Below, in pieces: positions 1 to 27,293 of a stretch of 27,293 nt of DNA (the stretch's first letter is position 1; each line of letters starts with the position of its first letter). The notes beneath the pieces were generated by a model that worked only from the letters and a program-made list of their open reading frames with translations, did no database searches and was not told the DNA's origin. Position numbers and translations under genes: made by a program. Source of the DNA: Promethearchaeota archaeon (GTDB taxonomy: Archaea; Asgardarchaeota; Lokiarchaeia; Sigyniarchaeales; SOKP01); the NCBI GenBank assembly GCA_016839745.1, contig JAEOTS010000015.1, forward strand, positions 1-27,293, in the 5' to 3' direction.

Positions 1-63
1 TTTAGCAAGTTCATCGAACACTTCTGAAATTTTAGCGTTATACTTTTTCTCTATATAAGACAT
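1..63 (-). CDS. 5' end of a gene running off the left edge of the window (hypothetical protein)
   Basis: The reverse strand reads ATG at 63..61 and stays open to base 1: MSYIEKKYNAKISEVFDELAK. It is preceded by an AT-rich intergenic region. Too short to assign. Confidence 0.55.
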   Translation of the reverse strand, partial: MSYIEKKYNAKISEVFDELAK

Positions 64-183
64 TCTTATAAATAACATAAAGTAATCATATATAACAATA
101 TTTTTTCACAACTTCATAAACTAACCTTATTTTTTAAGGGATAAATTAAAAAAAAAAGAGTACTTAGTGCGATTAAAACTCAA

Positions 184-1392
184 TTAAAGACCGAATATTC
201 TTGCTGCTGTCATAATGGATCCGCTTATTAGAGAAACAGTAAAGTTATCGTTGAGTTGAAAGGAAAATAGCTCAACAAGAGGCGCAGCTATCCCACCAAT
301 TATCAAAATAAGTATAGGTATACCTATAGTATTATAAAGGATGAACCCGCTGATTAACACGCATCCAAAATACGCTAATGTACCCTCCAATGTTTTCTGA
401 AATATTTTATGCCTACCATACGCTAATCCAAATATCTTGCTAAAAATATCACCAAAAATTAGGAAAGTTAGCGCTGTAATTGCGATATCTTTATCAAACA
501 ATAGAATAGAAATGAATGTAGCTACGAGAAATATAGTCATAGAAGAAAACTTCTTTTCTTCGCCTTTCTTAAAAATCGACTTGATTTTAACCGTCAATAG
601 ATCGTTTGTTTGTTTATTTAAGAATCTTGTCAACTCAAGCGTAATAAAAGCAATAGCAACAATCCCTATGATAAGAAGAGCGATAATTTTATCGAAGATA
701 ATGTAAAAGAAGATAAACAAAAAGGCAAACGGTCTTGTAGCCACCCGCCACCAATGAGTTTTGAAGTTTTCATCTTCAATTTTTATAACTTTTCCTTTTA
801 TCGTATCATAGAGCGAAACTGACATGTCATACACAACAACAATTAAAAAGAAGAGGTTATAAGGATTTCCAGGATAGTATAGAAACGCAGCGTATCCAAT
901 TAAACCAAGAGCTATAATCGCTACAATTATTCCAGTTTTCGTTACATAAACAAAAATGGCGAGTACAAAAATTAAATATATGAAAATAAAAATTAGCATT
1001 TCGAGACTAGTAAGTAGATAATTTAACAAATAGGCAAGCAAGATGCCTGATGTAGTAGCCATACCTTGACCTCCGCGAAATTTGATATAAAAAGGGAAAA
1101 CATGACCTGCAATAGCTGCTAACCCGCTTAATTGAGCAAATACAAAATCAGCGCCGAGTAATAATGCTAAATAGATCGCTAATATACCTTTAAAAAAATC
1201 AAACGTACCTGTAGGTATAGCATATTTCATGCCTAAACTTTTAAAAGCATTCACCGTTCCAGCAACACCATCCCCTTTTTCCCGTATATCGAAATTTTTC
1301 ATTCTTCCAAAAATATAAGCAGGATTTATTGAACCAATGAAATAACCCAATATTATAGCTACGACATTTATGAAAATTGTGAAAGGCTCCAT
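184..1392 (-). CDS. plsY: Fusion of a PlsY-like glycerol-3-phosphate acyltransferase domain (N-terminal) and a CTP-dependent dolichol/phytol/diacylglycerol kinase-like membrane domain (C-terminal)
   Basis: The N-terminal half has PlsY-type motifs GYFIGSINPA, DIREKGDGVAGTVN, DFFKG and GHVFPFYIKFRGGQGMAT. The C-terminal half has GDIFSKIFGLAYGRHKIFQKTLEGT and ELFSFQLNDNFTV, typical of the CTP-transferase/dolichol-kinase superfamily. The protein is hydrophobic throughout. Confidence 0.8.
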   Translation of the reverse strand: MEPFTIFINVVAIILGYFIGSINPAYIFGRMKNFDIREKGDGVAGTVNAFKSLGMKYAIPTGTFDFFKGILAIYLALLLGADFVFAQLSGLAAIAGHVFPFYIKFRGGQGMATTSGILLAYLLNYLLTSLEMLIFIFIYLIFVLAIFVYVTKTGIIVAIIALGLIGYAAFLYYPGNPYNLFFLIVVVYDMSVSLYDTIKGKVIKIEDENFKTHWWRVATRPFAFLFIFFYIIFDKIIALLIIGIVAIAFITLELTRFLNKQTNDLLTVKIKSIFKKGEEKKFSSMTIFLVATFISILLFDKDIAITALTFLIFGDIFSKIFGLAYGRHKIFQKTLEGTLAYFGCVLISGFILYNTIGIPILILIIGGIAAPLVELFSFQLNDNFTVSLISGSIMTAARIFGL

Positions 1393-1506
1393 AGGATCAC
1401 GATTTAGAGTTTAAAAATTGTATGTACTATGATATTATTATTCACTTCCTTTTATAGGTATGTGTAGAAACAGAAATTTCTTAAATAATTAGGAATTCAT
1501 GAGCAT

Positions 1507-3237
1507 TTAGAGATGGAGGTACATAAATCGCTCCATATAGTATAAAAAAATTTGATTATAATAACCAGAAAAATAAAAATCACTGGAATGTCCTCCTAAC
1601 AACATCCATATAATAGCACACTTCGTGTTCCCTTTTGCTAAATAAGCGTCTCGAAAGTTGTTACTAATCCCAAAATAGGTGAGAACATCGTGAGTTCCCT
1701 GAAAGATTAAACACGGTGGACTTTCCGCTTCGACTAATTTCTCAGGGTCGGTAAATTCTTCACTTCCACCAATTCCAAAATGCTTCATCTGTCCATTTGA
1801 GGGATAAAATGGAATCAATCCTTTTATTGTCAGGTTCTGACTAAATAAGCTGGGATAATTTCCACTCGCTATTGCTAAACCTGCTGCACTTGCGAGATGT
1901 CCTCCTGCAGATCCTCCGCTAATGAAAACAGAATCCAAATTTGCCCCGTAAATATCGGCATTTAAAGTAATATATTTAGTAAATTCCCCTATATGACGAA
2001 TCATATCATCAATATTAAAAGCTCCCTTATTATAACTAGGAGTAATGAAATCCATTACTGCAACTGAGGAATCATACAATCCATATTGGATATCAAAAAC
2101 TATGTACCCTTGAGCCGCGAAATACTTATTCATCTGCATCATGTTTGACTTTCCTTTATCACCTGATACCCATCCTCCCCCGTGAATCCGAATTAATGTG
2201 GAATTCTGTCCTGGAAGATTATCACTTCTCCCTAATGGCATATATGCATCAAAATATAATTTAATACTCTCATTGTCATAAAATAAAACATTCTCTATAA
2301 TATTGCAATCTTCAGAAGGAATTCCTAAATAATACCCTGCTGTCGAAAAAGAAGTTTGTAGAAAGTAATCGTTTGTCTCATCGGGAATTTCTTGATGCCA
2401 ATTTTGCCCAAACGCCTCTGAAAAGCGTATTTCAGCATTTATTGAAGTGATGTTTGAAAGAAATAAAGGGCTTAGTAATGCTATAGAAACAAAAACTCCT
2501 ACGAGAGCTACTCTGCGAAATCTTTTTCGATCCCATCTCTCCCGCTTTAGCTTCAAAAGAATGATTGTGTTAGATAGGAAGATAAACGATAGGAAAACCC
2601 CATACTGAGACGATATAAAAGTGAGTTGTGTGGCTACAAACTCAAACACTCCAAAAAGAGTTACAAAAGCACAAAAAGCACCAAAAATGAAACCCGTCCA
2701 AGAAACCACTACTAAAATTTTCCTTAGAATACCTTGAAATCTTAAATTTTTCACGGATTTTCTTCGATTGCTTCCATTATCTTGCCCCCACAATTCAGGG
2801 TTCTTTCTTGTAAAGATGTCAAATGATCCCATTAGAATACCAAATGTTAAAATTCCAAAGTAGGAAAGATGAGTCAATGCATATCCTCCCAAAAATCCAC
2901 CTGAAATTTCCCCAGAACTTAACAAATTGCCCTGCATCATACCAAACATAGCCAATATAATAAAAATTAGAAAAACAAAACAAGTTATATATATTTTATA
3001 CCCTATTTTACTCCTTTTGTTAACTCTCAACAAATTAAGGTATACTAGTAAGAGGTTATCAAAAAAAGTGATCGTTAATATTACTCCAAATACGTCCCAA
3101 AAGAACATATGACTAGGAATAGCTATATATAATAATCCTGAGACAAAACAAAATACATTTAATAGAATTAAGGAATAACTTACATTCTTTATAGTAATAA
3201 TCCTTTGAATTTTCCGCATAATATATTTTAAATTCAA
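1507..3237 (-). CDS. Membrane-anchored alpha/beta hydrolase (HSL-like esterase/lipase) with an N-terminal multi-pass membrane domain
   Basis: Oxyanion motif HGGGW, nucleophile GGSAGG (GxSxG), acid in QGTHD and His in GGHSSD. About seven hydrophobic segments lie in the first ~260 aa. TTG start at 3237, alternative ATG at 3219. Confidence 0.85.
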   Translation of the reverse strand: MNLKYIMRKIQRIITIKNVSYSLILLNVFCFVSGLLYIAIPSHMFFWDVFGVILTITFFDNLLLVYLNLLRVNKRSKIGYKIYITCFVFLIFIILAMFGMMQGNLLSSGEISGGFLGGYALTHLSYFGILTFGILMGSFDIFTRKNPELWGQDNGSNRRKSVKNLRFQGILRKILVVVSWTGFIFGAFCAFVTLFGVFEFVATQLTFISSQYGVFLSFIFLSNTIILLKLKRERWDRKRFRRVALVGVFVSIALLSPLFLSNITSINAEIRFSEAFGQNWHQEIPDETNDYFLQTSFSTAGYYLGIPSEDCNIIENVLFYDNESIKLYFDAYMPLGRSDNLPGQNSTLIRIHGGGWVSGDKGKSNMMQMNKYFAAQGYIVFDIQYGLYDSSVAVMDFITPSYNKGAFNIDDMIRHIGEFTKYITLNADIYGANLDSVFISGGSAGGHLASAAGLAIASGNYPSLFSQNLTIKGLIPFYPSNGQMKHFGIGGSEEFTDPEKLVEAESPPCLIFQGTHDVLTYFGISNNFRDAYLAKGNTKCAIIWMLLGGHSSDFYFSGYYNQIFLYYMERFMYLHL

Positions 3238-3644
3238 TAAAACCGCTTACGCAATTGTCACTTCTTAACTGGGACTCGTATACCTTTCAATCAAGCTTAT
3301 AATTATATCTTAACTCGATGATTTAAACCCTTAGTATTAATTAGGATAAAATGTTGTCACAAAATAAAGACAGCCATAATTTTCCTTATTTGTTCAAAAT
3401 TGGAATATAAGACTAAAAAGTAAAAATTTAAATATCATAAATTATGCATTTGAACACGGTTCTAAGTTATTTAGTGATAACTACCTTTAATTAGCTCTTT
3501 CTGATTTAGATTACGACTGGATATTTACTCAAATTTTAATGTTTTTCATGTATTATTATAATAATTCAAAATTAATTCAGATTAAACTTTTCTTCTATAC
3601 ATAATTATTATTAATATTCAATTATCTCAAAGTGAAAAACAAAG

Positions 3645-5303
3645 ATGATAGAGAAGCCGAAGATACAACCTCATCATTGGATAGATAAATTAACATCTGA
3701 TTTAATCGAGAATTGGCCAGGAATAAAAAATTTTAACTGTAATTGTGGAATTTCTGTATCTGGTCGACAACATATTGGACGCTTAAGAGGAGAGATAGTC
3801 CTTACGAATGCCGTTGCAAATGAACTCCAAAATCGGGGATATCAAGTCACACACAATTTAATTCTCTATACATCAGACCCATGGAAGGGGAAACCTGCTC
3901 AATTAAAAGCATTTCCAGATTTGAAGAAAGCAAAAGAATATGTTAATTGGCGTTTAATCGATGTCCCTTCTCCTAAGAATCATAAGGAAACCTGGGTTGA
4001 TTATTATTGGAGAGATTTTGGGGAACCAATGCCTAAATTTGGACGAGGCATTCAAATCATCAGAACTCATGAATTATACCAACAAGAGAGAATGAAAGAT
4101 GTAGTAATCGAGCTCATTAACAAAAAAGAAAAGGTCCGAGAAATCTTAAACAAATACCGTAAAGAAAATCCCTTTCCCGAAAATTGGATTCCCATTAATC
4201 CACTATGTCAGCATTGTAATCGAATAGGTACAACCAAAGCTTTGGATGTTAATCTTGATACATATCAAGTTCGTTATTTCTGTGATGATTGTAAGAACGA
4301 AGGATGGTCGGATATTAGCAAGGGAAAATTAACTTGGCGTCTTGAATGGTTGGCAATATGGTACGTTCTTGATATACATTTTGAACCGTATGGAAAGGAC
4401 CATGCTACACCAGGAGGATCCCGCGATAGTTGTATTGAAGTTCTAGAGTCTGTCTTAAATCGTAGAGGTCCATACGGGTTTTGGAATGAATGGGTTGGTT
4501 ACTCAGAAGGTCGAAAAGATTTTGGAGATATGACAAGCTCAGGTTTCATCGGGTTCACACCAACAAAATGGTTAGAATATGCTGAACCAGAAGTATTGAA
4601 ATATATTTATCTCAAAACACCTCCAAAAAAACGTATAATTCTGGGTTTAGATAAGATCCCAAGTTATATTGCAGAATACGATCGAGCCCAGAGAATCTAT
4701 CATAAAATAGAATCGTTTACTGATTCAACCGAACTCCATACAATTCAAAGAAGTTATGAAATTGTGTTTTATAATGACATTCCAGATTATACAGGATTTC
4801 AATTTGACTATCAAACTGCGATTATTCTATCCCAATTAGTAACTCCTGATCAAAAGGGAACTGAACAAGCTATTGAAAAATTGTTAGCAACAGAAATTTT
4901 AAAAGAAAGCCCTTCGAAGGAGATTTTTGACCATATTGAAAAAAGATTAAATCTAGCTAAGAATTGGGTAAATTCAGAATATTCTCCAAAACATCTTAGA
5001 ATACAATTAAGTGAACATGTTTCTCCAGTTGTTTTAAGGCAGTTCAGCGAAAAGATACGTAAGTTTGCATTAGATCTTGGACAAATACTCGAAGAAACAA
5101 AGTGGACTGAGGAAGGGATAAAACAAAAAATGATAACCTTACGAGAAGAAGCTGAAATAAATCGTAAAGACATGAAGCAATTCTTTGAACTGCTCTATCA
5201 ATTGTTTCTTGGAAGCACAAAGGGTCCTCGGTTTGCTCCATTTATAGCTGCCTTGGATAAAAAATGGGTTATTAGTAGGTTTCAAGAAATTGGAAATCTC
5301 TAG
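3645..5303 (+). CDS. lysS: Class I lysyl-tRNA synthetase
   Basis: HIGH-like GISVSGRQHIGRLRGE, Zn motifs CQHC and CDDC, GKLTWRLEW, FEPYGKDHATPGGS, KMSKS-like DMTSSG, and C-terminal LFLGSTKGPRFAPF anticodon-domain motif. Confidence 0.96.
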   Translation: MIEKPKIQPHHWIDKLTSDLIENWPGIKNFNCNCGISVSGRQHIGRLRGEIVLTNAVANELQNRGYQVTHNLILYTSDPWKGKPAQLKAFPDLKKAKEYVNWRLIDVPSPKNHKETWVDYYWRDFGEPMPKFGRGIQIIRTHELYQQERMKDVVIELINKKEKVREILNKYRKENPFPENWIPINPLCQHCNRIGTTKALDVNLDTYQVRYFCDDCKNEGWSDISKGKLTWRLEWLAIWYVLDIHFEPYGKDHATPGGSRDSCIEVLESVLNRRGPYGFWNEWVGYSEGRKDFGDMTSSGFIGFTPTKWLEYAEPEVLKYIYLKTPPKKRIILGLDKIPSYIAEYDRAQRIYHKIESFTDSTELHTIQRSYEIVFYNDIPDYTGFQFDYQTAIILSQLVTPDQKGTEQAIEKLLATEILKESPSKEIFDHIEKRLNLAKNWVNSEYSPKHLRIQLSEHVSPVVLRQFSEKIRKFALDLGQILEETKWTEEGIKQKMITLREEAEINRKDMKQFFELLYQLFLGSTKGPRFAPFIAALDKKWVISRFQEIGNL

Positions 5304-5436
5304 GGAAAAAAAATTTAAAGAAGATACTGTATGACTAGTCTTGTTTAATTCTTAAACGAATTTAGACTACTCAGAAAATAAAAATATATATGAAAAAAAA
5401 AATAATAAAAAACTTTTGAAGCTAGTTCTTAACCGA

Positions 5437-6360
5437 TTAAGCTAATTTCATTCTAATTTGCTTAGATCGGGACCGTAATGTGACCTCTGTTACCTTGGCC
5501 ACTTCTGAGACTTCTGCTTGTGTTTTTCGGCAGTTACTTGATTTGGCCGCCATATATATTACACTTGCCGCTAAGCCTTTAGGGTCTTTCCCTGTTCTTA
5601 ATAGTCCGTTTTTTGACGCGTCTGCGAGCATGTCGATCGCTTTCTTCTGAACTTCCATTGGTAATCCCAAATCGTTTCCGAATCGAAATACTAACTGTTC
5701 GGCTGTAATTGGTTTGTACCTTAGATTTAATTCAGGTAAAACTTCTTTTACAATCATTCCTAAGCTTCTATGAACAGTTCTTCGTGGAGTCATAGAAGCA
5801 TCGCAAACTTCCTCTAATAAACGTGGAAATTCGTGAACCCTGATTGCAGCGTATAATGAAGCAGCAATAAAACCATCAATTGATCTTCCCATGGTTAACT
5901 TCTTCCTTGCAACAACGCTATAAATTTTCCATGCTGTTTCTTTGATATACTCTGGAATGTTTAATTTCGACGTAAGCATTTTTAACTTTGGTTTTGCTTC
6001 CCAAAAGTTTCTTTCAATGCTGGAAATTAAGGAATTCTGAATTTTTGAAAGTCTGGAAAACAGAGTTTTTCCCTTTGCATTAATCAATCTTCCTTTTGAA
6101 TCGATCTTTGAATTTGGTAACATGGTTCTTGGCCCGAACTCTCTCCATCGTGGTTCGGTCCGTCTTCGTTTATTTACTTCTTCTACTGTGTATGCTCTCC
6201 TCTCATTTCCAACTAAGTTCCTACTCTGAATCATTCCGCAGTTTAAACAGACAACATCACCATCTTTTGACTCAACTGAAGGATCTTCGCAACACTGTCC
6301 ACTAGGACTATCCTCTTCTGAATCTCCCTTTGTTGATCGTAGGCGGTCTCGATATGACAT
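5437..6360 (-). CDS. tfb: Transcription initiation factor IIB (archaeal TFB)
   Basis: N-terminal Zn ribbon (CC...VVCLNCG), ERNF, and two cyclin repeats with GRSIDGFIAASLYAAIR, GKDPKGLAASVIY and TQAEVSEVAKVTEVTLRSR. Confidence 0.95.
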   Translation of the reverse strand: MSYRDRLRSTKGDSEEDSPSGQCCEDPSVESKDGDVVCLNCGMIQSRNLVGNERRAYTVEEVNKRRRTEPRWREFGPRTMLPNSKIDSKGRLINAKGKTLFSRLSKIQNSLISSIERNFWEAKPKLKMLTSKLNIPEYIKETAWKIYSVVARKKLTMGRSIDGFIAASLYAAIRVHEFPRLLEEVCDASMTPRRTVHRSLGMIVKEVLPELNLRYKPITAEQLVFRFGNDLGLPMEVQKKAIDMLADASKNGLLRTGKDPKGLAASVIYMAAKSSNCRKTQAEVSEVAKVTEVTLRSRSKQIRMKLA

Positions 6361-6757
6361 ATATTTTCACTTTATTCTTTGTTCGTTTTTGTTAAATAAT
6401 GATTATTCAATTAATACGCAAACTTTTTCGTTAAAATGTATGATCATTATACATTATAAGTTTTTCGAAAATATTACTACAAATAATCTTATTATTATTA
6501 TATATATTGTAAAATATGTAACTCCACTATATAAAAATGTTTTTATCTACAGACGTGATATGTCCCAGAACAAACTTCTAAGTGAGATTTGCGGGTATAT
6601 AATGGGAAAAAGTCAGTTTATTTTTTATAAGTTAATGTTTTCGGATTTTGCTGTTACGCGGTTATTGGAAATCTTTTATATGATATTATCACAAACTAGA
6701 TTATTGCATAATTTTATCGCCCAGTTGTATGGATTAATCTCCAAATTCTCTACAAAT

Positions 6758-7798
6758 TTATTCCTCAATTTTGTTAAAATTTAGTAATTTTCTTGTTATT
6801 TTATTAAAAACCATCTCTACATTGTAGCCTGTTAGAGCAGAAATTTCAAGATATTCAAGGTCTAAAGAATATGAGAGCCTTAACGCATCCCTCTCGCTTA
6901 TAATTCTTTTTTTAACCAAATCCTTCTTATTTCCAATAAGATAACCATTTAGAGCTATATTATTTTTCAAGTAATTTTTTATATCTTGGTGCCATTTTGG
7001 AACATTAGCAAAAGACATTGGATTCGTTAAATCAAAAATAAATAGTAGGATGTTCGCACCCTCATAAAATTTCTTTCTTATGAGTTCAAATTTGGTTTGA
7101 CCTCCCAAATCCCACAACACTAATTCTACAATGTTAGTATCAATATTAAAGATTTTTTGTGTGATATTTAGACCCATCGTTGGAATATATGCCCTAAGAA
7201 ACACGTTATCAGTAAATCTCAGGATTGTAGATGTTTTACCTACCCTCGGGTCTCCTAGGACTACGACTTTAAATTTCCTTTTTTCTACTTGATTATCTTC
7301 AATGATTAATCTTGAGGGTTCTTCTTTCTTTGATACGTACTGGCTTTTAGAAGACAAATATTCTGTTAAATTGCATAAAATGATATGCAATTTCACAATT
7401 TCTTCGTATATTAATTCGTCTATAGTACCATTTTTCTTGAGGGTGAGCATAGTGCTAACAGTTTTACTAAAATATGAATCGATATAACTCATATATCGGT
7501 AATATATCTGATCATTTTCTTCAGCAAATAAAAAGATTATCGCAGACTTAGAAATTCCTTCTTTTTTAGTAGGATCTTCTCTTTTAAAATATTTAATTAA
7601 TACTTTTATTTTTAGAGGTGAAATAGGAAAAATTAAGAGAACTTCCGGGATGAAAGTTGGATCACCAGATATAATCGAAATACACTCCTCAACAATATCT
7701 CTTCGGTATTTCTCTGATAGATTATAAGGATACCAAAAATTAATCTTTGGAGTATCCTTATCTATATCCAGATAAATGATTGCGTTTGTAGAATCCAT
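6758..7798 (-). CDS. Rab-like small GTPase with an N-terminal ~150-aa longin/uDENN-like domain
   Basis: G1 GDPRVGKT, G2 YIPTMG, G3 WDLGGQ, G4 NKKD, G5 SAL, plus Rab-like FYEGA. The N-terminal IIYLDIDKDTPKINFWYP resembles the beta-hairpin-Pro start of uDENN/NPRL2-type longins (inferred). Confidence 0.9.
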   Translation of the reverse strand: MDSTNAIIYLDIDKDTPKINFWYPYNLSEKYRRDIVEECISIISGDPTFIPEVLLIFPISPLKIKVLIKYFKREDPTKKEGISKSAIIFLFAEENDQIYYRYMSYIDSYFSKTVSTMLTLKKNGTIDELIYEEIVKLHIILCNLTEYLSSKSQYVSKKEEPSRLIIEDNQVEKRKFKVVVLGDPRVGKTSTILRFTDNVFLRAYIPTMGLNITQKIFNIDTNIVELVLWDLGGQTKFELIRKKFYEGANILLFIFDLTNPMSFANVPKWHQDIKNYLKNNIALNGYLIGNKKDLVKKRIISERDALRLSYSLDLEYLEISALTGYNVEMVFNKITRKLLNFNKIEE

Positions 7799-7855
7799 TT
7801 CAATCTAAATTAAATCGATAATTCTTATATTAAATTACTAATTCACTGATTTAAA

Positions 7856-9136
7856 TTATTTGTTTATTAATGGAAGAATTTGTGGTCCATTAGGTAAAAT
7901 AAGTATGGACGCGTCTTTTCCATGTTTTATTATAGATTGTTTTATTGCATTTTCTACAGTGTTAGCATATTTTAAACCGATATTTCCGATTTCCTCCTCT
8001 TTCATATTAGATACAAGATATACTTCAGACTTCATTAATATTCGGGCTAATACTTGAATTTCCCATTGATCAGGTATAACTATATCTTTCTTTAGGATTT
8101 TATTATAGATTTCTTCTGGAGCTTTTCCAGAAAAAATAAGCTCTTTAAACTTATCTTGTCCTACGCCAACTCCTTCTTTGCACTCATTTACTGAAATTAT
8201 AGTGCCTCCTCGCTTTACACCCATTTCTCCGATTGCCATACTTTTTACAGCTTGATAAAGGTTGAGATCTAAAGGGAAACCTCCATTTCCACAAACCACG
8301 ATATCGAACAATTCTTTAATTTCCTTGAAAATATGTTTGCTTTGATAATCAACTAATCTTTTATGAACCAATTCTAAATCACCAGCAGCTACTTGAATGA
8401 TTTCGTGTTTTTTATTAATGCATACATTAATAGTGAAATCTACACCAACTTTTCTTGCATGTCTAGATGAATGTTCAGGTAGTGGATTATTTTCATAGAT
8501 TCCAAATCGGGCATACGGAGAAGCTATATTTTCGGCGGAGTGATTTGCTAATATAGTTTCAGCACCTGCTAAACCAGGAACAATGGATTTATATCCCCCC
8601 GAAAAACCAAAGAAAAAGTGAGGTTCAACATATCCGGTTAAAATTTTTAGATCGCTTTCATAATAGTGTTTATTTATATCAATAGGATTCTCAAAATCGT
8701 TAGTTTGTAATGATACCAGAGATTTCTTATCGGTTGCAATGTGATTGATTATTTGAACATCACTGGTTAAAATTGAACCTAAAATTCTATTTAGTTCCTC
8801 TTTATGGGTTGGGCGGTGCAATCCCGTGGCAATTAAGATCCTGATATTTTTATATTGAATTCCATAATTTGTCAATTCTTTTAAAAGCCCTTCTAGAATA
8901 AGATGAGTTGGAACTGGTCGCGTTGCATCTGAAACTACAATACATACAGACTTGATCTTATTTTTATTTTTTATAATTGCCTTTAATGAGTTATTTCCCA
9001 CAGGATTTTTAATAGCATCCCTGATCGCTTTAATTGGATTTTCGATTGGAAATAGCTCCGTAGGTTGAATAATTTTCGTGTTCCAATTAGGATCAATCTC
9101 TAACTGAATTCCATTTTTTCCGTAGTCTAATTTCAT
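7856..9136 (-). CDS. larA: LarA-family nickel-pincer-dependent racemase/epimerase (DUF2088)
   Basis: SDATRP, IATGLHR, EPHFFFGFSGGYKSIVPG, PLDLNLYQAVK, DQWE. Substrate specificity is not determinable from the sequence. Confidence 0.9.
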   Translation of the reverse strand: MKLDYGKNGIQLEIDPNWNTKIIQPTELFPIENPIKAIRDAIKNPVGNNSLKAIIKNKNKIKSVCIVVSDATRPVPTHLILEGLLKELTNYGIQYKNIRILIATGLHRPTHKEELNRILGSILTSDVQIINHIATDKKSLVSLQTNDFENPIDINKHYYESDLKILTGYVEPHFFFGFSGGYKSIVPGLAGAETILANHSAENIASPYARFGIYENNPLPEHSSRHARKVGVDFTINVCINKKHEIIQVAAGDLELVHKRLVDYQSKHIFKEIKELFDIVVCGNGGFPLDLNLYQAVKSMAIGEMGVKRGGTIISVNECKEGVGVGQDKFKELIFSGKAPEEIYNKILKKDIVIPDQWEIQVLARILMKSEVYLVSNMKEEEIGNIGLKYANTVENAIKQSIIKHGKDASILILPNGPQILPLINK

Positions 9137-9212
9137 TAATATTATGTCTTATTCTATCTTATCAATATCTATTCCAAAACTCGCAATTGATTTATAATTG
9201 CTCATTCAAATT

Positions 9213-10094
9213 TTATAAAGTATTAAATGTACCCCCCCTAAAGCCCCAACTTTTTAGGATATGCTTTGATTCGTCAATGATATTATCGATAAACACTTTT
9301 ATTGGTAAAATTTCTTTTATATGGCCAATTGCCATTGACGCTATTGCCGAATCTTTTAATTCGAGGTGAAATATTTTCCTGTAATACTTATCATCAAATA
9401 CATCTTGATTTAATATCTGTTGTTTCCAATTATTTGAAGCAGGACTTTCAATTGTAGCGATAATTGAACTTCCTAAGCACACTGCATCTGCACCCATAGC
9501 TAATGCTCCCAGAAAGCCCCTAACATCTCCTATACCTCCCGCAGCTATAATCGGTAGATTTAGCAACCTTCGAGCCATTGTAATATTTACAAGTGTTGTA
9601 TTTTGAGTTGGGTTCTTAAAACCTGTACCCTCGAGACCAACAAGTGTAATGGCGTCAGCTCCCATCTTTTGAGCGGCTATTGCGTGTTTCATGGTAACAC
9701 ACTTATGAAACCAATAACAACCTGCATCTTTTATTTTATTTCCTAATTCTGGAGCTTGGTACGCAGAAGTAGTAAATACTTTTACTCCCATATCAATTGC
9801 TAAATTTAAGAAATCATAATAGGAATCTTCAGTTCTTCCCCTCCTCTTTTTTAGGAGATATGGTGGCGTAATAGTGAAATTAACTCCAAAAGGCTTATCC
9901 GTCAATTTCATCATATTTTCAATTTCACTTTGGAAAGATTCAATTTTAGGATGATTAATCGCGGTAATAATTCCTAATCCATCTGCGTTGGAAAAAGCAC
10001 TAGCAAATTCTGCGCTCCCTATTAATGCAAACGCGCCCATTATTAGTGGGTATTTAACCCCAGTCATTTGGGTTATTCTAGTATTCCAAATCAT
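9213..10094 (-). CDS. Nitronate monooxygenase/FabK-family FMN-dependent oxidoreductase
   Basis: TRITQMTGVKYPLIMG, LTDKPFGVN, GLEGTG, PIIAAGGIGDVRGFLGALAMGADAV. Confidence 0.88.
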   Translation of the reverse strand: MIWNTRITQMTGVKYPLIMGAFALIGSAEFASAFSNADGLGIITAINHPKIESFQSEIENMMKLTDKPFGVNFTITPPYLLKKRRGRTEDSYYDFLNLAIDMGVKVFTTSAYQAPELGNKIKDAGCYWFHKCVTMKHAIAAQKMGADAITLVGLEGTGFKNPTQNTTLVNITMARRLLNLPIIAAGGIGDVRGFLGALAMGADAVCLGSSIIATIESPASNNWKQQILNQDVFDDKYYRKIFHLELKDSAIASMAIGHIKEILPIKVFIDNIIDESKHILKSWGFRGGTFNTL

Positions 10095-10262
10095 AGAATT
10101 TTAAACTTTATTTTTAAAAAAAAATTATTTGAAGACAAAAAACAAATTTTTAATTTTTAATTTTTTTACTTTTAATACAATAAATAAAAATTTCTAAAAA
10201 AGATTTTTAATTATTTAAAACACCAATCTAATAGAAATTTGGATATTGAAAACGAGTAATTT

Positions 10263-10652
10263 GTGGTATTAGTGCCGAAGATATTAAAAGATTTTTGGGT
10301 TTTAACAGATAATGGAATTGTTTTATTTTCAAAAGTATATGAACAAAAAGTTGATCCTCAACTATTTGGCGCTTTAATGGGCGCTTTAAACAAATTCGCT
10401 GAAGCGCTTTCTGATGGGGGCATTTCAAGTTTTGAAAAATCCGATCTTCGATTTGTCATAATAAAGCGAAGAAAATTTCTTTTCATTGGTAGTTCTTATA
10501 TCAAAACGAAAGAGAGAAAAATTATTGATGAATTATTGCAAATCTCTGACACTTTTTTTAGAATATATTCAAAAGATCTAATAAATTGGGACAATGATAT
10601 AAGTGTCTTTTCTGGTTTTGGTGATTTTATTGATAAATCCTTAGAGAAATAA
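10263..10652 (+). CDS. Stand-alone longin-domain protein (adaptin-sigma/sedlin-like fold)
   Basis: About 125 aa with the longin pattern: beta-hairpin FWVLTDNGIVLFSKVY, helix QLFGALMGALNKFAE, three strands, then helices ending FFRIY...DISVFSGFGDFID. An alternative GTG start lies at 10272. Confidence 0.75.
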   Translation: MVLVPKILKDFWVLTDNGIVLFSKVYEQKVDPQLFGALMGALNKFAEALSDGGISSFEKSDLRFVIIKRRKFLFIGSSYIKTKERKIIDELLQISDTFFRIYSKDLINWDNDISVFSGFGDFIDKSLEK

Positions 10653-10759
10653 TCGATTTATAATTTTTATTTTGATTGTCAGTATGAACTGTATATTATT
10701 TTAAATAACCGTAAAAAATTTAAGAGTAAATAGATATAAAAAACATGAGAAAAATTTAA

Positions 10760-11113
10760 TTGGTCATTTTTGAAATGAACGATAATAATAAGAAAAAGGA
10801 TAATGAAAAAGAGTTAAGCAAAGTCCGTAATATAAAAGATTACGAAGATATTCTCAACAATAATAAGTTACATTTATTTCCTACCAGTGACTACAATACC
10901 CACTTAAAAACTTTAACAAGTCCTCGATTTCTTGGTTCATACCACATGAAAGAAGAAACAAATCCAAAATACAAAACGTTTAATACGCTAATGAAAGGGG
11001 ATCTCGAGCTAAAGTACTCAAAAGCTCTAAGAAACACATTAATTAACCCTGTAACGATTGCTCTGATAGTTATAGCATTGATATTTAACGTACTATGGTT
11101 TTTTTTCATCTAA
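10760..11113 (+). CDS. Hypothetical tail-anchored membrane protein
   Basis: Soluble charged N-terminus and a single hydrophobic segment at the extreme C-terminus (PVTIALIVIALIFNVLWFFFI). A more likely ATG start lies at 10775. Confidence 0.6.
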   Translation: MVIFEMNDNNKKKDNEKELSKVRNIKDYEDILNNNKLHLFPTSDYNTHLKTLTSPRFLGSYHMKEETNPKYKTFNTLMKGDLELKYSKALRNTLINPVTIALIVIALIFNVLWFFFI

Positions 11114-11270
11114 TTCTGATTTTAAATAAATAGGATATAAATAGTTTTCTTCCTATTAAAGGACATTGTCAATTAGAAAGTATTTATGTTCTAAATAAAT
11201 TTTAAAGAAATAAGTTGTTATACTAGATAAGCAATTTTATTTACTCATTAGAATCGAAGAGGTATTTCTA

Positions 11271-12740
11271 TTGATCTACGATGTTATTATTATAGGTGGT
11301 GGTGTTACTGGTTGTTGTATCGCTCGAACTTTATCAAAATTTGATCTCAATGTTGCTTTGTTAGAAAAAGAGGCTGATATTGCATCAGGTACTACTAAAG
11401 CTAATTCGGGCGTAGTACACGCTGGTTTTGCGTCACCAAGAGAATATGTTAAGCGTGATATGTGCATTAAAGGAAACAAGCTGTATACTCAAGCCGAAGA
11501 GGAACTAAATTTTTCATTTCAAAGAATTGGTTCTTTTGTGGTTGCTTTAGAAGATAATCAAATAAAGAGACTTGAAGAACAGAGAATACAAGGAACTCAG
11601 GATGGAGTTCCTGGCTTGGAACTAATTTTAGATAAGAAAAAAATAAAGCACATGGAACCTAATCTTACAGACGAAGTGGTTGGCGTCCTACACGCACCCA
11701 CAGCAGGAATAGTTAGTCCTTATGGAATGACTTATGCGCTCGCTGAGAATGCTGCTATGAATGGCGTAAAATTCTTCCGAAATCAGAGAGTGAGAAGAAT
11801 TAAACATCAAAACTACACCTTTACAATTAAAACTAAAGAAAAAGAATTTAAAGCCAATAATGTTATTAATGCTGCGGGAGTATACGGAGCGAAGATTTCA
11901 AAAATGGTTGGTTTGGACTATTTTAACATAATGCCAAGAAAGGGAGAATACATTCTTTTTGATAGAAATGCGATGCATCTTAACAAAATTTTATTTCCCA
12001 CACCAACTAAAGTATCTAAAGGCATTTTAGTTTGCCCAACCGTAAGTGGAAATACATTTGTTGGGCCAAACGCTCAAAATATTAGTGATAAAAAGGATAT
12101 AGCAACCACTGAAGCAGGATTAAAGGAAATTTTGGAAGGAGGAAAGAAATTAGTTCCTAATCTACCGTTAAGAGCATCTATTAGGAATTTTGCAGGTTTG
12201 AGGGCAGTACCGGACACATACGATTTCATAATTGACAATACTGATGTCTACGGGTTTATTAATGTAGTTGGTATTTTATCCCCTGGTTTAACGTCGTGTT
12301 ATGCAATTGCTGAGCGGGTTGTTGAGTTCTTAGAATTGTTGGGTGTAAATACAGAAGTTAAAGAAGACTATAATCCAATACGTCCAAAACCGGAAAGGTT
12401 CAAGGATTTTTCTAAAAAAGAGTTGGACATAAAAATAAAAGAAGATCCTGCTTGGGGAAGAATTATTTGTAGATGTGAGACTATTCCAGAAAGAGAAATT
12501 TTGAACGCAATTCATTCTCCCGTCGGAGCAAACACTATGGATGGAATAAAATTTAGATGTCGACCAGGTATGGGTAGATGCCAAGGTGGATTTTGCAGAC
12601 CGAGACTGATCGAAATCCTTTCAAGAGAATTGAATATATCATATGAGGAAGTAGTGAAAATGGGAGAAGATACTAATTTTCTTGTTTCTAAAACTAAGGA
12701 TGTTATCCTTAACAATTTAGGGGAAGGTATTGAAGAATGA
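11271..12740 (+). CDS. glpA: GlpA-like FAD-dependent oxidoreductase (probable glycerol-3-phosphate dehydrogenase) with a C-terminal BFD-like [2Fe-2S] domain
   Basis: GGGVTG FAD motif, TTKANSGVVHAG, PRKGEY, FAGLR, SPGLT, then CRCE...GMGRCQGGFC. TTG start with an upstream GAGGT. Confidence 0.85.
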   Translation: MIYDVIIIGGGVTGCCIARTLSKFDLNVALLEKEADIASGTTKANSGVVHAGFASPREYVKRDMCIKGNKLYTQAEEELNFSFQRIGSFVVALEDNQIKRLEEQRIQGTQDGVPGLELILDKKKIKHMEPNLTDEVVGVLHAPTAGIVSPYGMTYALAENAAMNGVKFFRNQRVRRIKHQNYTFTIKTKEKEFKANNVINAAGVYGAKISKMVGLDYFNIMPRKGEYILFDRNAMHLNKILFPTPTKVSKGILVCPTVSGNTFVGPNAQNISDKKDIATTEAGLKEILEGGKKLVPNLPLRASIRNFAGLRAVPDTYDFIIDNTDVYGFINVVGILSPGLTSCYAIAERVVEFLELLGVNTEVKEDYNPIRPKPERFKDFSKKELDIKIKEDPAWGRIICRCETIPEREILNAIHSPVGANTMDGIKFRCRPGMGRCQGGFCRPRLIEILSRELNISYEEVVKMGEDTNFLVSKTKDVILNNLGEGIEE

Positions 12741-14035
12741 AGAAATACAAAGCTGATGTCGTTGTAATTGGTGCTGGGGCTGGCGGGTTAGCCGCTGCTA
12801 TAGAAGTCAAAAAGGCGAACTTAGACGTACTCATTATTGAAAGGGACAGGGAATTAGGAGGCATAACTTTGCAATGTATTCATAATGGATTTGGGTTAAA
12901 AGAATTTGAAGAAGAATTAACCGGTCCAGAATATGCACAGAGGTTTATTAATCAAGTAATCGATTTAGAAATCCCTTATTTATTAGACTCCATGGTCATT
13001 GAAATTACTAAAGAAAAAAAAGTGTATGCTGTTAATAATAGCGAAGGATTAATCGAAGTGGAAGCAAAATCAATTATATTGGCTATGGGTTGCAGAGAAA
13101 AAACCAGAGGGGCAATAAATATACCCGGTTTCCGTCCTGCGGGCATTTATACTGCAGGACAAGCTCAAAGATTTGTCAATATTGAAGGGTATTTACCGGG
13201 AAATTCTTATGTAATATTAGGGAGCGGAGATATAGGAATGATAATGGCTCGAAGATTAACTTGGGAGGGCTGTAAGGTTAAAGCAGTTGTAGAGATACAA
13301 CCATATGTCAGTGGTTTACTCCGAAACCAAGTCCAGTGTTTAGAAGACTACGATATTCCTTTAATTACAAGCTATACTGTTACGAAAATTCATGGTAGAG
13401 AAAGAGTACAAGGAGTAACAATTTCAAAGGTGGATCGAACTTTTGATAGAATAATAGGATCAGACAAATTTATTGAATGTGACACCTTATTATTATCTGT
13501 TGGTCTAATTCCAGAAAATGAATTAACTTTACAAGCAGGAGCGGAATTATCTAACAATGGCGGTCCGATAGTCGATGAAAATTTAGAAACCACAATCGAA
13601 GGAATATTTGCTTGTGGAAATGTATTACAAGTTCATGATTTAGTGGACATGGTAACTAACGAAGCTAAAAGAACCGGAAAAAATACAGTGGAATATATCA
13701 ATTCGAGATATGGCAAAGAATTAAAGAAGAAAGAAATAATTCAATGTCTTCCAGGGGAGAATGTAAATTATGTAAAACCTGACATTATCAATAAGCAAGA
13801 CATTTCAAAAGAGATTTTCTTTACTTTTAGAGTTAGGTACCCGGATAGAAGGGTTCTTGTACAATTTAAAGACGAAAATAATAATCTAATCTATAATAGA
13901 AAGAAAATATATGTTATCCCTAGTGAGATGGTTGAATTAAATCTAAACTTAGAAGAAGCAAATATAAATCCGGATTGCAAAACGATAACAATAGAAGTAA
14001 TACCTCGACCGGAGGTATTAATTGAGGAGGATTAA
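12737..14035 (+). CDS. FAD/NAD(P)-dependent oxidoreductase (pyridine nucleotide-disulfide family), partner of the GlpA-like subunit
   Basis: GAGAGG, QCIHNGFG, ELTGPEYA, AMGCRE, GSGDIG, GNVLQVHDLVD. It overlaps the upstream gene by 4 bp (ATGA). Confidence 0.88.
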   Translation: MKKYKADVVVIGAGAGGLAAAIEVKKANLDVLIIERDRELGGITLQCIHNGFGLKEFEEELTGPEYAQRFINQVIDLEIPYLLDSMVIEITKEKKVYAVNNSEGLIEVEAKSIILAMGCREKTRGAINIPGFRPAGIYTAGQAQRFVNIEGYLPGNSYVILGSGDIGMIMARRLTWEGCKVKAVVEIQPYVSGLLRNQVQCLEDYDIPLITSYTVTKIHGRERVQGVTISKVDRTFDRIIGSDKFIECDTLLLSVGLIPENELTLQAGAELSNNGGPIVDENLETTIEGIFACGNVLQVHDLVDMVTNEAKRTGKNTVEYINSRYGKELKKKEIIQCLPGENVNYVKPDIINKQDISKEIFFTFRVRYPDRRVLVQFKDENNNLIYNRKKIYVIPSEMVELNLNLEEANINPDCKTITIEVIPRPEVLIEED

Positions 14036-14040
14036 GTTTT

Positions 14041-14050
14041 AGAGGAGGTT
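14041..14050 (+). promoter_or_regulatory. Shine-Dalgarno-like site for the DUF1667 gene
   Basis: AGAGGAGGTT ends 6 nt upstream of the ATG at 14057. Confidence 0.6.
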
Positions 14051-14056
14051 ATAAAA

Positions 14057-14437
14057 ATGAGTGAAAGTAGTGCAAGCGTTGTAAAAGTTATAAGGTGTAT
14101 TGTATGTCCTACTGGCTGTCAGATTCAAGCCATTCAAAAAGGCTCAGATATTGTATTTGAAGGATATACCTGCAAAAGAGGATTAGAATACGCACAACAA
14201 GAATATTTTGAACCCAAGAGAATCCTTACAACTACAATCAGAGTTAAGAATGGATTTTTACCATTGATCCCAGTGAGAACCGATAAACCAATTCTTAAAG
14301 AAAAATTAAGTGACGCATTAAACGAGATTGCCAAAATCCAAGTAAATGCACCAATAAAGATGGGGGAAATATTAATAGAAAGCATTCTCGGATTAGAATC
14401 AAATGTAATTGCTAGCCGAGATTTAACCGAAAAATAA
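14057..14437 (+). CDS. DUF1667 Cys-rich small subunit (third gene of the GlpA-type operon)
   Basis: CIVCPTGC, GYTCKRGLEYA, PKRILTTT, PVRTDKPI, APIKMG, NVIASR. Confidence 0.88.
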   Translation: MSESSASVVKVIRCIVCPTGCQIQAIQKGSDIVFEGYTCKRGLEYAQQEYFEPKRILTTTIRVKNGFLPLIPVRTDKPILKEKLSDALNEIAKIQVNAPIKMGEILIESILGLESNVIASRDLTEK

Positions 14438-14518
14438 ATATTTTAATCTTCTTTTATAATTTAAAGTAAGTATTGTTCACGTTATTTTTTTATACTTATT
14501 ATGAGTTAGGGGAAAATT

Positions 14519-14644
14519 ATGGAAAGTTATGATGTTGTTATAGTCGGAGGATTTATCGCAGGCTTAGTTGCGGGAAGATATCTCGCAGAAGCAGGTAAGA
14601 AACCATTTAGTGGTATTCAATTTGGATCTTACCTGCCTAGTTAG
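14519..14644 (+). pseudogene. Truncated remnant of an FAD-dependent oxidoreductase (geranylgeranyl-reductase-like)
   Basis: This 41-codon ORF is absent from the supplied track: MESYDVVIVGGFIAGLVAGRYLAEAGKKPFSGIQFGSYLPS*. It starts as a Rossmann FAD-binding fold, has a purine-rich AGGGG upstream and then stops. Confidence 0.7.
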
Positions 14645-14697
14645 AATAAATAAATATGATAAAATTGTAAATATTACTTATAAAACCTTTTGAGAAA

Positions 14698-15153
14698 ATG
14701 GTGGAATTGGATCAAATCTATAAGGTGCATGAAAATTTATACATAGGCGCTTATTGGCCAAGGTTAAACTTTGAGGAATTTAAAAAGATTGGCATAAAAG
14801 CTATCGTTAATTTAATGGAAGATAATTTTTATGATCCAACTCACTTAGGATTTAACTACCTTTTCAAGGGTTTTCCAGACGATTGGTACCCTCCACATGA
14901 TTATCTAAAAGAAATTTTTTCCTTCATAGATCATCATATAAAGAAGGGAAAGGTTTTAGTTCATTGTGCTATGGGTATTTCTCGAAGCGGTGGTATTATT
15001 GTAGCATGGCTTTTAAAAGAAAATCCAAATTGGAGCTGGAACGATGCCTTGGAATACGTTAACAAATCGAGGTTAGTATTTCCTGCTGTTGAGATAAAAG
15101 AATCAATTCTCGATTATTTTGAATCCATAGAGGGAATTAGAAGAGAATTTTAA
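14698..15153 (+). CDS. Dual-specificity protein phosphatase (DSP/PTP superfamily)
   Basis: CX5R active site VLVHCAMGISRS, with LYIG, GIKAIVNL and an upstream acidic loop FPDD. Confidence 0.92.
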   Translation: MVELDQIYKVHENLYIGAYWPRLNFEEFKKIGIKAIVNLMEDNFYDPTHLGFNYLFKGFPDDWYPPHDYLKEIFSFIDHHIKKGKVLVHCAMGISRSGGIIVAWLLKENPNWSWNDALEYVNKSRLVFPAVEIKESILDYFESIEGIRREF

Positions 15154-15281
15154 TATGTTATTAATTATTTTTATATCGAACTCGTAACATATCGCCACTA
15201 TTTCTATTTTCCTTTAGCCTAGATTTATATTAACCTTCTAAGATTATTTAACTAATACTTATTTTAAAAAATGAAAGAATA

Positions 15282-15566
15282 ATGTCGACACAACATAAAG
15301 ATGCTAAATCCCACAGAATCCAAATATATTTCGATTGCATTTGCGGTATTATTTGCTCAATATCAGCTCTTATTGGTATTTTATTTTTTACACTACAAGA
15401 GGGAATCTATAACCCTACCTACTTCATAATAGGCCTTTCTTTTTGGATTGGTTATTTTGCATTATCTTTATTTGTAATAGGATTAGGCATAAATACTTAT
15501 TACCGAGAAAAAAATTTTAACCCTGATGCAATTCCGAAAAAAAAGTTAAAAGCATCCATAGTGTAG
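15282..15566 (+). CDS. Small hypothetical membrane protein (2 TM)
   Basis: Two hydrophobic segments and a basic C-terminal tail. Confidence 0.7.
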   Translation: MSTQHKDAKSHRIQIYFDCICGIICSISALIGILFFTLQEGIYNPTYFIIGLSFWIGYFALSLFVIGLGINTYYREKNFNPDAIPKKKLKASIV

Positions 15567-15703
15567 TAATTTCTAATTCTTTACTTTTAACACTCTCTTA
15601 AAGCAATCTGAATTTCTATTTTTTACATAAATTTTTAATATCTCGCTTAGATCATTTAATAAAAATTATATATCAATATTGAAACAAACGAGGAGATATT
15701 AAA

Positions 15704-16039
15704 TTGCCTGAATTTGAGGAAGATGTTTTAAGTCTGCTAAGAAGAATTGACAAAAAACTAGATAAACTTTTAGGAATTAGCAGTTTAAAAGCAGAATCTG
15801 CGAAATCTGCAACTCCAACGGGAGATAGATATGTTAAACCTTCTATAGTTGTTGAAAAACAGGAAGAAGAAGAAAGAGCAAAAGAAAAACCACCTGTTGA
15901 AGGAAGAAGAATCTGCCCAGCTTGTGGTGGAACCTCGTTTAACACTGAGGAAGATAAATCTCAAGTATTATTTCAACAATCTGGGATAAAAATACACGCG
16001 AAAAAATATATCTGCAGAAATTGCGGAACGGAAGCCTAA
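15704..16039 (+). CDS. Small Zn-ribbon protein with an N-terminal amphipathic helix
   Basis: TTG start preceded by GAGGAG. Contains CPACGG...CRNCG. The C-terminal module matches the tail of the gelsolin at 18858..19877. Confidence 0.85.
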   Translation: MPEFEEDVLSLLRRIDKKLDKLLGISSLKAESAKSATPTGDRYVKPSIVVEKQEEEERAKEKPPVEGRRICPACGGTSFNTEEDKSQVLFQQSGIKIHAKKYICRNCGTEA

Positions 16040-16224
16040 AAATTATAACAATTTTCTTTTCTTTTTTAAATTATTACATAATAATGAAAGGAATATTTAT
16101 TTTTATCTTATATAACTCAATTATCTGTTTACTCTCAACACATTAACTCTGTTCTTATTTATTGCTAAGTTGAATTAATAAAATTTAATTAAAATTATGC
16201 TTTTCCTATATCAGTGATGAATTA

Positions 16225-16863
16225 ATGGCAAATGGAGAAATTATTATCCAAATAATGCTTATTACAATCGGAATGGTAGGCTTAAGCGAGCTTCTAAATA
16301 GAATCTTGGGTTTAAACATGGGAGCTGCGAGAGAATTAAGAGAAAAATCACAAAATCTACAAGAACGAATGCGAACAGCAAGACTCACGGGAAATCCTCA
16401 AGAAATGATAGAACTCCAGCAAGAATCAATGGAATTAACTAAACTAATGATGAAAAAGCAAATGATCCCTTCTTGCGTAAGATGTTTTATATTTTTAGGA
16501 ATATTTGCTGTAATTGGATTTTTATACGCGGACTACACAGAAGGATTACTCCCCTTTCCAATTTTATTTTTTGGATCTGGATGGTTCGCTATCTACTTCT
16601 TATTTTCAATCACATTTAGTCTAATCATATATGGCTTCAAAAGATTATACAGGAAGTTAACTGGTAAAGAAGTTAAACGCAGTAGAGCGTCTGGAGGGAT
16701 GCTAGGAGGATTATCTCCTCAAACAGGAGATCAAGAACAACATCTCCAGTTAACTAGGTCAATACCTAATGAATCGATACAAGGGAGAGTCGAGGAAGAC
16801 TTACAAGAAAAAGAAGATGAAGAACCTAAAGTTGGTTCTTGGAAGGATCGTATAAAAAAATGA
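16225..16863 (+). CDS. DUF106 / EMC3-TMCO1-Get1 (Oxa1 superfamily) membrane insertase-like protein
   Basis: TM1, then a Met-rich coiled-coil (ELREKSQNLQERMR...ELQQESMELTKLMMKKQMIP), TM2, LPFP, and TM3 with GWFAIYFLFS. Confidence 0.8.
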   Translation: MANGEIIIQIMLITIGMVGLSELLNRILGLNMGAARELREKSQNLQERMRTARLTGNPQEMIELQQESMELTKLMMKKQMIPSCVRCFIFLGIFAVIGFLYADYTEGLLPFPILFFGSGWFAIYFLFSITFSLIIYGFKRLYRKLTGKEVKRSRASGGMLGGLSPQTGDQEQHLQLTRSIPNESIQGRVEEDLQEKEDEEPKVGSWKDRIKK

Positions 16864-16905
16864 CATAAATCGAGGATTACTCTTAACTGAATTAACTAAT
16901 TTTAA

Positions 16906-17397
16906 ATGATTAGACCTATGGAAGAACAAAATAACATTAAAAAACAAATGTTTTTTTATTTCGTCTTTGCTGCTTGTATGATTGTTTTAAACTATATTAT
17001 ACAAAAAATTAATCAGCTTGTTATAGCTCCTTTTGTATGTAGTACCCTTGGAAGTATTGAATTTTTTCAGATTATGTATTGTTCTACAAGCCCTGTTAAT
17101 ATGCCTGAATTGATAGGTTCAATAGCGGCTGTTGGAATTACTTATATCATTAAGTTCTTTTTAGATAAATATATTGTCTTCAAGAAATCGAGTTTAAAGA
17201 TTAAAGAGACCTCACAGGAGTTTTTGAAGTACTTTGGATTTGCAATTTTAACTACAATTGAAAATATTGGCATCCAATTTCTCTTAACTAATTTTTTTAA
17301 TGCCCCTTTAGAAGTAAGTTTTATAATCGCTCTCTCTATTGGATACCTAACTAAATTCTTTTTAGACAAAAAGTATGTTTTTACGAAAGAATACTAA
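16906..17397 (+). CDS. GtrA-family small membrane protein (putative lipid-linked sugar flippase)
   Basis: Four TMs with an internal duplication, YIIKFFLDKYIVF and YLTKFFLDKKYVF, plus EFLKYFGFA. Confidence 0.72.
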   Translation: MIRPMEEQNNIKKQMFFYFVFAACMIVLNYIIQKINQLVIAPFVCSTLGSIEFFQIMYCSTSPVNMPELIGSIAAVGITYIIKFFLDKYIVFKKSSLKIKETSQEFLKYFGFAILTTIENIGIQFLLTNFFNAPLEVSFIIALSIGYLTKFFLDKKYVFTKEY

Positions 17398-17515
17398 TAA
17401 GAGTGAAAACTAATCCTTTTTTTTTAAAAGATGGAGTTCGTTTAATAAGCAATGTCTAAAACGCGTACAACATAGTTTAGATTAAAATAAATACGATTAT
17501 TGATTTTATAATATT

Positions 17516-18793
17516 ATGTCAGAGGATCAGAGGGATAAAAAAGAAGAAGACACGTCTATGGTAGACGCGTTAAGTTCACTTGGTTGGATAGAAGAGAAAG
17601 ACAATGAAGAGGAGATCCCTGTCACTGAAGAAGACAAAATAAGGGAACAATTAAATTTCTTTATTGAACAAAATAAACTACTAACAGATGAAATAAACAC
17701 GCTTAAGGACGAATACGATAGTCTTAAAGCCATCTCTGAAACTTTTCACCAAGAGAAAGAAAAATCTATTCAATTAACTAAAGAAAATAATGCTACAATA
17801 GAAGATTTGCTACAGAAAATTGTTGAAAAAGATAATTCTATAAACGATCTTGAATCAAAAATTGAATTTCTGAACGAAACAAATGTAGTAGATTTAGAAG
17901 TAAGTAAATCAATTGAGATTAAAGAAAAAGAAATTGAATCGCTACAATCTCAATTAAAAGATAAGAACAAACATATTGAAGAGTTCGAGTTCTCTGCTAA
18001 CGAAAAAAATCAGATCATTCAAGACCAAAAAATTAATATTGACAATTTAAATAAAGTTATTGCCGAACAAACTCAAAAAATAGAGAGTATCAGCCTAGAT
18101 TTAGAAGAAATAAAGTCTGAACAAATAAATAATACTGGGCTTGTTGGGAGATTACAAGAAAAAGACGAAAAAATCAAAGAATTAATGGAACAAATTCAAT
18201 ATTTAGAGAACGACACTGTCCAAAAATCAAAATTCGAAAAAGTTCAGGTGCTACTTGAAAAGAAAGACGAGATTATCACGGAAAAAGAGAAAGAGATTTT
18301 TAAACTTGAAAGCTCCCAACAATCGTCTGTTCAATCAATGAAAGAATTACAACAGAAGGTAGAAACTTTCAGCTTAGTTAAAAAGGATTTGGCAAAAAAA
18401 GAAGAACGGATTAAGAATTTAGTAATAGAGATTGAAAAATTAACTCAAAATAATATAACAAATAAAGAATTTATCAATCAAATTCAAGCAAGATTGGAAG
18501 AATCCCAGGAGAAATCTGGCAACATATCCGGAAAACTCGAGCTAGAGATAATAAATTTAAGAAATATCGTTGATGGCCAAGTCACCGAAATAAAAGAGTT
18601 GAGGGTAAATGGAGAAAAATTGAAAAATAAAATATTTGAATCTGAGCAAATTGAAGACAGATTATTAACCGAAATGCAAAAAGTAAAGGATGAAAAACTA
18701 AAAGCAGAATCTCAACTCGAAGATAAGGAAAAAGAACTAGTTGAGTTAAAGAAAAAAATTAAAATCCTTCGTAGAGATAGTAAAAAGTCTTAA
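17516..18793 (+). CDS. Long soluble coiled-coil protein
   Basis: E/K/Q/I/L-rich heptads over about 385 aa with no Pro after residue ~35. No ATPase motif or TM segment. Confidence 0.85.
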   Translation: MSEDQRDKKEEDTSMVDALSSLGWIEEKDNEEEIPVTEEDKIREQLNFFIEQNKLLTDEINTLKDEYDSLKAISETFHQEKEKSIQLTKENNATIEDLLQKIVEKDNSINDLESKIEFLNETNVVDLEVSKSIEIKEKEIESLQSQLKDKNKHIEEFEFSANEKNQIIQDQKINIDNLNKVIAEQTQKIESISLDLEEIKSEQINNTGLVGRLQEKDEKIKELMEQIQYLENDTVQKSKFEKVQVLLEKKDEIITEKEKEIFKLESSQQSSVQSMKELQQKVETFSLVKKDLAKKEERIKNLVIEIEKLTQNNITNKEFINQIQARLEESQEKSGNISGKLELEIINLRNIVDGQVTEIKELRVNGEKLKNKIFESEQIEDRLLTEMQKVKDEKLKAESQLEDKEKELVELKKKIKILRRDSKKS

Positions 18794-18857
18794 TATTCTA
18801 AACCTTTTGATTAAAATTTAAAAAAAGATAAAAAAATTGTTTATTTTTTATTAGGAG

Positions 18858-19877
18858 TTATTTTTCCCTCCAATCCGTTGAGCATTCTCCACAGTGATAC
18901 ATTTTGCCGTAAACTCGTGGATAGTCGAGGATTATATTGCTTTTATCAACGCTTTCATGAATCATCGTTTTATCTTCAGTTCCACATTTAGGGCATCTTC
19001 TACGGCCTTCAGGTTTTTCAACAGTCAAGATAGAATGATCTACAAATCCTGGAATTCCAGGTCCCGCACTTGAGGCACTCACATCCTTAATTTGGGCAAT
19101 ATCTGCTTTTATTTCTTCAGGAGTAATTTCTTTTACTTCCGATTTAAATTCTGGTTGAATTTCTGCTGCTGCTTTATCTGCTTCTGTTTCAGGTTCTAAT
19201 ACTGATTCAGCTCTTAATTGAACCGCATCAGATTCTTTATAATCTACTCCTCTCTCTAACGCTGCGAGGAATTCAGAATCGTCCCCTTCTTCAAAAATCC
19301 GTTCATTTTGGGAACCAGCTCTCTCAGCATCAATATTTCTTGCCCATTGGCCTGCTCTTACTTTTTCTTTGACATTGCACGTTCTTCCTTGCCAAATATA
19401 AACTTTATTTCCTAAGTCAGCAACGTAGCAATCTTCTGAATCTAATGAATCTTTCGCAAAAGGAACTTGAACCATTTTCATAGAGTTAATACCTTCAAAT
19501 TCTTCTGCTGAAACACGATAAAGAATATTTTTCCATTCTTCAAATCCCGCCCAATCCCCTGTAGATACATCTTTGAGAAGAGTTTTTGCGATGTTCTTCT
19601 CAACAACTTTCATAGCCCCCATTGGACTAATTAATTTTAAAAATGCATTAGGTTCTTGATTTTCATCAACAGTTATTATCTTTGCTGCCCCACCTCTTTG
19701 TTGGTCAAGAGTTCGTGCTTGTGCGGCTCCTGCAGTTTTTTCATCGACTGAAGCCTTGCTACCTATCCATACGTAAATTGTTTTATCGTCGTCAACGATA
19801 TAAACATCCCCCATAGAAAAAATTGGTTTTGAAATTTCTTTTAAATTCCCTTGATCGACTATATAAATTGAAGTCAA
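18858..19877 (-). CDS. Two-domain gelsolin-like actin regulator with an acidic linker and a C-terminal Zn ribbon
   Basis: Two gelsolin repeats: GDVYIVDDDKTIYVWIGSKASVDEK...ENQEPNAFLKL and SLDSEDCYVADLGNKVYIWQGRTCNVKEK...EEGDDSEFLAAL. The tail has CPKCG...CGEC. TTG start. Confidence 0.9.
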   Translation of the reverse strand: MTSIYIVDQGNLKEISKPIFSMGDVYIVDDDKTIYVWIGSKASVDEKTAGAAQARTLDQQRGGAAKIITVDENQEPNAFLKLISPMGAMKVVEKNIAKTLLKDVSTGDWAGFEEWKNILYRVSAEEFEGINSMKMVQVPFAKDSLDSEDCYVADLGNKVYIWQGRTCNVKEKVRAGQWARNIDAERAGSQNERIFEEGDDSEFLAALERGVDYKESDAVQLRAESVLEPETEADKAAAEIQPEFKSEVKEITPEEIKADIAQIKDVSASSAGPGIPGFVDHSILTVEKPEGRRRCPKCGTEDKTMIHESVDKSNIILDYPRVYGKMYHCGECSTDWREK

Positions 19878-19992
19878 TTTTTCAACAACTTTTTAACAAA
19901 TTTTTATATTAGATATAAACTCAATGTTTTTAATTGCATGCAAAAATAAATAAAAGGTATAAGGATAATATATAGAAAATTTCTAAACAAAC

Positions 19993-21372
19993 TCAATAAT
20001 CATTTAACGCGAGATTAAATCGTTTAACGAATTCAGGAATTTTTGTTAAATCTATTGAACAGTAGGCGATTCTGATTCCGTTTATGTTATTGTTGTGTTT
20101 TTCGATAGGGATCACTCCTACTTTGTATTTTCTTAATAGGTGATCTGCAAACTGATTCGCGCTTATTTTATTAGGGTTTAGATTGACAAAGACGAAGAAA
20201 CCTCCCGCGTTTGGATCTACTGAAATATTCGAATTATCAATCTTTCTAAGTTCTTGGTTAATTTTTTCATACCTCTTTTTAAGGAGATTCGTAACTTTAT
20301 CTCTTTTTTGAATCAATCCCTCCATACCAACATCCTTAAAAAGTTTAATAACAAGCGCTTGATAGAAATGATTAGAATTTGAAATGGTAGTTCTCACTAA
20401 TCCCGATAATTTATTAGTTAATTCTGTTTTTAGAGCTATTAGTTCCTCTTCACTATTAACCCATTGTGGCTTTAATCCAACCGTAATGAACCCTATACGC
20501 CCTCCATACAGTAACATTTCTTTAGTTATTCCATCTAGCTTAATTGGAATTACATCTTCCTCTATCTCATGTAGAGCGTAAAAAATAGAGCGTTTTATTG
20601 CATTATCAGAAAAAATATAAGGTTCATAAGCGTCATCTACTAATACGAAAATTGGTTTAGAAAGATCTTTTTGACTTTGTTTTAACATATAGACAAGTTC
20701 TTCCATTTCGTCCTTGCTAGGAACATAACCCGTGGGATTATTAGGGAACCCTAAAATTAGCGTTATTTTTTCTTGATTCTTAGCAATTTCGTAGATTGCG
20801 TCTTTCAATCCTTGAATATTGAATTTTTCTTCAATGAAAAAATCAAAAGATTTGATTTTAGCCCCGAGTAATTTCTCGATGATATTATCATAATTCCCCC
20901 ATCTCTTATTTGGAGATATTATGAACTCCTCCGGATTTAAGAGCAAAGAACAACATAAAAATATCCCATTTGTTAATCCTGAGGTTACTAGAGGAGTGGT
21001 GGTAAAATTTTCAAGTCTATTTAACTTATCTAGCTCAAAATCCTTATTATAAAGGGATTTCTTAATTAACCATTTTTTCCAATGAGTCTTTAATTCTTCA
21101 AGACCAGAAACTTGAGAATATGGAACAATTTCCTTTATGCTAAGTTTTGTAAAATTTTTGATATCTTCTAAATAAAGAGGAAGCCATTCAGAACTCCCTC
21201 CTTCAATAAAATCTTTCTCGTATCCAAAAGCAGATCCAAGAGTACCGCTAATTTCAGCTTCCTTTTTTGCTCTACCAGACCAATGAAAAATGCCTTGAGG
21301 TAAATAAATTCGTTTTCCTTGCTCTGACAAGGCGTTATAGAGTGGAGTTTTTTTAGTAACTTCAAATTCCAT
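19993..21372 (-). CDS. Class I/II PLP-dependent aminotransferase
   Basis: TSGLTNG, WGNY, FPNNPTGY, DDAY, PLP-lysine motif DGITKE...GGRIG, GGFF, IRIAY. Confidence 0.9.
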   Translation of the reverse strand: MEFEVTKKTPLYNALSEQGKRIYLPQGIFHWSGRAKKEAEISGTLGSAFGYEKDFIEGGSSEWLPLYLEDIKNFTKLSIKEIVPYSQVSGLEELKTHWKKWLIKKSLYNKDFELDKLNRLENFTTTPLVTSGLTNGIFLCCSLLLNPEEFIISPNKRWGNYDNIIEKLLGAKIKSFDFFIEEKFNIQGLKDAIYEIAKNQEKITLILGFPNNPTGYVPSKDEMEELVYMLKQSQKDLSKPIFVLVDDAYEPYIFSDNAIKRSIFYALHEIEEDVIPIKLDGITKEMLLYGGRIGFITVGLKPQWVNSEEELIALKTELTNKLSGLVRTTISNSNHFYQALVIKLFKDVGMEGLIQKRDKVTNLLKKRYEKINQELRKIDNSNISVDPNAGGFFVFVNLNPNKISANQFADHLLRKYKVGVIPIEKHNNNINGIRIAYCSIDLTKIPEFVKRFNLALNDY

Positions 21373-21546
21373 GATATTGAAAGTAATTCTTCATCGAATA
21401 AAAGTTTTTAAGCAGATTTTGCGCACTTTTTTATTAACCTTTTAAGAATTTAAGGTAAATGGAGTAATAAAGCTCAAATGACAACCATATTAATGAATTT
21501 AAATAGAACTAATGATATATAATCTAATATAAGCTATCAAAAAAGT

Positions 21547-22143
21547 GTGAAGAGTCTTATGTCTGAAAAAGAAGAAACCGAACAGAACGAAGCTAAGGAA
21601 AATTTACTATTAAAAGGTTGGAACGATTTTGTTTCTAATATTACAGAAGGATACAGTAAATTTCAAAAGAGTGTTGAAGAGAACACCAAAAAGAATAAAG
21701 AATTATGGAATCAAAATCAAGAAAAGATTAATCAATTCTTTAAAGGTGCGAGGGAAAACTGGGACGCCACGTTCAAAGAATGGGGTGTGGAATTAGAGAA
21801 GACTCATAAGGAAAATACAGCTGCATGGGAAAATAATCTTGAAAAAATGAGTGAGTTTTTCAAAAAAAAACAAGAATCTTGGGATGCAAAATTAAAAGAA
21901 TGGAAAGTAGACTTAGAAAAAAGACAAATCGAGACTAAAGAACAATGGGAAGCAAGAAAGCTGAAAATAAGTGAAGACGTAAAAAATTGGCAAGAAAAAA
22001 CCAAAAAAGACTGGGAAAAGGGACTTAAATCATTCAGACGGGAAATGATTAAGGGATCCTACATGTGTCTCATCTTCATGATTCCTTTACTAGTTATATT
22101 TTTTGTTATTGTGATGTTAATCACTCGATTATTTGATTATTAA
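21547..22143 (+). CDS. Tail-anchored helical-repeat protein (Trp/Phe-anchored amphipathic repeats)
   Basis: Charged helical body with periodic Trp/Phe and one C-terminal TM. A more likely ATG start lies at 21559. Confidence 0.8.
   Translation: MKSLMSEKEETEQNEAKENLLLKGWNDFVSNITEGYSKFQKSVEENTKKNKELWNQNQEKINQFFKGARENWDATFKEWGVELEKTHKENTAAWENNLEKMSEFFKKKQESWDAKLKEWKVDLEKRQIETKEQWEARKLKISEDVKNWQEKTKKDWEKGLKSFRREMIKGSYMCLIFMIPLLVIFFVIVMLITRLFDY
21694..21933 (+). repeat. Two tandem 40-aa (120-bp) intragenic repeats
   Basis: NKELWNQNQEKINQFFKGARENWDATFKEWGVELEKTHKE and NTAAWENNLEKMSEFFKKKQESWDAKLKEWKVDLEKRQIE, followed by a partial third unit. Confidence 0.8.
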
Positions 22144-22167
22144 AAATCCAGAGAATGACTTAGTGGA

Positions 22168-22827
22168 ATGATAGAGATTTTTGTCGTTTCTTTCCTTGTT
22201 GCTCTTACGGGAGCTTTATCTCCCGGACCACTTTTAACCTTCACAATTTATAAGTCACTAAAACAAAAGAGAGGGTATTTAGCATCGATTTATATTCTTC
22301 TTGGACATGCCACAATTGAATTGACACTAATAATAGCCTTACTTGCAGGAGCTTCCTTCTTTTTTCAAAATATTATCTTTTTAACTTTAGTTGGTTTTAT
22401 AGGCGGAATATTCTTAGTTATTTATGGTATAGTTGCGATAAGGGGAGTTTTAAAAAGTGATTTTGAAACAGATTTCACTTTCGAGGAGAATATGGTAAAA
22501 GGATATAAAGGGAATAGTTTCATAGGCGGGATTTTAGTTAGTTTGTCAAATCCCTTCTGGACGTTTTGGTGGGCAGTGATAGGGCTTTCCTTGATGGTGA
22601 ATTTTAATATTTCGTTTTTAAAGCCTGTTGAGATGCTATTATTCTTTTTAGGGCACGAGTTAGGAGATATAGTTTGGTATTTACCTATTTCTATATTTAT
22701 TTATTATGGGGGAAAATCCTTAAATCCAAAAATTTACAAATATGTTTTGATAGGTTGTGGAGTTTTTATGATTGCTTTTGGTATCTACCTTGCTTTTAAT
22801 ATAGTTTTCGACCCACCAACGATATGA
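22168..22827 (+). CDS. LysE-family translocator
   Basis: ALSPGP, LGHATIE, GGIFLVIYG, SLSNPFW, GHELGD, and about six TMs. Confidence 0.88.
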   Translation: MIEIFVVSFLVALTGALSPGPLLTFTIYKSLKQKRGYLASIYILLGHATIELTLIIALLAGASFFFQNIIFLTLVGFIGGIFLVIYGIVAIRGVLKSDFETDFTFEENMVKGYKGNSFIGGILVSLSNPFWTFWWAVIGLSLMVNFNISFLKPVEMLLFFLGHELGDIVWYLPISIFIYYGGKSLNPKIYKYVLIGCGVFMIAFGIYLAFNIVFDPPTI

Positions 22828-23067
22828 AAACCTTGGGAATTTAATACATTCAAATTTAACAGGCAAAAATATCCAAGTATCACAAATATATAATAGTCCT
22901 CTAGAAACTTCTTACTATTAAGAATATAAATTTCGAAATTTATTGGAAACTATAAGGTAAGAGTATTAGTAATTCTGGTCTGACCGATTTTAAAGAAAAT
23001 GTCCCTTCAATTGCATTGTTATTATGGTAATTATAATTTAATCTAAAAAAACATAATTAAGTGAATT

Positions 23068-23937
23068 ATGAACGCTAAACAAATGATTAACTGCCCTGCG
23101 TGTAAAATGAAGTTTATTCCAAGAACATTTTACCCAGATGAAGCCATATTTTCTACTCATGGCGGAAAAAAAGTCTCTGGATTTAATGGATACATAAGTT
23201 CTAAGACTATTAAACCTCAGGAAGTTATTTTGAGTTCGTGGGTAACCTATTGTCCTTCATGTAATTATATTTTAAGATTTGTTAAAGAAATAGTCAGGAA
23301 GGAAAAAATTATCGCTCAAAAAGCAACTTCACAAGATGTTAGTGAAAAATATAACAGCTACTATCATGGATTCCCTTACGGTGATTATTCGCAACACCTA
23401 AAAACAATAACTAATAAAGTAAAAGGTAAAATTGAAGAAGAGTTGGAAGAACTAAATTTTAGTGCATGGGAAAATTTATACAGCATTGACGATAATTTTA
23501 AATTCCTGGTCAGATTCTTCGCGAATTTAGAGAATTATTGCGATTCAAAACTAGGAATGGAAAACGATAAAAACATGACAAACAAAATAAAACGGTTAAA
23601 ACTACCTAAAGATATTGAGATAACTATAATGCAGCTAAATAATATTAAAGACGGAATTGTGAAGGGAGATTATGAACTCTCGGGTGACGACGAGGAAAAT
23701 ATCAATAAAATCCTTGTAAATTTCGTTTTGTACTTAATTAAAAAACACATTCAACCCATTATCAATAAAAAACAACTCGAAAAAGGATTTAAATTTATAA
23801 GTGATGAAGATTTTGAACTAGAAATAAAAACATTTTTAGGTAACTACCTTTATTCAAATTTTAACAACGATCCTTCTTCTAATAAACAAATTCGCTTATT
23901 TTTAAACGACCTCTATAAGGAAATTGATATCGAGTAA
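23068..23937 (+). CDS. Hypothetical protein with an N-terminal split Zn ribbon and a helical C-terminal domain (possibly degenerate HEPN-like)
   Basis: CPAC and CPSC pairs in the first ~65 aa. The remainder is helical. Confidence 0.75.
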   Translation: MNAKQMINCPACKMKFIPRTFYPDEAIFSTHGGKKVSGFNGYISSKTIKPQEVILSSWVTYCPSCNYILRFVKEIVRKEKIIAQKATSQDVSEKYNSYYHGFPYGDYSQHLKTITNKVKGKIEEELEELNFSAWENLYSIDDNFKFLVRFFANLENYCDSKLGMENDKNMTNKIKRLKLPKDIEITIMQLNNIKDGIVKGDYELSGDDEENINKILVNFVLYLIKKHIQPIINKKQLEKGFKFISDEDFELEIKTFLGNYLYSNFNNDPSSNKQIRLFLNDLYKEIDIE

Positions 23938-23940
23938 TAA

Positions 23941-25992
23941 TTATTCGGTCTCAAATAATCCTAGATTTGGGTCTAAAAAAGTGTTCTGGCACATAGGACA
24001 TGAATTATGTTGTGAAAGCCAATCAGCTACACATAAGTAGTGATATGTTGAATTACAGAAGGGACAAGTAATTAACTTATCTTGAACAAAGTTAATATAT
24101 TTATGACAGACTGTACATTGGACATTAGATATTGACACTCCCTGTCTTAATTTAACTTTATTTGTTAAAATCTCCTCTAATTTAGCGCGTTCTAATTCGT
24201 ATAACCCAAGGCTCGAAGTTATTTGGTTTACTTTCGAATTTATTTCAGATATTCGTTCTTTTAATTCTTCTTCAGATAATTTGTTTGCTAAAAATGAAGA
24301 CAATGCAAAATTAAACGGCAAACCTTCAAAATTTTCCGATTGTTTGGTTATTTCTGTGATTTCTGCGAATAGTATTGACTCCGTGTCTATTAATTCCTTG
24401 AAACTTTTAAAAATCTTATTCATCAAAACAGTTAACAAAAAGGTAAGCTGTTGTTGCTTACGGTTAAAATTATCTTCCCAATTTTTAATAACGGTATACA
24501 TATCAACATTATCATTCTTGTATGTATCCAATTTGTTGTAAACTTCGCTTTTTATTTGTTCAATTTTTCCTTTGTAATTGCTTAGAAGGTCCTTTACTTT
24601 TCTAAGCTGTGGTAGTTCTTCTTTAATAATAAGAGATGTCTCATCTTCGTAAGAATTTATTAGTTTATTTACCTCAGCAATTTTTTCATCAACGAAACCC
24701 CTAACATCCACTCTCAAGCTCTCATCTTTAATATTTTCGAGGTAATTCGTATAATCCTCTTTCCGCCGTATTATTTCTGAAATTATATTTGCTAACGTCT
24801 TTTTTAGTGTAGATGTAATGTTAGTATAAGGTTTTAAAATTTTATCGAAATTTAATACCCAAGCATCGATAGCGTCTATTTTTAGGGCAAATTCATCAAC
24901 TTTGCTATAATTAGAATTAATAACTTTTATAAATTCCTCTGGATCGCTTGTGTCGCTCATTAATCCTTGAAATTTCTTATCTAAACCCTTAAAATATAAA
25001 TCAACAATCTTAGGAAGAAATTCACTGAACTTTTGTTCCATCAAGAGCTCTACCTTTAGTTTGCCTGAGCCATGTCCGTTTAAGTCGTATTGTTTATCTA
25101 AATCTTCGATTTCTTGTATAAGGGTTTTTAGTTTATCTTTGATTAGTACAACTATAACTGGACGCATTTTATCTTTTAATCTTTGTATTGATTCTTTCCT
25201 TTCTAGTACATTTACGAACGCCTCTCCTTCATAATCCTCGATTATACCAAAATGGTATAACATATAAATGAAATCGTTGTAAATATCTATGTTTTCGTCC
25301 GCTTTATCTAAAACAAACTGATATAATTCGTCAAAATGAAAGTTTAGCACGATTTCTTTGCGAGATTTTACCTTTTTAGTTAATTTAGCTTCGACCAAGC
25401 TTGTTACATACACAACAAGCTCTTGAAGTTCCTCCCAATTATCCAAATTGTTTGGAATATCGTTAAATTTAAAAAACAGATTTTTTATTTTATTTGCTTC
25501 GATCCATAAAGTACCATCGTTTTCATATTCGTTTTCAGGTTTTTCTGTGTTTTCTTCTAATCTAGGTAGAAATTTGTTAACATAACTTATTAATTCCTTA
25601 CTATCGTTCAAAAATTGATCTAAATATTTGCTATTCTTTACCAATCGCTTCACATTTCTTCCGTTTGAGCTTAAATTCGTTAGATTGTTCGAAATCAATT
25701 TCAATTCTGTCGTTATTGCCTGTTTTAAAGAAAAAAATTCTTTTTTCGAATGTGAAACTAAATTTTTTTCACTAAAAGTTTTAATATTGCTGAAATATTC
25801 TGAAAAAGAGTTAATAACCTCGAGTTTAAACTCATCTTTTAGAAAGTCATCAAGTTCTTGCGCTTTCGTTTTGTCTGATTTGAGCTTTGTAATTGTATTC
25901 TTAACTCGTAAAATTTCGTCTTTACTATAACCATTTATTTCTCTATAACCCTCGAAGCTATTGTCAAATAAACGCAAAGAAAACCACCACAT
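23941..25992 (-). CDS. Large helical/coiled-coil protein with a C-terminal C4HC3 RING finger (putative E3 ligase)
   Basis: CTVC-x13-CPFC-x4-H-x2-C-(VADWL)-...-CPMC at 24117..23989, with the RING-typical Trp and Pro. Confidence 0.82.
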   Translation of the reverse strand: MWWFSLRLFDNSFEGYREINGYSKDEILRVKNTITKLKSDKTKAQELDDFLKDEFKLEVINSFSEYFSNIKTFSEKNLVSHSKKEFFSLKQAITTELKLISNNLTNLSSNGRNVKRLVKNSKYLDQFLNDSKELISYVNKFLPRLEENTEKPENEYENDGTLWIEANKIKNLFFKFNDIPNNLDNWEELQELVVYVTSLVEAKLTKKVKSRKEIVLNFHFDELYQFVLDKADENIDIYNDFIYMLYHFGIIEDYEGEAFVNVLERKESIQRLKDKMRPVIVVLIKDKLKTLIQEIEDLDKQYDLNGHGSGKLKVELLMEQKFSEFLPKIVDLYFKGLDKKFQGLMSDTSDPEEFIKVINSNYSKVDEFALKIDAIDAWVLNFDKILKPYTNITSTLKKTLANIISEIIRRKEDYTNYLENIKDESLRVDVRGFVDEKIAEVNKLINSYEDETSLIIKEELPQLRKVKDLLSNYKGKIEQIKSEVYNKLDTYKNDNVDMYTVIKNWEDNFNRKQQQLTFLLTVLMNKIFKSFKELIDTESILFAEITEITKQSENFEGLPFNFALSSFLANKLSEEELKERISEINSKVNQITSSLGLYELERAKLEEILTNKVKLRQGVSISNVQCTVCHKYINFVQDKLITCPFCNSTYHYLCVADWLSQHNSCPMCQNTFLDPNLGLFETE

Positions 25993-26085
25993 TAATTAGT
26001 AAAAAATTAACAATTTCAAAAATGTGGCATTCCATTAAATTTTTTTGTAAAAATGAGAACAAGTAAGATTGTAAAAAATTCTTTA

Positions 26086-26703
26086 TTATTCGCCTAATTC
26101 TTTTATCTCAATTCGTTTTTCTTCCGCGCCGTCTTGGGTTATTATCAGCAAATCAATTCCATTACCCGACATCACATCTCTCTTAATTGAGTTCCTAATC
26201 GTCTTTTCAACGAGCTTTGCTCCTTCTTCAACAGTCATACCTGGTTTGTATTCGGCCTCCAGAATTCCCATAGAAAGCAGCATTCCAGTTCCAGTAGCAC
26301 CAAAATCTTCTGGCATCAATGAACCAAGAGCATCTAACGTGTATAATTGTGGACCGTCTTTATCTACCCCAGCAATTATTAAGTTCGTATATAAAGGCGC
26401 CATTTTTCGAGAATATAGCATATTAGAAACCATCTTCGCCACGCTTTTAGTATTAATTCTATCGTGAGCATCTAATTCGTATAAAACCGCTTGAGCCTTT
26501 AACACTCTTGATACAAACTGGAAATCACCAATTAAACCGTAAGCCGCCAAGCCTATGCGATCAGTAATTTTAAATAACTTTTGCGTGGCTTTATTGGTTA
26601 CAGTATACCCCCATGTCGCCCTGCGATCGTTTCCTAATACGACTCCGTCTTTACATTTAATAGCTACTGCAGTTGCTCCTGGGACCATAATTTGTTGAGA
26701 CAT
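26086..26703 (-). CDS. psmB: Proteasome beta subunit, predicted non-catalytic
   Basis: GATAVAIKCKDGVVLGNDRRAT, KLFKI, GLIGD, LIIAGVD, LDALGS, ATGTG, RDVMSGNGID. The Thr1 position is Ala. Confidence 0.93.
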   Translation of the reverse strand: MSQQIMVPGATAVAIKCKDGVVLGNDRRATWGYTVTNKATQKLFKITDRIGLAAYGLIGDFQFVSRVLKAQAVLYELDAHDRINTKSVAKMVSNMLYSRKMAPLYTNLIIAGVDKDGPQLYTLDALGSLMPEDFGATGTGMLLSMGILEAEYKPGMTVEEGAKLVEKTIRNSIKRDVMSGNGIDLLIITQDGAEEKRIEIKELGE

Positions 26704-27293
26704 ATATTTTTACCTTTTATGATCTAATTTTTAGATATAAAGAATTATTCTTTCTTATAACTATAAAAAAATCAAAATTAAATAAAATTTGCTTTTTAAA
26801 TTATAACATTTTATTGAAATTTTCAAATAATTGAAGTTTCTAATCCGTGAATTATGTTAATAACTTTTCATATTAGAATTTATCATGTGATTTCTTAAAC
26901 CAACCTTATTTTTACTAATTAGGTCGATTATGACTTAATTATTATGATCATAAATGATTTGACATAACATTCATTGGGGATGATTTGTTTTACTTCAAAA
27001 TTTTTCAATAACCCTTTAAATGATAATAAAATCGAGATAAAACAAGGTTGACTCTATTTTGAAATTTGAATTGTTTTGATTCTAAAAAAGTTAATTCAAA
27101 TTTTTCGAATGATCAACCATTGCATGATCATAGATATTAACAATTATAATAAAACCAAGTTTTTTTGTCGTGATTTTTTATGCTTTTAATTCTTGAAGTT
27201 CTTCACAAATAGGCAAAAGATTTAAATAACTCTTCAGATATATTACTATCTAAGAAACTTTACTAATAAATACAAAAAAAATTAAAAATCAAA

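Follow-up and report, generated by a model that had tools for sequence, protein, structure and literature searches.

The reverse strand of the 27,293-nucleotide stretch of Lokiarchaeota-type Asgard archaeal DNA analysed here (the window) carries a gene (184..1392 (-), stop codon 184-186) whose product is labelled PlsY in the databases, and this raises the question whether the protein is an acyl-phosphate:G3P acyltransferase at all. The 'PlsY' of Lokiarchaeota and Thorarchaeota is often invoked for possible bacterial-type or chimeric ester lipids in the archaeal relatives of eukaryotes (PMC6737245, PMC6431249, PMC13400652), and according to a 2022 review the function of the Asgard PlsY homologues is still to be elucidated (PMC9385802). 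The ORF list and its translation give a polytopic membrane protein of 402 aa with two domains, for which the AlphaFold model (pLDDT 80) has about 14 TM helices. Full-length orthologues of about 400 aa with 52-88% identity occur in many Asgard metagenome-assembled genomes, and the named relatives belong to Promethearchaeota/Lokiarchaeota and other Asgard metagenome-assembled genomes. PlsY was the sole match type when the full-length model was searched with Foldseek. A literature search found no paper joining "PlsY" and "dolichol kinase". Family counts below refer to 97 fusion proteins, 81 from Asgard archaea and 16 from bacteria.

The PlsY-like half

The N-terminal domain (aa 1-204; 781..1392 (-)) has the PlsY fold with seven TM helices. 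PF02660 matches aa 15-184 (E 1.3e-31) and Aquifex PlsY (5xj5) matches aa 12-189 in phmmer (E 3.6e-17) and the model in Foldseek (E 3.4e-5, TMt 0.65). The TIGR00023 equivalog cutoff is missed, with 89 bits against 137.2. This half shares the 7-TM fold with the bacterial enzyme of Aquifex aeolicus (aaPlsY, 5XJ5-5XJ9), is clearly homologous to it in sequence over aa 12-189, and has the same DIR and DxxKG elements and the hole that holds the phosphate of the acyl-phosphate. The latter consists of His92 and the G102-G103-x-G105 loop in aaPlsY, and these features are present in the fusion family. His97 (1102..1104 (-)), the equivalent of the phosphate-binding His92 (PMC5700162), is found in 97/97 proteins. 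In the motif 2 loop FRGGQGMA (1057..1080 (-)), re-translated from the DNA, Lys104 has become Gln109 and the phosphate-hole glycines are kept (G107 and G108 in 97/97, G110 in 96/97); T46 and N48 are each present in 96/97. Given the roles of the phosphate-hole and motif 2 residues in aaPlsY (PMC5700162), the PlsY half keeps the fold and the pocket in which a lipid acyl-phosphate is held by its phosphate and carbonyl.

The acceptor side is different, as most G3P-clamping residues are lost. Motif 1 reads GDGVAGTVNAFK (1240..1275 (-)) in place of canonical GSGNxGATNxxR, and alignment to 5xj5 assigns the changes from aaPlsY as S35 to D41, N37 to V43, A40 to T46, T41 to V47 and R45 to K51. Position 41 (Ser35) is Thr in 61, Ser in 17 and Asp in 16 of the 97 fusions; position 51 (Arg45) is Arg in just 25, and position 109 (Lys104) is Gln in 77, Arg in 10, Glu in 6 and Lys in 4. 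Asn is retained at position 43 (Asn37) in 79/97 and is replaced by Val or Ile only in the clade of this gene and its sister clade. When the G3P clamp of Ser35, Arg45, Lys104 and Asn180 was examined, D41, K51 and Q109 stood at the first three positions and Asn180 was not alignable. The last helix of this half, VYDMSVSLYDTIKGK (790..834 (-)), was placed by hhalign and MAFFT alignment with canonical PlsY at the site of motif 3 (RHxxNIxRL). HxxN was found in it neither among the motif strings of the 97 proteins nor in the re-translation. Since the profile-profile alignment of the 97 N-halves to canonical PlsY (hhalign, probability 99.9%) extends no further than residue 188, just short of canonical motif 3, this motif is not recognisable. 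The same alignment shows deletion of the 'VSL' segment, which we take to hold Ser142 (G3P 2-OH); the mapping of both motif 3 and Ser142 is by sequence alignment. Asp189 and Asp196 are restricted to the 12-member clade to which the gene belongs.

The first-pass annotation had described a PlsY-like domain with a rewired motif 1, GGQG in place of GGKG and no HxxNIxRL motif 3, followed by a second domain, and had named decay as the alternative. Each of these features is borne out above, and the fold and profile matches to CdsA, CarS and polyprenol kinases described below establish the second domain. The substitutions are conserved across the 97 fusions and, because the motif changes are kept in the orthologues, they represent rewiring and not decay.

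Current database annotation and the lipid-divide literature assume a functional glycerol-phosphate acyltransferase (for G3P or G1P) to which the kinase domain is a helper. The PF02660 match, the name PlsY in the sources, the acceptance of both G3P and G1P by bacterial PlsY (PMC13400652) and the survival of Lys104 in 4/97 and Arg45 in 25/97 proteins are consistent with this, but we regard it as highly improbable. Firstly, the score lies under the equivalog cutoff. Secondly, this protein combines S35D, N37V, R45K and K104Q with the loss of motif 3, whereas aaPlsY loses more than 90% of its activity when a single one of its G3P-site residues is exchanged for alanine or for a similar residue, with K104R as an exception that retains about 25% (PMC5700162). 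Thirdly, cultured Lokiarchaeota are reported to have archaeal lipids only. Unlike bacterial PlsY, the fusion thus has no G3P phosphate clamp (S35 to D; R45 to K, variable in the family; K104 to Q), has Val for the oxyanion-stabilising Asn37, lacks the putative Ser142 segment and a recognisable motif 3 (His177, Asn180), and carries a second enzyme domain.

The kinase-like half

The C-terminal half (aa 205-402; 187..780 (-)) is a CTP-type lipid-kinase-like domain according to its model (pLDDT 93.6), VIA and its homologues. VIA ranked 4q2e first (Z 10.4, 171 residues aligned) and 5guf second (Z 7.6) among 48,161 chains. Foldseek gave 4q2g as best match (probability 0.90, with a weak E of 0.16), and the A2 profile matched 4q2e (E 0.019) and E. 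coli CdsA (E 8.8e-5). At E<=1e-3 the half has 2316 homologues, some of which are stand-alone proteins of about 190 aa. Of these stand-alone proteins 8/42 match PF01148 at E<=0.01, among them P0261 with 27.6 bits against a cutoff of 24. The C-half of the 402-aa protein alone had no usable Pfam or NCBIfam match and stayed under every Pfam threshold. The ESM Atlas leads were all below 0.9 and included "putative phosphatidate cytidylyltransferase" and "diacylglycerol/polyprenol kinase family protein".

The domain begins at about aa 205-210, close to the residue 210 first proposed. Its basic start HWWRVATRP (730..756 (-)) contains Arg216 and Arg220, both in 97/97 fusions. A reading of it as PlsY motif 3 was considered and rejected: the stand-alone kinase homologues open with RKxxR/H here, and therefore this stretch marks where the kinase domain begins. 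A comparable Arg-Lys-x-x-His clamp has been described for PfPolK. The CTP-binding-type motif DIFSKIFGLAYGRHKIFQKTLEG (aa 315-337; 382..450 (-)), found with a dolichol-kinase pattern and re-translated, corresponds to DxxAxxxGxxxGx8KKTxEG of dolichol kinases (PMC13586052) with Ser for Ala, a spacer shorter by three residues and a single Lys for KK. R216, R220, E278, S283, D315, G322, G326, E336, G337, E374, D382 and N383 are invariant in 97/97, and K333 is present in 93/97. The last three of the invariant residues lie in the acidic E...DN motif ELFSFQLNDN (244..273 (-)), at the place of the cytidylyltransferase signature in CdsA. The first-pass annotation had assigned GD...G...K..EG and DN motifs to this domain, and DIFSKIFGLAYGRHKIFQKTLEG and ELFSFQLNDN are these motifs.

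We take the cytidylyltransferase signature to be the PROSITE-type pattern S-x-[LIVMF]-K-R-x4-K-D...H-G-G-x-D-R-x-D. This pattern was found at residue 239 in the E. coli CdsA control, and the pattern search found it in 0/97 fusions and 0/42 stand-alone homologues and found no HGG in the 402-aa protein. No structure matched better than CdsA (4Q2E/4Q2G; Z 10.4) and CarS (5GUF; Z 7.6), and their GD...G...G...K(S/T)xEG region aligns. Unlike them, the C-half lacks the signature, and the CdsA alignment ends just ahead of it. With the polyprenol kinases (DOLK/Sec59, VTE5, FOLK, PfPolK) and yeast Dgk1 of the PF01148 superfamily the half shares the DxxAxxxGxxxG...K(T/S)xEG motif, a basic N-terminal clamp, an acidic E...DN near the C-terminus and the helical membrane fold common to CdsA and CarS. 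It differs from these kinases in being short (about 198 aa), below Pfam detection alone and fused to a PlsY fold, in the three motif changes given above, and in forming part of a separate subfamily marked by an invariant E..(F)SSMT motif. The C-half is therefore predicted to belong, as an intact representative, to the CTP-dependent polyprenol/dolichol/phytol/DAG-kinase branch of the CdsA superfamily, and it is under very strong purifying selection. One protein thus contains a PlsY-like half without its G3P grip and a strictly conserved CTP-type lipid kinase half.

Coupling of the halves and genomic context

The fusion is not specific to Asgard archaea, as it also occurs in bacterial metagenome-assembled genomes of WOR-3, Latescibacterota, Poribacteria, Aminicenantes and Clostridia. 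A fusion in reverse order (P0252) contains the same divergent PlsY type (GNRKPGTANVAR, GGGG), and in WOR-3 a split operon encodes PlsY-type and kinase-type genes with overlapping stop and start. Fusion, reverse-order fusion and split operon together indicate that the two halves are evolutionarily and functionally coupled, as the first-pass annotation had proposed. That annotation had allowed for a characterised bacterial architecture with ordinary PlsY activity; our survey of the distribution extended the fusion beyond Asgard archaea and yielded no such architecture. PlsY has 7 TM helices and a cytoplasmic active site, and together with the helix counts this topology places both active sites at the cytoplasmic face in either domain order.

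The PlsY half might also be a pseudoenzyme, a lipid-phosphate-binding module that holds the substrate or product for an ordinary polyprenol or dolichol kinase. The majority of the G3P contacts is gone, as is the oxyanion Asn37 (V/I) in the clade of this gene, and conservation is stricter in the kinase half than in the PlsY half. In addition, the gene's own genome encodes seven more kinase-like paralogues with other N-terminal membrane extensions. Still, Asgard and bacterial members alike have H97, the GGxG loop, T46, N48 and G45 with few or no exceptions, and this conservation of the donor site argues for a working site. N37 is also retained in 79/97, and the PlsY of the WOR-3 split operon keeps GSGN..R and GGKG. 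Therefore, a pseudoenzyme seems distinctly unlikely.

All five fusion-bearing bacterial genomes tested (5/5) also hold PlsX and a canonical PlsY of about 200 aa. In these genomes PF02660 scores the canonical proteins at 170-181 bits and the fusions at 101-118. The fusion thus appears to be a paralogue with another job, and the retention of separate canonical PlsY and PlsX also speaks against a glycerol-phosphate acyltransferase and sets the fusion apart from bacterial PlsY. PlsX (PF02504) was found in 0/201 sampled Asgard genomes, and the control genomes were matched; in the gene's own genome (89% complete) no PlsX, DegV or acetate kinase was found. We had considered whether the lack of PlsX speaks for the fusion in particular. 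This argument is weakened, since other Asgard families have a canonical stand-alone PlsY and likewise lack PlsX, so that the absence does not single out the fusion. Within its own family the fusion is patchy (21/40 genomes), and it is missing from a congeneric genome that is 100% complete; such a distribution is expected of an accessory function.

Bacterial loci showed no consistent gene neighbourhood for the fusion (MutL, ApbE, YidC, Lgt and the acetate-kinase family were seen); in one of them (L070) an acetate/butyrate-kinase-family gene lies directly upstream. A neighbouring esterase was rejected as a firm functional partner and is a loose syntenic neighbour only. It lies upstream on the same strand in 21 of the 53 loci with enough flank and in 0 bacterial loci, and in loci of the L042 type TFIIB lies between the esterase and the fusion. 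Within the genus the esterase orthologues are mostly on other contigs than the fusion, two genomes (G054, G182) have the fusion without the esterase, and four (G161, G173, G188, G191) have the esterase without the fusion.

Proposed function and significance

On balance, we consider it somewhat probable (roughly 55%) that the fusion is a putative bifunctional, cytoplasm-facing membrane enzyme of lipid-phosphate metabolism and not a genuine acyl-phosphate:G3P acyltransferase. Both halves would work on a membrane lipid within a single pathway, with the PlsY half transferring from a lipid-phosphate donor to an acceptor other than phosphorylated glycerol. In the clade of this gene, D41, D189 and D196 together with the loss of Asn37 suggest that the acceptor may be neutral or cationic.

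For the coupling of the two steps we tentatively suggest that the kinase half may phosphorylate a free fatty acid or another membrane lipid with CTP and pass the labile product directly to the PlsY half. Such a hand-over could serve in salvage or remodelling and would dispense with both PlsX and FakAB. As in the PlsX/PlsY and FakAB/PlsY pathways, an acyl-phosphate would be made and its acyl group then transferred within the membrane. Unlike in those pathways, the kinase would be an integral membrane domain of the CTP type, joined to the transferase in one protein and unrelated to PlsX, FakA and FakB, and the proposed acceptor is not G3P. The acetate/butyrate-kinase-family gene at L070 counts against this coupling, since it would supply acyl-phosphate without a fused kinase. 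The more specific version, in which the kinase half is a fatty-acid (carboxylate) kinase embedded in the membrane, generates acyl-phosphate in situ and channels it to a re-specified PlsY fold acylating a non-G3P acceptor, is doubtful. We know of no enzyme of the CTP_transf_1 superfamily that phosphorylates a carboxylate. If this version holds, carboxylate phosphorylation would add a new type of reaction to the CdsA/dolichol-kinase superfamily, and the protein would unite acyl activation and transfer in a self-contained system independent of PlsX and FakAB.

The order of the two steps could also be the opposite. The PlsY half would then acylate a neutral alcohol (glycerol, a monoalkyl- or monoacylglycerol, archaeol or a prenol), and a Dgk1-like kinase half would use CTP to convert the product to a (lyso)phosphatidate-like lipid. 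An acceptor without phosphate would agree with the disappearance of the cationic phosphate clamp, the kinase superfamily has members that phosphorylate lipid alcohols with CTP, and the evidence for coupling fits either order equally. However, this sequence of steps requires an external source of acyl-phosphate, while PlsX was found in none of the 201 sampled Asgard genomes, and searches of the gene's own genome gave neither DegV nor acetate kinase. Taken as a whole, these two steps in this order seem unlikely.

By analogy with plant VTE5/VTE6, prenol salvage can also be envisaged, in which the kinase half would produce a prenyl (geranylgeranyl, phytyl or polyprenyl) monophosphate and the PlsY half would carry out the next step, a second phosphorylation or prenyl transfer. 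The closest characterised kinases use prenols and the phosphate hole could accommodate a lipid monophosphate. We consider this very unlikely all the same, as PlsY chemistry relies on an activated acyl-phosphate anhydride, a nucleotide site is not evident in the PlsY half, the carbonyl-binding T46 and N48 are conserved, and the G1P/G3P clamp for ether-lipid formation is gone.

These results bear on the lipid divide in the archaeal relatives of eukaryotes. The label PlsY is a spreading annotation error, as stand-alone kinase-like proteins are given it too. If acyl activation and transfer are indeed joined in the fusion as a carboxylate kinase and a transferase, it would show concretely how Asgard archaea could make ester-linked lipids. 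Still, since its PlsY half lacks the G3P grip and is joined to a conserved kinase half, the fusion is weak evidence for bacterial-type membranes. The conserved fusion, the loss of G3P residues and the bacterial PlsX and PlsY alongside mean that in this lineage it is not straightforward evidence of G3P ester-lipid synthesis. Because PlsY of the canonical type is present in other Asgard families, arguments about the lipid divide have to be made lineage by lineage.

Domain composition of the fusion protein

The ORF at window positions 184..1392 (minus strand) encodes 402 amino acids, and re-translation by coordinate recovered every motif string quoted in the first-pass annotation at its place. 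Pfam model PF02660 (PlsY) matches residues 15-184 (E 1.3e-31), residues 12-189 align to Aquifex PlsY (5xj5), and Foldseek with the full-length AlphaFold model (pLDDT 80) retrieves structures 5xj5-5xj8 (E 3e-5, TMt 0.65). The NCBI equivalog model TIGR00023 scores the fusion at only 89 bits, below its cutoff of 137.2 bits.

The kinase half (aa 205-402) alone had no match in Pfam or NCBIfam. At E<=1e-3, exhaustive HMMER searching recovered 2316 relatives, among them numerous fusions of ~400 aa as well as numerous stand-alone proteins of ~190 aa. PF01148 (CTP_transf_1) was matched by 8/42 stand-alone relatives, and among those scanned individually one exceeded its cutoff. A profile of stand-alone relatives matched CdsA of E. 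coli (E 8.8e-5) and of Thermotoga (4q2e; E 0.019, on the GD...G...G...K(S/T)xEG stretch). The kinase-half model derived from their alignment (pLDDT 93.6) was closest, among 48,161 chains, to CdsA (Z 10.4, 171 residues) and then to archaeal CarS (Z 7.6); no other members of that superfamily have solved structures. The dolichol-kinase CTP-binding motif DxxAxxxGxxxGx8KKTxEG (PMC13586052) is matched by DIFSKIFGLAYGRHKIFQKTLEG, with Ser in place of Ala, a spacer that is shorter and one Lys where the motif has KK. None of the 97 fusions and none of the 42 stand-alone relatives has the cytidylyltransferase signature, which was recovered in E. coli CdsA as positive control. Because this signature is absent and a dolichol-kinase-type motif is present, the half belongs to the kinase-like, not the CDP-alcohol-forming, branch of the CdsA superfamily and is a putative kinase. 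The string HWWRVATRP was considered as PlsY motif 3 and rejected; since RKxxR/H opens the stand-alone kinase relatives at that point, it marks the start of the kinase domain. One stand-alone kinase-like protein without a PlsY domain (P0203, 193 aa, JGI) carries the source name 'glycerol-3-phosphate acyltransferase PlsY', apparently annotation carried over from fusions.

The two halves are evolutionarily coupled. In a marine metagenome protein (P0252) the order is reversed, and the kinase-like domain precedes a PlsY part of the same divergent type. In a WOR-3 genome the two are separate genes, one PlsY-like (191 aa) and one kinase-like (195 aa), with stop/start overlap. In the models, the PlsY half has seven transmembrane helices and the kinase half, on our reading, crosses the membrane seven times. 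Given these counts and the topology of PlsY (seven transmembrane helices, cytoplasmic active site), the conserved polar residues of both halves would all lie at the cytoplasmic face, whichever domain comes first.

Gene neighbourhood and the window's genome

An esterase-like membrane protein of 576 aa (1507..3237, minus strand; N-terminal multi-TM part, C-terminal BD-FAE/Abhydrolase_3 domain with HGGGW and GGSAGG) is encoded upstream of the fusion gene, across a gap of 114 bp. This gap contains a TATAAAAG box, so the fusion gene may be transcribed from a promoter of its own. Further along lie a class I lysyl-tRNA synthetase-like ORF (3645-5303, plus strand) and a TFIIB gene (5437-6360, minus strand). 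The syntenic block made up of TFIIB, esterase and fusion differs in gene order among Lokiarchaeia (loci L042, L096). Among loci with enough flank, the esterase is upstream on the same strand in 21/53 and in no bacterial locus. We do not accept it as a demonstrated functional partner: its presence and absence are mismatched with those of the fusion across genomes, TFIIB lies between the two genes in many loci, and within the genus its orthologues are mostly on other contigs than the fusion. It is treated here as a member of the syntenic block.

In one bacterial locus (L070), an acetate/butyrate-kinase-family gene (4869-5936, plus strand; PF00871, 91 bits) directly precedes the fusion (5980-7176) by 44 bp and is, as a single case, a possible acyl-phosphate supplier. 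In an uncultured bacterium (L079; three genes at 4454-5998, 5995-7191 and 7191-7952, plus strand) the fusion lies between yidC and lgt, the prolipoprotein diacylglyceryl transferase gene, with overlapping gene ends.

The window's genome (89% complete, 5.8% contamination) has two fusion copies with 83-86% nucleotide identity. The second esterase and fusion locus, on contig C23 (esterase 43-1290; fusion L082, 1447-2667), is either a genuine duplication or the product of two related populations placed in the same bin. PlsX, DegV and acetate kinase were not found in this draft genome. It encodes seven further polyprenol-kinase-like paralogues (L100-L105; contigs C57, C85, C29, C41, C149 and, in tandem, two on C38), whose ORFs (250-394 aa) carry N-terminal membrane extensions of other kinds.

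Distribution in bacteria and Asgard archaea

The fusion is not Asgard-specific, as it occurs in metagenome-assembled genomes of WOR-3, Latescibacterota, Poribacteria, Aminicenantes and Clostridia (37-51% identity). In a FastTree phylogeny of the 97 fusions, rooted at the midpoint only, the Asgard sequences group together (support 93) and the bacterial ones fall outside. All five fusion-bearing bacterial genomes searched also encode PlsX and a canonical PlsY (~200 aa, 170-181 bits) that matches over its full length, motif 3 included, which makes the fusion an additional paralogue.

PF02660 is present in 64/201 sampled genomes of the window's phylum; PlsX was found in none of the 201. In the window's family it occurs in 21/40 genomes (13/16 in the genus), always in ORFs of ~400 aa. 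Families f5 (21/21) and f14 (7/7) have stand-alone genes of 220-250 aa (150-182 bits). Fetched representatives of f5, f14 and a third Asgard family, f27, are of canonical type (GSGN..R, GGK, RHxxN; G031:C1:2063676-2064275 (L106), L109, L110). PF02660 matches number as many as 11 in some f27 genomes. The papers that our literature search found took the Asgard gene as PlsY and left its function open, and none of them linked PlsY with dolichol kinase.

Residue conservation and predicted activity

The 97 fusions used to assess conservation are encoded at 82 loci; 81 are Asgard proteins and 16 come from bacterial metagenome-assembled genomes. Invariant in the kinase half (97/97) are R216, R220, E278, S283, D315, G322, G326, E336, G337, E374, D382 and N383. 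For PlsY, acyl-phosphate-binding positions were assigned by Li et al. (PMC5700162), and the PlsY half of the fusions keeps them. In Aquifex numbering, the His92 equivalent is present in 97/97 and Asn42 in 96/97, the GGxG loop is retained, and the Ala40 position is Thr in 96/97. The G3P phosphate clamp, in contrast, is lost: the Lys104 position holds Gln (77), Arg (10), Glu (6) or Lys (4), Arg45 is Arg in only 25/97, and the Ser35 position is mainly Thr (61), Ser (17) or Asp (16). The window's own 12-member clade diverges further (D41, V/I43, D189, D196; fusion numbering). Profile-profile alignment to canonical PlsY shows deletion of the "VSL" segment, which we take to hold Ser142, and stops before motif 3, which the first-pass annotation had likewise found unrecognisable.

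The changes thus amount to a conserved re-specification and not decay; the counts run against the possibility, named in the first-pass annotation, that the substitutions are not conserved in orthologues. The fusion combines an intact kinase-type domain with a PlsY fold whose donor pocket is kept and whose G3P pocket is lost. Given the mutational data for the Aquifex enzyme (PMC5700162), we rank ordinary PlsY activity fifth and least likely.

We infer a single pathway in which both halves would act on a membrane lipid, the acceptor being something other than G3P. Ranked first is a route in which the kinase half would make a labile lipid-phosphate used by the PlsY half, most attractively an acyl-phosphate made from free fatty acid. 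Behind it come acylation of a neutral alcohol by the PlsY half followed by Dgk1-like phosphorylation (second), a PlsY half that serves as a binding-only module (third) and prenol salvage (fourth).

Two or three tandem fusion paralogues are frequent in Asgard loci (three in L036, L039 and L067; two in L007-L010, L013, L017, L018, L024, L029, L044 and L065). Since such copies have diverged where the G3P clamp used to be (e.g. GGQG, GGRG, GGKG), their sequences suggest that the family has several specificities.

Follow-up and report, generated by a model that had tools for sequence, protein, structure and literature searches.

The stretch of DNA analyzed here, referred to as the window, comprises 27,293 nucleotides from a Promethearchaeota archaeon (GCA_016839745.1, JAEOTS010000015.1:1-27293). 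It encodes a 111-aa protein and, on the opposite strand, a two-domain gelsolin, each ending in a four-cysteine module. Both reading frames and both tails of the preliminary description were recovered, and the relevant features are the following.

15704..16039, plus strand: gene of the 111-aa helix-linker-Zn-ribbon protein (open reading frame with TTG start, stop included)
15707..15775, plus strand: N-terminal amphipathic helix of the 111-aa protein, residues 2-24 (conserved in the orthologue alignment; AF2)
15776..15835, plus strand: Ser/Thr/Ala/Gly-rich linker of the 111-aa protein, residues 25-44 (variable in length and sequence among orthologues)
15836..15883, plus strand: K-P-S motif and acidic EKQEEEE(K/R) stretch preceding the ribbon, residues 45-60 (orthologue conservation)
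15884..16036, plus strand: Zn-ribbon module of the 111-aa protein, residues 61-111, EKPPVEGRR and then CPAC ... CRNC (BLASTP, alignment, HMM)
17516..18793, plus strand: 425-aa coiled-coil protein without a ribbon (context; only weak coiled-coil Pfam matches)
18858..19877, minus strand: gene of the 339-aa two-domain gelsolin, which ends in a linker and the Zn module (Pfam Gelsolin; 7WHG chain G)
18861..19019, minus strand: Zn-ribbon module of the gelsolin, residues 287-339, EKPEGRRR, then CPKC ... DKS ... RVYGKMYHCGEC (BLASTP, alignment, HMM)
19020..19187, minus strand: acidic linker of the gelsolin, residues 231-286 (sequence; counterpart of the Loki2DGel "Link")
19188..19877, minus strand: two gelsolin repeats, residues 1-230, with the LLKDV motif in between (Pfam; alignment to 7WHG_G)

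The TTG start of the 111-aa protein occupies the same position as the ATG of its orthologues in the family alignment, and an identical protein sequence is already on record as called. No Pfam family was found above cut-off for this protein, which has 17-18 orthologues in the family of the window's organism (f1). The N-terminal helix follows the consensus (S/T)EFEEKV(L/I)xLLExINxKLDKLL, in which L12, K18, L19 and D20 are invariant, and K45, P46, S47 and E57 are likewise invariant further along the protein. In the AF2 model, the helix of residues 2-24 (pLDDT 85-90) is followed by a linker with pLDDT below 50 at residues 29-38, a low-confidence helix at residues 46-60, and the ribbon, of which residues 79-104 have a pLDDT of about 85. 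Retention of the helix, the KPS motif and the ribbon in 18 orthologues, while the linker varies, indicates at the sequence level that the protein is under selection. In metatranscriptome run X14, neither the small open reading frame nor the gelsolin was reliably covered, the matching pieces being just 25-52 nt long and carrying mismatches, a result neutral as to expression.

A WH2 motif consists of a short amphipathic helix and then, after a fixed short spacer, LKK(T/V). The helix of the 111-aa protein had been proposed to be WH2-like; the sequence does not support this identity, as there is no LKK(T/V) and the L-D-K-L of the consensus LLExINxKLDKLL lies two residues early, a spacing that does not fit WH2.

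Pfam Gelsolin (PF00626) matches the gelsolin in two stretches (E 3e-26), and residues 4-339, tail included, align to Loki2DGel (PDB 7WHG chain G) with an E value of 1.2e-160. The LLKDV between the repeats, a WH2-like motif, aligns to LLVDV of 7WHG_G, giving the Asgard 2DGel architecture, and the tail aligns to the Zn domain of 7WHG_G and retains its conserved loop tyrosine (RVYGKMY). The protein has the two repeats, acidic linker and C4 ribbon of Loki2DGel, differs from it in nothing and, by alignment, is its full-length orthologue. One gelsolin orthologue per genome is present in 68 of the 70 genomes of the family.

That the gelsolin and the 111-aa protein carry the same module was borne out by BLASTP, which aligns the tails and part of the preceding linker only (34% identity over 89 columns, E 5e-9). 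As had been described, the two proteins have unrelated N-terminal parts and acidic linkers, and the two-sequence alignment contains the claimed consensus: E-K-P, E-G-R-R, CPxCG, D-K-S and KxYxCxxC. With an HMM built from the two tails, 11 members stand out clearly in this genome (E 2e-36 to 3e-7) and all further matches have E values of at least 0.05; this gap defines a specific family rather than four chance cysteines. The tail of the 111-aa protein matches the family HMM with an E value of 6e-34.

The module is not unnamed, as the preliminary description had it. The Zn domain described for Loki2DGel (KKK44901.1) and for MKD1-2DGel (Akil et al. 2022, Commun Biol 5:890, PMC9433394) is the same module, and both window tails are, on alignment, evidently copies of this published domain of Lokiarchaeal two-domain gelsolins. 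The same study reported the Zn domain as always C-terminal, as present on unrelated Loki proteins and in discrete mini-proteins, e.g., TFG08877.1, and as having an extended loop with a conserved tyrosine, but without consistent homologues outside Loki. It was considered probably a binding module for "a cellular feature or complex" (PMC9433394). The tag and the idea that it binds having been published in 2022, nothing found here is a new kind of thing. In the same work, the Loki2DGel Zn domain failed to sediment together with rabbit F-actin, and human cells expressing GFP-Loki-Tail showed a diffuse signal; direct actin binding is therefore unsupported with heterologous actin.

The module spans about 50 residues with four cysteines, and a conserved (I/V)-x-x-EKP-EGRR segment lies ahead of it. 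Among 1.8 billion proteins searched, 536 cluster representatives carry the module, 295 of them at an E value of at most 1e-10. As in the published set, it is a mobile C-terminal module on unrelated carriers, found at the C-terminus in 11/11 copies in this genome and in 143 of the best 150 of the 536 representatives; 10 of the best 150 have more than one ribbon. The four cysteines are invariant in 150 relatives and D, K, Y, K and K are invariant or nearly so, the conserved loop aromatic included. Carriers in this genome are mostly coiled-coil or small proteins. Free ribbon proteins of 48-90 aa, with little beyond the ribbon, occur both in this genome (C161, C98) and across Asgard classes. Genomes of the order hold 4-16 carriers, whereas in the majority of other Asgard classes there is just a single copy, a free mini-protein, as seen in Baldr-, Heimdall-, Hod-, Frey- and Atabeyarchaeia. 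The free form is thus not confined to Loki, contrary to Akil et al. 2022 (PMC9433394). An ESM Atlas search with the mini-protein gave only its own Promethearchaeota cluster above 0.9.

None of the ribbon modules reaches a Pfam family cut-off. Partner domains assigned by Pfam show no cytoskeletal enrichment beyond generic coiled coils, and we counted this against a cytoskeletal docking role. A crude composition index for coiled coils in the partner regions was uninformative.

Gene neighborhood offers only weak evidence of function. The small gene and the gelsolin belong to one collinear block, kept in seven genomes of six genera, that comprises a DSP phosphatase, the small protein, an EMC3-like protein, a GtrA-like protein and the coiled-coil protein, with the gelsolin and an aminotransferase-like protein on the opposite strand. 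Insertions of variable size between the genes and the convergent orientation of this inherited block rule out an operon of the small gene and the gelsolin. The 425-aa coiled-coil gene lies tail-to-tail with the gelsolin across a 65-nt gap, and its homologue (35-53% identity) is the first homologous gene beside the gelsolin in all seven genomes compared, two of which carry an insertion at this junction. No neighborhood of the free mini-protein is conserved between Asgard classes.

A link of the module to the cytoskeleton had been proposed from the window. It gains indirect support from a public Lokiactin Co-IP of L. ossiferum, which belongs to a different family from the window's organism (bioRxiv 10.1101/2025.11.30.690169, supplementary table 2). 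The L. ossiferum genome encodes eight ribbon carriers, which we mapped to Co-IP rows by UYP-accession offset and molecular weight, leaving out of the count two carriers (open frames of 379 and 415 aa) with no matched accession. Within the rows of the table that were covered, four of the five detected carriers are enriched: 2DGel1 (log2 3.97, adjusted P 0.015), a 57-aa mini-protein (log2 2.53, adjusted P 0.004), a 330-aa coiled-coil-Zn protein (log2 1.91, adjusted P 0.012) and a 62-aa mini-protein (log2 1.74, adjusted P 0.029). All four fall within about the top 82 of 1,500 rows (top ~5%), and two of them are bare ribbons, which already stand among the enriched proteins of a public data set. 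A 534-aa carrier was detected without enrichment (log2 0.57, n.s.), and UYP46080, a 341-aa carrier, was not found in the rows covered. GNAMCCOK_04980 (44.64 kDa, enriched, log2 2.10) fits one unmapped frame by mass; it was left uncounted because its tag lies 20-70 genes from the estimated position. The words "zinc" and "ribbon" appear nowhere in the main text of that study. The helix-linker-ribbon orthologue is absent from the compared region near the L. ossiferum gelsolin. The Co-IP used formaldehyde cross-linking, so the association of carriers with Lokiactin may be indirect, and small, abundant proteins may be carried along.

We consider it probable that the ribbon is an autonomous protein-docking tag tied to the Lokiactin cytoskeleton, with an adaptor role for the 111-aa protein. 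Beyond the homology, C-terminal position, fold class and spread of the module, and the co-purification of carriers with Lokiactin in a relative, we infer that the ribbon itself makes the contact. On its flexible acidic linker, it would recruit the fused cargo, whether gelsolin, coiled-coil rod or short helix, to one shared partner within or on the Lokiactin cytoskeleton. The 111-aa protein would be a small adaptor whose ribbon occupies the docking site of the gelsolin tail, while its conserved N-terminal helix would self-associate or bind something else. No more than an analogy is the villin headpiece, a small autonomous C-terminal domain attached by a linker after gelsolin repeats; the ribbon, similarly placed, could add a second attachment point. 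The headpiece is helical, a fold unrelated to the zinc ribbon, and binds F-actin directly, whereas the Loki Zn domain did not sediment with rabbit F-actin.

Alternatively, ribbons could bind each other, homo- or heterotypically, and cross-link their carriers, the mini-proteins and the 111-aa protein acting as caps or competitors and the Co-IP signal arising through the gelsolin tail only. The multiplicity of carriers per genome, the tandem ribbons, the co-purification of free mini-proteins with actin alongside 2DGel1 and the presence of a ribbon-bearing small gene close to the gelsolin in two families (f1, and f3 at 0.2-4.4 kb) would agree with this. We regard it as unlikely, since the single free mini-protein of most other Asgard classes means that the ancestral function cannot be bridging of several carriers, and since two genomes have ribbons elsewhere but none at the gelsolin: G279 (f4), with a 208-aa gelsolin lacking a tail, and G128 (f7), with no ribbon match at its 370-aa gelsolin.

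Less probable still is a ribbon without a specific partner, that is, a stable zinc knuckle that caps disordered or coiled-coil C-termini and was spread by duplication, its presence in the Co-IP being carry-over. Partners are indeed mostly low-complexity or coiled-coil proteins, and other small, abundant proteins are likewise enriched among the Co-IP rows covered. Such a cap would, however, account poorly for the conservation of non-ligand surface residues across Asgard classes (D-K, the aromatic, K-K and a C-terminal E-W), for the retention of a single-copy free form in many classes, and for the rank of four of the five detected carriers in the Co-IP.

It is very improbable that the ribbon is instead a basic membrane or lipid anchor, holding its carriers to the cell membrane or in protrusions and not to a partner protein. 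An exposed aromatic does have a conserved basic cluster beside it (EGRR ahead of the first Cys, K-K ahead of the third), the free mini-protein of f1 is clustered with a gene for a 7-TM protein, and BAR and ARF proteins are reported in the same Co-IP (bioRxiv 10.1101/2025.11.30.690169). However, the module lacks any hydrophobic or amphipathic element for membrane insertion and matches no known lipid-binding family, and the diffuse GFP-Loki-Tail argues against membrane attachment.

The fold bears on the last alternative. Each tail has two CxxC pairs, CPAC...CRNC in the 111-aa protein and CPKC...CGEC in the gelsolin, that are predicted to bind one zinc, and in the AF2 model of the gelsolin module (pLDDT 80.7) the pairs flank three strands. 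The modeled fold would be a three-stranded zinc ribbon whose long hairpin displays the conserved D-K-(S/T) and aromatic-x-K-K. The closest folds in Foldseek PDB and VIA-align searches, the latter wide, share the C4 ribbon and long β-hairpin, but with generic scores only: the C-terminal ribbons of TFIIS, Rpb9 and RPA12 (PF01096), the NrdR N-terminal ribbon and Rpp21 (TMq ~0.6, Z 3-4.2, at most 4.2, Foldseek E only 0.2-1). A regulatory, nucleic-acid- or RNA polymerase-associated ribbon of the TFIIS/Rpb9/NrdR kind, unrelated to the cytoskeleton, is suggested by these neighbors, by weak sub-threshold Pfam matches to TFIIB/TFIIS/Rrn7 ribbons and by the basic GRR and KK residues, but is highly improbable given scores typical of any zinc ribbon, a hairpin tip with aromatic-x-K-K in place of the acidic catalytic D-E of TFIIS, and carriers that are gelsolin and coiled-coil proteins and are enriched with Lokiactin.

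How Asgard archaea steer their few actin regulators to particular sites bears on how the eukaryotic cytoskeleton arose; a portable tag found on a gelsolin, on coiled-coil proteins and on abundant mini-proteins is one plausible means. More tentatively, the bare ribbon may be a previously unrecognized pan-Asgard protein of the Lokiactin cytoskeleton, the 50-70-aa single-copy mini-protein of Baldr-, Heimdall-, Hod-, Frey- and Atabeyarchaeia being ancestral and the Lokiarchaeales tag a later form. If so, Lokiarchaeales fused the mini-protein to gelsolin, to coiled-coil rods and to short adaptor helices, as in the 111-aa protein, which would make modular cytoskeletal targeting an archaeal invention.

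The helix-linker-ribbon family is a defined candidate for a small adaptor, a carrier type that was not singled out in the set of Akil et al. 2022. At the loop aromatic, this species (IKIHAKKY) and the two closest relatives of the 111-aa protein have His; the other 15 orthologues have Tyr or Phe, mostly Tyr.

The window lies in a MAG of 3.5 Mb (192 contigs, GC ~31%, completeness 89%, contamination 5.8%), of which it forms contig C74. The ribbon-bearing genes, for a 111-aa small protein and a gelsolin, and their neighbors are:

Features of the window around the two ribbon-bearing genes
14698-15153, + strand: dual-specificity phosphatase, 151 aa (Pfam DSPc, E 4.5e-18)
15282-15566: small membrane-protein gene, between the phosphatase and the small ribbon gene
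15704-16039, + strand: small protein, 111 aa (ORF)
16225-16863, + strand: EMC3/TMCO1-like membrane protein (Pfam PF01956, E 6e-8)
16906-17397, + strand: GtrA-like protein (PF04138, E 2e-11)
17516-18793, + strand: coiled-coil protein, 425 aa, without ribbon, tail to tail with the gelsolin and 65 nt from its stop
18858-19877, - strand: gelsolin, 339 aa (two Pfam Gelsolin repeats, E 3e-26)

BLASTP alignment of the small protein with the gelsolin is confined to their C-terminal parts (34% identity, E 5e-9). The pairwise alignment reproduces the tail consensus of the preliminary description (EKP, EGRR, CPxCG, DKS, KxYxCxxC), whose tail coordinates are exact, and the same zinc ribbon at the end of both proteins is confirmed. 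The module had been presented as unnamed, but it has already been described as the Zn domain of Loki2DGel, in which two gelsolin domains are followed by a linker of 69 aa and a domain that potentially binds zinc (Akil et al. 2022, PMC9433394). The alignment of the window's gelsolin with PDB 7WHG chain G, "Lokiarchaeota gelsolin (2DGel)", is full-length and takes in the tail (E 1.2e-160). Because of this alignment and the 2022 description, the core of the finding was already known: what was observed is correct, and the module is a published one.

An HMM built from the two tails detected 11 strong copies in the window's own genome, with E-values from 2e-36 to 3e-7 and then a clear gap to 0.05, which identifies the shared module as a specific multi-copy family. 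None of the genome's ribbon modules reached the Pfam cut-off. Two gelsolins, each paired with a small protein (on C74 and on C23), account for four of the carriers. The others are free proteins (one of 62 aa in a 64-aa open frame, and one whose open frame allows up to 77 aa), coiled-coil proteins (137, 327 and 417 aa), a contig-end fragment of at least 164 aa, and a protein of 582 aa that has another, internal CxxC ribbon. The internal CxxC...CxxC ribbon of this large carrier is at C116:5511-5642 (locus L008, 582-aa open frame); its N-terminal region has by eye a putative roadblock/longin and degenerate GTPase look, in which Pfam finds nothing. A profile of the 11-copy alignment, searched against 1.84 billion cluster representatives, gave 536 matches at E<=1e-3 and 295 at E<=1e-10. 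Among the best 150 of the 536, the module is the extreme C-terminus in 143, the length is <=90 aa in 16, and more than one ribbon motif occurs in 10; Pfam matches in this set are mostly to generic coiled-coil families, with one Ras-family match, and the majority have no domain. Proteins of ~550 aa with two ribbon matches (P0005, P0024, P0025 and P0050) are found among the best database matches.

The AF2 prediction from the same alignment is a three-stranded ribbon with a long hairpin (pLDDT 80.7). Its structural neighbors in Foldseek and VIA-align are the ribbons of RPA12, Rpb9, TFIIS, Rpp21 and NrdR, with scores (E 0.2-1, TMq ~0.6, Z at most 4.2) of a level reached by any zinc ribbon. The loop of TFIIS is acidic, whereas the hairpin tip of the module is aromatic-x-K-K.

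The N-terminal 62 residues of the small protein have orthologs in 50/70 sampled genomes of the window's family. An alignment of 18 orthologs contains a conserved helix, (S/T)EFEEKV(L/I)xLLExINxKLDKLL, followed by a variable Ser/Thr/Gly linker, an invariant K-P-S with an acidic EKQEEEEK stretch, then EKPPVEGRR and the ribbon. The loop aromatic position is His in this species and its two nearest relatives, and Tyr or Phe in the other orthologs. AF2 models the protein as a confident helix (residues 2-24), disorder (25-45) and a confident ribbon, and the TTG start aligns with the ATG of the orthologs. This pattern is consistent with a genuine gene under selection. The helix had been proposed to be WH2-like; on comparison of the residues it does not appear to match the WH2 pattern.

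The reading of the module as a docking tag is a hypothesis of the authors of the 2022 study themselves (PMC9433394), and public proteomics data from a relative now lend it a degree of indirect support. Ca. Lokiarchaeum ossiferum B-35 encodes eight carriers, and a Lokiactin Co-IP table (1,500 rows, in order of enrichment) is available (10.1101/2025.11.30.690169, the preprint of the 2026 crawling-motility paper; Nature version PMC13716822). Carriers were assigned to rows through their UYP accessions, converted with the tag offset taken from that paper's identifier table, and through their molecular weights. Five of the eight could be scored; one was not found among the rows listed, and two had no mapped accession.

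Ribbon carriers of L. ossiferum scored in the Lokiactin Co-IP
2DGel1, GNAMCCOK_04136, 36.6 kDa: log2 3.97, adjusted P 0.015
57-aa mini (little more than the ribbon) UYP47583, tag 03900, 6.54 kDa: log2 2.53, adjusted P 0.0039
330-aa coiled-coil-Zn protein UYP44320, tag 00612, 36.98 kDa: log2 1.91, adjusted P 0.012
62-aa mini UYP47813, tag 04132, 7.37 kDa: log2 1.74, adjusted P 0.029
534-aa carrier UYP47237, tag 03553, 59.9 kDa: log2 0.57, not significant

None of the four enriched carriers ranks below row 82 of the 1,500; at 5.5% per protein, the chance of four of five is ~4e-5, as a rough estimate only. Each mini consists of hardly anything but the ribbon, so the ribbon itself appears sufficient for association with Lokiactin-containing material, directly or indirectly, because the Co-IP samples were cross-linked. 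Direct actin binding is disfavored, since the Zn domain showed no association with rabbit F-actin; in human cells, GFP-Loki-Tail was diffuse (Akil et al. 2022, PMC9433394). The 62-aa mini is abundant (proteome-sheet average 21.08, vs 21.69 for actin). Neither "zinc" nor "ribbon" occurs in the main text of the crawling-motility paper (10.1101/2025.11.30.690169; PMC13716822). In the same table, the very abundant GNAMCCOK_04980 (44.64 kDa, log2 2.10, adjusted P 0.0012) has about the mass of an unmapped 404-aa coiled-coil-ribbon protein at 5.84 Mb (44.66 kDa), although its tag number fits that position poorly. The highest enrichment in the table, above that of actin, belongs to GNAMCCOK_00333 (37.5 kDa, log2 9.2).

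The small gene and the single gelsolin ortholog share a contig in 33/50 genomes, always convergent and 3.3-23 kb apart, the distance varying because of insertions in the block. One collinear block extends across seven loci from six genera, with the DSP phosphatase, small protein, EMC3/TMCO1-like, GtrA-like and coiled-coil genes on one strand, and the gelsolin followed by an aminotransferase-like gene on the other. We regard the block as inherited synteny rather than an operon, and it lends weak support to a functional link. In another family (f3), a free mini is convergent to the gelsolin in three closed genomes, at 0.2 kb (G135), 2.4 kb (G143) and 4.4 kb (L. ossiferum). The phosphatase is upstream of the small gene in every locus reaching that far, and the EMC3/TMCO1-like then GtrA-like order between small gene and gelsolin is kept across the family. 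The 425-aa coiled-coil protein is fast-evolving (35-53% identity) and is the first homologous gene beside the gelsolin in 7/7 compared genomes; positions 17518-18012 are covered by two near-identical metatranscriptome contigs from one run, which may be DNA carry-over.

In a search of 400 genomes of the phylum, every genome in the window's order contains 4-16 copies of the module, other orders of the class have 1-3, and many other families have a single copy (E 1e-9 to 1e-18); in some families it is absent (0/22 and 0/19 genomes). The single copies are free proteins (open frames of 50-68 aa) that keep CPKCG, (E/D)K, aromatic-x-K-K and CxxCGxEW, and they occur in Baldrarchaeota, Heimdallarchaeum aukensis, Hodarchaeota, Freyarchaeia and Atabeyarchaeia. 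Small proteins made of the Zn domain alone had been reported, together with a lack of consistent occurrence outside Loki (Akil et al. 2022, PMC9433394), a statement corrected by the free copies in other classes. This suggests that the free form may be ancestral and the fusions a Lokiarchaeal expansion.

When the neighbors of the free ribbon were compared between classes, none was conserved. On contig C161 (5679-8066, locus L021), a free 62-aa ribbon (6417-6605) lies inside a same-strand cluster. Upstream of it is a 198-aa protein without Pfam family (P0153; a putative degenerate small-GTPase pattern by eye), and downstream come a membrane protein of 240 aa with seven helices (P0154) and an HhH protein. 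In at least 26 genomes from seven genera of the family, a P0153 homolog immediately precedes the free ribbon in the same orientation. A same-strand helical protein of ~175-190 aa follows the free ribbon in Baldrarchaeota (L016:801-1376) and Freyarchaeia (L017:1936-2457), and was not seen in the other classes examined; both have a Pro/Gly-rich middle and a basic C-terminus, and their mutual similarity is weak (E 3e-7).

The block is doubled in the MAG: C23:1-10900 (L022) is collinear with window positions 11271-21372 over at least 11 genes, at 72-91% amino acid identity (88% for the gelsolin, 80% for the small protein). In all other sampled genomes of the family there is a single gelsolin ortholog, so C23 is probably not a duplication but part of a second population, related to the first, that was binned into the MAG (contamination 5.8%). 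The genome also has two Lokiactin genes (C80:8968-10110 and C190:3313-4440), the second 82% identical to the first. Contamination is ruled out for the second by its presence in three other genomes of the genus (84%), which makes it a genus-level actin paralog. Three more distant actin-family genes are also found in this genome.
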